Shown here one piece after another: positions 1 through 64,000 of a DNA stretch of 64,000 bases. The notes below the pieces were generated by a model, which was not told the DNA's origin, made no database searches, and saw only the letters and a list, made by a program, of their open reading frames with translations. Within the stretch, counting starts at the first letter, position 1. Each line of letters opens with the position of its first letter. The DNA is taken from assembly GCA_015057315.1 (NCBI GenBank), contig SVER01000014.1, positions 10,388-74,387 of the forward strand, read 5' to 3'. The stretch comes from Pseudobutyrivibrio ruminis (GTDB lineage: Bacteria; Bacillota; Clostridia; Lachnospirales; Lachnospiraceae). The translations under genes were made by a program, and so were the position numbers.

Positions 1-10975: not shown

Positions 10976-11224
10976 ATGGAGAGACAAGAAGAGCAGGAGA
11001 TTAATCCAATCCTTTTAGAGTTTTTAGACACCGACTCCTTTGAGGAAAAATACAAAATTCTGGTGGCAACACCTGTAATGGATTTTGATAATCTATTAAT
11101 TGACAATATGGCTTCATCCATCGATGTGGTAATTGAAGACGGAGACATTGATACAAGAGTACAGGATTTAAAGGTTTGTGTCAGAACAAGAGCTAAATAC
11201 GAAACCACACGTTTTCGCAGATAG
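10976..11224 (+). CDS. Conserved-looking hypothetical protein
   Basis: RBS aggagg, 82 aa, followed by a terminator. Confidence 0.7.
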   Translation: MERQEEQEINPILLEFLDTDSFEEKYKILVATPVMDFDNLLIDNMASSIDVVIEDGDIDTRVQDLKVCVRTRAKYETTRFRR

Positions 11225-11238
11225 TATTGAAACCTATC

Positions 11239-11270
11239 AAGCAGTCTAGTTTATCTAGGCTGCTTTTTTC
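11239..11270 (+). terminator. Intrinsic terminator
   Basis: aagcagtctag-tttat-ctaggctgctt followed by a T-tract. Confidence 0.75.
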
Positions 11271-11274
11271 GATA

Positions 11275-12009
11275 TTCACGGACATACATATTATAGTATC
11301 TGTGGATTTAGCCGCCTCCCGCCATGCCCCACTCCCAAGGCCAGCATAAAAATACTAGAGATGTGTCCGCCTTATGCATTAGACAGTGCCACTTGCTCAT
11401 TGCATCATTGGAGAAGAATTGCTGATTTTCTTAATGCCACAAGCGAGCATACATCACGTGTCCTTTCACGGCTTTGACTATTCGAAGCAACTGTATGTAT
11501 CTCACAGACACTTGGTAGGTTACATAATAGCAGGAGTGGCAATATTAGTATTAATTGCATTCATATTCCATTCGCTAAGAAAAATTAAAAGCAGTTTTTG
11601 GATGTTTTTGTACCGGCTTCAAGCTCAGTCCTTTTCGCTATCAGCCTTGGGCTGCCGTCCGTGGCAGCCCATACCAAAACATTCAAAAACTGCTTTAAGA
11701 TTTTTCTAAGCTCATTCCAAAATCATGCAATTAATACTAATATTGCCACTCCTGCTATTGCTATATGTTGAGTGTGTCTGTGAGATACATACAGTTGCGA
11801 CAGAATTGTCAAACCTTGAAAGAACACGTGTAATAAAGAATGCGAGTTGTGGCATTTAGAAAATCAGTAATTCTTCGACGGTGCAATGAGCAAGTGGCAC
11901 TGTCTAATGCATAAGGCGGACACAGTAAGATAAGCTATGCTGGCCTTGGGAGTGGGGCGTGGCGGGAGGCGGCTAAATTCACAGCCTGAAATTTGTGTAT
12001 GTCAGTGAA
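11275..12009 (+). repeat. 735-bp imperfect fold-back palindrome
   Basis: Successive stems (e.g. 11301-11348 with 11936-11983, 48 bp; further stems of 45, 25 and 35 bp) separated by non-complementary bubbles. Central loop about 11624-11671 contains gggctgcc/ggcagccc. Confidence 0.95.
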
Positions 12010-12142
12010 GGGGATACGAGTTTTTGTTAAAAAATGAGACAAAAATTAACAAAGGGGTAAATTGTAACACTTAATACACAATATAATGTTAAAATTCAGA
12101 CAATGCATGGAGTACGTGCTGTATATTGCGATGGAGGATGCT

Positions 12143-14167
12143 ATGGCAAAACAAGTAAAAGAGAAAAAGGAAAAAGTAAGGAAGATTAAGGATAAGCTTC
12201 TATTACTAATCATTCCAGCGGTTATTGTTATGATAATTGTGCTGGTAGTGATATCTTCTATGCTGTCTAAAAATAGTATGCAGGAGATGGCACAGGCTAA
12301 CCTGGAAAGTTCTATTGGAAATCAGGCAGATAACATTAGTTCGTGGCTAAGTGAAAACTTAGAGAATTTTGCCGCAGTCAAAAAGGGAATTGAAGGTATG
12401 CAGCCTGATGACGAGGTTTTGGTACAGTACCTGACTTCTTATGTGGGTTCTAATACTAATTCTCCTAATGGTGTATATGTGGCTTCTAATACCGGGGCAG
12501 TTTTCTGTGGAAATGGCGCAGATATTTCTATATCTAATCCAACAGAGCAGCAATGGTTTAAGGAAGGCCTGTCACGTGTAAATATGGCCTATGGCAGACC
12601 ATATAAAAATGCTGATGGTCAGTATGTAATTTCTGCATCGGGAATTATTAAAAGCAATGGTGATGATATAAGGGTTGCAGCAGCAGATGTTACCTTGGAT
12701 CAGATTACTATCATCGTTAATTCTGGTGTAAAGATGAAAAATGCCAGCTCATTTTTGGTGGATACAGATGATATGATGATTCTTGCCCACAGAGATGATA
12801 GCCTGGTATCAACCACAATTAGTGATAGCAGTAATGATCCTATTATCAAGGGTGCATATAAGAAGATTTCAGCAGGTGATTATACAACTGAGGAAATCAG
12901 CGGATATACAGTAGCGTTTAGTGAAATATCAGGAACAAACTGGGTGCTTGTTTCTTATATTGCTGATAGCATTATTCTTGCGGATATACAAAAGCTTGGC
13001 CTTATTCTTTTTGGTGTTGGTGCCATTGCAGTTGTATTGATTACTATTATGATTAGCGTAATCATAGGACGTGTTGTAAGACCAATCGCATCTATTACCC
13101 AGAATATTTCAGCAATGAGCGATGGTGATTTTACTATCGAGGTTGCTAAGGAATCTAACGACGAAATCGGTGTTATGGGCGAACAGGTTGGAAGGTTCGT
13201 TGTGCTTATGCGTAAGATGCTTTCAAGCATCAGTGATGAATCTGATAAGCTAAAGCTGGAATCTGATAACAGCGATAGAGTAAGTAAGGATATGTTTGAT
13301 GCATCTCAGTCACAGGAAAATGCAATGGTTAATCTGAAGAATACAGTTGATGAGCTAGCCCTTGCAGTTAATGAGATTGCAGAAAATGCGACTACTCTTG
13401 CTATGGTTGTTTCTGATACAAGAGAGAATTCTAACCAGGCTAATGAAAGCATGAAGGAAACTGTTGAAATCAGTAAGCAGGGACGTGCTGATATGGAGCA
13501 GCTTTCAATTGCCATGGAAGGAATCAAAAACAGCAACGATGCCTTGGTTGATTCTATTAACCAGGTTGGTAAGGCATCTGAAGAGATTACAAAGATTGTT
13601 GGACTTATTGCAGAGATTGCCGATGAGACAAATCTTCTTTCACTTAATGCATCTATTGAGGCAGCCCGTGCTGGTGAGGCAGGAAAGGGCTTTGCGGTAG
13701 TTGCTACAGAGATTGGTAAGCTGGCTCAGACATCAGCGGATAGTGCCGATAATATTGCAAGTCTTATCAATGATGTAGGCAAGGCCATTGATTCTGTTGT
13801 TGCCCAGGCGGAGAACAGCGCAAGAAATATTGAAGCTAACAGCGAATTAATTGGTACGGCAGTTGAAACATTTGATAAGATTTATAAGAATATTGAAAAG
13901 TCAAACGAGCTTCTTGATTTGATGATACAGGATGTACAGAAGGTTGATGAGGTATCTACTAACGTAGCTGCTATTTCTGAGGAGCAGGCGGCTAGTGCAG
14001 ATGAAATCCTTGAGACCTCTAAGCACATGGTAGAACAGGCTCAGTCCATTACCGCAAGCAGTCAGGATGTGGCGGACAACTCTCACGAGCTGGCAAATAC
14101 ATCCCAGACTCTTACAGATTATGTACAGCAGTTTAAGATTGTGAAGGAGGACGATTATGAGAGCTAA
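12143..14167 (+). CDS. Methyl-accepting chemotaxis protein (Cache-like sensor, HAMP, MA domain)
   Basis: Two TMs flanking an extracellular domain; [37 protein letters not shown]. Start moved to 12143 (ggagg RBS). Confidence 0.95.
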
Positions 14168-15158
14168 TAACAAAATGAAAAAGCTGGTAGTGCTTCTTTT
14201 GACAATCGTTATGGCAACAGGCCTGATGCTAACAGGCTGCGGTAGCAGCAGTGGCGGTGGTTCTGGCTCTGGCAAGGGTGTTAAGGTATTCTATACAGCA
14301 CCACCAGATGATGATTTTAAGCTTTTGTTAAAAGAATCTCTTCAGGAGAATGCTGCAACAGAGGGGGTTACATTTGACATTGGAGAAGGCTGCAATACAG
14401 TTAATGACCAGGTAAATCAGATAAAGGAAGCTGTAAGTAGCGGATATAATGCAATTATTTGTCTGCCAGTTGATAGAAGTACTGCACTTCAGCTTGAGGT
14501 TGCAGCAGGCGATGTTCCTATTATCTATGTAAATGGTGCACCTGATAAGGAATTCCTGGAGAAGGATAAATATATGGTAGTCAGCAGCTACGAGCAGGAT
14601 GCAGGCACCTATCAGGCTGAATATGTATGGAATGCCCTTGGTAAACCAAGTAGCATAAATGTCGTAATGCTCCGTGGTCCACTGACACATAACGCTGCCA
14701 TTGCACGTTCCGTATCAGTGTACAAATACTTTAAAGAAAACGGAGTTCAGGTGAATACTGTATTTGATGATAGTGCGGAATGGGATGAAAATAAAGCAAA
14801 GGATATGATGGCTATTGTTGAGAAGACAAAGCAGCCATTTGATGCAGTGTTCTGTAACAATGATTCCATGGCAGTTGGCGCAGCAGATTACTTGGCAAGC
14901 CACGGCTACGACCTAAGCAAAATCCCTGTAGTAGGTGTTGATGCCACAGTAGGTGGATGCCAGTCAATTGTAGATGGCAAGATGCAGTTTACAGTATACC
15001 AGTCAGCCTCAGGCCAAGGCGCTATGGCTATCAAATGCGTAAAAGCCCTTGTAACCAAAGGCACCGCTGCCGGCCTTGAAGGCCTCACTGATGACGGTAT
15101 CTATATCTGGGTTCCATTCGAAAAGGTTGACGCATCTAACGCGAAGGATTATATGTAA
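14157..15158 (+). CDS. Sugar-binding lipoprotein (RbsB/MglB-like periplasmic binding fold)
   Basis: Lipobox [26 protein letters not shown]. Overlaps the MCP stop codon. Confidence 0.85.
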
Positions 15159-15162
15159 GTCA

Positions 15163-15184
15163 TAGATGAGCTTGTTTCGGACTA
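15163..15184 (+). repeat. Collapsed (internally deleted) TAGATGAG...CGGACT element
   Basis: tagatgag-cttgttt-cggacta: both termini with almost no internal stem. Confidence 0.55.
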
Positions 15185-15328
15185 GATTACTAATATGTTT
15201 TGTATAATTGGACAGTTTTTTCGGTAATTTACATAAAAAAAAGAAATTGCATTTTGTAATTTCTTTTTTTTATGTATAATGATGACGTGTTGTTTATGTT
15301 TATCTTTAGTGATTAGGAGGAAATTATT

Positions 15329-16228
15329 ATGGCTATTGATCTTAAACAATACAGAGACATTCCACATGGCGATATGCCAGGTGACAAGGTAGAAATAGGA
15401 GAGGAACACGTTAAGAAGGCGAATGTAATCATGGACTCACTTATGGGTCAGCTTGATGAAGTTCTTGCTAAGGATGGCAAAGCAGTCATCGCAGTTTGTG
15501 GCGGTTCGGGAGTAGGTAAGTCTGAGACCGCATCTCTTATCAGCTACATGCTGAATGAAAAGGGCATTGGTGCTTACACCATGTCTGGAGACAACTATCC
15601 TAGACGTATTCCAATGTACAACGATGCAGAGCGACTTCGCATTTTCCGCACCGAAGGTGTGAGAAACTTAGTTAAGTCTGGCGAAGGAAGCATGGAGCAT
15701 TTTGAAATCTTGCGTAAATGGCAGGATGAGGAGACTGATGCTGACAAGGCTCATGTAAGTGAGTGCCCATGGGCGCAGGCTTATATTGATGGCGGTCGCA
15801 AGGGTCTTACTGGTTACCTTGGCACTAAGAACGAAATTGATTTCGATGAAGTGTCTAGTATTGTAAAGGCTTTCAAGTCTGGCCAGAATAAAATCTACCT
15901 TAAGAGAATGGGTAGAACTAACTCTGAACTTTGGTATGAACAGATTGATTTTACGAACGTTAAAGTTCTAGTTATCGAATGGACACATGGTAACAGCGAC
16001 AATTACGAAGGTGTGGATATTCCAATCCTTCTCAACAGTACACCAGAGGAAACTCTAGCTCATCGTAAAGCTAGAAACCGCGATGGCAAAACTGATAGCG
16101 CATTCACCATGCTTGTTCTAGAGATTGAGCAAAACCTTTTAAAATCACAGGCCCACAAAGCAAAAATTATTCTTTCTAAAGCAGGTGAACTCCTAACGTA
16201 CGCCCAGTACGAGGAGTTAATGAAATAA
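15329..16228 (+). CDS. P-loop kinase of PRK/uridine-kinase fold; probable sugar (sucrose-type) kinase
   Basis: Walker A VCGGSGVGKS, SGDNYP, VLVIEWTHG. Upstream of a GH13_18 phosphorylase. Similarity to the AgaSK kinase domain is recalled, not searched. Confidence 0.6.
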   Translation: MAIDLKQYRDIPHGDMPGDKVEIGEEHVKKANVIMDSLMGQLDEVLAKDGKAVIAVCGGSGVGKSETASLISYMLNEKGIGAYTMSGDNYPRRIPMYNDAERLRIFRTEGVRNLVKSGEGSMEHFEILRKWQDEETDADKAHVSECPWAQAYIDGGRKGLTGYLGTKNEIDFDEVSSIVKAFKSGQNKIYLKRMGRTNSELWYEQIDFTNVKVLVIEWTHGNSDNYEGVDIPILLNSTPEETLAHRKARNRDGKTDSAFTMLVLEIEQNLLKSQAHKAKIILSKAGELLTYAQYEELMK

Positions 16229-16245
16229 CGTAAAGTTTTAGTAAT

Positions 16246-16340
16246 TAGATGAGCTTGTAGGTAACAAGGTATTATATTACTAAAATGAGACGTTCTGTCG
16301 AATGTAGTAATATAATTCTTGTTACCGTAACAAGCGGACT
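16246..16340 (+). repeat. TAGATGAG...CGGACT hairpin element
   Basis: tagatgag-cttgt-ag-gtaacaag..attatattacta / tagtaatataat..cttgttac-cgta-acaag-cggact. Confidence 0.8.
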
Positions 16341-16356
16341 TTAATGGAGGAATAAA

Positions 16357-17997
16357 ATGAACGGTCCTATGTTAAATGCCTACCCAGATTCTATGGGCGG
16401 CACACTTGATGATATTGTAAAGGTTTTGAGCAAGGAAGATTTAAAGGATGTCTTCGAGTCATTCTATATCTTGCCTAGCATTTTTAATACAGATTTAGAT
16501 AGAGGCTTCTCGGTTATCGATTACGGCATCAATGAAGAATTGGGTAGCCGCAAGGCAATCGAGGATATCAAGGCTATGGACATTGATCTTAAGCTTGATT
16601 TCATCCTCAATCATGCATCTGTATTGTCAAAGGAGTTCCAGGATATTATTAAGAACGGTGAGAATTCCAAGTATAAGGATTTCTTCATCAACTGGAACAA
16701 ATTCTGGGAAGGCTGCGGCGAAATGACAGAGGCTGGTTATATTCAGCCTGAGGAGAAATATATCAAGGATATGTTCTTCAGAAAGCCAGGCTTACCAATT
16801 CTTATGGTTCGTTTCCCAGATGGAAGAAATGTCCCATATTGGAATACATTCTACCAGGAGGTTCGTTATAAGAAGCTTGAGGCTGAGGACCTTATGGAGA
16901 AGATGGACATCCAGTACGTGGCAGCATCTAGATTGGCAGACTGTGTTAACACTCAGATTGCTGAGGGTAAGGCAGTGGCTGATTTAGAGCTTGGTAAATA
17001 TGAAGGCTACCGTGATGCTGTAGTTGATTTATTGGAGAGCAGCCGTAGATATTTAGGTCAGATGGATTTAAATATTAAGTCTCCACTTGTTTGGGAGTTC
17101 TACGAGAACACTCTTAAGACACTTGCATCATACGGAGCTAAAATCGTCAGATTGGATGCATTTGCTTATGCACCAAAGGAGCCAGGCGAGAAGAACTTCT
17201 TGAACGACCCAGGTACATGGGATTTACTTCAGAAGGTTCGAGAGCTTGCAGATAAAAATGGAGTCACACTCCTTCCAGAGATTCATGCAAGCTACGGTGA
17301 GAAGATTTACGAGCTTGTAGCAAGCAAAGGCTACATGACATACGATTTCTTCCTTCCAGGCTTACTTATTCATGCAATCGAAAATCATGATAGCTCACTT
17401 CTTGTTAATTGGGCTAAGGAATTGATTGAAAAGGATATTAAGGTGGTTAACATGCTTGGTTGCCACGATGGTATTCCTCTTTTGGATTTGAAGGGACTAT
17501 TGCCTGAGTCTGAGATTCAAAAGCTTATCGATACTTTGGTTGCACGTGGCGGATTCGTTAAGGATCTTCACGGAGCCAAGAACATGTACTATCAGGTTAA
17601 TGCTACATACTATAGCGCACTTGGCGAGGATGATAAGAAGATGCTCTTTGCCAGAGCAATTCAGATGTTCATGCCAGGTAAGCCACAGGTATGGTATCTT
17701 GATTTGTTTGCAGGAAAGAATGACCACGAAGCTGTTAAGCGAGCTGGAGCAGGTGGACATAAGGAAATCAACAGAACCAATCTTTCACTTGACCAAATCG
17801 AAGCAGACCTTAATAAGGACGTAGTAAAGAAGCAGATTGAACTTCTTCGCCTTAGAAAGACTCATCCTGCATTTGGATTTGACAGTGAATTATCTATTAA
17901 TACCGAAGGTTCAGTTACATCCTTTACATGGACTAAGGGAGCTGATACCATCACTCTTAAGGCTGATTTTGAAAGCCTTGAATACGAGATTATTTAA
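16357..17997 (+). CDS. GH13_18 glycoside phosphorylase (sucrose or sucrose-6F-phosphate phosphorylase-like)
   Basis: LNAYPDS, DRGFSVIDY, DFILNHAS, IVRLDAFAY, LPEIH, GCHDGIP, YYQVNATYYSAL. Confidence 0.85.
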   Translation: MNGPMLNAYPDSMGGTLDDIVKVLSKEDLKDVFESFYILPSIFNTDLDRGFSVIDYGINEELGSRKAIEDIKAMDIDLKLDFILNHASVLSKEFQDIIKNGENSKYKDFFINWNKFWEGCGEMTEAGYIQPEEKYIKDMFFRKPGLPILMVRFPDGRNVPYWNTFYQEVRYKKLEAEDLMEKMDIQYVAASRLADCVNTQIAEGKAVADLELGKYEGYRDAVVDLLESSRRYLGQMDLNIKSPLVWEFYENTLKTLASYGAKIVRLDAFAYAPKEPGEKNFLNDPGTWDLLQKVRELADKNGVTLLPEIHASYGEKIYELVASKGYMTYDFFLPGLLIHAIENHDSSLLVNWAKELIEKDIKVVNMLGCHDGIPLLDLKGLLPESEIQKLIDTLVARGGFVKDLHGAKNMYYQVNATYYSALGEDDKKMLFARAIQMFMPGKPQVWYLDLFAGKNDHEAVKRAGAGGHKEINRTNLSLDQIEADLNKDVVKKQIELLRLRKTHPAFGFDSELSINTEGSVTSFTWTKGADTITLKADFESLEYEII

Positions 17998-18010
17998 TCA
18001 AATAAGATAG

Positions 18011-18114
18011 CCTTCCCCTTGAGGGGAAGGTGGCCAAAGGCCGGATGAGGTGTAATTAACTGTAGAACACCTCATCAGTTACCTGCGGTGACGGCTTCCC
18101 CTTGAGGGGAAGCC
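18011..18114. repeat. Inverted doublet of a REP-like element (cttccccttgaggggaag...gatgaggtgt); probable bidirectional terminator
   Basis: Two inverted copies between convergent genes; related copies at 29753 and 54926. Confidence 0.8.
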
Positions 18115-18132
18115 TTTTTATTTTTTGTAATT

Positions 18133-18582
18133 TTATTTCAACGGATTCCCAAATATCATTTCAGAATTATGGTAGCGGCGGTCGTTTGTTACATCATTCC
18201 CAAACCAATCTGGGGCAGTGAATGCATCGGCTTCCTCCACAGTAGGAAATTCCACCTCAGCCATAATCAGCCCATCCATGTGACCAGCAAATACATCTAA
18301 TTCGATAGTATATGGGTCAAGAGGGATCAGGTATCGGCGCTTGGTAATAAGATAGCCATCAATCTTTTCAGCCAGATGGTTGTAAGCATCTTCAGTAAGC
18401 TCAGCCTCTATCTCTTCATGGGCAAGCAAACCGCTGCCCTTGTAAGTAAGGATGTACTTGTCACTCTTTTTTCGGATTCTAACAACAGGGTGAGTGCAAA
18501 GGTATCCCTGCTCAATTTCTACATAATCATATTTCCCCAAATCGGGTAATTCTTTTATTAAAAATTTTCTTTCTATTTCCAT
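18133..18582 (-). CDS. CYTH domain protein
   Basis: MEIERKFL, IEQGYL, VRIR, ELDVF, MAEVEF. Confidence 0.9.
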   Translation of the reverse strand: MEIERKFLIKELPDLGKYDYVEIEQGYLCTHPVVRIRKKSDKYILTYKGSGLLAHEEIEAELTEDAYNHLAEKIDGYLITKRRYLIPLDPYTIELDVFAGHMDGLIMAEVEFPTVEEADAFTAPDWFGNDVTNDRRYHNSEMIFGNPLK

Positions 18583-18737
18583 GGTATACCTCCAAATCTA
18601 TCGTAACATAGCTATGAATTATATAAATGTCTTGAAATGAATGAGATTTTAGGGTAAAATCATGTATACAAGTGTGGCAATTTGCCAAATGATTTAGGTT
18701 AGAAGGCTCAGAGGAGTCATTAAAGGAGGATTTTATA

Positions 18738-19295
18738 ATGATTACAGCCGGTGATTTTAGAAACGGTATGACAATCGAGATGGACAATCAGGTTTATCAG
18801 GTTATCGAATTCCAGCACGTAAAGCCAGGTAAGGGTGCAGCTTTCGTTCGTACAAAGCTTAAGAACATCAAGAACGGTGGTGTTACAGAAACATCTTTCC
18901 GTCCTACAGAGAAGTTCCCAGCAGCTCGTATCGATCGTAAGGATATGCAGTACCTCTACAATGATGGTGAGCTTTACAACTTCATGGATGTTGAGACATA
19001 CGATCAGGTAGCTCTTACAGCTGATCAGATTGGTGATGCTCTTAAGTTTGTTAAGGAGAACGAAATCGTTAAGATGCTTTCACACAACGGTTCTATCTTC
19101 TCAGTTGAGCCACCTATGTTCGTAGAACTTCAGATTACAGATACAGAGCCAGGTTTCAAGGGTGATACAGCTACAGGTGCTACAAAGCCAGCTACTGTTG
19201 AGACAGGCGCAGTTGTTTACGTTCCACTTTTTGTTGAGAACGGCGAAACAATCAAGATTGATACAAGAACAGGAGAGTACTTATCAAGAGTTTAG
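18738..19295 (+). CDS. efp: Elongation factor P
   Basis: [43 protein letters not shown]. Confidence 0.98.
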
Positions 19296-19296
19296 T

Positions 19297-19497
19297 ATGG
19301 ATTACAGAGAATACCCACTTTCAGAGCTTTTAAAAAACAGAAAAATATTTGCTGTCTTTGATGAAGAGTTTCAAAAGGGCACTTGGCTTGACGCTACAGC
19401 ATTGCTTGGTAGCGAAAGCACTATTAACCAGCTGTACCGTGATGGCACAGTTCCTAAGGAAACCCTTGATAAGATTGTGGAACGTCTCTCTAAATAA
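19297..19497 (+). CDS. Small hypothetical protein (66 aa)
   Basis: ATG 1 nt after the efp stop (MDYREYPLSELL...), followed by a terminator. Confidence 0.6.
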   Translation: MDYREYPLSELLKNRKIFAVFDEEFQKGTWLDATALLGSESTINQLYRDGTVPKETLDKIVERLSK

Positions 19498-19508
19498 GTA
19501 CGATTACT

Positions 19509-19543
19509 AAGGGATATCACTTCGTGTGATATCTCTTTTTTTT
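19509..19543 (+). terminator. Intrinsic terminator
   Basis: aagggatatcac-ttcgt-gtgatatctctt followed by a T-tract. Confidence 0.8.
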
Positions 19544-19630
19544 ACATCTTGATTTACGACAACTATTGAAAATTGGGGGTATAGAGGGATAGAATAAGGG
19601 TAGTTAAAGTTGTATTGGGGGGTGAATTTT

Positions 19631-21055
19631 ATGTTCAGTTTTATGATTTGTTTGGTTGTTCTTATCGCAGGGTATTTCACCTACGGAAAGCTGGTAGACA
19701 AGATATATGGTCCAGATGATAGGCCCACTCCTGCCGTAAGGATAAACGACGGGGTAGATTTTGTAGTAATGCCTAGATGGAAGCTATTCTTGATTCAGCT
19801 TCTTAATATAGCAGGACTTGGACCTATATACGGCGCCTTGGCAGGTGCACAGTGGGGGACTAGCGTGTTCCTTTGGATTACACTTGGAACTATATTTGCT
19901 GGTGGTGTGCATGATTTTTCCGTAGGCTTTATGAGCATGCGCCACGATGGAGCCAGTGTATCAGAGCTTACAGGCATGTACCTTGGCAAGGTTATGAAGA
20001 ATATAATGCGCGTCTTTAGTGTTGTCCTGCTTGTGATGATTGGTACGGTTTTTGCTGTAGGACCCGCAGGATTAATTTCTCTTTTGATAGGTAACCAGGG
20101 CGGTACTGGTTTAATAGCTAACACATATTTTTGGTTGGCAATCGTTTTAATCTATTATTTCATTGCAACATTTATTCCAATTGATAAGGTTATAGGAAAG
20201 TTTTACCCAGTGTTTGGCGTATGCCTAATAGTTATGGCAATTGGCGTGGCTGTAGGTATTTTTACTCACGGATATACTATCCCTGAAATAGAATTAGCAA
20301 ATCTTCATCCTGATAAAACACCAATCTGGCCAATGATGTTTGTGTCAGTTGCATGTGGTGCCATCTCAGGCTTCCATGCTACCCAATCACCGCTGATGGC
20401 CAGGTGCTGCAAGTCAGAAAAGGAAAGTCACATGGTGTTTTATGGAGCTATGGTAAGTGAGGGAATCATCGCACTTATTTGGGCGGCAGCAGGAAGTGCT
20501 GTCTACGAAAGAACAGGGGGATTAACCACAGGCCTTACTGAAATCCTTGCCAGTGGGCAATCTGCCTGCGTATATGATATCTGCACCAAGACAATGGGTG
20601 GAGTAGGAATAGTTCTTGCAATGCTTGGTGTAATTGCATGTCCTATTACATCAGGCGATACAGCCTTTCGTTCAGCAAGGCTTGTTATTGCAGACTGGTT
20701 CAACATCAATCAGAAATCCTATAAAAACCGCTTGCTTATTTGTATCCCATTGCTGGGCGCTGGCGCTTTAATCAGCCAGCTTAATTACAATGTTGTATGG
20801 AGATATTTCAGCTGGTCTAACCAGACCCTTGCCATGATAGCACTGTGGACAGCATCCATGTATCTATACAAGAATGGCAAAAACTACTGGCTCACAACAA
20901 TCCCTGCCACATTCATGTCCGCAGTATCTGTCACCTATTTCTTCTGTGCACCAGAGTGCCTGAACCTTTCCACAGCTATTGCGTATCCAGTAGGAATAGT
21001 TGCAGCAGTGGTATTCTTAGGGGTGTTCTTGAAGAAGAGCTTAGGGGGTAAATAA
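19631..21055 (+). CDS. cstA: Carbon starvation protein A family transporter
   Basis: LIQLLNIAGLGPIYG, GGVHDF, ACGAISGFHATQSP, TSGDTAFRSAR. Confidence 0.9.
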   Translation: MFSFMICLVVLIAGYFTYGKLVDKIYGPDDRPTPAVRINDGVDFVVMPRWKLFLIQLLNIAGLGPIYGALAGAQWGTSVFLWITLGTIFAGGVHDFSVGFMSMRHDGASVSELTGMYLGKVMKNIMRVFSVVLLVMIGTVFAVGPAGLISLLIGNQGGTGLIANTYFWLAIVLIYYFIATFIPIDKVIGKFYPVFGVCLIVMAIGVAVGIFTHGYTIPEIELANLHPDKTPIWPMMFVSVACGAISGFHATQSPLMARCCKSEKESHMVFYGAMVSEGIIALIWAAAGSAVYERTGGLTTGLTEILASGQSACVYDICTKTMGGVGIVLAMLGVIACPITSGDTAFRSARLVIADWFNINQKSYKNRLLICIPLLGAGALISQLNYNVVWRYFSWSNQTLAMIALWTASMYLYKNGKNYWLTTIPATFMSAVSVTYFFCAPECLNLSTAIAYPVGIVAAVVFLGVFLKKSLGGK

Positions 21056-21104
21056 TTTAAAATTGATTATATGACTCCTTTGGGGTATATTGAAAAGTGA
21101 TAAA

Positions 21105-21158
21105 TGACATCTACAAGATGTCATTTGCTTTATCAAGATTGACATCTTGTAGATGTCA
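21105..21158. promoter_or_regulatory. Pair of palindromic operator boxes TGACAT-N7-ATGTCA
   Basis: TGACATCTACAAGATGTCA (21105-21123) and its exact reverse complement (21140-21158). Confidence 0.7.
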
Positions 21159-21182
21159 CAACCTCAAGGAGTGTTAATATCA

Positions 21183-22088
21183 ATGCTAATAAATTATCGA
21201 GAATATCCCACTAATAATGTATTAAAGAAACTTCTAAAGGATAATACTACAGGAAAAAATATTATCTTTGCTACAGATATATATACTGGTAATCCTAAAG
21301 ATGAGATAACAGAGAAATATATTCTCTCAAATAGCAAAGAATACGAAATTTGTCCTCGTGTGGAGAAAGCTCTAAATGTACAAAGTGACCGTACCAGGAA
21401 GAAAGCGGAAGTTTTTACCCCTTCATGGATTTGTAATAAAATGAATAATCACTGTGATGCAGAATGGTTTGGTCGTGAAAATGTATTTAACATAGAGAAT
21501 GGTGAAAAATGGACTCCCACAGTCGGTAAAATAGACTTTCCATCAGAAAAAGATTGGAGGGACTACGTTAAATCCAAGAGATTAGAAATTACTTGCGGGG
21601 AAGCTCCTTATATAGTATCCAGATATGATGCAGCTACAGGCGAGATAATACCTATTGAAAAGCGCATTGGTATTTTGGATCGAAAGCTTAGGGTTATAAA
21701 GGAAAATACTAATGATGAAAAAGACTGGTTGAAATGGACTTATGAAGCTTTCAAAAGTGTGTATGGCTATGAATTCCAAGGGGATAATCTGTTAATCGCT
21801 AGAATCAATCTACTTACAACCTTTGTTGATTATATGCTGGATAAATTGGAAAGACAGCCAGCAGCCAAAGAGTTAAATGAGATTACTAAGATTATAGTAT
21901 GGAATTTTTGGCAAATGGATGGGATTACAGGCACAGTACCATTTGGTAAACCAGCAGAAGAATTTCATCAAATGAGTTTTTTTGATTATGAGCAAGGCAT
22001 AAATGATACAGAGCCAGAGCAGGTTGATTGCAAGATATATGACTGGACAGAAAAAACAGTGATAACTTATAAGAGTATTAGGGGGTAA
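21183..22088 (+). CDS. R-M methyltransferase N-terminal half (SAM-binding part, no NPPY)
   Basis: KAEVFTP, LEITCGEAPY (motif I-like), VYGYEFQGDNLLIARINL. Start could be 21153 or 21183. Confidence 0.7.
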   Translation: MLINYREYPTNNVLKKLLKDNTTGKNIIFATDIYTGNPKDEITEKYILSNSKEYEICPRVEKALNVQSDRTRKKAEVFTPSWICNKMNNHCDAEWFGRENVFNIENGEKWTPTVGKIDFPSEKDWRDYVKSKRLEITCGEAPYIVSRYDAATGEIIPIEKRIGILDRKLRVIKENTNDEKDWLKWTYEAFKSVYGYEFQGDNLLIARINLLTTFVDYMLDKLERQPAAKELNEITKIIVWNFWQMDGITGTVPFGKPAEEFHQMSFFDYEQGINDTEPEQVDCKIYDWTEKTVITYKSIRG

Positions 22089-22152
22089 TTTTGTTAATAG
22101 ATATTTTAGTAATGAAATAATTATGCTAAAATATACATAAAGGAGTGAGATT

Positions 22153-22419
22153 ATGCCAGAATTAAGTCGATTTGCAGGAATGGTAATATATATGTTGTTT
22201 TACGATGTAGGACAACATAATAAGCCACATGTTCATGTGTACTATGGTGATTATGAGGCTGTAATTGGAATAGATGGAGAGTTATTGGCAGGTTCATTAC
22301 CAAGGAAACAATTAAAGATTGTAATAGGGTGGTTAGCTTTTCATGAAGAAGAGGCATACACGGCATGGAATTTAGCCGTGAGAGGTGAGCATTTTGAAAA
22401 GATTCCACCAATGGATTGA
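22153..22419 (+). CDS. DUF4160-family (HicA-like fold) putative toxin
   Basis: MPELSRFAGMVIYM..HNKPHVHVYYG..IGIDG..LAGSLP. Confidence 0.8.
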   Translation: MPELSRFAGMVIYMLFYDVGQHNKPHVHVYYGDYEAVIGIDGELLAGSLPRKQLKIVIGWLAFHEEEAYTAWNLAVRGEHFEKIPPMD

Positions 22420-22429
22420 GGAAAATGAT

Positions 22430-22726
22430 ATGTATGTTATTGGCGATGTTTGTTATGCAAGCAGATTTGAAGAAGGAATAAAGATTACTGAAGTAAAACC
22501 ACTGAAAGGAATGATGCTTTTGGTGACATTTTCAACTGGTGAAAAAAGGCTTTTTGATGTCACAAGACTTACTGGTGGTGCTTTCGAACCATTGAAAAAT
22601 GAGAATGTTTTTATGCATCCTACTTTGTTTCATGGGGTAATTAGTTGGAATAATGGTGAAATCGACATAGCACCTGAAACAGTTTACAAGGAAAGTTATG
22701 AATACAATGAACAATTAGTTATATAA
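22430..22726 (+). CDS. DUF2442-family putative antitoxin
   Basis: VKPLKGMMLLVTFSTGEKRLFD..FEPLK..F....ISWNNGEIDIAPETVY. Start at 22430 after gagg. Confidence 0.75.
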   Translation: MYVIGDVCYASRFEEGIKITEVKPLKGMMLLVTFSTGEKRLFDVTRLTGGAFEPLKNENVFMHPTLFHGVISWNNGEIDIAPETVYKESYEYNEQLVI

Positions 22727-22731
22727 GATAG

Positions 22732-22765
22732 AAACGTCTTCCAGTTATTGGAGGACGTTTTTTTT
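22732..22765 (+). terminator. Intrinsic terminator
   Basis: aaacgtcttcca-gttat-tggaggacgttt followed by a T-tract. Confidence 0.8.
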
Positions 22766-22804
22766 AGAAATATTTGGTGTTAATTATCTAGATTCAAGGG
22801 ATGC

Positions 22805-23108
22805 CTGTCACACATGGAATGAGTTTGGGGAATTTGCTAGGAGTTTAGTGACAGTATTTATGACACGAAGCGATGGTTCTGTCACAAGCATAACGAATTT
22901 ATGGCATTTGTAATGAATGATGTGACAGGATTTTGAATATTTGAGATTAATCCTGTCACAAGTACAGCGATTTTATAGGATTTTCGAAGAGGCTTGTGAC
23001 AGAATTCTGAAAAATAGGGATTAATCCTGTCACAGGAGCAACGATTATAATGGGTTTCTAACAATTATTGTGACAGAGATTTGTGATTTAGAAATGGTTT
23101 CTGTCGCT
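22805..23108. repeat. Degenerate tandem array, exact 74-bp period, with conserved inverted 8-mers
   Basis: ctgtcaca at 22805, 22879, 22953, 23027 and 23101 (ctgtcgct); (t)gtgacag at 22847, 22921, 22995 and 23069. Confidence 0.9.
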
Positions 23109-23117
23109 TAATAGCAT

Positions 23118-23357
23118 CTATTTAAGTAAATCAAGTATGCCGCAGTGAAGAGCTTTAGCTAAATACTGCAATTCAATATCTGTAACAAATCTTTTCCCAC
23201 ATTCTATACGCTGGATAGCGTTTTTATCGACATCGAGGCCGAGTCTTTGGAGTTCTTCAGCTAATCCATTCTGAGAAAATCTTAATTCAATTCTTTTGTT
23301 GTGTACGTTATAACCGCAAATATTATTTCTGCCGTCAGCAGCTTTGTTTCCAAACAT
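23118..23357 (-). CDS. XRE-family HTH regulator (possible controller protein)
   Basis: LRFSQNGLAEELQ..GLDVDKNAIQRIECGKRFVTDIEL..LAKAL. Start MFGNK after aaggag. Confidence 0.85.
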   Translation of the reverse strand: MFGNKAADGRNNICGYNVHNKRIELRFSQNGLAEELQRLGLDVDKNAIQRIECGKRFVTDIELQYLAKALHCGILDLLK

Positions 23358-23381
23358 TTTGACATTCTCCTTTAATCGATT

Positions 23382-23566
23382 TGACATTCAGTGATTGTCA
23401 CAATATACATTTTGCGGTATATTGAGTAATAGGATGACATTTATAGGATGATTTATTGGCATTCTATGAATGTCTTATTGTCAATTGAAAATGACATCTA
23501 GTGAATGTCATGACTTGGGCGAGCCCGGGCTTTTTTATTGACTACGATGACATCTACAGAATGTCA
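23382..23566. promoter_or_regulatory. Cluster of five TGACAT-N7-ATGTCA-like boxes in the divergent XRE/MTase promoter region
   Basis: Boxes start at 23382, 23435, 23457, 23492 and 23548; the last two have perfect arms. Confidence 0.7.
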
Positions 23567-23593
23567 AATACATATTACGAGGGGAATGTAAAA

Positions 23594-24670
23594 ATGAAGT
23601 TTGATTTTGCGATTGGTAATCCACCATATCAAGAATCTAATGATGTAAACAACAGGGCAGAGCCTATTTATCCACTTTTTTATGATTCTGCTGAATCAGT
23701 GGCTGACAAATATATGTTAATTTCACCTGCTCGATTTTTATTTAATGCTGGCTTGACTTCAAAAGAATGGAATCAAAAGATGCTATCTGATGAACATCTA
23801 AAAGTGGAATATTACAATCAAAACTCGGCTGAGGTATTCTCTAATACTGATATAAAAGGTGGAGTTGCAGTTATGTATCGAGATTCTAAAAAAGATTTTG
23901 GAGCTATAGAACAGTTTGTGGCTGATGATAGATTGCGAAGGGTAATAAAACACTTTCCTAAAAATACAAATAATCTGCCTTCGATTATGTTTGGTGGGAG
24001 ATCAGATTTGAAATTCAATGATAAGTTTTTAGAAGCATATCCGCAATCAAAAGAAGACAGACTAAAAGCAATACAAGAAAAGCATCCAACAGTTAAGCAA
24101 TTGGGACCAAATGAGGAATATGAATTAAAGTCACCTACACTAGATATTTTAAGCTATGCTTTTTGGGATAATAAACCAGATGATGGCGAATATTATAGAA
24201 TACTTGGATTAGTTAATGGAAAGAGAGAATATAAATATATAAATAAAGTCTATATGACTCCAAGATATCCAGAACATAACAATATTGATAAGTGGAAAGT
24301 ATTTATACCAAAGGCAAGTGGAAATGGTCAATTTGGTGAAACAATAAGTGCACCTGTTGTATCAGCACCTGGAGAATCTTCAACACCAACATTTATTAGT
24401 ATAGGTGCATTTGATACAGAAACAGAAGCTATTAATGTTATTAAATATATTAGGACTAAAACTGCTAGAACATTATTGAGTGTATTGAAAATTACGCAAG
24501 ATATAGTACCTTCAAAATGGGCGTACGTCCCACTCCAAGACTTCACATCATCCTCAGATATCGATTGGTCTAAGTCTATACCAGAGATTGACCAGCAGCT
24601 ATATCGTAAATACGGATTAACAGAAGAAGAAATCGAATTTATCGAAACACATGTAAAACCGATGGAATAA
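23594..24670 (+). CDS. Eco57I-like N6-adenine methyltransferase catalytic/TRD half
   Basis: Begins MKFDFAIGNPPY (motif IV) with no upstream motif I. C-terminal WAYVPLQDF..IDWSKSI..IDQQLYRKYGL. Start at 23594 after gagggg. Confidence 0.8.
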   Translation: MKFDFAIGNPPYQESNDVNNRAEPIYPLFYDSAESVADKYMLISPARFLFNAGLTSKEWNQKMLSDEHLKVEYYNQNSAEVFSNTDIKGGVAVMYRDSKKDFGAIEQFVADDRLRRVIKHFPKNTNNLPSIMFGGRSDLKFNDKFLEAYPQSKEDRLKAIQEKHPTVKQLGPNEEYELKSPTLDILSYAFWDNKPDDGEYYRILGLVNGKREYKYINKVYMTPRYPEHNNIDKWKVFIPKASGNGQFGETISAPVVSAPGESSTPTFISIGAFDTETEAINVIKYIRTKTARTLLSVLKITQDIVPSKWAYVPLQDFTSSSDIDWSKSIPEIDQQLYRKYGLTEEEIEFIETHVKPME

Positions 24671-24707
24671 ACATTTTGTTTTATATGAATTACGAGGAGA
24701 AGATTAT

Positions 24708-27700
24708 ATGATTACACCAAAAATCAAATCAACCATCCAGGTTGTTCCAATGATATATGCCTATACCACCCCAGAGGTCGTTCGTCATAATGGGTGGACC
24801 AAGATAGGATATACAGAGCAGGATGTAATTACAAGAATAGAGCAACAAACTCATACGGCTGATATTGAATACAATTTAGAATGGCAAGGGCGAGCAGTAT
24901 TTGATGATGGCACAGAGGAAAGATTTACTGATAAGGATTTTCATGCTTACCTAAGGAAAGACGGTGTTGAACAGGAGAAAGGTAAGAATAATGAATGGTT
25001 TAAAATAACTGGTCCAGATTCAAATGATAAATTTAATGTCTTTAGGAAAAATCATGGAATTCTTAAAACCGTAAATGCGATAATTCCATATCAGCTTCGT
25101 CCAGAGCAACAGGAGGCAGTACGTCTTACAAAAGAATATCACGATTCCAATACTGAGGGTGAATTCTTATGGAATGCCAAGCCTCGTTTTGGAAAAACAT
25201 TAGCGGTATACGATTTTTGTAAGCAGGTTAATGCATCTACTGTATTAATCGTAACAAATAGACCAGCAATAGCTAACTCATGGTATTCAGATTATATGAA
25301 ATTCATGGGTACAGAGTCAGGCTTCTATTTTGTTAGCGAGGTTGAAGCACTTAAGGGGAGACCAGGCGTATTATCAAGAAAAGAATATACTAAAGCTTCT
25401 TTAGATGATGGAAAGGGATGCATAGAATTTGTGAGCCTTCAGGATATGAAAGGTTCAATATATTTTGGTGGTCAGTATGATAAGCTTGCTGAAATAAGTA
25501 AATCAAAGGGGATGGTATGGGATGTTCTTGTAGTAGATGAAGCCCATGAAGGTGTAGACACATATAAGACTGATGTGGCTTTTGACCAGATTAATAGAAA
25601 GTTTACATTGCATCTATCAGGTACTCCATTTAAGGCTCTTGCCAATAATAAATTTGATGAGTCAGCGATTTATAATTACACGTATGCAGATGAGCAAAAG
25701 CGAAAAAGAGATTGGAATTTGGCTGATGAACATGAAAATCCATATAGTAACTTGCCAAAGCTTAATCTATATACTTATCAGATGAGTGAAATCATCAAGG
25801 ACGAATTGTCTCAGGGCATTGAAATTCAGGGAGAGACTGTTGAGTATGCATTTGATTTGAACGAGTTCTTTAGCACCAATAATGGGAAATTTGTGCACGA
25901 TAGTTCAGTAGATAAATTCCTGGACGCGCTGACAGTACAAAAGAAATTTCCGTTTTCTACACCTGAATTAAGAGATGAGCTAAAGCATACATTCTGGCTG
26001 CTTGATAGAGTAGATAGTGCTAGATGCCTTGCAAAGAAATTAAAAGAACATCCAGTGTTTGCAGAATATGAAATTATACTTGCAGCAGGTGATGGCAAAA
26101 TAGATGACGATGATGAAAATGAAAAATCCTATGATAAGGTAAAAGCTGCAATCGAAAAGTATGAAAAAACAATAACATTATCAGTTGGGCAACTTACAAC
26201 AGGAATTACCATACCTGAGTGGACTGCTGTGTTAATGCTTTCTAATGTTAAATCACCTGCTTTATATATGCAGGCTGCTTTTCGTGCGCAGAATCCATAT
26301 CTGTTTAATGAAGATGGGGTATTCAAGCGCAAAGAAAACGCTTATGTATTTGATTTTGACCCAGCAAGAACTTTAGTAATATTTGAAGAGTTTGCTAATG
26401 ATTTATCTATCTATACAAGTGCAGGCCGTGGAGACATTGAAGCGAGAAAAGAGAATATTAGGGAGCTTTTAAATTTCTTTCCAGTTATTGGAGAGGATGA
26501 AGATGGCGAGCTTGTAGAACTGGATGCAGAAGCTGTACTCACTATTCCTAGAAAGATAAAATCTGTTGAAGTTGTACGACGTGGATTTATGAGTAACTTT
26601 CTTTTTCAGAATATCGGTAATGTCTTTTCTGCTCCAAGGGAAGTTATGGATATCATAGAGCAGTTTACAGCAGTTTCTGAACCTAAGACTAATGTAAAGC
26701 TTACAGAAGAAGTTAAAAAGGACTTATCACTAGATGAAAATGGAGAAGTTCAGCTATCAGATGAGTATGTAATTGGATTATCTAAAGACATATTTGGTGA
26801 GAAGCGTGTTGCAGTAAAAGAAGTAGATGACATTATTGAAACATGTATTGATGAAAACATTGCAACAGATAATGACAGAAATAAAAAAATGGCGAAAGTC
26901 ATAAAAGATTATGCCAAAAATGTTATCGTAAATGCGATAGTAGAAGACACCAAAGATAATTATGGAGATACTCTCAGAAAATCTGATGAAAAACAGTTGT
27001 CGGCAAAGCTAATTGCTGATGTAGATAGGATAGTAGAAAAGGCAGTCTCTAACTATACTATAGAAGAAAATCTTATTGAACATGACCGCATGGAGGCAAT
27101 GCAAACAAGAAATGAGACTGGCAGAAGTACAGATGAAATCGAAAAAGAATTTGCTGCAAAGAAGCAGGAGGCTCAAGAAAAGTTCAAGACAGGTTTGTCA
27201 CAGGTTATGGAACAATTTGAGGATGATTCTAGAATAGAGACAACCAAAACTATAGAGACAAAAGTAAAGGAACGGGAACGTGATGAAATAGAAGATGGAG
27301 TACGAGACCATCTAAGAGGCTTCTCTAGGACTATACCTTCATTTCTCATGGCCTATGGCGATGATTCGGTAACACTTGCTACATTTGACAATATTATTCC
27401 AGACAAAGTCTTCTTAGAAGTAACAAGCATTACTCTTGAACAATTTAGATTTTTAAGAGATGGTGGAGAATATATCGATTCAGAAACAGGAGAGAAAAGG
27501 TACTTCAATGGTCATTTGTTTGATTCAGTAGTATTTGATGATTCAGTAAAGGAATTTCTTGGGTTAAAAAAGAAACTAGCTGATTATTTTGATGAAAAGA
27601 GTGTTGAGGATATTTTTGATTATATTCCTCCACAAAAGACTAATCAGATATATACACCAAAGGATGTTGTTAAGCGTATGGTTGACATGCTGGAAGAAGA

Positions 27701-28034
27701 AAATCCAGGCTGTTATGATGATCCTGATAAGACATTCATTGATTTATATATGAAGTCTGGTTTATATATTACTGAAATAGTAAAACGATTGTATCAAAGT
27801 GAAGGCTTAAAGAAGGCGTACCCAGATAAGAATGAGAGGCTAAAGCATATATTTGAAAAGCAAGTTTACGGCTTAGCTCCTACTGAAATAATATATAAAA
27901 TTGCTACTAGCTTTATATTAGGTTTCGACGAGGATGTAGAAATAACTAAGCATAATTTCAAGCAAGTTGATGCACTTCCTTTTGCGAAGGAAGGTACACT
28001 GCAAAATAAAATAGATGAACTATATGATAATTGA
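24708..28034 (+). CDS. Restriction subunit: GIY-YIG/T5orf172-like domain + SF2 helicase + C-terminal MTase-like half
   Basis: IYAYTTP..GWTKIGYT; WNAKPRFGKT; DEAH; LSGTP; GQLTTG; QAAFRAQ; C-terminal TNQIYTPKDVVKRMVDML..FIDLYMKSG. Confidence 0.8.
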   Translation: MITPKIKSTIQVVPMIYAYTTPEVVRHNGWTKIGYTEQDVITRIEQQTHTADIEYNLEWQGRAVFDDGTEERFTDKDFHAYLRKDGVEQEKGKNNEWFKITGPDSNDKFNVFRKNHGILKTVNAIIPYQLRPEQQEAVRLTKEYHDSNTEGEFLWNAKPRFGKTLAVYDFCKQVNASTVLIVTNRPAIANSWYSDYMKFMGTESGFYFVSEVEALKGRPGVLSRKEYTKASLDDGKGCIEFVSLQDMKGSIYFGGQYDKLAEISKSKGMVWDVLVVDEAHEGVDTYKTDVAFDQINRKFTLHLSGTPFKALANNKFDESAIYNYTYADEQKRKRDWNLADEHENPYSNLPKLNLYTYQMSEIIKDELSQGIEIQGETVEYAFDLNEFFSTNNGKFVHDSSVDKFLDALTVQKKFPFSTPELRDELKHTFWLLDRVDSARCLAKKLKEHPVFAEYEIILAAGDGKIDDDDENEKSYDKVKAAIEKYEKTITLSVGQLTTGITIPEWTAVLMLSNVKSPALYMQAAFRAQNPYLFNEDGVFKRKENAYVFDFDPARTLVIFEEFANDLSIYTSAGRGDIEARKENIRELLNFFPVIGEDEDGELVELDAEAVLTIPRKIKSVEVVRRGFMSNFLFQNIGNVFSAPREVMDIIEQFTAVSEPKTNVKLTEEVKKDLSLDENGEVQLSDEYVIGLSKDIFGEKRVAVKEVDDIIETCIDENIATDNDRNKKMAKVIKDYAKNVIVNAIVEDTKDNYGDTLRKSDEKQLSAKLIADVDRIVEKAVSNYTIEENLIEHDRMEAMQTRNETGRSTDEIEKEFAAKKQEAQEKFKTGLSQVMEQFEDDSRIETTKTIETKVKERERDEIEDGVRDHLRGFSRTIPSFLMAYGDDSVTLATFDNIIPDKVFLEVTSITLEQFRFLRDGGEYIDSETGEKRYFNGHLFDSVVFDDSVKEFLGLKKKLADYFDEKSVEDIFDYIPPQKTNQIYTPKDVVKRMVDMLEEENPGCYDDPDKTFIDLYMKSGLYITEIVKRLYQSEGLKKAYPDKNERLKHIFEKQVYGLAPTEIIYKIATSFILGFDEDVEITKHNFKQVDALPFAKEGTLQNKIDELYDN

Positions 28035-28039
28035 TGCTA

Positions 28040-28073
28040 GGATATAGATTGGCTATTCAGCCAATCTATATCC
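28040..28073. terminator. Perfect 15-bp hairpin between convergent genes
   Basis: ggatatagattggct-attc-agccaatctatatcc; the right arm is the bioB coding end. Confidence 0.6.
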
Positions 28074-29012
28074 AAGCTCTCGTATATTCTTCAAATCCTC
28101 TTCCATAGAAACGCCCTTTACGGTGAGCATGTTTCCTGTGATGGTGGCGTTGGCGCCACCTGTGAAGCATTTCATGCCAGAGTCCTCTAGTACATCGCGA
28201 CCAGCAGCAAATCGAATAAATGATTTAGGCAGGATGAATTTGAAGATGGCAATTATTCTGCGAAGCTCTTCTTCTGAAAGCATATCTCTATCTTCCATAG
28301 GAGTGCCTTTGATTGGCTTTAACATATTGATTGGGATAGATTCAGGTTGAATCTCTGTAAGGGCAAATGCCATATCAATTCTATCTTCCCAGCTTTCGCC
28401 TACACCAAATACACCGCCGCTGCAAAGCTCTAAGCCGGCTTCGTGAACCATTTTCATTACAGCAATTTTGTCGTCAGTGGTGTGCGTGCTGCAAAGGTTC
28501 TTAAAAAACTCTGGGCTGCTTTCAATATTGTTGTGAACTCGCTGAAGGCCAGCTTCCTTAAGTAACTGTAAATCCTCTTTATCAATAAGCCCAAGTGATA
28601 CGCAAGGCTTTAGCCCTGTATCTTTTACAATTCGTCTAATGTTTTCGGCAATCTGATTTATCTCTGCCTTGTTAAGACGGCGGCCTGATGATACCTGACA
28701 GTATCTTGCTACACCGATTCCATCGTATTTTTTAGCATCGGCAGATACATAGTCGGCATCTCTTACTGCAAAGGAATCAATATTTGCAGAAGAGCAGCTG
28801 GACTGGGCACAGAATTTGCAGTTTTCTGAGCAGCGTCCACCCTTTACACTGAGGATGGCACACATATCAAATTCGTCCCCGTTAAAATGTTTTCTAAGTT
28901 CGTCCGCTCCAGCGCAAAGCTCTTCAAGTGGTGCGTCCACAAGCTCTAAGGCTTCTTCTTTTGTAATATTTTCGCCAGAAATAATTCTTTTAGTTAGCTC
29001 CTTGATTTCCAT
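28053..29012 (-). CDS. bioB: Biotin synthase
   Basis: CSENCKFCAQS radical SAM motif, HNIESS, LCSGGVFGVGE, SIPINML, IRFAAGR. Confidence 0.96.
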   Translation of the reverse strand: MEIKELTKRIISGENITKEEALELVDAPLEELCAGADELRKHFNGDEFDMCAILSVKGGRCSENCKFCAQSSCSSANIDSFAVRDADYVSADAKKYDGIGVARYCQVSSGRRLNKAEINQIAENIRRIVKDTGLKPCVSLGLIDKEDLQLLKEAGLQRVHNNIESSPEFFKNLCSTHTTDDKIAVMKMVHEAGLELCSGGVFGVGESWEDRIDMAFALTEIQPESIPINMLKPIKGTPMEDRDMLSEEELRRIIAIFKFILPKSFIRFAAGRDVLEDSGMKCFTGGANATITGNMLTVKGVSMEEDLKNIRELGYRLAE

Positions 29013-29078
29013 GTTATTATTCTCCGTTTGTGTATAAGTCTATTGTTACTTTTATAATCTTAAATCAAAACAAAGAAA

Positions 29079-29108
29079 TGTCAACCTAAAATAATGGATA
29101 GGTTGACA
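29079..29108. promoter_or_regulatory. BirA operator overlapping the bioY -35 box
   Basis: TGTCAAC-N16-GTTGACA between divergent bioB and bioY; ttgaca (29103) N17 tatcat (29126). Confidence 0.85.
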
Positions 29109-29170
29109 AATAAAAATCGATTTATTATCATATACATGCTTAAAAATTTACACAAGGAGAAAAATATATA

Positions 29171-29734
29171 ATGGATAACACTTTTAATCAACCACAGTCA
29201 AAACAACTGCTTTCTACAAAGCGTATGGTAATATGTGCATTGTTTGCGGCACTTTTATGTGTATCAGCATACCTTAGCATTCCAACACCACTTCCTATGG
29301 CACCTAAGATTACACTTATGAATTTTGTAATCTTCTTAATTGCCCTTCTGTTTCCAGTTACAGAATCATTCTTGATTGGATTAGTGTGGTTCTTACTTGG
29401 AGTAGTAGGACTTCCAGTATTCATCGGTGGTGGTAGCGGAATTGGATATTTAATTGCGCCTTACGGGGCATACACATGGGCATTTCCTATTGTACTCATC
29501 GTGCTTCCACTTATCCGTGGCAAGAAGTACAACAGAATTTGGTACACCATCTGCGGCATCATTGGTGTACTTATTATCGATGTAATTGGTATGCTATATT
29601 TACAGCATTCTATGAGCTACGATCTTAAGACTGCATTTTTAACAGGGTTTGTTCCATTTATTCCACTTGATTTGGTTAAGGCTATTGTGGTGGCACAGAT
29701 TATACCAGCGTTTAGGAAGATTATGGAATTTTAG
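29171..29734 (+). CDS. bioY: Biotin transporter BioY (ECF S component)
   Basis: LGVVGLPVFIGG, GYL, FVPFIPLDLVK; adjacent to bioB and the BirA site. Confidence 0.92.
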   Translation: MDNTFNQPQSKQLLSTKRMVICALFAALLCVSAYLSIPTPLPMAPKITLMNFVIFLIALLFPVTESFLIGLVWFLLGVVGLPVFIGGGSGIGYLIAPYGAYTWAFPIVLIVLPLIRGKKYNRIWYTICGIIGVLIIDVIGMLYLQHSMSYDLKTAFLTGFVPFIPLDLVKAIVVAQIIPAFRKIMEF

Positions 29735-29752
29735 ATTAGATATAAAATGTAG

Positions 29753-29824
29753 GTTGATGAGGGATTATTGTATTAAACCCTCATCAGTCAACTGCGTTGA
29801 CAGCTTCTCCCAGAGGGAGAAGCC
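29753..29824. repeat. REP-like element
   Basis: ttgatgaggg...ccctcatcagtcaactgcgttgacagcttctcccagagggagaagcc. Confidence 0.7.
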
Positions 29825-29905
29825 TTTTTTTCACAAATTTTTAATAGAGTATATGGAAGGTATTTGGTAAGATAGAGGTAGAATGAGTAAGGAGGGCTTA
29901 AATAG

Positions 29906-31063
29906 ATGGAAATTAAAATTTCTGATTCAATAAAATATATTGGTTGTGATGATAAGACAATAGATTTGTTTGAGAGTCAATATCCGGTGCCAAACGGGGT
30001 ATCTTATAATTCTTATGTGATATTAGATGAGAAGGTAGCAGTTATGGATACTGCAGATCCACGTGTTACAGATGAATGGCTCAATAACCTGGATGTAGAG
30101 CTTGCTGGACGAGATGTGGATTACTTGGTGGTATCTCACATGGAGCCAGACCATGCAGGTTCTATCAAGGTATTTTTAGAGAAATATCCAAATACAACAG
30201 TTGTTGGAAATGCCAAGACATTTCCTATGATGGCACAGTTTATGGATGCCAGTCTTTTCGAAAATAGAAAGCAGGTTATGGCTGAGGGGGATAAGCTTTC
30301 CTTAGGTGAGCATGAGCTTACATTCGTGATGGCACCTATGGTGCACTGGCCAGAGGTAATGGTGGAGTACGAATCAAAGGAAAAGATTCTGTTTTCCGCA
30401 GATGGCTTCGGAAAGTTTGGCGCTCTTGATGTGGATGAACCATGGATAGATGAAGCCCGTAGATATTATCTGAATATTGTGGGTAAGTACGGCGCCTCAG
30501 TGCAGGGATTGTTGAAAAAGGCTGCAAATCTTGATATACAGAAAATTTGTCCACTGCACGGTCCAATCTTGACAGAAAATTTAGGTTACTATATTAACCT
30601 TTATGATACATGGAGTAGTTATAAGCCAGAGGAAGAGGGGGTACTTGTTGTATCAGCTTCTATCCATGGCAACACTAAGAAAGCTGCTCTTAAGCTCAAC
30701 GAAAAGCTGCAGCAGGCAGGGGTAAAGACACAGTTTATCGATATCACAAGAGACAGCATGTCAGAGGCTGTAGCTTTAGCATTCTACTATGACAAGATGG
30801 TTTGCCTTGCAGCTACATATGATGGTGGATTGTTCCCACCAATGCAGGATTTCTTACATCATCTTACAGCCAAGGCCTACCAGAATCGCAAGGTTGCCTT
30901 TGTAGAAAATGGTACATGGGCTCCTCAGGCAGCTAAGTGCATGAAAGCAATCCTAGAACCAATGAAGAACCTAGAGTTCATCGACCCCGTAGTAACAATC
31001 AAATCCACCCTAAATCCTTCAACCGAATCTGCTCTCGATACCCTCGTAGCAGCATTGAGCTAA
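29906..31063 (+). CDS. fprA: Flavodiiron protein (FprA/Flv-type O2/NO reductase)
   Basis: SYNSY, SHMEPDHAGS, MVHWPE, FSADGFG, CPLHGP, C-terminal flavodoxin. Confidence 0.9.
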   Translation: MEIKISDSIKYIGCDDKTIDLFESQYPVPNGVSYNSYVILDEKVAVMDTADPRVTDEWLNNLDVELAGRDVDYLVVSHMEPDHAGSIKVFLEKYPNTTVVGNAKTFPMMAQFMDASLFENRKQVMAEGDKLSLGEHELTFVMAPMVHWPEVMVEYESKEKILFSADGFGKFGALDVDEPWIDEARRYYLNIVGKYGASVQGLLKKAANLDIQKICPLHGPILTENLGYYINLYDTWSSYKPEEEGVLVVSASIHGNTKKAALKLNEKLQQAGVKTQFIDITRDSMSEAVALAFYYDKMVCLAATYDGGLFPPMQDFLHHLTAKAYQNRKVAFVENGTWAPQAAKCMKAILEPMKNLEFIDPVVTIKSTLNPSTESALDTLVAALS

Positions 31064-31096
31064 TTTGGGGTAAATAAATAGTGTAATTATAATAAT

Positions 31097-31254
31097 TAGA
31101 TGAGCAAGCAGCAATAAGTTGAACATAACTTTGGAAGGCGTGAGCAAGAGGACCCCGCTCAGGTTCTTTGACATCAGTCAAAGGTTCTGAGATGGGAGAT
31201 GGCTTGCGGAAGCTTTGAAACATTAGGAGCAACTTATTGCCAATCTTGCGGATC
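31097..31254 (+). repeat. TAGATGAG...CGGATC hairpin element with larger insert
   Basis: tagatgag-caag..gcaataagttg / caacttattgc..cttg-cggatc directly before the ldh RBS. Confidence 0.7.
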
Positions 31255-31265
31255 AGGAGGTGTAA

Positions 31266-32225
31266 ATGGCAGTAGAAGTTAACCCAAGAAAAGTAGCGAT
31301 AATTGGTGCAGGTTTTGTTGGCTCTGCAACCGCATTCGCATTATCACAAAGCAGTATGTTTTCCGAAATGGTTCTTATTGATGCGGACCATGAAAAAGCG
31401 GAAGGAGAGGCTATGGATATCAGCCACGGCACTCCATTTACTAAGCCAATTAAGATTTATGCAGGCGATTATGATGACATTGCAGATGCTGCGATTGTTG
31501 TTGTAACAGCAGGCGCAGGCCAAAAGCCAGGGGAGACTAGACTTGACCTTGTTCATAAGAATGTAGGTATTTTCAAGTCTATTATTCCTGAGATTGCAAA
31601 GAGAGATTTCGGTGGAATTCTTCTTATTGTGGCAAATCCAGTGGATATTCTCACACTTACAGCACTTAAGCTTTCAGGCTTGCCAGAGAACCGTGTAATT
31701 GGTTCTGGTACTGTGCTTGATTCTGCTCGTCTTAAGACAGAGCTTGGTGAGCATTTAGGAATTGATAGTCGCTCAGTGCATGCTTTCATTATTGGTGAGC
31801 ATGGTGATAGTGAGATTGCAGCGTTCTCAAGTGCAAATGTATCTGGTATCCCAGTAAATGATTTCTGTGAGATGAGAGGTCATTTTAACCATGATGAATC
31901 CGAGAAGATTATTGCAGACCGTGTAAAGAATGCTGCTTACGAGATTATCAAAAGAAAGCATGCAACATACTATGGTGTTGCAGTTGCTGTAAAACGTATA
32001 TGCGAAGTAATCGTTCGTGATGAGCGCTCAATTCTATCTGTGTCATCTATGATGCACGGTGAGTATGGCATTGAAGATATTTGCCTTTCAATGCCAGCTA
32101 TTGTAGGCGCAGACGGATTAGAGACCAAGGTACCTATTTCTCTAGATGATGATGAGGTTAAGGCTTTGCAGGAGTCAGCAAGAACACTTAAGGAAGTAAT
32201 TGATACAATCGATTTTACTATTTAA
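31266..32225 (+). CDS. ldh: L-lactate dehydrogenase
   Basis: IGAGFVGS, TAGAGQKPGETRLDL, VANPVD, GSGTVLDSARL, IGEHGDSE, KHATYYG. Confidence 0.96.
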   Translation: MAVEVNPRKVAIIGAGFVGSATAFALSQSSMFSEMVLIDADHEKAEGEAMDISHGTPFTKPIKIYAGDYDDIADAAIVVVTAGAGQKPGETRLDLVHKNVGIFKSIIPEIAKRDFGGILLIVANPVDILTLTALKLSGLPENRVIGSGTVLDSARLKTELGEHLGIDSRSVHAFIIGEHGDSEIAAFSSANVSGIPVNDFCEMRGHFNHDESEKIIADRVKNAAYEIIKRKHATYYGVAVAVKRICEVIVRDERSILSVSSMMHGEYGIEDICLSMPAIVGADGLETKVPISLDDDEVKALQESARTLKEVIDTIDFTI

Positions 32226-32228
32226 GCA

Positions 32229-33539
32229 TTAATCTAAATATTTAGCTTTGATTTCTTTAATTTCATCGAAGCAACTAACGAAAGCATCCACAACGGTTGG
32301 TGAGAATTGCTCGCCACGTTGCTGGATGATTTCTTTTTTTGCTGTTTCCAAATCCCAGGCCTTTTTGTAGGCACGCTCACTTGTTAATGCATCAAAAACA
32401 TCTGCAACAGATACTATCTGAGCATAGATAGAAATTTCATTTTTCATAAGCCCCTGAGGATAGCCCTTGCCATCCCAACGCTCATGATGCTCTAGGGCGA
32501 TGACGCGGGCCATTTCGATAATTTCACCTTCGGAATTAGCAAGAATATCCCAACCATACTGCGCATGGCCTTTCATAATTTCATATTCTTCGTCGGTGAG
32601 CTCACCCTTCTTTTCGATTATGTCGTGGCTGATTAGTAATTTACCTAAATCGTGCATCATAGCAGCGATTTTTATATGCTCCACTTCATCATCACTAAGC
32701 TTCATTGTACGGGCAATGAGCATGCTATATTCAGCTACTCGTCTAACGTGCTGACCAGTTTCTCCTGATTTTGCTTCGGAAATCTCTGTTAATTTTACAA
32801 TTATATTTTCCTGACTTGCTTGAAGCTTGGTGTAGTATTCATGCTTCTTTTCATATTCCCTTGCCGCCGAAATAGCAATTTTTTCGTAGCCTAAGGCAAA
32901 AAGACTACTAATGGCTGCAACAATATCAAGCCAAAGAATGCTTTGCATATTCACAACATTTGTGCCTAATTCCGGGAAGATGAAATAGGCAGCATAAAGC
33001 AAATCAAGAATATAGAATAAGCCTACAAGATAAAAGAAAACATTCTTCCATCTAACTGCGTTAGTTTTGTATAGAAAGTCCATTTCATGTCTGATGCTTA
33101 AGAAAACAATAGCATGGAAAATAAAGTACCATAGTATATAGGTTGGATATGATACTGACACAACTAAAGTCAGGCGCTCAATACACACATGTTGCATATA
33201 AATGGTGGCGCCAAGATATTTGTACATACCTGTAAAGCGGGTAAATAATAATCCACCTAGGATAATAAACAACATATCCATGAATACGTTTAATAATATA
33301 AAAACGAAGCTGTGAGTGTCTTTAAAGCCATAGTCCAGAACCAGCAGAGTATATATCTTAATTACCAATTGCTCTCCGATGATAGAAAGAAATGCTGGCG
33401 AAATAATAAACCCTGATAGAAATCTTTCTATAGGGAATCTCTTGTTTTGACCGTAAAATACCAGGAAAAATAAATTTAACGCTGAAAACCATGCGGCAGA
33501 TATTAATTTTGGCCAATATAGCTGAATTAATTCAATCAT
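32229..33539 (-). CDS. Membrane protein with C-terminal HD-GYP phosphodiesterase domain
   Basis: TM-rich N-terminus; ETGQHVRRV, MHDLGK, HHERWDGKGYP, VADVFDALTSERAYK. Confidence 0.9.
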   Translation of the reverse strand: MIELIQLYWPKLISAAWFSALNLFFLVFYGQNKRFPIERFLSGFIISPAFLSIIGEQLVIKIYTLLVLDYGFKDTHSFVFILLNVFMDMLFIILGGLLFTRFTGMYKYLGATIYMQHVCIERLTLVVSVSYPTYILWYFIFHAIVFLSIRHEMDFLYKTNAVRWKNVFFYLVGLFYILDLLYAAYFIFPELGTNVVNMQSILWLDIVAAISSLFALGYEKIAISAAREYEKKHEYYTKLQASQENIIVKLTEISEAKSGETGQHVRRVAEYSMLIARTMKLSDDEVEHIKIAAMMHDLGKLLISHDIIEKKGELTDEEYEIMKGHAQYGWDILANSEGEIIEMARVIALEHHERWDGKGYPQGLMKNEISIYAQIVSVADVFDALTSERAYKKAWDLETAKKEIIQQRGEQFSPTVVDAFVSCFDEIKEIKAKYLD

Positions 33540-33797
33540 AATAAACCTATCTATCTCAAAATAATTATAAACAAAGCACTATCTTATTTTTATCATTAAA
33601 GTATGTCTAAATTATTATAGAATTGTTCTCAAATTTTAAAAAATGTTCAAAGCGTAACTTCATGTATTACTGAGAAAATTTATCTAAAAATATTTATTTA
33701 GAATATTGACATTGAAAAAGAAATGGTTATTATATAGAGTGTTAAATAAAAATATTTAGCTAATCAGATTTAGTTAAAAATGCAAAGGAGAAAAATT

Positions 33798-34022
33798 ATG
33801 TTTGAAATTGTTAAGGAAGTAATCATTGACACACTTAGCTGTGCAGCTGACAAGGTAACTATGGAGGCAAATCTTTTTGAGGATTTAGGAGCAGATTCAT
33901 TAGATGCTGTAGAGCTTTCACTTGCAGTTGAGGAAAAGACTGGCATCACAATCGAAGAAGAAGCTATGGAGAACATCAAAACAGTTGCAGACATCGTAAA
34001 TTATCTTGAGGCACATAAGTAA
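33798..34022 (+). CDS. acpP: Acyl carrier protein
   Basis: DLGADSLDAVEL; start at 33798 after aaggag. Confidence 0.95.
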   Translation: MFEIVKEVIIDTLSCAADKVTMEANLFEDLGADSLDAVELSLAVEEKTGITIEEEAMENIKTVADIVNYLEAHK

Positions 34023-34024
34023 TC

Positions 34025-34504
34025 ATGGAATTAAAAGATATTAAAGAGCTTTTAAAAGCTTTTGATGAAAGTGAAAGCTCATATTTTTCACTAAAACAGG
34101 ATGGTGTAAATATCAAGCTTAAAAAGCCATCTGAAACAGTGGCAGTATCAGTGGCACCAGTTGCACAGGCAGATCCAGTGGCAATGCCACAGGCTAGCGC
34201 ACAGGCGGCACAGCCAGTACCAGCAGCATCTACCACAGAGGCTGAAGAGCCTAAGGAAGATACAGATGGAACAAAGGTGCTAGCTCCACTTGTAGGAGTT
34301 TTCTATGCAGCACCTACACCAGAAGCCAGTGCTTATGTTCAGGTAGGGGACATTGTTAAGGAAGGTCAGATTCTTTGTCTGATAGAGGCGATGAAGATGA
34401 TGAGCGAAATAACTGCACCAAAGGATGGCGTGATTAAAAAAATCTATGTAAAGAATCAGGATGTGGTTGGATTTGAAGATCCACTGTTTCTCATAGGAGA
34501 CTAG
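34025..34504 (+). CDS. accB: Acetyl-CoA carboxylase biotin carboxyl carrier protein
   Basis: APLVGVFY, IEAMKMM. Confidence 0.95.
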   Translation: MELKDIKELLKAFDESESSYFSLKQDGVNIKLKKPSETVAVSVAPVAQADPVAMPQASAQAAQPVPAASTTEAEEPKEDTDGTKVLAPLVGVFYAAPTPEASAYVQVGDIVKEGQILCLIEAMKMMSEITAPKDGVIKKIYVKNQDVVGFEDPLFLIGD

Positions 34505-34506
34505 AA

Positions 34507-35889
34507 ATGTTTAAGAGAATATTGATAGCTAATCGTGGCGAGATAGCAGTAAGAATCATCAGGGCATGTATGGAAATGAATATTGAAGCTGTTGCAGTAT
34601 ATTCCACAGCTGACAAGGATTCATTACATGTAAAGCTTGCAACCAAAAGCATTTGCATTGGTCCTGCTAGAGCAGCAGATAGCTACTTAAACATGGATGC
34701 AATCATAACAGCAGCCCAGGTAACTGGTTGCGACGCCCTTCATCCTGGATTTGGTTTCTTATCAGAGAATTCTGATTTTGTACGTAAGTGCAATGAGGCG
34801 GGAATCGTTTTTATCGGCCCTACACCAGAGGCAATGGATGCCCTAGGTAACAAGGCGGCTGCAAGAAAGATGATGATGAAAGCAGGAGTGCCTGTAGTTC
34901 CTGGCTCAGATGGACCGGTAAAGGATTACAAGGAACTGGAAAAGATAGCAAAAAAGATTGGTTATCCAGTGCTTATCAAAGCATCTGCAGGAGGCGGTGG
35001 CCGAGGCATGAGAAGGGTGTACGCCAAGGAAGATTTGCAGAAGCTGTATGAAGAGGCTAAGGCAGAAACAATTGCCTGCTTCAATGATGATGAGATGTAT
35101 GTGGAAAAGCTGGTGCTTAATCCTCGCCACATCGAATTTCAGATTTTGGCAGATGAGCATGGCAATGTAATCCATTTAGGAGAGCGTGATTGCTCTATTC
35201 AGCGTAAGAACCAAAAGCTTATCGAGGAAAGCCCTTGCATGTTTATAGATGATGACTTGCGTAAGGCAATGGGTAAGGCGGCGGTGGCAGCTGCAAAGGC
35301 GGCAGGCTATACCAACGCTGGAACAGTAGAGTTTGTCCTTGATGAGAAGAATCATTACTATTTCATCGAAATGAACACTCGTATTCAGGTAGAGCATGGT
35401 GTTACCGAGGCTGTTACAGGAATCGACCTAATCAAGCAGCAGATAAGAATCGCATTTCATGAGCCACTTAAGCTACGTCAGAAGGATGTAAGCCTTAGGG
35501 GACATGCCATGGAATGTAGAATCAATGCTGAGGATCCTGCTAAGGGATTTATGGCTAACACTGGTAAGATTTCATTTTTGAATATTCCAGGTGGTCCAGG
35601 GGTTAGGGTGGATACCCTATTATACAACGGGTATGAAACCAGTCCATTTTACGATTCTATGATGGCAAAAATCATTGTACATGCACCTACACGATTAGAG
35701 GCAATCCGTAGAATGCGAAGAGCCTTGCTTGAGCTGGTAACAGATGGAATTACCACTAATGGTGATTTTGATTATCTGTTACTTCATCATCCAGATTTTG
35801 TTAAGGGCAATTACAATGTAAGCTTTATCGAAAATCATTTGGATGAAATATTGGCTTGGGACAAAGCAGTGGCTGATGAGGAAGAATAA
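34507..35889 (+). CDS. accC: Biotin carboxylase
   Basis: LIANRGEIA, HPGFGFLSEN, GGGGRGMR, RDCSIQR, EMNTRIQVEH. Confidence 0.96.
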   Translation: MFKRILIANRGEIAVRIIRACMEMNIEAVAVYSTADKDSLHVKLATKSICIGPARAADSYLNMDAIITAAQVTGCDALHPGFGFLSENSDFVRKCNEAGIVFIGPTPEAMDALGNKAAARKMMMKAGVPVVPGSDGPVKDYKELEKIAKKIGYPVLIKASAGGGGRGMRRVYAKEDLQKLYEEAKAETIACFNDDEMYVEKLVLNPRHIEFQILADEHGNVIHLGERDCSIQRKNQKLIEESPCMFIDDDLRKAMGKAAVAAAKAAGYTNAGTVEFVLDEKNHYYFIEMNTRIQVEHGVTEAVTGIDLIKQQIRIAFHEPLKLRQKDVSLRGHAMECRINAEDPAKGFMANTGKISFLNIPGGPGVRVDTLLYNGYETSPFYDSMMAKIIVHAPTRLEAIRRMRRALLELVTDGITTNGDFDYLLLHHPDFVKGNYNVSFIENHLDEILAWDKAVADEEE

Positions 35890-36677
35890 TGACAAGTGTA
35901 GTAGATAAAAGAAAAAACAAATTTAATAGATACAAGGACTTGCGTGAAAATCCTACTGAGCTGCTAGAACCTGCCATAAAGCCGGTAAAGGAATATGATG
36001 CTTTTGACAGGCTAAAGGATATTGCAGACGAGGGAACTTTCAAGGAGTTTGAATTTGATTTTCCAGAAACAAATCCACTAGAGTTTGAAGGATATGTGGA
36101 AAAGAAGGAAGCTCTTAGAAAAGAAAATAATTGTCATGATGCAATAATAGCTGGCGAATGTGAAATAGAAAAAATGCCTTGCGTGCTTGCTGTAATGAAT
36201 AAGAAGTTCATGATGGCATCAATGGGAATGGAGCTTGGAGAGACATTTTGCAGAGCATGCGAATATGCCAGCAAGAAGCATTTGCCATTTATTGTATTTA
36301 CTGCCAGTGGCGGTGCCAGAATGCAGGAGGGAATCCTAAGCCTTATGCAGATGGCAAAGACCAGTGCAGTAGTTAAGAAATTCAAGGATGAGGGGGGATT
36401 GTACATTACAGTACTTACTCATCCAACTACAGGTGGAGTTAGTGCAAGCTTTGCAACGCTTGGTGACATCACACTTGCAGAGCCTAAGGCTTTGATAGGA
36501 TTTGCAGGTCCACGTGTTATTGAGCAGACAATCGGACAGAAGCTTCCAGAGGGCTTCCAACGAGCAGAGTTTTTGCAGGAACACGGTTTTGTGGATGCAA
36601 TCGTCAGAAGAGAAGACATGAAAGAGATGTTAGCAAAGATTCTGATGCTTCATAAAAACGTGTATGAAGGGAGGTAA
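35889..36677 (+). CDS. accD: Carboxyltransferase beta subunit
   Basis: MASMG, SGGARMQEG, PTTGGVSASF, GFAGPRVI. Confidence 0.94.
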   Translation: MTSVVDKRKNKFNRYKDLRENPTELLEPAIKPVKEYDAFDRLKDIADEGTFKEFEFDFPETNPLEFEGYVEKKEALRKENNCHDAIIAGECEIEKMPCVLAVMNKKFMMASMGMELGETFCRACEYASKKHLPFIVFTASGGARMQEGILSLMQMAKTSAVVKKFKDEGGLYITVLTHPTTGGVSASFATLGDITLAEPKALIGFAGPRVIEQTIGQKLPEGFQRAEFLQEHGFVDAIVRREDMKEMLAKILMLHKNVYEGR

Positions 36678-36679
36678 CT

Positions 36680-37480
36680 ATGAGTGCTATAGAAAAGGTT
36701 CTTATCGCTAGAGATAAGGATAGACCAAAGATTACTGATTATGTAGACAATCTATTTACCGATTTCTTCGAACAAAAGGGAGATTTCCTTGGAAAAGAGG
36801 ACGGAAGCATTTACGGCGGAATTGCTCTTTTTCACGGAAGACCAGTAACAGTGTTAGGTCATCGTAAGGGACGCACTGTAGAGGAAAACATGGCTTGCAA
36901 CTTCGGTATGCCAGGGCCGGAAGGATATCGTAAGGCTCTTAGGCTTATGAAGCAGGCAGAAAAGTTTTCAAGACCTATTATTACATTTGTAGATACACCA
37001 GGTGCCTACCCTGGACTTGAAGCAGAAATGTACGGACAGGCTCAGGCCATTGCTGCAAATCTTGCTGAAATGAGTGCTTTAAAGGTACCAGTGATTTCCA
37101 TTGTAACAGGTGAGGGTTCCAGCGGTGGTGCCCTTGGCATAGCAGTGGCAAACAAGGTGTACATGTTAGAAAATGCAATCTATTCTGTGCTATCACCAGA
37201 GGGGTTCGCATCTATCCTGTGGCACGACAGTGCCAGACGTGATGAGGCGGCCGAGGTGATGAAGCTTACAGCAAAGGATTTGTATGAATTTGGGGTGATT
37301 GATGGAATCATCAAAGAAGCTGATGTATTTAAGGCTATTGACAAACAGATTTCATCAGCGCTAAAGGAGCTTGATAAGCTTTCAGCGGACGAGCTAAAAG
37401 TTGACAGATATGAAAAATTTAGATACTTCGATGAGGCGAGAGTAAATGCTTCATCTGTTGAAGAAATGGAAGTTGTATAA
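36680..37480 (+). CDS. accA: Carboxyltransferase alpha subunit
   Basis: NFGMPGPEGYRKALR, VDTPGAYPG, GEGSSGGALG, VLSPEG. Confidence 0.94.
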   Translation: MSAIEKVLIARDKDRPKITDYVDNLFTDFFEQKGDFLGKEDGSIYGGIALFHGRPVTVLGHRKGRTVEENMACNFGMPGPEGYRKALRLMKQAEKFSRPIITFVDTPGAYPGLEAEMYGQAQAIAANLAEMSALKVPVISIVTGEGSSGGALGIAVANKVYMLENAIYSVLSPEGFASILWHDSARRDEAAEVMKLTAKDLYEFGVIDGIIKEADVFKAIDKQISSALKELDKLSADELKVDRYEKFRYFDEARVNASSVEEMEVV

Positions 37481-38410
37481 ATGACTGGAATTAGAATACT
37501 AGCAACAGGAAAGGCCGTGCCAAAAAGGGAAGTAACCAACGATGACATGGCCAAGATTGTTGATACAAGCGATGAATGGATTAAACAAAGAACCGGCATG
37601 AGTGTGAGACATCACGTAAGCGATGGAGAAAATCACACCATGTTAGCAGAGCAGGCCGCTAAGGCTGCAATCGAGAGAGCTAATATTAATAAAGATGATA
37701 TTGGTGTTGTAATCGTATGTACCGTATCAGCTGACTATTATTCGCCATCGGCAGCATGCTTAATACAGGGCAGGTTAGGGCTTAAGAAGGATGTTATTGC
37801 TTTTGATCTGGGGGCTGGTTGCTCCGGCTTTGTGTTTGGCCTTGAAACAATTAGGGCGTTGATGATGGCAAGAAAAGAGAAATACGGATTGCTAATCGGA
37901 GCCGAGGTTTTATCGAAAAAAATGGATATGACCGATAGAGGCACCTGTGTATTGTTTGGTGATGGTGCAGCAGCTGCAGTGGTAGAACTGTCAGACAAGC
38001 TGTATACATCAGTGATAGGTGTAGATGGTGATGAAGAAATGATTAACATCAAAACACCAAATGGCTATATCCACATGGATGGTCAGGGCACTTATAAATT
38101 TGCCGTAGCCACAGTGCCAAAGGTAATAGAGCAGGTGGTAAAGGATGCAGGCCTTACTTACGATGATATTGATTATTATGTAATGCACCAGGCTAACCTT
38201 CGTATTATCGAATCCATAGCCAAAAAGGTAAAGCAGCCAATGGATAAATTCATCGTAAATATAGAAAAATATGGTAACACTTCCGCCGCAAGCGTAGGCC
38301 TTGCCCTAGACGAAGCTTTCGAAGAAGGCCGCATCAAACCAGGCGACAAAGTCCTAATCTGCGCCTTCGGTGCCGGCCGCACCTGGGGCGCCGTGGTGGT
38401 GGAGATGTAA
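37481..38410 (+). CDS. fabH: 3-oxoacyl-ACP synthase III
   Basis: DTSDEWIKQRTG, GAGCSGF, LFGDGA, HQANLRI, YGNTSAAS. Confidence 0.95.
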   Translation: MTGIRILATGKAVPKREVTNDDMAKIVDTSDEWIKQRTGMSVRHHVSDGENHTMLAEQAAKAAIERANINKDDIGVVIVCTVSADYYSPSAACLIQGRLGLKKDVIAFDLGAGCSGFVFGLETIRALMMARKEKYGLLIGAEVLSKKMDMTDRGTCVLFGDGAAAAVVELSDKLYTSVIGVDGDEEMINIKTPNGYIHMDGQGTYKFAVATVPKVIEQVVKDAGLTYDDIDYYVMHQANLRIIESIAKKVKQPMDKFIVNIEKYGNTSAASVGLALDEAFEEGRIKPGDKVLICAFGAGRTWGAVVVEM

Positions 38411-38467
38411 TACGTAGAAGCGTAATTCGTAAATACGTAGCTGAATTACATAGGTACGTGAAAAATT

Positions 38468-38630
38468 TAGATTAGCATATGGAATGATAGAGTAAAAGGT
38501 TATCGCTGAGCCCTTCGAGCAGCGTCTACACTTAGTGAGCGCCTGCGCGAACTTAGTGTGGCTACGCTGTGTAATGAGCGCAAGCGTGGCGAAGGATAAC
38601 TTTTTACTCTAGCATGAAATATGCGGACTA
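38468..38630 (+). repeat. TAGATTAG...CGGACTA hairpin element with 87-bp core
   Basis: Arms agagtaaaaggttatc/gataactttttactct; core 38507-38593 matches 39671-39757 at 79 of 87 positions. Confidence 0.85.
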
Positions 38631-38640
38631 GAGGTAATCT

Positions 38641-39576
38641 ATGAAACTTAGAGATTTGACAGGAACTAAATATAGTGTAATCCAGGGGGGAATGGCGAAC
38701 ATAGCTACAGGTGAATTTGCCGCAGCGTGTTCTAATGCAGGCGCCCTTGGCCTTGTTGCAAGCGGCGGTATGGATGCCGAAAGCTTGAGAGAACAGATAA
38801 GAATATGTAAGAGCAAGACTGATAAGCCTTTTGGCGTGAATCTGATGCTTATGAATCCTGATGTAGATAACATAGCTAAGATGCTAGTGGAAGAAAAGGT
38901 TCAGTTTATTACAACAGGAGCTGGTAACCCAGGCAAGTATATGAAGGCCTGGAAAGAAATGGGGGCAAAGGTATTCCCTGTAGTTGCTTCTGTAGCGCTT
39001 GCCAAGATTATGGTTAGAGCCGGCGCTGATGCAGTTATTGCAGAGGGCGGCGAATCAGGTGGTCACGTAGGAGATATGACTACCATGACATTGCTTCCAC
39101 AGGTAGTTGCAGCCGTGGATGTACCAGTTATTGCAGCAGGTGGTATTGCCAGTGGTGAGCAGATGGCAGCTGCCATGATGCTTGGTGCTTGTGGTGTTCA
39201 GGTAGGTACATGCCTTCTTGTTTCAGAGGAATGTCCAATACACGAAAACTATAAGCAGACACTGATTAAGGCAAAGGATAATGCCACTACAGTAACAGGC
39301 CGCTCCCAGGGCGCACCAGTTCGTATCATCAAAAACGAAATGGCCCGCGAGTACCTGAAACTGGAGGCAGAGGGTGCTGATAGAGAAAAGCTAGAGCACA
39401 TCACACTTGGCGGCCTTCGCCGTGCTGTATGTGATGGTGACATGATCCGCGGCTCAGTAATGTCCGGCCAAGTATGCGGCCAGCTCACCGCCATCCGCCC
39501 CGTCGTAGAAATACTAGACGAAATGGTCACCGGCGCCAAGAACGCGTTGTCTAAAGCTGCATCGATTGAACTGTAA
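38641..39576 (+). CDS. fabK: Enoyl-ACP reductase II
   Basis: IQGGMA, TDKPFGVNL, EGGESGGH, IAAGGI, GVQVGT. Confidence 0.93.
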   Translation: MKLRDLTGTKYSVIQGGMANIATGEFAAACSNAGALGLVASGGMDAESLREQIRICKSKTDKPFGVNLMLMNPDVDNIAKMLVEEKVQFITTGAGNPGKYMKAWKEMGAKVFPVVASVALAKIMVRAGADAVIAEGGESGGHVGDMTTMTLLPQVVAAVDVPVIAAGGIASGEQMAAAMMLGACGVQVGTCLLVSEECPIHENYKQTLIKAKDNATTVTGRSQGAPVRIIKNEMAREYLKLEAEGADREKLEHITLGGLRRAVCDGDMIRGSVMSGQVCGQLTAIRPVVEILDEMVTGAKNALSKAASIEL

Positions 39577-39638
39577 TGAAATTTCAATGTTAAGCCAAAG
39601 TGTGTTTTTTATCTACGGCTAATTGTAGTGTTTAAATA

Positions 39639-39789
39639 GCAGCATAATGCATAGACAATATATTTTACTATGAGCCCTTCGAGTAACGTCTACACTTAGT
39701 GAGCGCATGCGCGAACTTAGTGTGGCTACGTTACGTAATGAGCGAAAGCGAGGCGAATAGTAAAATATATAGGCTATGTATTAGGCTGC
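39639..39789 (+). repeat. Hairpin element with the same 87-bp core
   Basis: Arms gcagc..atgcatag..atattttacta / tagtaaaatat..ctatgtat..gctgc around core 39671-39757. Confidence 0.85.
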
Positions 39790-39812
39790 GAGAGAATATC
39801 TAGGAGAATAAT

Positions 39813-40766
39813 ATGTTAGGAATTGTTTATGCAGGCCAGGGTTCTCAAAGAGTGGGAATGGGTCAGGATTTTTATGAGAAGTATGACAGCTTTAGAAAGA
39901 CCTTTGATGGGGCTACTGAGGCTGTAAAGAAGGTAACTGATATGGATGTTGCCAAGCTGTGTTTTGAGGGTCCTGAGGAGCAGTTGTCTCAGACTAAGTA
40001 TACTCAGCCAGCTATGGTGGCTTTCGCAATCGGCGTTACTAAGCTTTTGAAAGAGGCAGGTATCACAGCTGATTATACATGTGGTCTTAGCCTTGGAGAG
40101 TATTCTGCATTGTATGAGGCAGGTACAATCAATGAGGCTGATGTTATGGAGCTTATCGCAAAGAGAGGTAAGTACATGGCAGAGGCTTCCGAGGGCTTGG
40201 ATGTAAAGATGGCTGCTGTAATGGGTGCAGATAGAGAGACAGTTTTTGAGTGCTGCGATAAGGCTAACGCAGAGCTTATGGGTGAGAAGATTGTGCAGGC
40301 TGCTAATTTTAATTGCCCTGGACAGATTGTAATTTCTGGTGATGCTTTGGCTGTTGATAAGGCTAGCGCATATCTTAAAGAAGCTGGAGCAAAAAGAATT
40401 GTGCCACTGAAGGTAAGTGGTCCATTCCATACATCGCTGATGAAGCCTGCGGGAGATAAGCTTGCAGAAGAGTTTAAGAATATCTCCTTTAATGAAGAGC
40501 AGTCAAAGGTGGTGTTCAATTGCCTTGGAAGAGAAAAGAATGATGGGGAAGACATTCCTACACTTTTGGAAAAGCAGGTTCAGTCATCTGTATATCTGGA
40601 GGATTCAATTAAGTATATGGTAGATGCAGGTGTAGATACTATCATCGAAATTGGTCCAGGTAAGGCAATTAGTAAGTTTATAAATAAGACAGTGGATGAT
40701 GTAAAGGTGTATTCAATCGATTCTGTTGAGGACTTCGAAAATACGGTAAAGGAGTTAGGGGCATGA
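39813..40766 (+). CDS. fabD: Malonyl-CoA:ACP transacylase
   Basis: YAGQGSQ, TQPA, GLSLGEYSAL, NFNCPGQIVISG, VSGPFH. Confidence 0.95.
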   Translation: MLGIVYAGQGSQRVGMGQDFYEKYDSFRKTFDGATEAVKKVTDMDVAKLCFEGPEEQLSQTKYTQPAMVAFAIGVTKLLKEAGITADYTCGLSLGEYSALYEAGTINEADVMELIAKRGKYMAEASEGLDVKMAAVMGADRETVFECCDKANAELMGEKIVQAANFNCPGQIVISGDALAVDKASAYLKEAGAKRIVPLKVSGPFHTSLMKPAGDKLAEEFKNISFNEEQSKVVFNCLGREKNDGEDIPTLLEKQVQSSVYLEDSIKYMVDAGVDTIIEIGPGKAISKFINKTVDDVKVYSIDSVEDFENTVKELGA

Positions 40767-41488
40767 GTGTTGCACTAGTTACAGGCGGAAGCCGTGGTAT
40801 AGGAAGAGTAATTGCTGAGAAGCTTGCATCTGCAGGCTTCAATATCGCTATCTGTTATTCAGGAAATGAAAGCGCTGCCCAGGAGACAATAGAGCTTTGT
40901 AAGAAGCATGGCGTTCAGGCTATGTATCTTAAGGCAGATGTTTCAAGTGAGGCAGAAGTAAGTGAGATGTTTGCTCAGGTTAAGAGCCTGCTTGGACCTG
41001 TGGATGTGCTTGTTAATAACGCAGGTGTTACTAAGGATGGCTTGTTGATAAGAATGTCCGAGGCGGATTTTGAAAAGGTGGTTGATATTAATCTTAAGGG
41101 TACATTCCTTTGTACTAAGGCTGCAATCAAGGACATGATGAAAAACAGAAAGGGAAGCATTATTAGTATCACATCTATCGTAGGTGTGCAGGGTAATGCT
41201 GGTCAGGCAAACTATGCTGCAAGTAAGGCTGGTCTTATAGGATTTACCAAGTCAGTCGCAAGAGAATATGGTGCTAAGGGAGTTAGGGTAAATGCTGTAG
41301 CTCCTGGATTTATTCAGACTGCTATGACAGATGAACTTCCAGAGAATGTAAAGGAAGATTATCTAAAGCGCATTCCTCTTAATAGATTTGGTCAGGCAGA
41401 GGATGTGGCAAATGTTGTAGAGTTTTTGGCATCTGAGAAAGCCTCATATATCACTGGTCAGGTGGTAGAGGTAACTGGAGGAATGTAA
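40763..41488 (+). CDS. fabG: 3-oxoacyl-ACP reductase
   Basis: VTGGSRGIG, NNAG, YAASK, VAPGFI. Confidence 0.95.
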   Translation: MSVALVTGGSRGIGRVIAEKLASAGFNIAICYSGNESAAQETIELCKKHGVQAMYLKADVSSEAEVSEMFAQVKSLLGPVDVLVNNAGVTKDGLLIRMSEADFEKVVDINLKGTFLCTKAAIKDMMKNRKGSIISITSIVGVQGNAGQANYAASKAGLIGFTKSVAREYGAKGVRVNAVAPGFIQTAMTDELPENVKEDYLKRIPLNRFGQAEDVANVVEFLASEKASYITGQVVEVTGGM

Positions 41489-41489
41489 A

Positions 41490-42728
41490 ATGAAAAGAAG
41501 AGTTGTTATCACTGGCATGGGAACGGTTAATCCACTTGGAAATGATGTGGAGGCTACATGGGACGCTGTAAAGGCAGGTAAATGTGGAATCGGCCCTATA
41601 ACACATTTTGATACAAGTGACTTGAAAGTTAAGCTCGCTGGGGAAGTGAAAAAATTTGACGCGGCAGAGGTTCTTGGCCCAAAAGAGGCAAGACGTATGG
41701 ATGTGTACACACAGTATGCATGTGCTGCTGCAAAGGAAGCATTTGAAGATTCAGGACTTCAGATGGAAAAGGAAAATGCAGATAGAGTAGGTTGCATTGT
41801 TTCATCAGGAATCGGCGGCCTGTCTACCATCGCTGAGGAGCATGGCAAGGGTGAGGAAAAGGGCTATGGCAAGATTTCTCCATACTTCATACCAATGTCT
41901 ATCAGTAATATGGCAGCAGGTCAGATTGCCATTATGTATGGCCTTAAGGGTATGTGTACATGTGTTGTAACAGCATGTGCCAGCTCAAACAATGCCATAG
42001 GAGATGCATTCCATCGTATCAGAGATGATTATGAGGATGTTATGGTTTGCGGTGGTGCAGAAGGTGTAGTAATGCCGCTTGCTATTGGTGGATTTCAGTC
42101 TATGAAGGCGCTTTGCACAAGCGAAAACCCTAATAGAGCATCCATCCCATTTGATAAGGAAAGACATGGCTTTGTAATGGGTGAGGGCGCTGGTATTCTT
42201 GTACTTGAGGAGTTAGAGCATGCCAAGGCACGTGGAGCTAAAATCTATGCAGAGATAATAGGCTACGGTTCTAACTGTGACGCATACCACATCACTGCAC
42301 CAAACCCAGAGGGTGAAGGCGGCGCTAAATGTATGGCACTTGCAGTAAAGGATGCAGGGCTTGAGATGAAGGATGTTGATTACATCAATGCCCATGGTAC
42401 ATCAACAAGCCTAAACGATGCTGGTGAGACACTGGCTATTAAGAAGGCCTTTGGAGACCATGCTTACAAGCTTATGGTAAGCTCAACCAAATCAATGACA
42501 GGCCATCTTCTTGGTGCAGCAGGTGCCGTAGAGGGCATTATTACCTCCCTTGCCCTTAAGGATGGATTCGTACCAGCAACTATCAATTACCTTGAAAAAG
42601 ACGAAGCCTGCGACCTTGATATCGTTCCAAACATCGGACGCAAGGCCGACATCAAAGTGGCTCTTTCCAACGCCCTCGGCTTCGGAGGCCACAACGCATC
42701 AATCGTACTTCGTAAATACGAAGCGTAA
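41490..42728 (+). CDS. fabF: 3-oxoacyl-ACP synthase II
   Basis: VTACASS, NAHGTST, KSMTGHLLGAAG, NALGFGGHN. Confidence 0.96.
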   Translation: MKRRVVITGMGTVNPLGNDVEATWDAVKAGKCGIGPITHFDTSDLKVKLAGEVKKFDAAEVLGPKEARRMDVYTQYACAAAKEAFEDSGLQMEKENADRVGCIVSSGIGGLSTIAEEHGKGEEKGYGKISPYFIPMSISNMAAGQIAIMYGLKGMCTCVVTACASSNNAIGDAFHRIRDDYEDVMVCGGAEGVVMPLAIGGFQSMKALCTSENPNRASIPFDKERHGFVMGEGAGILVLEELEHAKARGAKIYAEIIGYGSNCDAYHITAPNPEGEGGAKCMALAVKDAGLEMKDVDYINAHGTSTSLNDAGETLAIKKAFGDHAYKLMVSSTKSMTGHLLGAAGAVEGIITSLALKDGFVPATINYLEKDEACDLDIVPNIGRKADIKVALSNALGFGGHNASIVLRKYEA

Positions 42729-42742
42729 ACGTAGGGGGCATT

Positions 42743-42931
42743 TAGATGAGGTGTAGTAAACAATTATTAATACAAGCAAGGAGCCAATCTCGCGACGGCT
42801 TGTATTAATGATTGTTTACGTAACGCCGGACTAAGAGTATTAGATGAGGTGTAGTAAACAATTATTAACACAATTAAGGAGCCAATCTCGCGACGGATTG
42901 TGTTAATGATTGTTTGCGTAACACCGGACTA
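42743..42931 (+). repeat. Two tandem 91-bp TAGATGAG...CGGACTA hairpin elements (98-bp period)
   Basis: Units 42743-42833 and 42841-42931, identical loop aaggagccaatctcgcgacg, compensatory stem changes. Confidence 0.9.
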
Positions 42932-42940
42932 GGAGACTAT

Positions 42941-43369
42941 ATGCAGTTAAGTAATTCAGAGATTCAGGAGATTTTGCCACATCGCTATCCATTCTTGTTG
43001 GTAGATAAGATAGTGGAATGTGAGCCAGGAAAATATGCTAAGGGTATCAAATGCGTCAGCGCAAACGAAATGCATTTCATGGGCCACTTTCCTGGACATC
43101 CTGTTATGCCTGGTGTTCTAATTATAGAAGCACTGGCTCAGGTAGGTGCAGTTGCACTTTTAACGGAAGAGGAAAATAAAGGTAAGCTAGCGTTCTTTGG
43201 CGGTATCAAGAATGCGAGGTTTAAGAGACAGGTGGAACCTGGTGATGTTTTAAACCTCGAATGCACACTTACAGCAAGGAAAGGACCAGTAGGGTTTGGG
43301 GAGGCTATTGCCACAATCGATGAAAAAATTGTTGCAAAAGCTGAAATTTCCTTTGCCATTGGCGAATAA
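42941..43369 (+). CDS. fabZ: 3-hydroxyacyl-ACP dehydratase
   Basis: [30 protein letters not shown]. Start at 42941. Confidence 0.96.
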
Positions 43370-43422
43370 ATTGAGTATGATATTCTGTAGGTAATAAAGT
43401 TAAAGAAAGTTAGGAGTCAAAA

Positions 43423-43884
43423 ATGTTAGAAAAGAATCTTACAGAGGTTTATACCAAATTTAAAATTCATTTTTATCAGGAGATGTTTAACAAGCTACAT
43501 TCAAGAGAAACATCACTTACTATAGTTGAATTATTTTGCGTAGAAATTATATATTGCTTAAACAATCCTACAGTTAAAGAATTCGCTGATTTCATCGGTA
43601 TTTCATCACCAAACGCAGCTTATAAGGTTGCATGCTTGATTGAAAAGGGATATTTGCAGAAGGTACAGTCTCAGACAGATAGAAGAGAGTTCCACCTTCA
43701 CGTTACAGATAAGTATCTTGATTACCTCAATCTTTCAACAGGCTATGTTAGCACAGTTGCAAATCGTTCAGAGGAACACTTCTCTAAGGAAGAGATCGCA
43801 ACACTCAACCATATCTTAGAGGATATGTCTAACGAGCTTATGAGCGAGGTTGCAATTCCTCACCTTGATGAGTTAGATAAATAA
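43423..43884 (+). CDS. MarR-family regulator, probable FabT-like repressor
   Basis: wHTH pattern (TVKEFADFIGISSPNAAYKVACLIEKGY..Q...DRR); last gene of the fab cluster. Confidence 0.7.
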   Translation: MLEKNLTEVYTKFKIHFYQEMFNKLHSRETSLTIVELFCVEIIYCLNNPTVKEFADFIGISSPNAAYKVACLIEKGYLQKVQSQTDRREFHLHVTDKYLDYLNLSTGYVSTVANRSEEHFSKEEIATLNHILEDMSNELMSEVAIPHLDELDK

Positions 43885-43905
43885 TTAAGTAATAATTGAT
43901 AATTC

Positions 43906-43940
43906 GGCACCATGCATTGTGATGATGTATGGTGCCTTTT
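43906..43940 (+). terminator. Intrinsic terminator of the fab cluster
   Basis: ggcaccatgcat...atgtatggtgcc followed by tttt. Confidence 0.7.
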
Positions 43941-43958
43941 AGTGTGAGGACTTAGTAA

Positions 43959-44675
43959 ATGAGACATAATAAAGTTAAAATAGTATGGAGTATAGTTGCA
44001 ATTCTTCTATTAGTATTGGTAGCTAGTTTAGTATATATTCACGTTAGTGATGCTAATGAGCAAAAACAAATTGAGGAAGATGGAGAAGCGTTAGGCTTAG
44101 ATATTGAAGCTCATGAGGATAAACCTCATGAATCCACAAAAGAATTTGAGAAGGCAGTTGATGAGCAGGATGCATTAAATAATGATGATTCAAAGGATGC
44201 AGATGAAATAGAGGATACTAAATCAGAGACTGTTATAGAAAATGAATCTGATGTTTCTTATGGGAATTTTGAAATAAATACAGAAAGTGGCGCAAGTGAT
44301 TCATTTGGCCCTATAACCAAGGAAGAATATGATACCTTCAAGAAAACCTGCAATGATACAATAGATACAAATAAGATGCAGGATATAAAAGCACTCATGA
44401 CCAAGGACTATACAGGAACCTGGTATGATCCAGAAAATGGAGAGGCTATTAGATTGTCATCGGAAGGTGCTTATGTATATATTCCTTATTTAGATTATTA
44501 TGGGGATACCTTGTATCAATGGGAATTAGTAGACCGTTCAGCACAGGGGGCTTGCCCAATGCTACAAATCTACTTGTGGGGCCCAGACACACCAGGGCTA
44601 GCATATTATGTAGCAGGCTATAATGAGAAATATTTCTATGGCAAGCTTCAAGGCTATGTATTTTACAAGCAATAA
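43959..44675 (+). CDS. Hypothetical membrane-anchored extracellular protein
   Basis: N-terminal TM, acidic linker, aromatic-rich C-terminal domain. Confidence 0.75.
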   Translation: MRHNKVKIVWSIVAILLLVLVASLVYIHVSDANEQKQIEEDGEALGLDIEAHEDKPHESTKEFEKAVDEQDALNNDDSKDADEIEDTKSETVIENESDVSYGNFEINTESGASDSFGPITKEEYDTFKKTCNDTIDTNKMQDIKALMTKDYTGTWYDPENGEAIRLSSEGAYVYIPYLDYYGDTLYQWELVDRSAQGACPMLQIYLWGPDTPGLAYYVAGYNEKYFYGKLQGYVFYKQ

Positions 44676-44705
44676 AATAGGGGATATAATATCATTTTTG
44701 GCATA

Positions 44706-45092
44706 TAAGTGGAAAAAATGATATTTTGAAATCCACTTAGTTTTTGATATTTTGTATGTAAGTGAATTTACAACACTTGGTAAAACACTTAACTATTGCT
44801 GCAATTGTTAAGCTTAATATGGCTATAGAAGAAAAACGCTTACCACCATTTTTGAAAAGTTAAGTGTTTTAGGAGAAAGCTTGAAATAAACGCACTTTTT
44901 TCGGGCTGACTTAAGTGGTTCTTTACTGGTTATACAAAAACACTTATATATTTTGTAAGTGTAATTTGAGATTCCCGATATACCACTTAACTAACTCCCA
45001 AAATAGTAAGCTTTCTAGGATAACAGTCTATTTCCACTTAACTTTTTTTCGCGAGTGATAAGTGGATTTTATAAATAAGAAAATAACACTTA
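44706..45092. repeat. Array of eight TAAGTG-N~22-CACTTA units, period about 51 bp
   Basis: taagtg/taagct at 44706, 44759, 44809, 44861, 44912, 44956, 45007 and 45059; each followed 27-32 nt later by cactta/cgctta/cacttt. Confidence 0.8.
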
Positions 45093-45157
45093 AAAATAGT
45101 GCTATTAATGAGTAATAATACATTATCTTAGAAGAATAAGCTTTCCCGCGCTGAATA

Positions 45158-45201
45158 AAGTAAAAGGCTAAGTGCACTCAGATGCACTTAGCCTTTTACT
45201 T
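45158..45201. terminator. 19-bp perfect hairpin, probable terminator for the minus-strand gene
   Basis: aagtaaaaggctaagtgca-ctcaga-tgcacttagccttttactt. Confidence 0.75.
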
Positions 45202-45217
45202 CATTCAATATTGCTTT

Positions 45218-46441
45218 TTATATCTGCTCTCCATTAAGCACAAATGTCTCATCTGGCTCAATTGGAACACATACACATTTCTTGCCGTCTACATAAGCTG
45301 TAGTAACATCCGCAGCCTTGCTTTCAGAAACCTTTACAACAATGTCAGGAATCTTGCCATCAGCTGTTTCTCCTGTAGCTTCCTTAAGCTGCTTTGTAAG
45401 GTCAACAACACGTTCTTTGAGCACGTTTTTTTCAACTCTAATTTCATTATTTTTAAGAGCCTTTTCGTCTAAGATTTCTTCCGCAAGTGGAAGCTGCTCT
45501 TCAAAATAGTTTTCAAAATTAGCCTGAATCTTTTCAACCTTCACATCAGAAAGTCCAGAATCTGTAAGGATATTTGCAACATCCTGTGGCTCTAATATAA
45601 TAGGCTCTTCAGGTCCTAAACGCTCTGCTTCAACAGTGATAAAATCAGAAAGATTCTGCTGGATATCAAGCTTTGTCTCAAGAGTCTCTTCAGTCTCTTC
45701 ACCAAGAGCCTGGTTAAGCATGTTGTTAAATGCATTCTTCTTTTGAGTAGTAGTCTTACGAGTGCCACAGCCGATGCAGTTCTCCCAGAACTCTACATGA
45801 GGCTCCTTGGTGTTCTTGGTGTATGCAAGGCATGCATGCAAATCAGTGGAACGGTCTGTAAAAGCAGGGAAAGTAAATGCAGTGTCCACAGGGCCTACAA
45901 CCCAATCTCTATCCCTTGCGCCGATGCGGTTTTCCTGCTCACGGTAGCCAAGCGCAGCCTTTGAAAGCTGAACAGGGCAGATGGCGCAGATGATGTATTC
46001 GTATACTTCCTCAGATTCATCTAATGCTAGGTTATCGCTAGTCTTCATAGGAACATCGTAAGTATCATGGAACAATACAATCAGATAGTTTCCAACATAA
46101 TCATATGTTTCGATAATACGATTGTAGTATTCAATAAGAAGCTTCTCATCCTGAAGGCCTGTCTCACGAAGCCTCATAAGTAAATCGTGGCCGCTTCCTT
46201 CTATTTCTGATTCTGGGTCAAATGGAAGCTCTAATAGATTGTTTCCAATAGTTCCAGACATGGCTTTGTTGGCAATCTCTAAATATTTATGAAATTCCTC
46301 ATCCTCAAGATTAAGGAAGGTCTCCTTAAAGGTAAGAACCATTTCCTTGTTGGCATCTACATAGCAGCCAACCATCTTGTCAAAGTTGACGGAATCCTTT
46401 TTAAAACGTCGCTTTATTTCATTTACTTCTTTTTTATTCAT
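45218..46441 (-). CDS. DUF4317-like conserved protein
   Basis: MNKKEVNEIKRRF, GCYVD, YDVPMKTSD, FTFPAFTDRSTD pattern, as recalled for this family. Confidence 0.75.
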   Translation of the reverse strand: MNKKEVNEIKRRFKKDSVNFDKMVGCYVDANKEMVLTFKETFLNLEDEEFHKYLEIANKAMSGTIGNNLLELPFDPESEIEGSGHDLLMRLRETGLQDEKLLIEYYNRIIETYDYVGNYLIVLFHDTYDVPMKTSDNLALDESEEVYEYIICAICPVQLSKAALGYREQENRIGARDRDWVVGPVDTAFTFPAFTDRSTDLHACLAYTKNTKEPHVEFWENCIGCGTRKTTTQKKNAFNNMLNQALGEETEETLETKLDIQQNLSDFITVEAERLGPEEPIILEPQDVANILTDSGLSDVKVEKIQANFENYFEEQLPLAEEILDEKALKNNEIRVEKNVLKERVVDLTKQLKEATGETADGKIPDIVVKVSESKAADVTTAYVDGKKCVCVPIEPDETFVLNGEQI

Positions 46442-46626
46442 TTAACTCTAACTCCTGTCTTTAAATGTAACGACTCTATTATAAGTTTGAAAAAAATGGA
46501 TAACAAGTCTTGATGTTTGGAATATTAAAAGTTTTACTCAAAAAAGGCAGGAATACTTTGAAAAGTATTAAGTAAGTAGTATATTTATGTGGAAAGAATT
46601 ACAAATAACAAAAAGGGAGAATTATT

Positions 46627-47184
46627 ATGGTTTTATTGTATGTATTGGCTTTTATTGTAATAGTTATATTGGCTTGGATTATAGCTGTATCTAATAGAAT
46701 GAAAGTTATGGAAGTAAAAATTGACGAGGCATCATCATCTATCGATGTAGCCCTTGAAAAAAGATATTCTGTTCTTTCAAAGCAGATGGATATCGTAAAG
46801 GGTGTGTGTTCTCATGAGCAGAAGCTATTATTTGAATCCATAAAGCTGCGCCAGGGAATGAATTTTGATGAGCAAAATGAAGCAATTGAAAAGGTCACTA
46901 AATTAGCTAACGGTATCAATGCATTGGCGGAAAACTATCCTGAAATAAAGACAAATGAGAACTTTGCAATTTTGCAAAAGAGTGTTAATGACACAGAAGA
47001 GCATCTCCAGGCTGCCAGGAGATTGTTCAATTCTAACGTATCTTCATTCAATCAGTATGTAGTAACTTTTCCTAATTCTATAGTTGCGGCTTTAGTGGGA
47101 AAGCAACAGAAAACATTTTTTGTTGCTGATGAACAAAGAAAAAAAGATGTGGATTTATCCATGGATTCTGTCAGCAATAATTAG
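46627..47184 (+). CDS. lemA: LemA family protein
   Basis: N-terminal TM, IDVALEKR, LAENYPEIK, QAARRLFNSNV, FPNSIVA. Confidence 0.9.
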   Translation: MVLLYVLAFIVIVILAWIIAVSNRMKVMEVKIDEASSSIDVALEKRYSVLSKQMDIVKGVCSHEQKLLFESIKLRQGMNFDEQNEAIEKVTKLANGINALAENYPEIKTNENFAILQKSVNDTEEHLQAARRLFNSNVSSFNQYVVTFPNSIVAALVGKQQKTFFVADEQRKKDVDLSMDSVSNN

Positions 47185-47192
47185 GAGAAAAC

Positions 47193-48143
47193 ATGTTATC
47201 AGTTAAAGAATTAAGTGAGAAGTTTAATAATTTAGATATAAGTACCAAACGCCTGATTGTGGTTTCAGGTTTCATACTTTTACTCTTTCTTATGGTGACA
47301 GGCTTGTTCGTCCCCTTGTTATTCATTCTACTTATACTATTTGGGGTGATGTCCAGCCGTTACTATAAAATCAAGAAAGCTGTTCAAAAGGATTTTAAGG
47401 AAAATCATTTGCAAAGGTTTTTACAGGAAATTTTTCCTGATGCAACTTATTTCCCAGACGGAAGTATAATAGATGTAAATGGATGCAGAGAATGTAATTT
47501 ATTTCCCGTGAAGAAGGAATGGTTTAAAACTGAGGATGGTCTTAAAATGACCTTCGGAAAAAATAACGATATATCATTGGAATATGTGGAAGTATATACC
47601 TACTTAATTAAACATGATGAGGATGGGGATGAATATAAAGAAACTCTTTTTAGAGGGGGCTTGTTTAAATATACATTCTTTAAGAAATTTAAAGATAATA
47701 TCTATGTTATTCCAAATAAAACAAAAAATGGTAAGCCTGTTCATGGCTTGCTAGGTGGCGAAAAGCCAGAGTTTAATCCATCTAAGGCTGAAAAGGATTT
47801 GCATGAAATACAGCTGGAGGATGTAGAATTTAATGAATTGTTTTCTGTTTTTTCAGCTAATGATGAGGAGTCCTTTTTTATTTTGACGCCTCAGTATATG
47901 AGTCTTATGAAAGACTTGTACAAAAAGCATGATGGAAAAATACGCTTTAAGTTTAGTGGCAATTATATGTTTATTGCTATCAGTGAAATGGACCTTTTTG
48001 ATTTTGATTTGGAATACAATAGTAATAGACAGTTTGATGAAGAAAAAACATTTGAAAAGTGTGTAAATCAGACGAAGGAAGAAATTAGGGGCTTGGAGGA
48101 ATTTGCCACGACCCTTGAACTTGGGGATAGTATTTTCTATTAA
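47193..48143 (+). CDS. DUF3137-like membrane protein
   Basis: Two N-terminal TMs, TLFRG, LEDVEFNELFSVF..ILTPQYM; follows lemA. Confidence 0.7.
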   Translation: MLSVKELSEKFNNLDISTKRLIVVSGFILLLFLMVTGLFVPLLFILLILFGVMSSRYYKIKKAVQKDFKENHLQRFLQEIFPDATYFPDGSIIDVNGCRECNLFPVKKEWFKTEDGLKMTFGKNNDISLEYVEVYTYLIKHDEDGDEYKETLFRGGLFKYTFFKKFKDNIYVIPNKTKNGKPVHGLLGGEKPEFNPSKAEKDLHEIQLEDVEFNELFSVFSANDEESFFILTPQYMSLMKDLYKKHDGKIRFKFSGNYMFIAISEMDLFDFDLEYNSNRQFDEEKTFEKCVNQTKEEIRGLEEFATTLELGDSIFY

Positions 48144-48186
48144 CTGAAAGAAATTAACCTGATATATAGAAAATGTTTCAGAAGAC

Positions 48187-48215
48187 TTGACTTTAATAGT
48201 TCAAATAACTATACT
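48187..48215 (+). promoter_or_regulatory. Sigma-A promoter of the asnS leader
   Basis: ttgact-N17-tatact. Confidence 0.7.
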
Positions 48216-48243
48216 TTACTCAAATAAAGAAAAGGGGACAATC

Positions 48244-48321
48244 ATGGCATTTACATCTATGCTTAATAATCTCAATAACAATAATAACAATAATTCCGTG
48301 AATAATAATCAGGGGATTTAA
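48244..48321 (+). CDS. Asn-rich leader peptide MAFTSMLNNLNNNNNNNSVNNNQGI (proposed asnL)
   Basis: RBS aaagggg; 12 of 25 codons are Asn, including a run of 7; upstream of asnS; not in the supplied ORF track. Confidence 0.85.
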   Translation: MAFTSMLNNLNNNNNNNSVNNNQGI

Positions 48322-48373
48322 TTTTATTGTGTTGATGAGATTTGAAGATTGTTCAAATATGTAAGAATTAGAA

Positions 48374-48410
48374 AGCCTCATCAAGCGCAAGTTTGATGGG
48401 GCTAATTTAT
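48374..48410 (+). terminator. Attenuator hairpin (3:4)
   Basis: agcctcatcaagc-GCAA-gtttgatggggct (13 bp, GNRA loop) followed by aatttatt. The left arm can alternatively pair with ttgatgag at 48332-48339. Confidence 0.75.
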
Positions 48411-48437
48411 TGCTAATAATTAGTGAGGAGAAAAGAT

Positions 48438-49838
48438 ATGAGTGTTAAAACAACAGACATTAGAACCCTTTCTAGAAACTTCAAAGAATATGGAGATAAG
48501 GAAGTAACTGTTTCTGGTTGGGTTCGCAATATGCGTGATTCAAAGACATTTGGATTCTTAGTACTTGCAGATGGTACTTTCTTTAATCCAGTACAGGTAG
48601 TTTTCAACCAGGATAAGATTGATAACTTTGACGAGGTTCGTCATCTTAATGTAGGTGCAGCAGTATACGTAACAGGTACAGTAGTGCTTACACCAGAGGC
48701 TAAGCAGCCATTTGAAATCCAGGCTACAAAGGTTGTAGTTGAAGGAAAATCTACACCAGATTATCCAATCCAGCCAAAGAGACATACAATGGAATACCTT
48801 CGTACACAGACACATCTTCGTGCACGTACAAACACATTCCAGGCAGTATTTCGCGTTCGTTCTCTTTGTGCATACGCTATTCACAAGTTCTTCCAGGAGC
48901 GTGATTTCGTATACGTACACACTCCACTTATCACAGGAAGCGACTGTGAGGGTGCAGGTGAGATGTTCCAGGTTACAACAATGGATCTTAACAACATCCC
49001 TAAGACAGAGGATGGCAAGGTAGATTTCTCACAGGATTTCTTCGGCCATGCTACAAACCTTACAGTATCAGGTCAGCTTAACGGTGAGACTTATGCTCAG
49101 GCATTTAAGAACATCTACACATTCGGTCCTACATTCCGTGCAGAGAACTCTAACACAACTCGTCATGCAGCAGAGTTCTGGATGATCGAGCCAGAGATTT
49201 CTTTCGCTGATCTTGAGGATGATATGGAACTTGCTGAAGATATGATTAAGTTCGTTATCAACTACGTTCTTGAGCATGCACCAGAGGAGATGGAATTCTT
49301 CAACAACTTCATCGATAAGGGACTTCTTGATAGATTACACCATGTTGCTACTTCTGATTTCGGACGTATCACATACACAGATGCTGTTGCAGAGCTTGAG
49401 AAGCACAACGATGAATTCGATTACAAGGTATCTTGGGGCTGCGACTTACAGACAGAGCACGAAAGATACTTAACAGAAAAGATTTTTGGCAAGCCTGTAT
49501 TCGTTACAGATTATCCAAAGGAAATCAAGGCCTTTTACATGAAGCTCAACGATGACGGCAAGACAGTAGCAGCTATGGACTGCCTTGTTCCTGGCATCGG
49601 AGAGATCATCGGTGGCTCACAGCGTGAGGACGACTACGATGTACTTCTTAAGAGAATGCAGGAATGCGGCCTTAAGGAAGAGGACTACCAGTTCTACCTT
49701 GACCTTCGTAAATACGGTAGCTCTCGCCATGCAGGCTTCGGACTCGGCTTCGAGCGCTGCGTAATGTACCTCACAGGAATGGGCAACATCCGTGACGTCA
49801 TCCCATTCCCACGTACAGTAGGTAATTGCGACTTGTAA
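48438..49838 (+). CDS. asnS: Asparaginyl-tRNA synthetase
   Basis: [71 protein letters not shown]. Start at 48438. Confidence 0.97.
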
Positions 49839-50241
49839 TCAAATTCGCACATGGACATGTGTGAATTTGATTGCCCAGAACTGCCAATTGCCGTAGGCAA
49901 TCTTCAATGGCAGTTCTTCCCACTGTAATCCGTAATCATTTCGCTGACCCATACATATCTTTCTAAGACACGCTTTCGCTCATGTCGTGCTCGTTGCCCT
50001 ACGTAAGGTGCTGCGTTGCACCACCTAAGTAGGGACGGCACTTTAAGGTCTTTAGAAAGACATGTATGTCTCAACTCAATGATTACTCACTTAATAACCC
50101 AAGCCGACAACATAACCTTGGTAAGCGCGAGCAGGGGGGCGCCATGCCTGACCATGGGTGGGTGCCCACGCCGGCGGGCTCCCATGGTTAGGTATGGAGG
50201 GTGCCCTGCGGGAGCACGGAACACTTGGGGGTCGGCGGATT
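49834..50241 (+). repeat. Cluster of four imperfect hairpins in the asnS-asnA spacer
   Basis: About 49834-49874, 49878-49916, 49932-50086 and 50103-50236; the last ends in cggatt before the asnA RBS. Confidence 0.8.
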
Positions 50242-50258
50242 TGACATAGGAGGAGAAT

Positions 50259-51269
50259 ATGAGCAAGATATACATTCCAGATGGATATGCTTCGGCACTT
50301 GATTTGAAAGAGACACAGATTGCTATTAAGAAGGTGAAGGATTTCTTCCAGGCACAGCTTACAGCGGAGCTTAATCTTCATCGTGTTACGGCTCCACTAT
50401 TTGTTGAGCCAGAGTCAGGTCTTAATGATAATTTGAATGGTGTGGAACGCCCAGTTGCTTTCGGTGTGAAGGAGCAGGGTGATAAAGAGGTAGAGGTTGT
50501 TCATTCACTTGCTAAGTGGAAGAGAATGGCCCTAGGCAGATATCATTTCAATGTAGGCGAAGGTCTTTACACTGATATGAACGCAATCCGTCGTGACGAG
50601 GACACTGATAATATTCATTCTATTTATGTGGATCAGTGGGATTGGGAGTGTATAATCGAAAAAGCTGATAGGAATGAGGAGACTCTTAAGAAGTACGTAA
50701 AGAGTGTTTATGCAGCACTTCGTGTCACAGAAAAATACATTGCAAATGCCTATGATTATGTGCAGTGCATTTTGCCAGAGGAGATTCATTTTATCACTAC
50801 TCAGGAGCTTGAGGATAGATGGCCTAATCTTTCTTCTAGTGAGAGGGAGTATGAAGCAGCTAAGGAATACGGCGCAATTTTCCTTATGAAGATTGGTGAT
50901 TTGCTTGAGTCAGGTCAGAAGCATGACGGCCGTGCTCCTGATTATGATGACTGGCAGTTAAATGGAGATATCATTGTGTATTATCCAGTTGATGATATTT
51001 CACTTGAGCTTTCATCCATGGGAATCAGAGTGGATGAGGATAGCCTTAAGAGTCAGCTTGAAAAGGCTGGCTGTGAGGATAGGGCTTCACTTCCATTCCA
51101 AAAGGCAATCCTTGAAAAGAAGCTTCCATATACAATTGGCGGTGGTATAGGACAGAGTCGTATCTGTATGTTCTTCCTTCGCAAGTGCCATATTGGTGAG
51201 GTTCAGTGTTCATTCTGGCCTGAGGAAGATATTAAATATGCTAGTGATAGAGGTGTTACAATTCTATAA
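50259..51269 (+). CDS. asnA: Aspartate-ammonia ligase (asparagine synthetase A)
   Basis: GLNDNLNGVERPV, VVHSLAKWKR, HSIYVDQWDWE, HDGRAPDYDDW, ELSSMGIRV, TIGGGIGQSR. Confidence 0.97.
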   Translation: MSKIYIPDGYASALDLKETQIAIKKVKDFFQAQLTAELNLHRVTAPLFVEPESGLNDNLNGVERPVAFGVKEQGDKEVEVVHSLAKWKRMALGRYHFNVGEGLYTDMNAIRRDEDTDNIHSIYVDQWDWECIIEKADRNEETLKKYVKSVYAALRVTEKYIANAYDYVQCILPEEIHFITTQELEDRWPNLSSSEREYEAAKEYGAIFLMKIGDLLESGQKHDGRAPDYDDWQLNGDIIVYYPVDDISLELSSMGIRVDEDSLKSQLEKAGCEDRASLPFQKAILEKKLPYTIGGGIGQSRICMFFLRKCHIGEVQCSFWPEEDIKYASDRGVTIL

Positions 51270-51316
51270 AATAAAATTATGCTTTACTTTTTTAGTGCTT
51301 TAGCGTAAAATAGTCG

Positions 51317-51345
51317 ATGGCCCTTTTTTAGGGCCATTTTATTGT
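51317..51345 (+). terminator. Intrinsic terminator after asnA
   Basis: atggccct-ttttt-agggccat followed by tttatt. Confidence 0.6.
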
Positions 51346-51376
51346 GTCTTTTTGATTTATGGTTCTTTACTTTAAA

Positions 51377-51394
51377 ACTTTAATGTGCTAAACT
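51377..51394. promoter_or_regulatory. Possible YerC/HisR-type autoregulatory box
   Basis: acTTTAatgtgcTAAAct upstream of yerC; resemblance to the predicted HisR motif is from memory. Confidence 0.35.
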
Positions 51395-51499
51395 GAATTC
51401 ATACAGAACGAACTGTGTGCAATTATGTGTTTTTTTAGATTATAAAGTTCCATTAGAATAATCGCATATTAAACGAGGAATCAATAGGAGTATATTATA

Positions 51500-51787
51500 A
51501 TGAACAAGAAACTTGAAACAGCAGAAATGGACGAGCTTTTGAGAGCTATTCTTAGTCTTGAAACCGTAGAGGAAGCCTACGAGTTTTTTGAAGATTTATG
51601 TACCGTAAACGAGATGGTCGCTATGAAGCAGCGATTCGAGGTTGCTAAAATGCTTCGAGAGGAGCGCACATATCAGGATATCGCTGACGAAACAGGTGCC
51701 AGCTCAGCTACTATCAGCCGTGTTAACCGTGCTCTTAACTATGGTAATGATGGTTATGATATGGTGCTTAAGAGAATCAGTCAGTAA
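51500..51787 (+). CDS. yerC: TrpR-like protein YerC/YecD
   Basis: FFEDLCTVNE..MKQRFEVAKML..TYQDIADETGASSATISRVNRAL; near pcrA. Confidence 0.9.
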   Translation: MNKKLETAEMDELLRAILSLETVEEAYEFFEDLCTVNEMVAMKQRFEVAKMLREERTYQDIADETGASSATISRVNRALNYGNDGYDMVLKRISQ

Positions 51788-51876
51788 TTGTTTAAATAGC
51801 ATAATTATTATGATAAAATGTAGGATGTAGTTTTTGAGACTACATCTTATTTTTTTGCTTTAATTGAGGAGGGAGT

Positions 51877-52512
51877 ATGGACAGCACAAAGAAAAGACTT
51901 AGCAATATTTTACATCAATTGGCAGAGATAGATTATGTCCATCCAGAGGACATCCCTAATATAGATTTGTATATGGATCAGGTGCTTACATTCCTTGACC
52001 AGGAGCTTGGTACTGTGCGTGAGGCCACTGAGGACAAGGCAATGACCAAGACCATGATTAACAACTACACTAAGAATCAGATTTTGCCATCGCCTGAGAA
52101 AAAGAAATATTCCAGGGACCACATGCTTAATCTGATTTTCATATATTATCTTAAGAACTTCCTTTCCATGAAGGATATTAAGAATATTCTAGATCCAATT
52201 AATGAGAGATATTTCGGGGTAGATGAGGGACTTGGCTTTTACGATATTTATTCCGCAATGGTTGGCTACGAGAGCAAGGTTGCCAATGATGTTACAAAGG
52301 ACATTATCCGAAAGTACAATCTTAGTAAGGAAGCCTTCTTAGATCAGGATGAGGAATCCAGGGCAGAGCTGCAGGAATTCACATTTATCTGCGAGCTTGC
52401 TTTCGATGTCTTTGTTAAAAAGATGATGATTGAACAGTTCGTGGCAGGTCGTGATTCAAAGGGTGAAGAGAAGAAAGAAAATCGTACTAAAGAAAATCCA
52501 AAGGAAAAGTAA
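51877..52512 (+). CDS. DUF1836-like protein
   Basis: IPNIDLYMDQV, MTKTMINNYTK..LPSPEKKKYSRDH. Confidence 0.8.
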   Translation: MDSTKKRLSNILHQLAEIDYVHPEDIPNIDLYMDQVLTFLDQELGTVREATEDKAMTKTMINNYTKNQILPSPEKKKYSRDHMLNLIFIYYLKNFLSMKDIKNILDPINERYFGVDEGLGFYDIYSAMVGYESKVANDVTKDIIRKYNLSKEAFLDQDEESRAELQEFTFICELAFDVFVKKMMIEQFVAGRDSKGEEKKENRTKENPKEK

Positions 52513-52597
52513 GGATTATATAGATAGAATGATTTTTATATGATAGAATTATTCAGAACAAATTTTCGAATTAACTAATAGATTGGAATTAATAGTT

Positions 52598-54919
52598 ATG
52601 GATTTAAGTATGTTAAATGACAGGCAGCGTGAGGGTGTTGTTACCACAGAAGGTCCAGTGCTTATCCTGGCTGGCGCCGGTTCTGGTAAGACTAGGGTGC
52701 TTACACATCGTGTTGCTTATTTAATAGAGCAGGGGGTAATGCCATATAATATCATGGCCATCACCTTCACTAACAAGGCCGCACGTGAGATGCGTGAGCG
52801 TATTGATAATATAGTAGGCTTTGGTTCAGATGGGGTGTGGGTTGCTACATTCCATGCATCTTGTGTAAGAATCCTGAGAAGATTTTGCGAGAATCTTGGG
52901 CAGGGGTACACTAGCAATTTCACCATCTACGATACAGACGATTGCAAGACCCTTATGAAGGACATCTGCAAATATCTTCAGATAGATACTAAGCAGTTTA
53001 AGGAACGTACATTTTTAAATGTTATCTCAGATGCTAAGAACAAATTAATCGGTCCTGAGGAATTTACCAATCGTGCCATGGGTGATTATAATATGACCCG
53101 TCAAGCATCTGTTTACAGGGAATATCAGGCTCGTCTTCGTCAGAACAATGCCTTTGATTTTGACGATTTGATTATGAAGACTGTTGAGCTGCTTAAGCTT
53201 GACCCTGAGGTGCAGGCATATTATCAGAACAAGTTCCATTACATCATGGTGGACGAGTATCAGGATACTAATGCAGCTCAGTTCGAGCTGGTTCGTCTAT
53301 TATCCAGTGGCAGGGAGAATCTTTGCGTAGTAGGTGATGATGACCAGTCCATCTACAAGTTCCGCGGTGCGGATATTTACAATATTCTTAATTTTGAGCA
53401 GCATTTTCCAAATGCTCACGTGATTAAGCTGGAGCAGAATTATCGTAGTACAGGCAATATCCTGGATGCTGCCAATGCAGTCATTGCCAATAACGAAGGC
53501 CGTAAGGAAAAGGCTCTTTGGACAGAGGAGGAGGCTGGAGATAAGATTCAGTTCCAGCAATTCGACAGTGCTTATGAGGAGGCCAGCTACATTGCCAGCA
53601 ATATAGCGGGCTTTGTTCGCAAGGGTGAGGCGGATTACAGGGACTGCGCAATCCTTTATCGTACTAATGCCCAGTCTCGTCTTATAGAAGAAAAGATGAT
53701 TTACGAGGGCATTCCTTACAAGATTGTGGGCGGTGTTAATTTCTACAGCCGTAAGGAAATCAAGGATGTGCTTGCATATCTTAAGACAGTTGATAACGGG
53801 GCAGATGATATTGCTGTTCAGCGAATCATCAATATTCCAAAGCGCGGTATTGGTGCCACATCAATTGCAAAGGTGTCAGATTACGCCAGGGAGCATGGCC
53901 TTAATTTCTATGAGGCACTTGTTCACGCCAATGATATTCCATCTATCGGAAAGGCTGCAGTTAAGATTAAGGGCTTCACAGATTTAATCGAAAAGCTCAG
54001 AAAGATTGCAACAGAGGAATCTGTATCATCCCTTGTAGAGGAAATCCTAGACCAGACAGATTACGTGGCTGAGCTTAGAGCAGAGGGCACAGATGAGGCC
54101 AAGGCTCGTATCGAGAATATCGACGAGTTACTTACTAAGGCAGTTGCCTACGAAAAGGATGCCAGGGATGATGGTGAGGAAGCTACACTGTCAGGCTTCT
54201 TGGAGGATGTTGCTCTTGTTGCTGATATAGATAGCTATGAGGAAAGTGACAACTATGTTGTCCTTATGACACTCCACGGTGCTAAGGGATTAGAGTTCCC
54301 ACGTGTTTACATGGCAGGCATGGAAGATGGTCTGTTCCCAGGTCAGGGGGCAATCTTTGATGGCGGTGGAGCCGATTCGGAATTAGAAGAAGAGCGCCGT
54401 CTTGCCTATGTTGGAATCACCCGAGCCAGAGAGCATCTTACTATGACAGCAGCCCGTATGCGTATGATTCGTGGCGAGACACAGTTCCACAAGATTTCAC
54501 GCTTTGTTAAGGAAATCCCTGAGGATTTAATTAAGGGTAATCTCTGGGAGCCAAAGCCTATGGAGGATTATTCAAGCACTCCTATTGGAGAGTACTCTGT
54601 ATATCAAAAGCCTTCTGGCAGAGGCCCAGCCATCGCCACAAGCTACGGCGATAATAAGCGCTCAGTACGTGATACATTTAAGACTAACGTATATACGGTA
54701 GGAAGTTCCACTACCGCAGTTGCCAACAAAAACGGAACTAAGATAGAAAAAGCAGAATTGGAATATGGTATCGGCGACAGAGTCAGCCATATTAAATTTA
54801 AAGAAGGCACAGTAAAGGACATCATCGACGAAGGCCGTGACTACGAAGTCACCGTAGACTTCGACGGTGTCGGCGTGAAGAAAATGTTCGCTTCCTTCGC
54901 AAAATTAAAGAAAGTATAA
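52598..54919 (+). CDS. pcrA: ATP-dependent DNA helicase PcrA
   Basis: AGAGSGKT, TFTNKAA, VDEYQDTN, VGDDDQSIY, QNYRS, TLHGAKGLEF, EERRLAYVGITRA. Confidence 0.97.
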   Translation: MDLSMLNDRQREGVVTTEGPVLILAGAGSGKTRVLTHRVAYLIEQGVMPYNIMAITFTNKAAREMRERIDNIVGFGSDGVWVATFHASCVRILRRFCENLGQGYTSNFTIYDTDDCKTLMKDICKYLQIDTKQFKERTFLNVISDAKNKLIGPEEFTNRAMGDYNMTRQASVYREYQARLRQNNAFDFDDLIMKTVELLKLDPEVQAYYQNKFHYIMVDEYQDTNAAQFELVRLLSSGRENLCVVGDDDQSIYKFRGADIYNILNFEQHFPNAHVIKLEQNYRSTGNILDAANAVIANNEGRKEKALWTEEEAGDKIQFQQFDSAYEEASYIASNIAGFVRKGEADYRDCAILYRTNAQSRLIEEKMIYEGIPYKIVGGVNFYSRKEIKDVLAYLKTVDNGADDIAVQRIINIPKRGIGATSIAKVSDYAREHGLNFYEALVHANDIPSIGKAAVKIKGFTDLIEKLRKIATEESVSSLVEEILDQTDYVAELRAEGTDEAKARIENIDELLTKAVAYEKDARDDGEEATLSGFLEDVALVADIDSYEESDNYVVLMTLHGAKGLEFPRVYMAGMEDGLFPGQGAIFDGGGADSELEEERRLAYVGITRAREHLTMTAARMRMIRGETQFHKISRFVKEIPEDLIKGNLWEPKPMEDYSSTPIGEYSVYQKPSGRGPAIATSYGDNKRSVRDTFKTNVYTVGSSTTAVANKNGTKIEKAELEYGIGDRVSHIKFKEGTVKDIIDEGRDYEVTVDFDGVGVKKMFASFAKLKKV

Positions 54920-54925
54920 GAAAGA

Positions 54926-54974
54926 GGCTTCCCCTTGAGGGGAAGCTGTCAGCGATAGCTGACTGATGAGGTGT
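54926..54974. repeat. REP-like element
   Basis: ggcttccccttgaggggaagctgtcagcgatagctgactgatgaggtgt. Confidence 0.75.
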
Positions 54975-54979
54975 AAAAT

Positions 54980-56650
54980 ATGAAACGAGGTGAAGTTGTA
55001 CAAGGTAAAGTTATAAAAGTAAACTTCCCTAACAAAGGTATAATAGAAACAGCCGAGGGAGACAAGCTCCGTGTTAAGGGCGTGTTGCCAGGCCAGACTG
55101 TTTCAGTAAGAGTTAAAAAGAGTTCAAAAGAAAAGGCGCAGGGCAATCTACTTTCGGTAGATGCTCCATCGCCTATAGAAATGGATACCCCAGCATGCGT
55201 GCATTATGGTAAATGCGGTGGCTGTACATATCAGTCGCTTCCTTACGAGGAGCAGCTAAAGCTGAAAGAGGGCATGATTCATGATTTAATGGCTCCTGTC
55301 ATCAGCGAAGACGTATGGAATGCCACATACGAAGGCATCAAAGCCAGCCCAAAGCAGTTTGGTTATCGTAATAAAATGGAGTTCTCATTCGGAGATGAGG
55401 TAAAGGACGGCCCACTTACACTTGGTATGCACAAGAAGGGCAGTTTCTATGATGTTGTTACAGTAGATGGTTGTCAAATTATCGATGCAGATATGCGTCG
55501 TGTCCTTACAATCACTTTAGATTACTTCGCAAATGCTAAGCAGCCATATTATCGCAAGAATACACATGAAGGATACTTGCGTCATCTGCTTGTTCGTAAG
55601 GCAACAAAGACAGGTGAAATCTTAGTAGATTTGGTTACCAGCACACAGATTTCATCAATCTACGAGCTTGCTCTTTTAGAGGGATGGAAGCAGGCACTTT
55701 TGAAATGTCAGGATTGGGAAGGAAAGCTTACAGGTATTCTTCATACTAAAAATGATAGAGAGGCTGATGTGGTAGCAGACGAAGGCACAGAGGTGCTTTA
55801 CGGACAAAGCTGGTTTAAGGAAGAGCTTCTTGGTCTTTCATTTACTATCAGCCCATTCTCATTCTTCCAGACTAATTCTTTAGGAGCAGAAGTACTTTAC
55901 AGCACAGCCCGTGATTTTATTGCATCAGGAGCTGACGGAGCCGAAGTATACGATTTGTATTCAGGCACTGGCACAATCGCCCAGGTTATCGCCCCTGCAG
56001 CTAAGCACGTAACAGGTGTAGAAATCATCGCCGAAGCAGTTGAAGCAGCCAAGGACAATGCCAAGCTCAACGGACTTGATAACTGCGATTTCATCGCAGG
56101 CGATGTTCTCAAAGTGCTGGACGACATCACAGAAAAGCCAGACTACATTATCCTAGACCCACCTAGGGACGGCATCCATCCAAAGGCCTTGGACAAAATT
56201 ATCGATTACGGCGTAGATTCCCTAATCTACATATCTTGCAAGCCTACTAGCCTTGCCCGCGACCTAGAGGTCTTCCTAGCCCGCGGCTACAAGGTCACAC
56301 GCCTTGCCTGCGTTGACATGTTTCCGGGTACTTACCATGTGGAGACGTGCGTACTTTTGTCCAAACTTTCTAGTGCAGAAAACCACGTAGAATTCAGTAT
56401 TTCAGGTGATGAATTGGACGTTACAACAGCAGAAAGTAAAGCGACATATCAACAGATAAAAGATTGGGTACAAAAAGAGTGTGGCTTAACTGTTTCATCA
56501 CTGAATATTGCCCAAGTAAAGCGTGCTAATGGAATAATTGAGCGCGAATGCTATAATGAACCAAAATCTGAAGACAGTAGACAGCCAGGCTGCCCAGAAG
56601 AAAAGTGGAAGGCCATTGAAGAGGCTCTGAAGTATTTTCAGATGATATAA
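54980..56650 (+). CDS. rlmD: 23S rRNA m5U methyltransferase RlmD with C-terminal extension
   Basis: C...GKCGGC, YRNKMEF, FFQTN, DLYSGTGTI, LDPPRDG, YISC, DMFPGTYHVE, followed by about 95 extra residues. Confidence 0.93.
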   Translation: MKRGEVVQGKVIKVNFPNKGIIETAEGDKLRVKGVLPGQTVSVRVKKSSKEKAQGNLLSVDAPSPIEMDTPACVHYGKCGGCTYQSLPYEEQLKLKEGMIHDLMAPVISEDVWNATYEGIKASPKQFGYRNKMEFSFGDEVKDGPLTLGMHKKGSFYDVVTVDGCQIIDADMRRVLTITLDYFANAKQPYYRKNTHEGYLRHLLVRKATKTGEILVDLVTSTQISSIYELALLEGWKQALLKCQDWEGKLTGILHTKNDREADVVADEGTEVLYGQSWFKEELLGLSFTISPFSFFQTNSLGAEVLYSTARDFIASGADGAEVYDLYSGTGTIAQVIAPAAKHVTGVEIIAEAVEAAKDNAKLNGLDNCDFIAGDVLKVLDDITEKPDYIILDPPRDGIHPKALDKIIDYGVDSLIYISCKPTSLARDLEVFLARGYKVTRLACVDMFPGTYHVETCVLLSKLSSAENHVEFSISGDELDVTTAESKATYQQIKDWVQKECGLTVSSLNIAQVKRANGIIERECYNEPKSEDSRQPGCPEEKWKAIEEALKYFQMI

Positions 56651-56665
56651 GAAATAAAAAAATGT

Positions 56666-56702
56666 AGTGACAGGATAATTGCCTTCTGTCACTTATTTTT
56701 TT
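56666..56702 (+). terminator. Intrinsic terminator after rlmD
   Basis: agtgacagga...ttctgtcact followed by tatttttt. Confidence 0.7.
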
Positions 56703-56818
56703 GATTAATTTGTTATACAAATGTAAATTTTATATTTCAAGAAAATCCGAATGATTATTTTTAAAATCATAGTATAATGAGGCTAAACAGTACGTCTATT
56801 TCTAGGAGAAAAAGTGGA

Positions 56819-57367
56819 ATGTTACATATAATATTTAAAGAGAAACTAGTTAAAAATAAAATGGATAGTAGCAATCTTTTTAGAATTCTACTAGAATACC
56901 TTCTCCCTATTGTAATAATATTGGTGCTTTTTCATTACGTACTATTGGCTGGTACTATTTCAAGTGGAAGTATGGAACCAACCTTAATGACTGGTTCAGT
57001 GATGTTTGGAAATAGACTAGCATATGTTGTAAAAGATGTTGAAAGAGGCGATATTATTTTTTTTAAGCACGAAAAGGAGATAGCAGGAAAGCGAGTAATA
57101 GGTATTCCAGGAGATAAAATTGAGTTTTTTGATGGCGATGTGTATTTGAATGATAAAAAACTTGAGGAAGATTATCTTGCTTTTGATACAGATACAAATT
57201 GTAGTGAAACATTTGTTGTACCTAATGGAACCGTGTTTGTAATGGGCGATAATAGAGAAAACTCTAGTGATTCGAGAAGTTGGGAAAATCCATATGTGGA
57301 CACAGATACCATAGTTGCCAAATTGATATTTGTTACACCTCCATGGTTTGCCAAATTGTATTACTAA
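56819..57367 (+). CDS. lepB: Signal peptidase I (S26A)
   Basis: TM then SGSMEPTL (Ser), RGDIIFF, KRVIGIPGD (Lys), MGDNRENSSDSR. Start 56777 or 56819. Confidence 0.9.
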   Translation: MLHIIFKEKLVKNKMDSSNLFRILLEYLLPIVIILVLFHYVLLAGTISSGSMEPTLMTGSVMFGNRLAYVVKDVERGDIIFFKHEKEIAGKRVIGIPGDKIEFFDGDVYLNDKKLEEDYLAFDTDTNCSETFVVPNGTVFVMGDNRENSSDSRSWENPYVDTDTIVAKLIFVTPPWFAKLYY

Positions 57368-57734
57368 ATGAAAAGTAATACAATTTTATAAAATAATATA
57401 GATAGAAGTCCCTGTTGGAGTAATCTTGCAGGGGCTTATTTTTTTCTTGGAAATTGATATAGAAAGCTACCTCATAGTTATAAGTTTTAAATGATACCAA
57501 ATTTTGAAATAAGATGGGCTAATTGTATGCATAAATAATTGGTTATAAAAAACTTGCTTGAAATGATGCGTACATGCTAATATAACTACATTTTTGAACA
57601 CACTAGATTCATACAAAAATGATACTATTAATGAAAGTTAAGAAAAATGATATCGTATATGACTACAAATAACTATCAAATGTAAATTGCATTGGTATAG
57701 ATAATTTCCAAAGGGATATTTGGAGGTTATATCT

Positions 57735-58607
57735 ATGATAATTTTAAATAAAAAATTTATATTTCTATTATCGATACTCGTACTAATAGTCACCATTATA
57801 TTAAATGTCAATATTTTTTTGTGACAGTTATTATTGGAGTCAAGGACAAAGTGTACTGTGGCAATAGAACGAGGTGATACAGTTTTATACATTGGTGACG
57901 ATATTGCTGTTGAACATGGAAATATAACTGAAAAAGGAAGAGAAGTAGTTCTTGGCTCAGGTTTTTCTGAGCAAGTTATAATTAATGCACAAAATTCATA
58001 TAATTCGTCACATTCAAACAGCACAAACGATAATACCGTAGAAAATGCTAGTTCAAGTGAAAAGAATACTGCCGACCAACAGCAAGAAACAAGCAATAAT
58101 AAAACTGAAATAAAAGATAAAAGTGCAAGACCAAATTATACTGAACAAGAAATTGAAGCGGCTTGGACAGAAATGGAAAAGATAGAATCAACCTGCACTG
58201 AAACAAGATATGCAACCTACTCAAATACTCTCACTGGAGAAACAAAGTCAGAAGAGTTATCATTGGCTGATTATAAGTATGTTGAAACTGAACGAAAAGA
58301 AGCTACTTGCACAGAAGCAGGTTCAATAACATATACTTGCGAGATATGTGGTGATACTTATTCAGAAGAAATCCCTGCTCTAAGTCACGATTACGAGTGG
58401 GTCACAACTAAAGAAGCTTCATTCTTTACTCTAGGTGAAGAACAATACGTCTGCAATAATTGTGGAGATGTATGAAAAACAAGAGAGAATTCTACTACTT
58501 GCCCAATTCCACTTATGGGAATAATAATAGGTATATGTGTTGTTTTCATCGGGTCAGTCAGTGGAATAGTTGTTTTGAAGAAAAAGAAAACAATTAAAGA
58601 GATTTAG
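57735..58607 (+). pseudogene. CxxC-repeat surface protein paralog 1, interrupted by two in-frame TGA codons
   Basis: RBS ggagg and ATG 57735 with a signal peptide; TGA at 57822 and 58473; same frame continues to a TM anchor and TAG at 58605, about 90% identical to the paralog 2 3' end. Confidence 0.8.
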
Positions 58608-58619
58608 GAGGTTATATCA

Positions 58620-59498
58620 ATGAAAATTTTAAATAAATTAATGATGACAATTGTGCTTGGACTTATAATATTAGCTACTGGGGTTTCATGTTATTGCGAG
58701 CTTAGACTAAGTGAAAAAAGAGCCGCAGCAATTAATGCTGAGGTAGCAGTAGAAGATGGGGGAACATGCACGGTTAATACTAGCGACGGAAGAACAATAA
58801 CAGTTGTAAAAAATGGCGTTATTCAGGATTATGCATTTTTATATGAGTGCGGAGTAACTGATGCTGAAATTGCACAATGGCAATCTGCTTCTAAATCAAC
58901 TGTTTCCAATGAGTCAACAGAGGAACCAAATAATACAAAATCTAAAACCGATGGGCAGGAAAGTAAGCAAGCAAATACGAAGGAATCTAATCAAAAGGCA
59001 GAAGAGAAAAAAAACCAAGAACCCTCATATACTGCTGAGGAAATTGCAGCGGCTTGGGTGGAAACAAATAGAGTAGAATCGACATGCACTGAAGCAGGCC
59101 ACGTAGACTATTCAAACTCTCTTACTGGTGAAACAAAAAGTGAAGAGTTGCCTTTAGCAGAACACAAGTATGCTGAAACAGAACGAAAAGAAGCTACTTG
59201 CACAGAAGTGGGTTCAATAACATATACATGTGAAGTATGTGGTGATACATATACAGAGGAAGTCCCTGCTCTAGGTCACGAATACGAGTGGGTCACAACT
59301 AAAGAAGCTTCATTCTTTACTCTAGGTGAAGAACAATACGTCTGCAAAAATTGTGGAGATGTATCAAAAACAAGGGAGATTTCTGCTACTTGCCCAATTC
59401 CACTTATGGGAATAATAATAGGTATATGTGTTGTTCTAATCGGAGCAGTCAGTGGAATAGTTGTTTTGAAGAAAAAGAGAACAATTAAAGAGATTTAG
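58620..59498 (+). CDS. CxxC-repeat surface protein paralog 2
   Basis: Signal peptide, variable head, S/T/E/K-rich linker, TCTEAG/TCEVCGD/CKNCGD repeats, C-terminal TM + KKKR. Confidence 0.85.
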   Translation: MKILNKLMMTIVLGLIILATGVSCYCELRLSEKRAAAINAEVAVEDGGTCTVNTSDGRTITVVKNGVIQDYAFLYECGVTDAEIAQWQSASKSTVSNESTEEPNNTKSKTDGQESKQANTKESNQKAEEKKNQEPSYTAEEIAAAWVETNRVESTCTEAGHVDYSNSLTGETKSEELPLAEHKYAETERKEATCTEVGSITYTCEVCGDTYTEEVPALGHEYEWVTTKEASFFTLGEEQYVCKNCGDVSKTREISATCPIPLMGIIIGICVVLIGAVSGIVVLKKKRTIKEI

Positions 59499-59511
59499 GA
59501 GGTTCATTTAT

Positions 59512-60396
59512 ATGAGAATTAGCAAACACATGTTTTTCCGATTAGGAATTTTATCTATATTAATCTGTTCAATTGTATTTAGCACAAAGTTCTTTTGTTT
59601 GGATAAACTCTCTATACGGGCTGCAACAAAAGCGGGATTACAGCGAGCGGATCACTCAGCGAGCATTACAGATGAAAATGGTAATGAAATCTTTTTCCTT
59701 AAAAATGGAGTCATAGTAAATTATGATATAGTTTATCAAGCAGGAGTGACTGACGCTGAAATCGCAGAGTGGTCGGCAGCTAATAGTTCAAGTACAACCA
59801 CGCAATCAAAAACAGAGGACTCAACCAAAGAGGAAACATCTAGCACAGTGGAAAATAAAGATTCAAATAAAAATGATTCTACCACCAAGAATAACGATAG
59901 CGAAAATAAGACGAGCAAAACTGAAAATGCAAAAACACCCACTTATACCGATGATGAGATAGCAGCTGCGTGGTCAGAGTCAGAAAGAGCAGAATCGACA
60001 TGTATCGAAGCAGGACATGTTAGCTATACAAACAGCCTTACTGGTGAAACTAAATCTGAGGAATTACCACTAGCTGAACATAAGTATTCTGAAATAGAGC
60101 GAAAAGACGCAACTTGCAGTGAAGCAGGTTCAATAACATATACTTGTGAAGTCTGTGGTGATACATATACAGAAGAAATCCCTGCTCTTAATCACGAGTA
60201 TGAGTGGGCTACAACTAAAGAAGCTTCACTATTTACCCCAGGCGAAGAACAGTATGTGTGCAAAAATTGTGGTGATATATCAGAAACCAAAGAAATTACT
60301 TTTACTAGTCCTGTTTTTGTCGCACTATTAATTGCAAGTGTGGCTGTTATGATTATAGGTATTGGATTCTTCTTTATTAAAATGAAAAATGATTAG
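59512..60396 (+). CDS. CxxC-repeat surface protein paralog 3
   Basis: Same architecture; 59758-60146 identical to 61432-61820. Confidence 0.85.
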   Translation: MRISKHMFFRLGILSILICSIVFSTKFFCLDKLSIRAATKAGLQRADHSASITDENGNEIFFLKNGVIVNYDIVYQAGVTDAEIAEWSAANSSSTTTQSKTEDSTKEETSSTVENKDSNKNDSTTKNNDSENKTSKTENAKTPTYTDDEIAAAWSESERAESTCIEAGHVSYTNSLTGETKSEELPLAEHKYSEIERKDATCSEAGSITYTCEVCGDTYTEEIPALNHEYEWATTKEASLFTPGEEQYVCKNCGDISETKEITFTSPVFVALLIASVAVMIIGIGFFFIKMKND

Positions 60397-60478
60397 TTTT
60401 ATTTTTTACATAAAAGTGATGTTAAGCTATAATACTTTTGTAAAGAAAAATATATTATAATTAAGGAGAGCAAGAATT

Positions 60479-60748
60479 ATGATGTACCCTTATATGACAT
60501 TTTCTGATGGTACTGAGGTTGTCCATTCACAAGTGATTAAAGAAAATGATACAGATAAAATTATAGTTCATTTTGAAAGAGCAACGGAAAATGGATTTGA
60601 TTCGGCCAGATGTGAATTACCATCATATAATTGGTTGCTTAAAGAGGGATATTCTCAAGAAGAAATTGATTTCTTTGAAAAATTCTTAAGAAATAATGCT
60701 CATTTATTATATAAATATGCAGCCTTAGGAGGAATTAAAATTGCCTAG
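60479..60748 (+). CDS. Small conserved-looking protein, partner of the downstream DUF4160 gene
   Basis: RBS aaggag; 89 aa; stop overlaps the next start. Confidence 0.7.
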   Translation: MMYPYMTFSDGTEVVHSQVIKENDTDKIIVHFERATENGFDSARCELPSYNWLLKEGYSQEEIDFFEKFLRNNAHLLYKYAALGGIKIA

Positions 60749-61019
60749 TATTTTTACTGTAAGTGGTTATAAGGTTTATTTTTGGTCCAATGAAAATAAT
60801 GAACCTATACATGTTCATGTGTCTAAAGGGCAACCATCACCTCACGGTACAAAAATATGGTTAACTAGCAAAGGTGGATGTATACTTGCCAATAATGGTG
60901 GTAATATTCCGTCTAAAGAATTGAATGAGTTAATGGAGTTTATTTCTGCTCAGTTTTTTATTATTTGTGATGCATGGAAAAAGCACTTTTTGACCGAAGA
61001 AATAAAATTCTATTGTTAA
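60741..61019 (+). CDS. DUF4160-family (HicA-like fold) protein
   Basis: MPSIFTVSGYKVYFWSNE..EPIHVHVSKG....TKIWL. Confidence 0.75.
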   Translation: MPSIFTVSGYKVYFWSNENNEPIHVHVSKGQPSPHGTKIWLTSKGGCILANNGGNIPSKELNELMEFISAQFFIICDAWKKHFLTEEIKFYC

Positions 61020-61030
61020 ACCTACTACTA

Positions 61031-61075
61031 AGGCTCACAAAGGCTGAATTTTCAGATTTGTGAGCTTTTTTGTTT
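61031..61075 (+). terminator. Intrinsic terminator after the DUF4160 pair
   Basis: aggctcacaa...ttgtgagctt followed by tttt. Confidence 0.6.
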
Positions 61076-61161
61076 AACAGATGTTCTGATGAAGGCGAAA
61101 TATGTAAAAGTGATGTTATGCTATAATATACATATACAGATATATTTAGGAGGTAATTATT

Positions 61162-62076
61162 TTGATAAAACATACACTTTTTAAATACAATGTAAGCCTT
61201 GTTTCTCTTTTTGTTATATTGATAATTTATGTATCATGTTTTCATACAATTAATTGTGAGGATTATACACCTTATATAGATAAACTAACAGTACGTGCAA
61301 TGACAAAAACTAGTTTGATGGAAGGTACGGGCGATTGTTATATTGGTACTCCAGATGGAAATGTTATCTTTATAAAGGGTGGAAAAATTGTCAATTATGA
61401 TATTATCTACCAAACGGGGATAACTGATGCCGAAATCGCAGAGTGGTCGGCAGCTAATAGTTCAAGTACAACCACGCAATCAAAAACAGAGGACTCAACC
61501 AAAGAGGAAACATCTAGCACAGTGGAAAATAAAGATTCAAATAAAAATGATTCTACCACCAAGAATAACGATAGCGAAAATAAGACGAGCAAAACTGAAA
61601 ATGCAAAAACACCCACTTATACCGATGATGAGATAGCAGCTGCGTGGTCAGAGTCAGAAAGAGCAGAATCGACATGTATCGAAGCAGGACATGTTAGCTA
61701 TACAAACAGCCTTACTGGTGAAACTAAATCTGAGGAATTACCACTAGCTGAACATAAGTATTCTGAAATAGAGCGAAAAGACGCAACTTGCAGTGAAGCA
61801 GGTTCAATAACATATACTTGCGAGATATGTGGTGATACTTATTCAGAGGAAGTCCCTGCTCTAGGTCACGAATATGAGTGGATTACAACCAAAGAAGCTA
61901 CATTGTTTAGATCTGGTGAAGAACAGTATGTTTGTAAGAACTGTGGTGATGTTACAGAAACAAGAGTACTTTCATCTCGATTTCCAACGGGTTTTGTATT
62001 AGTTGTTGCAAGTATTCTATTTGTTATAGGGATAGGATTTATGACATATAGGAAAAATAAAAGTAGCATATCTTAA
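61162..62076 (+). CDS. CxxC-repeat surface protein paralog 4
   Basis: TTG start after aggagg; same architecture; own TM tail. Confidence 0.85.
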   Translation: MIKHTLFKYNVSLVSLFVILIIYVSCFHTINCEDYTPYIDKLTVRAMTKTSLMEGTGDCYIGTPDGNVIFIKGGKIVNYDIIYQTGITDAEIAEWSAANSSSTTTQSKTEDSTKEETSSTVENKDSNKNDSTTKNNDSENKTSKTENAKTPTYTDDEIAAAWSESERAESTCIEAGHVSYTNSLTGETKSEELPLAEHKYSEIERKDATCSEAGSITYTCEICGDTYSEEVPALGHEYEWITTKEATLFRSGEEQYVCKNCGDVTETRVLSSRFPTGFVLVVASILFVIGIGFMTYRKNKSSIS

Positions 62077-62096
62077 AAGATAAGGTGGCTTTGATA

Positions 62097-62732
62097 ATGA
62101 ACAAAAAGGATTTTAAAGCTGCGCTATGCAATGGATGTAGAACGAAATGGTGTTTAAAACTTTTATTTATTTTATTATGCTGCATTCTTATCTACGTAAA
62201 TAACAAATTTGATCATACTTTTGAAGAAGATAGCGTGAGCATGAGGTTAGAATATACTTCTGATTTCGAAAGGCTGAAAATTGGAAATGCTGGTAATATT
62301 GTCCTCTTTGAAAGAGATGAAATGGAAAATGTCACTGTTAGGCCAATTGCTATATATACTGGTTCGGAGGCGGAACGATTGATACTGACATATGGCGGGA
62401 GAAAAACTCATCCTGAAGAAGGAACAGAATTTGTAGTATTGGAATACAGTGCTACTGTTGACCCAAGAGAGCATTATATCGATTGCAAATTGCTGGGCAC
62501 TGACTTAAACAATATATCTTATGACAGTATTGTGTACCGTTCAAAATGCTATGATATGTATGAGAACATAAAAGTTGAGGACGGTGTGTTTAACAAAATA
62601 TATCTTTATTATGAGCTACCAATTGGTGTTGATGAATATATTTTGGAGTTCGGATATCACGTGGCAGAGCAAGAGCTAGGCATGGAAAATAAATTTACAG
62701 CGCATTACTACATTAATGTAAAAGATTTATAA
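62097..62732 (+). CDS. Membrane-anchored hypothetical protein, possibly Ig-like (DUF4352-like)
   Basis: N-terminal Cys-rich TM; EGTEFVVLEYS..YLYYELP.G..EYILEFG. Confidence 0.6.
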   Translation: MNKKDFKAALCNGCRTKWCLKLLFILLCCILIYVNNKFDHTFEEDSVSMRLEYTSDFERLKIGNAGNIVLFERDEMENVTVRPIAIYTGSEAERLILTYGGRKTHPEEGTEFVVLEYSATVDPREHYIDCKLLGTDLNNISYDSIVYRSKCYDMYENIKVEDGVFNKIYLYYELPIGVDEYILEFGYHVAEQELGMENKFTAHYYINVKDL

Positions 62733-62760
62733 AAATTATTTCGAGTTTTCCCTGTTATCC

Positions 62761-63627
62761 CTAGTTCTCGCTATTCTTTTCTTTACGCTCTTTCAGACGT
62801 TTAACCTTACGGGTGTTTTTCTTCGACTTAAGCATATCTTTATATTTTTTTGATCTGTGCATCAGCTTTTTAAAAACGTTATACTCTTCTGGTGGTACAG
62901 TAGAAGGAACAATTCCACTGGTTGCACAGAATGAGTTAAAGAAAATCTTAGCAACATCCTCGTCAGGGTCTTCCTCTGTAACTTGAGGCACAGGGATATT
63001 TTCAAGAATGATATCTTTCAAAGTAGTGTCGGTAGCAGTTTCGGAATCTTTTTTATGAGCATTTCTAAGATCGTCTAGGATTGGCGTGAGTTCAGTATTG
63101 ATTCTGTTTATAAAGTAGTTTCTTTCTTCTACATGGTTTGCCTCTAGCAATGCAGTCCAAATATCATCCCTGTCGGGCTTTAAGTTTCTTACAATCTTCT
63201 CGTGATAGGCATTCATTACAGCTTGAATAGCCTGAAAATTCTGTCCAGCAATTCCATCAATATAGATTTCAATATCAGCTAATACATCCTTAAACCCGGG
63301 ATGAGAAATAAGCTCGCACAGAAGTCTGTTATTCAATTCCTTATTCTTTAAAATTTCTAGAGTCCTGTCATCTAAATCTAATACAGAAACATCTTTTGTG
63401 TCGTTAGTTCTAGAGCTACTTCTATCAAATAAATAATCTAGAGAAACATCAAAATAATCAGCAAGTTGAACTACTGCATAGTGAGAGATACCCTTTGTTT
63501 CGTCGGTTTCATATTCGCTTATAGTGGATTTTGATATTCCAGTGGCAGCAGCCAATTCATCTTGCGATAATCCTTTTTCAACTCGTAAATCTTTTAATCG
63601 TTCCTGTAGTGTTACATGAGTTTTCAA
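62761..63627 (-). CDS. XRE-family HTH regulator of the integrative element
   Basis: LQERLKDLRVEKGLSQDELAAATGISKSTISEYE..LADYFDVSLDYL. Confidence 0.9.
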   Translation of the reverse strand: MKTHVTLQERLKDLRVEKGLSQDELAAATGISKSTISEYETDETKGISHYAVVQLADYFDVSLDYLFDRSSSRTNDTKDVSVLDLDDRTLEILKNKELNNRLLCELISHPGFKDVLADIEIYIDGIAGQNFQAIQAVMNAYHEKIVRNLKPDRDDIWTALLEANHVEERNYFINRINTELTPILDDLRNAHKKDSETATDTTLKDIILENIPVPQVTEEDPDEDVAKIFFNSFCATSGIVPSTVPPEEYNVFKKLMHRSKKYKDMLKSKKNTRKVKRLKERKEKNSEN

Positions 63628-63707
63628 TTTATATTCCCCCTTAAGAACATCCTAATCAAAGTATAACAGTTTGAAATTGTAGTTAAAACTATACTTTAAA
63701 TCTTGAA

Positions 63708-63766
63708 TCCGAAATCTCGGAAAAAACTTCAAAATGAAAAATAATCCTACATTCCGGATATACGGG
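63708..63766. promoter_or_regulatory. Two TCCG-N6-CGG(A/G) boxes, possible XRE operators
   Basis: tccgaaatctcgga (63708-63721) and tccggatatacggg (63753-63766) upstream of the XRE gene. Confidence 0.4.
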
Positions 63767-63960
63767 AGAGGGCTTTGAAAAATGGCATACTCACATCATA
63801 ACAACTGCATGAGCATTCCAGATGAATACTATTTCGGGGAAGCTAAGCGATGATGTGAGAACGGAGCGAGCCAAGGATAGCAAAACGTCAAAGTGCCAAA
63901 CAAGGTAACCTGACAGGAAAGCATTTGGGGAAATGACGTTTTGACCAGATCAAAGAATTG

Positions 63961-63995
63961 AGGCTTATCGTAGATGTGATAAGCCTTTTTTCTTT
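63961..63995 (+). terminator. Intrinsic terminator closing a short structured + strand leader
   Basis: aggcttatc-gtagatgt-gataagcct followed by a T-tract. Confidence 0.75.
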
Positions 63996-64000
63996 GCTCT

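Follow-up and report, generated by a model that had tools for sequence, protein, structure and literature searches.

How a spacer between an intrinsic terminator and the gene for a methyl-accepting chemotaxis protein (MCP) came to fold back on itself over some 735 bp, and whether it encodes a structured RNA or is a mobile palindrome, is the question raised by this locus of Pseudobutyrivibrio ruminis. An earlier note on the window (the 64,000-nucleotide stretch of DNA analyzed here) proposed either a long structured non-coding RNA, chiefly on the strength of strand-biased wobble pairing, or a giant REPIN-like mobile palindrome built by nested insertion. Comparison with related copies indicates that the fold-back is probably one resident copy of a fold-back transposon of Pseudobutyrivibrio that is non-autonomous and MITE-like. 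This rod-like element is unusually long and modular, and carries the already catalogued TwoAYGGAY motif.

The Fold-Back and Its Boundaries

The inverted repeat is real, with stems and bubbles at positions 11275-12009, as seen both in a repeat search and in RNAfold predictions. The arms found by the repeat search measure 49 nt (96% complementary), 54 nt (93%), 30 nt (93%), 25 nt (100%), 39 nt (82%), and 85 nt (74%), with bubbles between them. Both strands fold far below shuffled sequences, at -463.9 kcal/mol for the + strand (shuffle mean -196; z = -45) and -445.5 kcal/mol for the - strand (shuffle mean -192; z = -30), so that in this copy the + strand is favored by 18 kcal/mol. The actual unit is a somewhat larger, 751-bp insert that is located, as originally described, between the terminator and the MCP gene (Table 1) and leaves the MCP promoter region (12026-12085) untouched compared with the empty site. 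Conserved boxes in the left shell are separated by copy-specific helices and unpaired bubbles. The right terminus is degenerate relative to the family consensus ...CCGTGAATAGTAAC; the right duplication agrees with the left copy in its TTTTT (12021-12025) and is degenerate in its first three bases.

The coding potential of the rod, dismissed already in the earlier note, can be rejected because the longest frame, of about 100 aa, stays open in just 5 of 12 copies, lacks a common start, and matches no Pfam family above the cut-off. There is no match that would indicate a phage or plasmid origin of the rod, and the promoter signal at rods is not above chance. The Rfam matches to MIR841, FasX, and snoRNAs fall far short of the respective cut-offs and are artefacts produced by the long hairpin.

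Table 1. Features of the rod and its surroundings (window coordinates)
Feature	Position	Strand	Basis or remark
Intrinsic terminator and T-tract of the upstream 82-aa ORF; insertion target	11239..11269	+	Terminator scan (11239-11265 plus T-run)
Left target-site duplication copy, GCTTTTTT	11262-11269	+	G018 empty site reads ...CTAGGCTGCTTTTTT and, past the insertion point, GTTAAAAAATG
Whole insert, 751 bp, missing from the G018 empty site	11270..12020		Empty-site comparison
Element proper, if the duplication is 8 bp	about 11270-12017		8 bp inferred from the exact G020:C197 versus G000:C57 case
Left outer shell (long terminal inverted repeat)	11270..11402		8-copy alignment, covariation profile
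Left shell boxes	ATATTCACGGACATAC 11272-11287; GTGGATTTAGC 11302-11312; GATGTGTCCGCC 11360-11371		Conserved, helical
Conserved core module, ~482 nt, CATCATTGGAG...GACGGTG	11403..11883		Copy alignment, covariation profile
Apex, TwoAYGGAY (RF01731)	11564..11721	-	cmscan
Apex hairpin 2	11615-11646		Loop contains AAGGAC
Apex hairpin 1	11649-11670	-	Loop ACGGAC on the - strand
Right outer shell, complementary to the left shell	11884..12017
Right shell boxes	GGCGGACACA 11915-11924; GCTAAATTCAC 11972-11982; GTATGTCAGTGAA 11997-12009
Right target-site duplication copy, GAGTTTTT	12018..12025	+	Sequence, G018 empty site
Downstream MCP gene, outside the element	12086..14167	+	Pfam MCPsignal 6.4e-33, HAMP 1.7e-08

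The Apex Is a TwoAYGGAY Motif

No named family had been recognized in the fold-back, but its apex clearly belongs to one, Rfam RF01731 (TwoAYGGAY), with a cmscan score of 65.2 bits against a gathering score of 43 (E = 4.7e-10). The match is full-length (model positions 1-168 of 168), is found on the minus strand only, and consists of two hairpins with GGA loops on a long closing stem, P1. The GC-rich gggctgcc/ggcagccc hairpin noticed previously in the loop of the fold-back is indeed present, as hairpin 1. All 13 copies in the source genome, G000, score between 55 and 70 bits against the same model. Loop 1 of the window copy fits the AYGGAY pattern, and loop 2 has A where Y is expected; in sister copies, loop 2 reads AUGGAC or ACGGAC. 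The GGA is invariant, and both loops are kept in all copies.

The TwoAYGGAY RNA motif was described by Weinberg et al. (2010; PMC2864571) with a P1 of about 24 bp, and CsrA binding was proposed by Gardner and Eldai (2015; PMC4333381). The G000 genome encodes csrA, and the apex may still be able to act as an RNA. The copies analyzed here resemble the described motif in their two GGA-loop hairpins on a long P1, their occurrence in Clostridia in multiple copies, and the lack of a fixed gene association. They differ from it in that the closing stem runs over about 290 bp with fixed bubbles and that the entire rod moves as one unit, bounded by terminal repeats and flanked by target duplications. 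Family-level TwoAYGGAY rods are mostly 215-360 nt long (n = 28 examples). Like the CsrA-sequestering small RNAs of the CsrB/RsmZ type, the apex presents GGA motifs in hairpin loops in a genome with a csrA gene; judging from the sequences, it differs from these RNAs in having only two GGA loops per copy and a random orientation. In the literature searchable here, TwoAYGGAY is treated as an RNA with no link to mobile DNA; by word counts of a 2026 preprint that discusses the motif at length, "MITE" and "inverted repeat" do not occur and "transposase" occurs once. A motif that has been an orphan since 2010 is found here at the tip of a fully base-paired transposable rod of about 750 bp, which offers testable handles on it, namely the expressed strand, CsrA binding, and a transposase that recognizes the shell boxes.

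Copies, Insertion Sites, and Mobility

The G000 genome contains 13 TwoAYGGAY-tipped rods, seven of them of the ~750-bp type. Rods are carried by 23 of 24 congeners, with 1-23 copies each, and 16 other families of the order yielded none. The G000 rods are intergenic and occur in either orientation, with no bias relative to the neighboring genes (Rfam strand sense in 5 cases and antisense in 5). The copies have common termini, 5'-GTTACTATTCACGG..., and are flanked by duplicated A/T-rich 8-mers, often at the T-tracts of terminators. Terminal inverted repeats, (T)TGTYACTATTCACGGACAT, delimit on both sides the copies in G000, G010, G019, G020, and G024; those of the window copy are degenerate.

The window insert is absent from the corresponding locus of the congener G018, where the flanks are 97-99% identical, and comparisons of empty and occupied sites are also available for the C77 and C13b copies, both against G020. 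The cleanest case is the site occupied in G020:C197 and empty in G000:C57: an exact 8-bp duplication, TGGTTTTT, is single in the empty site, and the termini of the insert are GTTAC...GTAAC. The duplications match at 7 of 8 positions for C13b, C77, and L066, and at 6 of 8 for the window copy; at several junctions, one end carries 2-11 additional bases, and the duplications of older copies are imperfect. The rods of G020:C197 and of C13b in G000 are 96-98% identical, the shell included, and yet reside at different loci, which implies recent movement. Thus, the unit that moves as DNA is the whole rod, and the mobile palindrome of the earlier note is borne out by multiple copies, presence or absence at orthologous loci, terminal inverted repeats, and target-site duplications. 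The family displays several of the attributes by which MITEs are defined, being non-coding and multi-copy with insertion polymorphism, shared terminal inverted repeats, and a duplication of fixed length.

Modular Organization of the Rod

The rods consist of a core of about 482 nt that is 90-99% identical between copies and species, and an outer shell of about 130 bp per side that retains three conserved boxes. Between the boxes, the shell helices change completely from copy to copy and nevertheless stay complementary within each copy; the bubbles keep their position across copies, but not their sequence. In the alignment of copies, the 264 pairs are formed in 96.2% of the cells, compared to 35-40% with slid partners. 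Compensatory change is substantial: 83 pairs show double-sided change versus 22-36 in the controls, and these are concentrated in the outer 150 columns.

The histories of core and shell are decoupled, as indicated by the comparison of the C11 and C44 copies (core 99%, shell 63%) and of the G019 copies (core 94%, shell 82%). More generally, cores that are 97-99% identical are found in unrelated shells, and the boundary between the two modules is sharp and has an identical position, to the nucleotide, in two different shell groups. In orthologous copies of G010 and G020, the shells are collinear and the core is inverted. Two orientation states of the core are found among related copies; an ortholog control scores "same" 35:3. 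The cores are mosaic, with 385 of 1225 site pairs incompatible by the four-gamete test. Hence, cores have been exchanged between copies, and they occur in both orientations relative to the shell. The mosaicism points to gene conversion, so the core is likely to be homogenized by ectopic conversion, and we propose that it flips because the palindrome allows a donor to pair in either orientation. In a vertically inherited ortholog pair, however, the core is 93.5% identical compared to 83-86% in the flanks, that is, evolves 2-2.5 times slower, which could reflect a host-level function rather than conversion.

Palindromes of this family decay by asymmetric microhomology deletion. Two tip-less copies (C60:26428 and G020:C280) were considered as pre-insertion states and turned out to be such deletions, with one stem arm kept. 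No stand-alone outer layers were identified in G000, where motif pairs on C4, C23, and C56 proved to be chance occurrences or coding sequence. Core-less shells of ~250 nt were likewise not detected in 34 genomes, a weak test given that it required exact 8-mers. No shell-less cores were seen. Contig ends of G024 were discarded as orthologs because they match several paralogous cores.

Strand Symmetry of the Stems

In the window copy, the stems contain seven G.T mismatches on the + strand versus one A.C, in agreement with the ratio of about 6:1 claimed previously. This bias does not extend to the family. The respective counts are 57:40 over the 13 G000 copies, 126:155 over 26 rods, and, when mismatches shared between rods are counted once, 40:51 (p = 0.29); arranged by the direction of the flanking genes, they are 34:32. 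The 95 transversion mismatches in the rods are as common as transitions, and the overall pattern resembles the raw mutation spectrum. With no family-wide bias, the conclusion that one particular strand folds, and with it the main argument for a long structured RNA, loses its support.

Complementarity of the arms would be kept mainly by strand-symmetric DNA processes, either template switching at quasipalindromes or arm-to-arm conversion, possibly complemented by selection for a foldable element, rather than by selection on one RNA strand. Simple homogenization of the arms is disfavored by the bubbles, fixed in position but not in sequence, because it would be expected to erase them. Since the compensation is strand-symmetric and the mismatches look like raw mutations, covariation in the long P1 stems of such motifs cannot count as evidence of RNA structure.

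Alternative Explanations

A family of genes encoding a long structured RNA of rod-like shape, in which the ~750-nt hairpin or the ~480-nt core would act, for example, as a stable CsrA-binding decoy with two GGA loops, the copies being functional paralogues and their mobility incidental, appears unlikely, albeit with several observations in its favor. The Rfam model matches the apex on one strand only and above the gathering score, every copy retains the two GGA loops, and the proposed CsrA binding is compatible with the presence of csrA. The slow evolution of the core, the divergence of one element by 2.1% compared to ~3.7% in its flanks, the positional conservation of bubbles, and the better + strand fold of the window copy fit this explanation as well. 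The strand-specific match and the conservation of the GGA loops across phyla count against a purely DNA-level element. Against a dedicated RNA gene, none of the stem regions shows a G.U strand bias after de-duplication, there is no preferred orientation and no promoter signal above chance, and copies are located downstream of terminators; the decoupling of core conservation from the age of the shell and the mosaic cores fit conversion rather than uniform selection; and the clean duplications and empty sites demonstrate transposition. The nested insertion of the earlier note is partly supported: the modularity of the rod, the decoupled histories of core and shell, and the core flipped at its boundary fit it, but no separate building blocks turned up in the searches of G000 and 34 genomes. 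A composite in which the mobile ~482-nt core homes, in either orientation, into the apex of an older shell hairpin, so that long rods were built by such nested insertion and the composite spread later, seems quite unlikely. The sharp boundary, the near-identical cores in unrelated shells, and the inversion between orthologous copies would all be expected, relatives of ~300 nt, in this genome as well as across the family, are equivalent to the innermost portion of long rods, and the IS110 inserted in an AYGGAY loop of one rod shows that hairpin apices can be landing sites. Conversely, neither core-less shells nor shell-less cores were found in the searches described above, the two tip-less copies are deletions, the cores are internally mosaic and exchange piecemeal, and the core boundary has neither a duplication nor a terminal repeat. 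More broadly, it is improbable that the core is a self-contained module which moves or switches independently of its carrier, and this holds jointly for both versions of the idea, a nested transposon homing into hairpin tips and recombinase-free flipping within the shell that switches the exposed or expressed strand between GGA loops (a CsrA decoy) and their UCC complement. If true, either would give the orphan motif a mechanism and represent a new kind of modular mobile RNA gene.

It is very improbable that the rod folds when replication exposes it as single-stranded DNA and is then excised and reinserted, at the stem base, by a tyrosine/HUH enzyme, in the manner of REPIN/RAYT, IS200/IS605, or integron attC systems. 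The entire element is one hairpin that unites its ends, the shell structure is conserved without conserved sequence, the two core orientations recall the flip and flop isomers of hairpin-resolution systems, and the window copy has the 7:1 G.T bias. However, target duplications of 8 bp together with terminal inverted repeats are characteristic of DDE transposition rather than of HUH elements, the strand bias is absent family-wide, and no Y1 transposase or RAYT (PF01797) was detected in G000, which is 94.5% complete. An assembly fold-back chimera can be practically discounted: short-read assemblies do break inside rods, as exemplified by the contig ends of G024, but rods occupy different loci in at least six independently assembled species, an ortholog of the window copy in G024:C19 is assembled completely and shows only 16 differences, the junctions of empty sites are precise, and the bubbles are asymmetric and conserved. 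Rods disrupt short-read assemblies and are best masked as repeats in genome annotation. Altogether, a MITE-like element that moves as DNA and carries an RNA motif at its tip remains the preferred explanation.

Relationship with Known Systems

Hairpin-forming bacterial MITEs, such as the Correia elements of Neisseria, the enterobacterial ERIC, and the pneumococcal RUP, are gene-less, multi-copy, intergenic elements with terminal inverted repeats, target duplications, and presence/absence polymorphism, and can fold as long hairpins if transcribed. The rods share these properties but are 5-7 times longer, complementary along their whole length, and modular, with flipping and exchange of the core, and have no known parent insertion sequence. 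Furthermore, their interior is better conserved than the termini, which counts against a typical MITE. The rods combine precise empty sites, 8-bp duplications, preference for terminator T-tracts, and the flipping and exchange of cores. REPINs are also dispersed palindromic repeats, specifically, doublets of about 100 bp formed by 20-25-nt REP sequences, which lack target duplications and depend on a Y1 RAYT. The description of the window fold-back as REPIN-like therefore does not fit a rod of 750 bp with 8-bp duplications in a genome with no detected Y1 enzyme.

Large palindromes with arm-to-arm gene conversion and flip/flop isomers, exemplified by parvovirus terminal repeats, sex-chromosome palindromes, and template switching at quasipalindromes of Escherichia coli, similarly have arms that stay complementary despite drift, an asymmetric interior found in both orientations, and decay by slippage deletion; the rods differ in constituting a dispersed bacterial repeat family with exchange of cores between copies. 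They are a natural setting in which to investigate how very long palindromes are tolerated, maintained, and eroded in bacteria. Obelisks and viroid-like RNAs are comparable in the rod-like fold of about 0.7-1 kb and the association with a gut or rumen bacterium. These replicate as RNA and are not known to be encoded by DNA, with an Oblin ORF present in Obelisks, whereas the rods are chromosomal DNA with insertion junctions and have no conserved ORF.

Candidate Mobilizing Enzymes

A search for a partner that covered G000 and 34 genomes of the genus identified no autonomous element with rod termini. Pairs of terminal motifs are only found about 730 bp apart, at rods, with one exception, a rod interrupted by an unrelated IS110. 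A pair at C44:84099/85714 is due to chance, its members being located in glycosyltransferase and acyltransferase genes. IS66-family transposases generate 8-bp duplications, and the family is represented in 23 of the 34 genomes, but its ends are unrelated to those of the rod. For this reason, a trans-acting DDE-type transposase that would bind the terminal and subterminal boxes can only be inferred.

The IS110 in the AYGGAY apex loop of the G020:C197 rod can be rejected as a mobilizer. It is a single insertion with no homologue in G000, and related IS110 copies elsewhere are outside rods. Moreover, IS110 elements, with their bridge RNA and an adjacent DEDD transposase, lack terminal repeats and target duplications, both of which the rod has. 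The window copy, with its degenerate termini and its presence in G024, appears to be an old insertion that probably no longer moves and does not obviously affect its neighbors.

A fold-back element tipped by the TwoAYGGAY motif

Between an intrinsic terminator and a methyl-accepting chemotaxis gene, the window contains a near-complete fold-back with six nested inverted-repeat pairs, including arm pairs of 49 nt (96% complementary), 54 nt (93%), 30 nt (93%) and 25 nt (100%). The predicted RNA folding energy is far below that of shuffled sequences on both strands (-463.9 kcal/mol on the plus strand, shuffle mean -196, z = -45; -445.5 kcal/mol on the minus strand, shuffle mean -192, z = -30). The earlier note had described, in this position, a 735-bp fold-back with a GC-rich hairpin in the loop and no credible ORF, and all of this holds: the structure is real and not an artefact, the hairpin is present, and a ~100-aa frame, located in the core, lacks both conservation and a family match. 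The statement that the element resembles no named family, however, is incorrect: the apex is the TwoAYGGAY RNA motif, with both hairpins and their GGA loops (ACGGAC and, in this copy, AAGGAC). The window copy is a long, modular fold-back element of MITE-like character (hereinafter, rod), with a known orphan RNA motif at its tip.

Features of the window rod, its neighbors and associated loci
Feature	Position	Strand	Basis or remark
Fold-back	11275-12009		inverted-repeat search
Insert relative to the G018 empty site	11270-12020		at the terminator T-tract
Intrinsic terminator, left neighbor	11239-11265 plus T-run		terminator scan
Methyl-accepting chemotaxis gene, right neighbor	start 12086		MCPsignal and HAMP domains
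Core	11403-11883		alignment and covariation pattern
TwoAYGGAY (RF01731)	11564-11721	minus	Rfam scan, 65.2 bits vs gathering score 43, full model covered
GC-rich apical hairpin	11649-11670
Octamer ACACGTGT, one on each arm	11473-11480 and 11824-11831		by eye
Possible other hairpin-repeat family	38468-39789		no RF01731 match
Rod cluster outside the window	G000:C60:8990-39570		four rods within 31 kb
IS110-family insertion sequence	L095 895-2483 = G020:C197 ~4694-6282		402-aa DEDD transposase, 248-nt non-coding leader, 3-nt AAA overlap
Leader-like stretch	G000:C59:7381-7497		117 nt

Alignment of the long copies together with their flanks shows that the extents of "core-only" BLAST matches are not the element ends. 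The termini (T)TGTYACTATTCACGGACAT and two more short helical boxes, GTGGATTTAGC and ATGTGCCxGC, are common to all full copies; the helices between these boxes are entirely different among copies yet complementary inside each copy, and the bubbles keep their position but not their sequence. In the covariation analysis of 12 full copies from four species (consensus structure of 264 pairs), 96.2% of the cells are paired, compared to 35-40% with slid partners, and double-sided changes are found at 83 pairs versus 22-36 in the controls, nearly all of them at the periphery (outer ~150 columns), and identity in columns 151-225 is 99-100%. Together, these patterns divide the element into a shell, with ~130 bp on either side, and a core of ~482 nt with the TwoAYGGAY motif at its tip. 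In its invariant part, the core has a self-complementary octamer on both arms, a putative site for a dimeric DNA-binding protein. In the original description of TwoAYGGAY, the closing stem is "often very large", e.g., 24 base pairs (Weinberg et al., 2010; PMC2864571). The rods in other genera are mostly 215-360 nt long (outliers of 470, 564 and 702 nt; n = 28 elements), and the Pseudobutyrivibrio rods, at 630-785 nt, represent the upper tail in comparison.

Wobble pairs and strand symmetry

The excess of G.T mismatches on the plus strand, which had been taken as a sign that this strand folds as RNA or single-stranded DNA, is present in the window copy (7 G.T vs 1 A.C) but is lost across the family. 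The counts for the plus-equivalent and the opposite strand are 57 to 40 over 13 copies in G000, the genome carrying the window, and 155 to 126 over 26 rods from 10 species; with the G000 wobbles sorted according to flanking-gene direction, the ratio is 34 to 32. In the de-duplicated count, where only isolated mismatches inside helices are considered and inherited ones are entered once, G.U wobbles number 40 on the Rfam strand versus 51 on its complement (p = 0.29), next to 95 transversions. This spectrum is the expectation for fresh, unfiltered mutations in either arm; the compensation between the arms is strand-symmetric, and nothing indicates selection for one strand to fold. Quasipalindrome template switching and arm-to-arm conversion yield such symmetric compensation without selection on an RNA. 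Only one ortholog pair is clean (the C13b rod of G000 and G024:C19); here, 16 of 762 positions differ in the element (2.1%), including one paired C-G to A-T switch, compared to ~3.7% in the flanks.

Distribution and mobility

Matches to an exact 26-mer of the element are confined to rumen Pseudobutyrivibrio assemblies. A whole-genome search of G000 yielded 13 RF01731 matches, and seven ~750-bp copies were identified by BLAST, along with shorter relatives (300-640 nt) and some fragments. Among 24 congeneric species, 23 have RF01731, with 1-23 copies per species. Outside the genus, it occurs in 18 of 120 Lachnospiraceae genera, and no match was obtained in the 16 other families of Lachnospirales sampled; no DNA similar to the rod was found in phage and plasmid collections. 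All G000 copies are intergenic; where the flanking genes are in tandem, five copies have the Rfam strand in sense and five in antisense orientation. One local cluster on contig C60 comprises rods of different subfamilies (313, 643 and 643 nt, and a tip-deleted 513-nt copy). Another segment of the window itself may represent a different hairpin-repeat family.

The claim of a mobile palindrome is substantiated by empty sites, a target duplication and the multiplicity of copies. In G018, the flanks of the window copy (97-99% identical) join directly, ...CTAGGCTGCTTTTTT|GTTAAAAAATG; relative to this site, the insert in the window is 751 bp long and bordered by TTTTT left and right. Short spacers are also found at this locus in the more distant G020, G010, G047, G001, G019 and G048, and a similar occupied/empty picture is seen for C77 and C13b compared to G020, and for C11 and C44 compared to G018, G010 and G020. 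The cleanest case is reciprocal: an exact 8-bp duplication, TGGTTTTT, borders the rod in G020:C197 (termini GTTAC...GTAAC), and the orthologous G000 site (C57, ~76712) is empty and contains a single TGGTTTTT. This rod is 96-98% identical to the C13b rod of G000 over the full length, including the fast-evolving shell, whereas G020 has an empty site at the C13b locus and flank identity between the two genomes is only ~82-90%, which is direct evidence of recent movement of a whole rod. The remaining junctions are consistent with the same 8-bp frame: GCTTTTTT/GAGTTTTT for the window copy and AAATAATT/AAATAAAT, CTATTTTT/ATATTTTT and TTTTTATT/TTTTCATT for other copies; many of the targets are T-runs 3' of hairpins.

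G024 has the same rod at the window locus, where its assembly breaks inside the rod. The flanks of this occupied allele (C56/C90) are 93-96% identical to those in the window, less than those of the empty G018 allele (C45), whereas genome-wide, at six other loci, G024 is the closer relative of G000. Two explanations are suggested: exchange of the locus by recombination, together with population polymorphism, or precise loss of the rod by excision between the flanking T-runs. Many short-read contigs of G024 end inside rods (C2, C14, C15, C21, C33, C41, C50, C52, C56, C77, C85, C88 and C90); rods are a systematic source of assembly breaks in the genus.

Evolution of the core

The identities of core and shell are decoupled (99% and 63%, respectively, for C11 vs C44; 94% and 82% for the G019 paralogs; 92% and 60% for G000 vs G019). 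In the orthologous copies of G010 and G020, the flanks and shells are collinear but the core is inverted: for one 30-nt segment, identity rises from 47% to 97% upon inversion, and overall identity is 93.5% in the inverted core, 87-89% in the shells and 83-86% in the flanks. Positions that differ between the arms sort related copies into two states, {L062, L063} and {L061, L064, L065, L066}; the ortholog control for this test scored 35:3 as same. The core is also mosaic, with 385 of 1225 informative-site pairs failing the four-gamete test and with visible shared blocks.

The simplest reading of this history is ectopic gene conversion among copies. Within a palindrome, the donor would pair in either orientation and conversion would halt at the end of homology, so that the homogeneous core, its sharp boundary and the flips would all be explained together. 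Alternatively, the core may be an independently mobile module. The nested insertion proposed in the earlier note is compatible with the modular construction, but no shell-less core was found, nor any core-less shell, either in G000 or across 34 genomes of the genus, the latter a weak test that needs exact 8-mers. The two tip-less copies do not represent such intermediates either: both are asymmetric microhomology deletions that retain one stem arm, and thus reflect decay of the palindrome.

Possible RNA role of the apex

TwoAYGGAY RNAs have been proposed to sequester CsrA in Clostridia (Gardner and Eldai, 2015; PMC4333381). CsrA is encoded in G000, and both apex loops match A(N)GGA; the apex of the rods might be a CsrA-binding RNA. 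A promoter scan gave no signal above chance. A 2026 preprint uses the name TwoAYGGAY 52 times, in part as "TwoAYGGAY element"; judged by word counts, MITEs, inverted repeats and CsrA are not among its topics.

Candidate mobilizers and an IS110 insertion

In G000 and 34 genomes of the genus, pairs of the terminal motifs occur only ~730 bp apart, with the single exception of the G020:C197 rod, in which a 1,589-bp IS110-family element splits the second AYGGAY loop (PF01548, 1.1e-31; PF02371, 3.2e-17; junction ...GCGAAA|IS|AAACGGAC...). Related IS110 copies elsewhere lie outside rods, so this element is a single insertion into a rod and not its mobilizer. IS66-family transposases, which are common in the genus, classically produce 8-bp duplications, but the ends of these elements bear no relation to the rod ends; no Y1/RAYT enzyme was detected in G000. 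REP sequences are landing sites for other IS110 members and, as this one case indicates, an RNA-guided IS can likewise land in the TwoAYGGAY apex. The non-coding leader of the element could be the source of a bridge RNA. No homolog of the transposase was found in G000; a stretch on contig C59 of this genome, 81% identical to the leader, could be either an orphan fragment or a piece of a diverged IS.

Follow-up and report, generated by a model that had tools for sequence, protein, structure and literature searches.

An asparagine-rich leader ORF upstream of asnS-asnA in Pseudobutyrivibrio ruminis: a candidate ribosome-mediated transcription attenuator

In the rumen bacterium Pseudobutyrivibrio ruminis (Lachnospiraceae), the gene for asparaginyl-tRNA synthetase, asnS, is preceded by a promoter, a short open reading frame (ORF) crowded with asparagine (Asn) codons, and a transcript region whose segments can pair in alternative ways (Table 1). 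Positions refer to the window, the 64,000-nt stretch of DNA that was analyzed (GCA_015057315.1, SVER01000014.1:10,388-74,387, forward strand). The promoter, TTGACT-N17-TATACT, is the best promoter-like site of the region, and both of its hexamers are kept in all class A relatives and in most members of class B, the related leaders taken up below that lie before other genes. A purine-rich Shine-Dalgarno (SD) sequence (AAGGAG or AAGGGG) is likewise kept across the genus alignment. Asn accounts for 12 of the 25 leader codons (10 AAT and 2 AAC), with a longest run of seven. Within the 3.4-Mb genome this is the sole short ORF with at least 7 Asn per 10 consecutive codons, scoring 9 of 10, and a search of the same genome for leaders with runs of other amino acids gave none that was convincing. 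A sequence-only reading of this DNA had named the promoter, the ribosome-binding site and a 25-codon ORF with 12 Asn codons of both kinds and a run of seven. All of these are present, although the start given for the ORF was off by about 1 nt.

Table 1. Features of the asnS-asnA leader and operon, in window positions.
Feature	Position	Strand	Details
sigma-70-type promoter	48187..48215	+	TTGACT (-35), 17-nt spacer, TATACT (-10); 10/12 matches
Leader SD	48234..48237	+	GGGG within AAAGGGGAC; 6 nt before ATG
Leader ORF	48244..48321	+	25 sense codons + TAA, peptide MAFTSMLNNLNNNNNNNSVNNNQGI; ATG 48244, TAA 48319-48321
Asn codon starts	48265, 48268, 48274-48292 (seven consecutive), 48301-48307 (three)	+	in leader ORF
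Region 1, 5′ arm of long 1:2 hairpin	48268..48287	+	minimum free energy (MFE) folds; wholly Asn and Leu codons
Apical hairpin of 1:2	48292..48318	+	AAUUCC.GUGA...UCA.GGGAUU; MFE folds; 3 Asn codons (AAU AAU AAU) in or beside loop
Region 2, 3′ arm of 1:2	48324..48342	+	ttattgtgttga at 48324-48335; ttgatgag at 48332-48339
Predicted antiterminator 5′ arm, 3′ part of region 2	48329-48339	+	folds, footprint masking
Region 3, terminator 5′ arm	48374..48386	+	ctcatcaa at 48377-48384; 48377-48388 alternatively pairs with region 2
Region 4, terminator 3′ arm	48391..48403	+	13-bp 3:4 helix, GCAA loop 48387-48390
Degenerate U-tract	48404..48412	+	AAUUUAUUG; weak; hairpin then AATTTATTG
asnS, asparaginyl-tRNA synthetase	48438..49838	+	466 aa; SD GAGGAG 48425-48430; genus orthologues at E = 0 throughout
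asnS-asnA spacer	49839..50258	+	three kinds of dispersed G+C-rich hairpin repeats
asnA, ammonia-dependent asparagine synthetase	50259..51269	+	336 aa; same strand, adjacent to asnS

Folding of the 231-nt leader gives z = -6.5, and none of 200 shuffled sequences is as stable, indicating that its structure exceeds chance. Specifically, the leader can form a long 1:2 hairpin (-22.6 kcal/mol), a 2:3 helix (-11.6 kcal/mol) and a 3:4 hairpin (-21.3 kcal/mol). Regions 1 and 3 have CUCAUCA in common, and regions 2 and 4 share UGAUGAG. The 3:4 hairpin, spanning 48374-48403, has the look of a terminator: its 13 bp include 6 G-C pairs, and the terminator cells of 20 aligned sequences are 98.8% paired. 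The 2:3 helix, a putative antiterminator of 9-10 bp, is predicted to exclude it. The sequence-only reading had described the GNRA-capped 3:4 hairpin correctly, and its coordinates within regions 2 and 3 (48324-48335, 48332-48339 and 48377-48384) were exact. Among comparative tests, 1:2 receives modest support from a comparison of cognate with non-cognate duplexes (-14.6 vs -11.2 kcal/mol; the cognate partner is best in 6 of 13 rows). Consensus-pair voting on a MAFFT alignment failed for this helix because its register differs between classes. Most MFE folds also contain a helix, P0, that joins the start region of the leader to the spacer downstream of region 2; its cognate and non-cognate duplexes differ weakly (-9.0 vs -7.0 kcal/mol), and we do not claim it.

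How a translating ribosome would affect these helices was modeled by folding the transcript to 48388, before region 4 emerges, with a 30-nt ribosome footprint masked. Without a ribosome, the predicted fold contains 18 pairs of 1:2, and 2:3 is absent. When the footprint places any of Asn codons 1 through 11 in the A site, 1:2 is lost and 9-10 pairs of 2:3 appear. The earlier proposal that region 1, lying within the Asn codons, pairs with region 2 therefore holds in these folds. The stop codon of this copy, as of most class A copies, precedes the core of region 2 by 10 nt, such that a ribosome waiting there leaves region 2 uncovered and naive masking predicts 2:3 in this state as well. For this reason, termination would need the ribosome to leave promptly and 1:2 to refold. 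Together with the U-rich stretch that follows it, the apical hairpin may possibly act as an RNA polymerase pause site.

The genes downstream are those that raise the supply of charged tRNA-Asn. In every locus of the genus that is long enough to show both, asnA adjoins asnS on the same strand, and the gap is as short as 19-23 nt in three loci (L015, L018 and L023). No promoter-like site was found on the + strand of the asnS-asnA spacer in P. ruminis. The asnA gene is probably co-transcribed with asnS, and the earlier suggestion that control extends to asnA gains from this arrangement. A riboswitch in the G+C-rich 420-nt spacer was considered and ruled out because the spacer consists of dispersed repeats, parts of which occur in 17 further copies elsewhere in the genome.

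Of 34 Pseudobutyrivibrio species, 27 carry the leader element; the other 7 lack it, and hence it is dispensable. Two cultured strains, P. xylanivorans DSM 14809 (L123) and P. ruminis DSM 9787 (L146), are among the carriers. The leader peptide of asnS-linked copies retains the form M..LNNLNNNNNNSVNNNQGI; it is 24-33 codons long, of which 10-14 encode Asn. The GAUGAG core of region 2 occurs in all members carrying the usual motifs, and in two of them (L141 and L145) it is read in another frame, which argues that it is conserved as RNA and not as peptide. Two pairs of the apical hairpin (13-38 and 14-37 of alignment A3) are changed on both sides, with 95% of cells paired. For the antiterminator, no covariation was found in the 20 aligned sequences, where the helix is invariant. 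Comparative support for 2:3 comes from one diverged member, L156, in which region 3 changes from CCUCAUC to CCUUAUC while regions 2 and 4 both change from GAUGAGG to GAUAAGG in compensation; another (L170) is compatible. The sequence-only reading had suggested checks for covariation and for Asn-rich upstream ORFs (uORFs) across Lachnospiraceae. Covariation is seen in the apical hairpin and in the triple change of L156, but not in 2:3 among the aligned sequences. Asn-rich uORFs are widespread in the genus, but among 29 other genera, 28 have none upstream of asnS and their leaders are mostly short.

A BLAST search of the leader against 400 genera of the family, one genome each, returned only low-complexity Asn runs in Asn-rich proteins, with one exception. 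In that genus (G136, locus L059), also of the Lachnospiraceae, asnS is preceded by an unrelated leader (..MNNSNNNNQFGNNNH..) and a strong terminator. Judged by its sequence, this leader is an independent case; its genus comprises only two nearly identical species and offers no comparative information. A pattern match in Pirellulales (L128) was set aside as a chance hit that lacks a leader ORF.

In agreement with the earlier statement that no T-box consensus is visible, the T-box covariance model (RF00230) has no match at E<=10 in 46000-52000, and no Stem I, specifier loop or T-box sequence was found there. The same model matches three T-boxes elsewhere in this genome. The contrast implied by describing the leader as standing in place of a T-box is weak, however: a scan at gathering threshold of 20 related Lachnospiraceae asnS loci found no T-box in any of them, and this genome has only the three. 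Clostridiales-1 RNAs occur in one of those 20 loci. Across all 4227 models of Rfam 15 at E<=10 there was no credible match and none to the Trp, His, Leu, Thr or Phe leader families; only chance-level matches appeared (Spot_42 on the opposite strand with E = 0.53, PISRT1 and snoR1).

Together, conservation, coding signature, structure and gene context support the earlier proposal of an Asn-codon leader attenuator built on 1:2, 2:3 and 3:4 helices. From the sequence and the folding models, we consider it likely that this RNA attenuates transcription of the asnS-asnA operon by a ribosome-mediated mechanism, with charged tRNA-Asn as the signal it senses. Transcription would start near 48222, a few bases past the -10 box, and a ribosome would then enter the 25-codon leader. 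When Asn-tRNA is plentiful, the ribosome would pass the Asn codons, reach the stop codon and depart; in older forms of the element it would instead translate straight across region 2. Segment 48268-48287 would pair with 48324-48342, the 3:4 hairpin would form, and most transcripts would end before asnS. If Asn-tRNA were scarce, a ribosome stalled on an Asn codon in region 1 or the apical loop would cover region 1, and 2:3 would pair once region 3 had been made, blocking the terminator and permitting read-through into asnS and asnA. More asparaginyl-tRNA synthetase and asparagine would then restore Asn-tRNA. Without any translation, 1:2 would form and transcription would terminate. The stalling, the read-through and their timing are what we infer; that the regulated genes encode asparaginyl-tRNA synthetase and asparagine synthetase A fits the logic of Asn-tRNA sensing.

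Where might such an element have come from? Related leaders, which we call class B, occur in Butyrivibrio and other Lachnospiraceae. They have the same promoter, hairpin and terminator scaffold with an open reading frame, and they sit before GNAT, SAM-methyltransferase and nucleosidase-like genes. Scaffold copies before genes other than asnS carry 1-9 Asn codons, as opposed to 10-14 wherever the copy is linked to asnS; no one codon is overrepresented in class B leaders, which may have as few as 1-2 Asn (L048 and L156). By these sequence comparisons, class B is apparently a wider, undescribed attenuator family, and the asnS element was probably copied from an older class B scaffold whose 5′ arm was filled with Asn codons. 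The same scaffold, with few Asn codons, is found upstream of unrelated genes, so an increase in the number of these codons seems to have been enough by itself to confer specificity. And because class B leaders are not rich in Asn, ribosome stalling of other kinds may be sensed by the scaffold itself. We tentatively raise the possibility that the asnS leader is an exaptation of class B stalling attenuators, perhaps induced by an inhibitor of translation or of an aminoacyl-tRNA synthetase through their V-N-x-x-Q-G/apical-hairpin core. If so, the mere addition of more Asn codons to the 5′ arm made a xenobiotic-response switch into an amino-acid sensor in Pseudobutyrivibrio. Class B is also of interest in itself: it may be an inducible system that controls modifying enzymes.

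The same family gives rise to an alternative in which the asnS copy has inherited a general sensor of translation stress, such as antibiotics, that stalls at V-N-x-x-Q-G and the apical hairpin and is not specific for Asn. In Firmicutes, drug-induced leader-peptide attenuation typically acts on genes of the kinds found after class B leaders, and the presence of the scaffold before such genes with as few as 1-2 Asn codons in the leader is in keeping with this idea. However, the 10-14 Asn codons are confined to asnS-linked copies and are maintained through third-position variation, and those copies control exactly the two genes that raise Asn-tRNA. Furthermore, the covarying pairs of the apical hairpin indicate that conservation of V-N..Q-G is at least partly an RNA constraint. 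We therefore regard a stress sensor as unlikely here, while recognizing that it and Asn-tRNA sensing are not mutually exclusive.

The U-tract raises a different concern. The earlier observation that it is weak holds for this genome but not as a general trait: it is peculiar to this species group, and relatives have TTTTTTT, TTTTTT or TATTTTT at this position. Because the tract is interrupted here (AAUUUAUUG, where relatives have up to UUUUUUU), termination may be inefficient or factor-dependent. Taken further, the element in this genome might be a decayed remnant whose hairpin no longer terminates, leaving asnS constitutive. We find this improbable: 5 U remain among the 8 nt after the stem, and every other part is intact, the three species that share this tail (L003-L005, L061 and L062) having these parts in identical or almost identical form. 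Moreover, in Firmicutes NusA or NusG can help hairpins with imperfect U-tracts to terminate.

Could the RNA act without being translated? A riboswitch, or an RNA that binds a tRNA or protein, might use the long hairpin with its conserved AAUAAUAAU loop as the sensor, in which case the reading frame would be incidental. Indeed, the 1:2 hairpin and apical stem are kept at the RNA level and show some covariation, the fold has a very high stability, and Asn codons are exposed in the loop, in the manner of a T-box specifier loop. Yet the frame carries the marks of a coding sequence. An ATG and an SD are found in nearly all members, and among diverged members the leader frame is free of stops over 96 nt, whereas the other two frames contain 1-4 and 4-12 stops. 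Indels in the leader are whole codons, such that species differ in codon number but stay in frame, and these include two independent 3-nt insertions in the loop (L124 and L141). In the Asn columns, the variant types relative to the majority codon number 10 at the third position, as opposed to 2 and 3 at positions 1 and 2. In addition, how many Asn codons a leader has varies with the gene it precedes, and no T-box or other Rfam model matches. An untranslated switch of this kind thus seems quite improbable. We give even less credence, and very little indeed, to the earlier suggestion of translational control by pairing of cctcat with gtgagg at the asnS SD: CCUCAU (48376-48381) is complementary to GUGAGG (48423-48428) here, but GTGAGG occurs only in the nearest relatives (elsewhere TAATAAGGAG or another sequence takes its place), terminator and asnS lie anywhere from ~25 to ~225 nt apart with unrelated inserts, and the MFE fold does not use the pairing.

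Leader-peptide attenuation of the operon by Asn-tRNA, the reading we prefer, relies on a textbook mechanism documented for Trp, His, Leu, Thr, Phe and Ile/Val as well as for synthetase genes, namely pheST and hisS. Our search of the literature found no report of an Asn attenuator, in agreement with the sequence-only reading, which was aware of none; the survey by Lopatovskaya et al. of 2010 (Mol Biol 44:128), which reportedly deals with attenuators of amino-acid and aminoacyl-tRNA operons, lay outside that search. Most likely, then, this is an attenuator of the trp/his type that responds to an amino acid with no described case that we found. If confirmed, it would add Asn, and an operon that joins a synthetase to a biosynthetic gene, to the list of attenuators, and would do so in the Lachnospiraceae, a gut and rumen group whose gene regulation is little studied. 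The element also gives an unusually clear view of how an amino-acid sensor can arise from a shared scaffold.

Like the trpL, hisL, leuL, thrL, pheL and ilvL leaders, the proposed element has four regions that form 1:2, 2:3 and 3:4 helices, with the regulatory codons in region 1. The ordering of helix energies is similar, being the same as in the E. coli trp leader, and termination is again predicted when the leader is not translated. Unlike these classical attenuators, it matches no Rfam leader family (Trp_leader, His_leader or others), has Asn specificity by its codons, places the stop codon before rather than within region 2 in most copies, and derives from a family whose other members favor no single codon.

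Asn-specifier (AAC) T-boxes control asnS and asnA in many Bacillota. The P. ruminis leader is predicted to have the same outcome, with transcription continuing into asnS or asnA at low levels of charged tRNA-Asn; the proposed sensor, however, is the translating ribosome and not an RNA that binds tRNA directly. The drug-inducible leader-peptide attenuators of Firmicutes (ermK, cat, bmrB-bmrCD, vmlR and yxjB) are alike in that a stall within a short leader ORF frees an antiterminator, as proposed here, and class B resembles them in its placement before putative modifying enzymes. They differ in that the trigger of the asnS copy, by its codon content, would be a lack of Asn-tRNA rather than a drug.

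Further close parallels are the pheM leader of E. coli pheST and the His-codon leader that precedes hisS paralogues and hisZ in bacilli (Naville & Gautheret, 2010; PMC2965389). In each, an ORF rich in one amino acid is followed by a terminator/antiterminator switch and the cognate synthetase gene, and the bacillus leader demonstrates that synthetase leader peptides exist in Firmicutes. The element described here differs from both in its amino acid, in having biosynthetic AsnA in the operon, in its rumen Lachnospiraceae host and in sharing no sequence similarity with either, and its ORF lies inside a single long hairpin whose apical loop holds three of the regulatory codons.

By its sequence, the leader upstream of asnS and asnA would be a mechanistically classical leader-peptide attenuator that carries every sequence-level feature defining the class. 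A promoter, a Shine-Dalgarno (SD) sequence, an Asn-rich open reading frame (ORF), a hairpin, and both genes are all found in the DNA, as the sequence-only reading had described. The leader ORF has 25 codons, 12 of them for Asn (10 AAU, 2 AAC), and is the sole short ORF with at least seven Asn per 10 consecutive codons in a scan of the whole 3.4-Mb assembly.

Coordinates of the leader, its operon, and related loci (window positions unless a contig, C, or a locus from another genome, L, is named)
Feature	Position	Details
Promoter	48187-48215	TTGACT-N17-TATACT; best promoter-like site within 2.5 kb
Leader SD	48234-48237	GGGG, upstream of ATG 48244
Leader ORF	ATG 48244 to TAA 48319-48321	encodes MAFTSMLNNLNNNNNNNSVNNNQGI
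Region 1	48268-48287	pairs with region 2 in minimum-energy fold
Apical stem	48292-48318	caps 1:2 hairpin; AAU AAU AAU codons in and beside loop
Region 2	48324-48342	3' partner of region 1; 48329-48339 alternatively pairs with 5' arm of terminator, 48377-48388
Terminator hairpin	48374-48403	13 bp, GCAA loop, then AAUUUAUUG
asnS	start 48438	
asnA	start 50259	
Repeats in asnS-asnA spacer	about 19-81, 88-226, 267-391	spacer coordinates
T-box matches, own genome	C29:99024-99265; C33:10420-10619; C5:322-556	
asnS leader of genome G136	L059:1464-1680	MRVWMMTMEAMNNSNNNNQFGNNNHLSG.., about 100 nt upstream of asnS
Class B leader, example	L086:1420-1680	
Further class B leaders	L048, L116, L124, L130, L132, L135, L136, L141, L142, L144, L145, L149, L153, L154, L156, L169, L170	

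The 231-nt leader folds far more strongly than its shuffled versions (z = -6.5), and its minimum-energy fold is a single long 1:2 hairpin with an apical stem, followed by the terminator (3:4). The 5' arm of this terminator offers region 2 an alternative partner, yielding the antiterminator (2:3). Predicted energies are -22.6, -11.6, and -21.3 kcal/mol for 1:2, 2:3, and 3:4, respectively. When the transcript is folded to 48388, before region 4 has emerged, the ribosome-free RNA forms 18 pairs of 1:2 and none of 2:3. When a masked 30-nt footprint stands in for a ribosome whose A site holds one of Asn codons 1-11, whichever of them is chosen, 1:2 either disappears or keeps only seven pairs and 2:3 gains 9-10. 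In this sketch, which is thermodynamic rather than kinetic, the RNA switches as a trp-type attenuator must. The short leader ends at a stop codon 10 nt upstream of the region 2 core, so termination under Asn sufficiency must rest on ribosome release and 1:2 refolding. Specifically, when Asn is sufficient the ribosome would leave region 2 uncovered, 1:2 would refold, and the terminator would form.

Similarity searches with BLAST place the leader in 27 of 34 Pseudobutyrivibrio species (the other seven lack it) and in 20 of 23 good-quality genomes of the genus. The peptide M..LNNLNNNNNNSVNNNQGI is maintained among asnS-linked leaders of 24-33 codons, 10-14 of which specify Asn, and codon-number differences between species stay in-frame. 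Across 24 distinct asnS-linked sequences, departures from the majority codon in Asn columns comprise 10 variant types at position 3, compared with two and three at positions 1 and 2. Promoter hexamers, SD, and terminator are likewise conserved across the genus. The U-tract after the hairpin is imperfect in the window genome; many relatives carry T6-T7, and thus the weak tract belongs to the window's species group rather than to the element. Sequestration of the asnS SD, which the sequence-only reading had raised as an alternative mode of control, is not conserved among relatives. In two of the more divergent species (loci L084/L023 and L085/L021), the TAA that closes the ORF early in most species is AAT, and a longer ORF (..NNNQGINFxVxDEI) crosses region 2, which is the cleaner classical arrangement.

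The same reading had proposed that the attenuator stands in place of a T-box. Scanning 46000-52000 against Rfam 15 (E<=10) returned no T-box and no other credible match. A sub-threshold Spot_42 match (48367-48481, minus strand; 22.6 bits, gathering score 80, E = 0.53) arises by chance from the terminator hairpin read in reverse complement. In 20 related asnS loci no T-box was found either, and the window's genome has only three matches, one of them above the Rfam cut-off, so the phrase "instead of a T-box" overstates the contrast. This organism makes sparse use of T-box control.

Beyond the genus but within the family, BLAST searches for the leader in one genome each from 400 other genera returned only low-complexity matches to the Asn run, and asnS upstream regions from 28 of 29 genera hold no Asn-rich upstream ORF, their leaders being mostly short. 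Genome G136, from another Lachnospiraceae genus (two near-identical species only), has an asnS leader with no sequence relation to this one, ..MEAMNNSNNNNQFGNNNH.., and behind it a strong terminator, GGCAGCGGA..UCCGCUGCCUUUUU. AAU AAU AAU again lies inside a hairpin loop, and no antiterminator was recognised in this leader.

The same scaffold also stands before other genes (class B), as found by pattern matching across 185,579 species genomes and, in agreement, by a covariance model of the element core. These copies come from Butyrivibrio, Pseudobutyrivibrio, and five or more further genera of Lachnospiraceae and form a family with no Rfam entry. Downstream genes encode a GNAT and SAM-methyltransferase fusion (429-432 aa), free-standing methyltransferases, GNATs, or a nucleosidase-like protein. 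The common scaffold comprises a promoter, a leader ORF, a long hairpin with a CCCGUGAAU..CAGGGG apex, GAUGAG, CCUCAUCA, and a terminator. Class B ORFs span 29-40 codons, and most cross region 2 and stop a few codons beyond. They contain only 1-9 Asn codons, and Asn enrichment is a feature of the asnS-linked copies alone.

Comparison with class B shows the leader reading frame to be real: over a 96-nt interval bounded by RNA landmarks it is stop-free in all diverged members, compared with 1-4 and 4-12 stops in the other two frames, and two independent apical-loop insertions are each 3 nt. The helices are likewise genuine. CUCAUCA is common to regions 1 and 3, as is UGAUGAG to regions 2 and 4. 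GAUGAG falls in a different reading frame in L141 and L145 and is therefore conserved as RNA. L156 carries CCUUAUC in region 3 and GAUAAGG in both region 2 and region 4, a compensatory change. Apical stem and terminator show some double changes, with 97.3% of cells paired; sliding the partners lowers this to 27-54%. No 2:3 pair varies across the 20-sequence alignment, an invariance that alone argues neither for nor against this helix. We read the asnS leader as a re-used attenuator scaffold that became Asn-responsive as Asn codons multiplied in the 5' arm. This course of events, from a non-Asn family to the asnS copy, is one we infer from unrooted comparison.

In every Pseudobutyrivibrio locus long enough to tell, asnS and asnA are co-directional neighbours in that order, separated by 19-23 nt (L015, L018, L023) up to 420 nt (window). 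The window spacer (49839-50258) is made up of hairpin repeats of three kinds, dispersed, G+C-rich, and strongly folding, with 17 further matches elsewhere in the genome; they form a family of REP/MITE-like elements in this low-GC genome. Given this adjacency, the short gaps in the genus, and no promoter-like site on the + strand of the spacer, the leader likely controls asnA as well. In L009 through L012, from several Pseudobutyrivibrio species, a G+C-rich insert of 100-190 nt (e.g. GTGACGCGCGCGGAAAGGAAGGACCTTCGG..), probably a further dispersed-repeat copy, separates the terminator from the asnS start. Directly upstream of the asnS promoter (46627-48143) are a LemA-family gene (185 aa) and a DUF3137 gene (316 aa). 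This context differs in other Pseudobutyrivibrio species, and in L016 and L022, for example, asnS lies directly behind another gene.

The main interest of this system lies in its new amino-acid specificity, its synthetase-plus-synthase operon target, and its apparent derivation from a family of non-Asn attenuators. A full-text literature search, which did not take in the relevant survey of Lopatovskaya et al. (2010), returned no description of an Asn-codon attenuator. The closest known systems are pheM-pheST and the His leader that precedes hisS paralogues in bacilli (PMC2965389).

Follow-up and report, generated by a model that had tools for sequence, protein, structure and literature searches.

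A mobile island in a rumen or gut bacterium of the Lachnospiraceae encodes a specialized signal peptidase, an immunoglobulin (Ig)-like partner protein, here called Orf215, and 4 membrane-anchored stalk proteins. The island was identified in a stretch of 64,000 nucleotides from Pseudobutyrivibrio ruminis, which we refer to in its full length as the window. The peptidase gene is linked non-randomly to the stalk-protein family, but the linkage is not obligatory. We see an even chance that these genes are the cargo of a mobilizable element and form a three-component extracytoplasmic module, consisting of the specialized peptidase, Orf215, and an array of C-tail-anchored "periscope" proteins. The three-component gene set is also present in other bacteria, but no description of it was found in the literature.

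The island and its boundaries

Residues 1 to 556 of the RumA protein on the left flank were 89% identical to the counterpart in G201, a genome from the same genus that does not contain the island. The DNA homology between the window and G201 stopped at position 56660, which marks the left limit, and the island started almost immediately (about 10 bp) after the stop codon of rumA, which was intact (Table 1). The G+C content was 34% to 37% in the island versus 41% to 45% in the flank. The island contained genes for Mob_Pre (26.5 bits, cut-off 25.5), a CHC2 primase, VapE, KilA-N, and a large serine recombinase with Resolvase, Recombinase and Zn_ribbon_recom domains. The contig stops 1 kb past the recombinase gene and the sequence of G201 differs downstream, so that no right end of the island was found. 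The first-pass annotation had called the locus mobile, and it is indeed located on or beside a mobile element, in agreement with the presence of mobilization and recombinase genes and with the lack of the island in G201, which together are the marks of an integrative mobilizable element.

Integrative mobilizable elements with serine integrases have been described at rumA in streptococci (PMC5704250). The island has the serine recombinase, the mobilization genes and the association with rumA in common with these elements, but the streptococcal elements break rumA at an internal site (PMC5704250), whereas the gene is undisrupted here. As part of an overall explanation that we think may equally well be right or wrong, the region is suggested to be that end of an integrative mobilizable element at which its cargo is located, directly downstream of rumA.

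An S26 signal peptidase gene followed by genes for 4 paralogs had been described previously, and all of these open reading frames were found where they had been placed. Paralog 1 was a pseudogene with 2 in-frame TGA codons, at positions 57822 to 57824 and 58473 to 58475. An intact counterpart of paralog 1 was present in locus L086, which represents the same island in another assembly. The earlier account left out a third component, Orf215, which belongs to the system. The small gene pair between paralogs 3 and 4 was missing from the otherwise syntenic locus L086, a second copy of the pair was located on contig C56, and the pair probably does not belong to the system.

Table 1. Features of the island and its left flank, with positions in the window
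Feature	Position	Strand	Evidence
rumA/rlmD, 23S rRNA methyltransferase, left flank of the island	54980..56650	+	PF05958
Terminator-like hairpin 3' of rumA, left edge of the island	56666..56693	+	
S26A (LepB-type) signal peptidase, specialized	56777..57367	+	PF10502, TIGR02227
Paralog 1, stalk-protein pseudogene	57735..58606	+	In-frame TGA codons
Paralog 2, stalk protein	58620..59498	+	AlphaFold2 model, alignments
Paralog 3, stalk protein	59512..60396	+	Alignment
Small gene pair (89-aa ORF and DUF4160), inserted between paralogs 3 and 4	60479..61019	+	PF13711, 58 bits
Paralog 4, stalk protein	61162..62076	+	Alignment
orf215, transmembrane-anchored Ig-like protein (likely start 62097)	62085..62732	+	AlphaFold2
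XRE-family regulator of the island	62761..63627	-	PF01381; same place in L086

The signal peptidase and its Ig-like partner

The peptidase gene is likely to start at position 56819, which is preceded by an AGGAG sequence. The protein matched PF10502 with 125 bits (cut-off 22.9) and TIGR02227 with 131 bits (cut-off 47). It contained the Ser box (SGSMEPT), the Lys box (GKRVIG) and the GDNRE..DSR motif, along with an intact Ser/Lys dyad and a single N-terminal transmembrane helix. Judged from these sequence features, it is a bacterial type I signal peptidase of the S26A LepB/SipS type and is predicted to be catalytically intact. A SipW or ER-type (S26B) identity was rejected, with scores of 26 bits for NF046067 (cut-off 190) and 33.5 bits for TIGR02228 (cut-off 51.85).

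In the phylogeny, 10 of the 11 S26 domains linked to stalk or orf215 genes belonged to a single clade with support values of 87/82 to 94/95, and clustering as tight as this was obtained in none of 500 label shuffles. The residues F, ETNC..T, GDNRE and NPY were specific to the clade, being present in 11 to 13 of its 13 members as compared with 0 to 4 of the 23 other domains. The window peptidase fell within this clade and contained the signature residues, and the tandem S26 pair on contig C51 was placed outside it.

Orf215 matched none of the Pfam or NCBIfam families. According to the AlphaFold2 model (pLDDT 85, pTM 0.71), it consists of an N-terminal transmembrane anchor and an extracellular Ig-like β-sandwich. 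A fiber subunit of the TasA/camelysin type was considered and rejected, given the lack of a family match and the fold matches listed, which were Ig-like sandwiches with no TasA among them. The best bacterial fold matches were to the DUF4352-like Ig-fold lipoproteins YcdA in B. subtilis (4r4g) and CD630_09570 in C. difficile (5bxg). Like Orf215, these are membrane-tethered extracellular β-sandwiches in Firmicutes, although the matches were weak (E-values 0.02 to 0.08, TM-scores 0.24 to 0.46). The copy of orf215 on contig C56 carried a lipoprotein signal, and other copies were fused to the peptidase, which likewise speaks against a fiber subunit of the TasA/camelysin type.

The Orf215 family comprised about 240 clusters at 50% identity, and the domain was fused to Peptidase_S26 (PF10502) in 13 of the 101 clusters scanned. 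In relatives, the Orf215 domain was often fused to the C-terminus of the peptidase, an arrangement that would put the domain outside the membrane, next to the active site. Both copies of orf215 in this genome adjoined an S26 gene. None of the 400 other genomes from the bacterial family, one per genus, contained the domain, and the module is therefore rare. In C64 and G401, the fusion partner of related S26 domains was an unrelated surface protein, also Ig-like.

Architecture of the stalk proteins

The stalk proteins consisted of a signal-anchor, a variable head, a low-complexity linker, a conserved Cys/His stalk, a transmembrane segment and a basic cytoplasmic tail of about 10 residues. In paralog 2, the signal-anchor corresponded to residues 1 to 38, the head to residues 39 to 92, the disordered linker to residues 93 to 132, the Cys/His β-ribbon stalk to residues 133 to 258, and the transmembrane segment with the basic tail to residues 259 to 292. 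The AlphaFold2 model of this protein had a mean pLDDT of 80, with values above 93 for the stalk and below 40 for the linker, which is flexible and rich in Ser, Thr, Asn, Lys, and Glu. The alignments bore out a head motif shared by paralogs 2 to 4, K(N/G)G.I..Y....G(V/I)TDAEIA.W, and a stalk motif present in all 4 paralogs, ATC.E.GSITYTCE.CGDTY.EE.PAL.H(E/D)YEW...EEQYVC(K/N)NCGD, which was followed by a transmembrane helix and a basic tail, all of which had been reported in the first-pass annotation. Sortase-anchored surface proteins with LPXTG motifs were likewise rejected, in line with the previous account: none of the paralogs contained a motif of the type [LSIV]P.[TSA]G, and no sortase was found among the locus proteins scanned against Pfam.

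The stalk was modelled with high confidence as 9 consecutive β-strands, and the low pTM of 0.38 for the model is what would be expected from an elongated shape. No fold match to the whole model of paralog 2 was found in the PDB. Residues C156, H182, C194, C204, C207, H220 and C242 were invariant in the alignment, C245 was nearly so, and matches of the stalk to zinc-ribbon and rubredoxin-knuckle families in Pfam were below the threshold. A profile built from 47 homologs gave a weak but specific match (E-value 2e-4 overall, 0.005 for the best domain) to residues 852 to 977 and 1094 to 1131 of the IgA protease of Thomasclavelia ramosa (PDB sequence 9qa6), in which the Cys/His and GEW.V...AT..G motifs lined up with those of the stalk.

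The CTD2 and CTD4 domains of this protease have been described as "metal-associated periscope domains" (Tran, Frenette & Holyoak 2025, PMC12415215). They form extended rods in which zinc sites made up of Cys and His are predicted, and a PDBeFold search by these authors recovered no structural homolog (PMC12415215), just as no structural match was obtained for the paralog 2 model. The system had been called undescribed, which does not hold for the stalk, since it matches these published domains. The shared repeat is of the kind ATC.xxG...C..C...H...W.V...AT..G....C.VC...IP, CTD2 and CTD4 form single β-sheets arranged end to end, as the stalk may do, and the role proposed for both is to keep a functional domain at a distance from the cell. 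However, the protease is a sortase-anchored enzyme of about 1,200 residues with an SPXTG motif at residues 1196 to 1200 (PMC12402451), whereas the stalk proteins, of about 300 amino acids, have a very small variable head and are anchored by a C-terminal transmembrane helix, and a peptidase gene is linked to theirs. Metal binding is a prediction for CTD2 and CTD4 as it is for the stalk, which probably binds zinc. The earlier suggestion of a metal-stabilized stalk is thus in line with the published analysis of the matching domains, in which the metal sites are predicted.

The amino acid sequence identity values were 66% to 90% for the stalks in all pairwise comparisons, as compared with 15% to 64% for the heads, with the exception of one pair with identical heads, and the resemblance of the paralogs therefore exceeds that expected by chance. 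The proteins were mosaic. The linkers of paralogs 3 and 4 were 100% identical and their stalks 87% identical, whereas the signal region and the transmembrane tail were unlike. Furthermore, the N-terminus and head of paralog 3 were 79% identical to P0005, a homolog located on an integrative and conjugative element. The variation of the heads is the outcome of evolutionary cassette exchange. The stalk family is common cargo of conjugative elements, where it is located beside a conserved surface protein of about 1,300 amino acids, and so are lipoproteins of about 500 amino acids with the Orf215 domain.

The RA/RAAA stretch that had been proposed to contain the cleavage site was predicted to form a confident helix (residues 30 to 46, pLDDT 86 to 91). 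The candidate sites, V/I-R-A, obey the ordinary -3/-1 rule and could therefore be cut by any type I signal peptidase.

Linkage of the three components and their possible role

The peptidase, the Orf215 domain, and a stalk protein were found together at 5 independent, diverged loci, one of which was a second copy in this genome. In this genome, 7 genes belonged to the stalk family, 2 encoded an Orf215 domain, and 5 were clearly S26 genes. Two modules, each with an S26 gene, on contigs C58 (the window) and C56, accounted for both genes with the Orf215 domain and for 6 of the 7 from the stalk family. The protein identities between the 2 modules were only 30% to 44%, which indicates that the C56 module is an old copy. 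The trio was also located within 6 kb at L005 (a fusion of S26 and Orf215 next to a stalk gene), L093/L094 and L123/L124, as well as at L086. L123 provided an independent test because it was reached through the fusion protein rather than through a stalk protein. At L063 and L008, a stalk gene was located next to an S26 gene of the clade, without orf215. In other genera, 19 S26 loci were inspected together with flanks of as much as 8 kb to either side, and no stalk or orf215 gene was found at any of them.

The first-pass annotation had inferred a peptidase dedicated to the paralogs. The recurrent trio, the separate clade, and the fusions show that the peptidase is linked non-randomly to this family, but homologs that have no linked S26 gene argue against a strictly private enzyme. 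The first-pass annotation had named unlinked homologs that are processed normally as a refutation, and the first half of this is borne out. The outside homologs that were closest, L001, L084, L091 and L095, belong to conjugative elements and had no S26 gene within 8 to 10 kb, and none was located near the stalk genes at L007 (a plasmid-like contig) and C22 (in this genome). The S26 genes in the genome with the plasmid-like contig were all housekeeping-like, P0005 had no linked S26 gene despite its similarity to paralog 3, and in the broad repeat family an S26 gene was located within 10 kb at only 4 of the 80 genome loci.

These homologs raise the question of whether the peptidase is a generic spare enzyme with no special substrate specificity, carried by the element only so that more of its own exported proteins can be secreted. 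Such enzymes occur: the SipP signal peptidases are encoded by the B. subtilis (natto) plasmids pTA1015 and pTA1040 and are regarded as functionally interchangeable with the chromosomal SipS and SipT. The window peptidase is likewise an ordinary bacterial-type enzyme on a mobile element, with standard catalytic motifs and with cleavage-type motifs (V/I-x-A) in the candidate substrates that are equally ordinary, and near-identical N-termini serve elements without a linked S26 gene. However, we know of no fixed partner genes of SipP, whereas the window peptidase has fixed partners and a clade of its own. Neither signature residues, nor repeated fusion to one particular Ig-like domain, nor recurrence with the same 2 partners at loci that are only 30% to 45% identical would be expected of a generic enzyme, which makes this explanation rather unlikely.

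The peptidase and Orf215 could instead be a separate unit that acts on a substrate encoded elsewhere, or on Orf215 itself, with the stalk proteins being mere co-passengers on mobile DNA. On contigs L122 and L125, S26 and Orf215 were fused and no stalk gene was present, but these contigs are short (3.3 and 6.8 kb). Both the fusions to an unrelated Ig-like surface protein and the frequent presence of stalk proteins and Orf215-domain lipoproteins on conjugative elements would fit such a unit. In contrast, the stalk genes directly adjoin the other 2 genes at all 5 trio loci, they occur beside S26 genes of the clade even where orf215 is missing, and all but one of those in this genome are located within the modules. 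We consider a separate unit to be unlikely.

Under the preferred explanation of a three-component module, Sec would insert the stalk proteins so that both of their ends lie in the membrane. The module peptidase, positioned or made specific by its Ig-like partner, would take off the atypical N-terminal signal-anchor, after which the rigid stalk would keep the head at a distance from the cell. Recombination would swap heads, stalks, and transmembrane tails among paralogs and among mobile elements. Since the stalk family is also present on conjugative elements, beside the conserved surface protein, the heads would most likely serve a cell-surface recognition step to the benefit of the element, for example in adhesion, mating contact, or exclusion.

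The trio is a novel variation on the theme of dedicated signal peptidases, with a putative mechanism. The fiber proteins of Bacillus subtilis have a signal peptidase of their own, encoded in the tapA-sipW-tasA operon, and there as here the gene for the peptidase lies among genes whose exported products it putatively matures. However, SipW is of the ER/archaeal type (S26B) rather than LepB-type, its substrates are polymerizing TasA/camelysin subunits rather than membrane-anchored stalk proteins, and the module described here has an additional Ig-like protein, which in some cases is fused to the peptidase.

A signal peptidase acts as the site-1 protease of B. subtilis RsiV upon lysozyme binding, and the module peptidase might similarly be a regulated sheddase that cuts the N-terminal anchor only once the head or Orf215 has bound a ligand, turning a doubly anchored protein into a tip-exposed form. 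A candidate cleavage region that is predicted to pack as a helix against the head, which would hide the site, and an Ig-like partner tethered beside the active site would be consistent with this, but no signaling domain was found and the cytoplasmic tails are minute, and we regard such a sheddase as very unlikely. Programmed antigen or phase variation by switching between paralogs, as had been proposed on first inspection, is highly improbable: the paralogs are several with divergent heads, and the identical linkers suggest gene conversion, but no sign of such a program was seen in the arrangement of the genes, as the paralogs are co-oriented and closely spaced with their own ribosome-binding sites and hence probably co-expressed, there is no recombinase gene within the array, and it was from element to element, not inside any one locus, that differences were observed.

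Returning to the three-component module, an improbable but far-reaching version of it is that the S26 enzymes of the clade and Orf215 make up a two-subunit, or fused, specialized signal peptidase dedicated to the periscope proteins of mobile elements, the heads of which set the specificity for conjugation partners. If so, the S26 and Orf215 pair would be the bacterial counterpart of a catalytic subunit with a β-sandwich accessory subunit, the hypervariable heads would be determinants of mating contact or exclusion, and integrative mobilizable elements would gather several heads in order to handle several conjugative elements.

An S26 signal peptidase linked to an Ig-like partner and stalk proteins

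The linkage between the S26 signal peptidase, the stalk-protein paralogs and a third gene, orf215, is real and, as far as could be found in the literature, undescribed. The features in the window, and the 4 places elsewhere in which HMM scans of the fetched loci identified all three components, are listed in the table. The peptidase ORF matched PF10502 with 125 bits and TIGR02227 with 131 bits, and contained both the Ser box SGSMEPT and the Lys box GKRVIG.

Features of the module and its flank, and other loci containing the complete trio
Feature or locus	Position	Strand	Context	Remarks
RumA	54980-56650			About 95 aa extend past the methyltransferase domain at the C-terminus (Pfam match up to residue 462 of 556); extension conserved in L086 and in the genome of the same genus
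S26 signal peptidase	56777-57367 (likely start 56819)	+	Downstream of pcrA and rumA	ORF listing and family scans; likely start behind AGGAG
Paralog 1	57735-58606			Two in-frame TGA codons; intact counterpart in a related assembly
First TGA codon of paralog 1	57822-57824		Shortly after the signal-anchor helix	Exactly at a Cys conserved in nearly all relatives
44-nt promoter-like repeat	60411-60454, 61105-61148		Upstream of both the DUF4160 pair and paralog 4
DUF4160 gene and 89-aa partner	60479-61019		Between paralogs 3 and 4	Missing from the otherwise syntenic L086
orf215	62085-62732		Directly after paralog 4	Member of the system, overlooked in the first-pass annotation
L005			Pseudobutyrivibrio MAG	S26::orf215 fusion, then stalk gene
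L086			Same island after rumA	Three paralogs
L093/L094				339-aa stalk subfamily, 397-aa orf215 protein and convergent S26 gene
L123/L124			Reached starting from the fusion	Fusion, then stalk gene

The Orf215 protein had no match in Pfam or NCBIfam. Its AlphaFold2 model, built from 101 homologs, showed an N-terminal TM helix followed by a confident Ig-like β-sandwich (pLDDT 85, pTM 0.71), for which the fold matches were weak, the best bacterial ones being YcdA and a DUF4352-like protein of C. difficile. An exhaustive profile search placed the family in 240 clusters at 50% identity, and most members were lipoproteins or TM-anchored proteins of 400 to 550 aa that carry the domain C-terminally. 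Peptidase_S26 was encoded on the same polypeptide in 13 of the 101 scanned clusters, and no other Pfam domain recurred. The catalytic domain of S26 enzymes lies on the outer side of the membrane, so that an Ig-like domain fused to its C-terminus comes to lie next to the active site. In a family-wide search of 400 other genomes, one per genus, only weak matches to the S26 C-terminus (E 2e-8 to 9e-4) were obtained beyond the two genes of the window's own genome; these were not counted as orf215, because the six-row profile retained some columns from fused peptidases. The orf215 domain was also observed in a 494-aa lipoprotein encoded on an ICE-like contig (L160-L162) next to genes for a tyrosine integrase, DUF3268, a dUTPase, an NAD-dependent DNA ligase and a PARP-domain protein.

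A second and old copy of the module, with 30% to 44% identity to that of the window, was identified on contig C56 of the same genome, where two stalk genes are followed by two unrelated genes, an orf215-type lipoprotein gene and, four bases on, an S26 gene. Taking the two copies together, modules with an S26 gene therefore contain 6 of this genome's 7 stalk genes and its two orf215 genes. Loci in Acetatifactor (L063) and Roseburia (L008) contained S26 and stalk genes without orf215. In the latter, the S26 gene (L008:9185-9744) appears to have a frameshift close to its GDNRE box, and the neighboring stalk ORF is without a signal peptide; these features suggest a module in decay.

A maximum-likelihood tree was built from 36 S26 domains; it placed 10 of the 11 domains linked to stalk or orf215 genes in one clade with support values of 87/82 to 94/95, and none of 500 label shuffles reached the same clustering. 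The peptidases of this clade share the signature residues F, ETNC..T, GDNRE and NPY as well as a short deletion. A tandem S26 pair on contig C51 of the same genome fell outside the clade, and no stalk or orf215 genes were found around the 19 S26 loci of other genera, scanned for up to 8 kb in either direction. Because the linked loci were reached via their neighbors, it is the way the peptidases cluster, and not the count, that constitutes an independent observation. Contig C64 of the same genome encodes a 682-aa protein (48982-51030; L089:4983-7031, minus strand) that consists of a signal peptide, an Ig-like ectodomain (Glucodextran_B/Big_13), a TM helix, a basic cytoplasmic linker, a second TM helix and an S26 peptidase of the module clade. 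In a Cellulosilyticum MAG (L149), the S26 domain of a 625-aa counterpart is 80% identical to the enzyme in the window.

Stalk proteins and their conserved domain

The alignment showed the layout that the first-pass annotation had described for the four paralogs, with a signal peptide, a variable head, a low-complexity linker, a Cys-repeat stalk and a TM segment with a basic tail, along with both of its motifs, K.G.I.NY....G.TDAEIA.W in the heads of paralogs 2 to 4 and TC.EAG..TCE.CGD..PAL.H.YEW..CKNCGD in the stalk. When compared by region, the stalks were 66% to 90% identical across all paralog pairs and the heads 15% to 64%, except for one pair with identical heads, while the linker was 100% identical between paralogs 3 and 4. 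The TM tails were of three or four discrete types that did not track the heads. A motif search identified no LPXTG-like motif in the stalk paralogs. The arrangement of 'TCPIP', a TM segment and a basic tail is reminiscent of signals of the sortase or exosortase type. A defined C-terminal sorting signal was nonetheless rejected, as only a Pro is conserved across the tail types.

Paralog 1 is, judged from its reading frame, a pseudogene. Recoding of TGA as Sec or Trp was dismissed, since the second TGA is located at a Ser/Thr position and all other genes are normal in table 11. The 89-aa ORF and the DUF4160 gene overlap by 8 bases in the manner of a toxin-antitoxin pair, and a second copy of this pair is present on contig C56 (29593-30103).

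In the AlphaFold2 model of paralog 2, residues 133 to 258 form nine consecutive strands with pLDDT >93, and the linker is disordered. A fold search of the PDB with the whole model gave no match at E <0.001, and the hits in a viral library were limited to metagenomic SLH and LRR proteins carrying the stalk repeat. A stalk profile of 47 homologs matched residues 852 to 977 and 1094 to 1131 of an IgA protease (PDB 9qa6), and the Cys, His and GEW.V..AT..G motifs lined up. These regions, CTD2 and CTD4 of the Thomasclavelia ramosa enzyme, have been named "metal-associated periscope domains" (PNAS 2025, PMC12415215); they are single β-sheets bridged by predicted Cys/His zinc sites, form a fully extended rod by SAXS, and gave no structural homologue in the PDBeFold search by the same authors (PMC12415215). 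The stalk is thus predicted to be a recently described periscope-type domain, so that the earlier idea of a metal-stabilized stalk is reasonable but not new. The Cys/His repeat is widespread in Clostridia, with at least 554 genome matches, and large SLH, LRR and Big_2 proteins contain it as well.

Mobile elements and homologs without a linked peptidase

Beyond the window, the contig encodes Mob_Pre, a CHC2 primase, VapE, KilA-N and a large serine recombinase. A same-genus genome contains an 89% identical rumA without the island; the DNA similarity ends at window position 56660, ten bases past the stop codon, and the G+C content falls from 41-45% to 34-37% at the island. No right end could be found via this genome, in which there is no synteny beyond rumA. 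Streptococcal IMEs with serine integrases also associate with rumA, but at an internal site (PMC5704250), whereas the break here follows the stop codon. A defence-system or phage origin was rejected, as PADLOC and PHROGs were empty for all components apart from the XRE regulator and the peptidase, which matched a single uncharacterised PHROG family.

The closest homologs outside the island, with 47% to 55% identity to paralog 2, were located on conjugative elements (L001, L084, L091, L095), each directly upstream of a gene for an unannotated protein of about 1300 aa (about 1230 to 1360 aa), and no S26 gene was found within 8 to 10 kb of them. The observation on the unannotated neighbor also includes a locus in the window's own genome (L088, C22:8999-13720). 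Genes for a rhomboid protease and a thermonuclease are located 6 to 9 kb upstream in 3 of the 4 element loci (L001, L084, L091). One conjugative-element homolog was 79% identical to paralog 3 across the N-terminus and head; its host genome contains, elsewhere, an S26 domain of the module clade that is 80% identical to the enzyme in the window and fused behind an Ig-like surface protein, as well as an orf215-type lipoprotein. Another homolog, on a plasmid-like contig, has an ordinary short signal peptide and occurs in a genome whose S26 genes are all housekeeping-like. These homologs argue against a strictly private peptidase. The protein of about 1300 aa was 85% identical among three of the conjugative elements, whereas the heads of their stalk proteins were unrelated, which indicates that heads are exchanged quickly on a stable backbone.

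Proposed maturation and implications

The h-region of the stalk proteins is followed by a stretch of 10 to 20 residues, usually with a Cys, and the candidate V/I-R-A cleavage sites fall within a helix predicted by AlphaFold. In the simplest mechanism, the peptidase, aided by the Ig-like partner, would remove the unusual N-terminal signal-anchor, after which the head would stand free on the stalk. Covariation between the Cys that marks the peptidase clade (ETNC) and the Cys after the h-region was considered and rejected, since it fits L063 but fails for L093 and L123. The mobile-element context suggests that the heads serve in some recognition step of advantage to the element.

The usual view of bacterial type I signal peptidases is that they are generalists. 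With the trio, this enzyme class would gain an accessory subunit, and the conservation of the trio, with repeated fusions of peptidase and partner, offers a testable handle on how these enzymes select their substrates. In anaerobes, the compact unit of stalk and TM segment could be used as a surface-display scaffold. Gut and rumen Clostridia display many proteins on Cys/His "periscope" stalks, and the association of a hypervariable surface-protein family with conjugative and mobilizable elements suggests a role in element-to-cell recognition.
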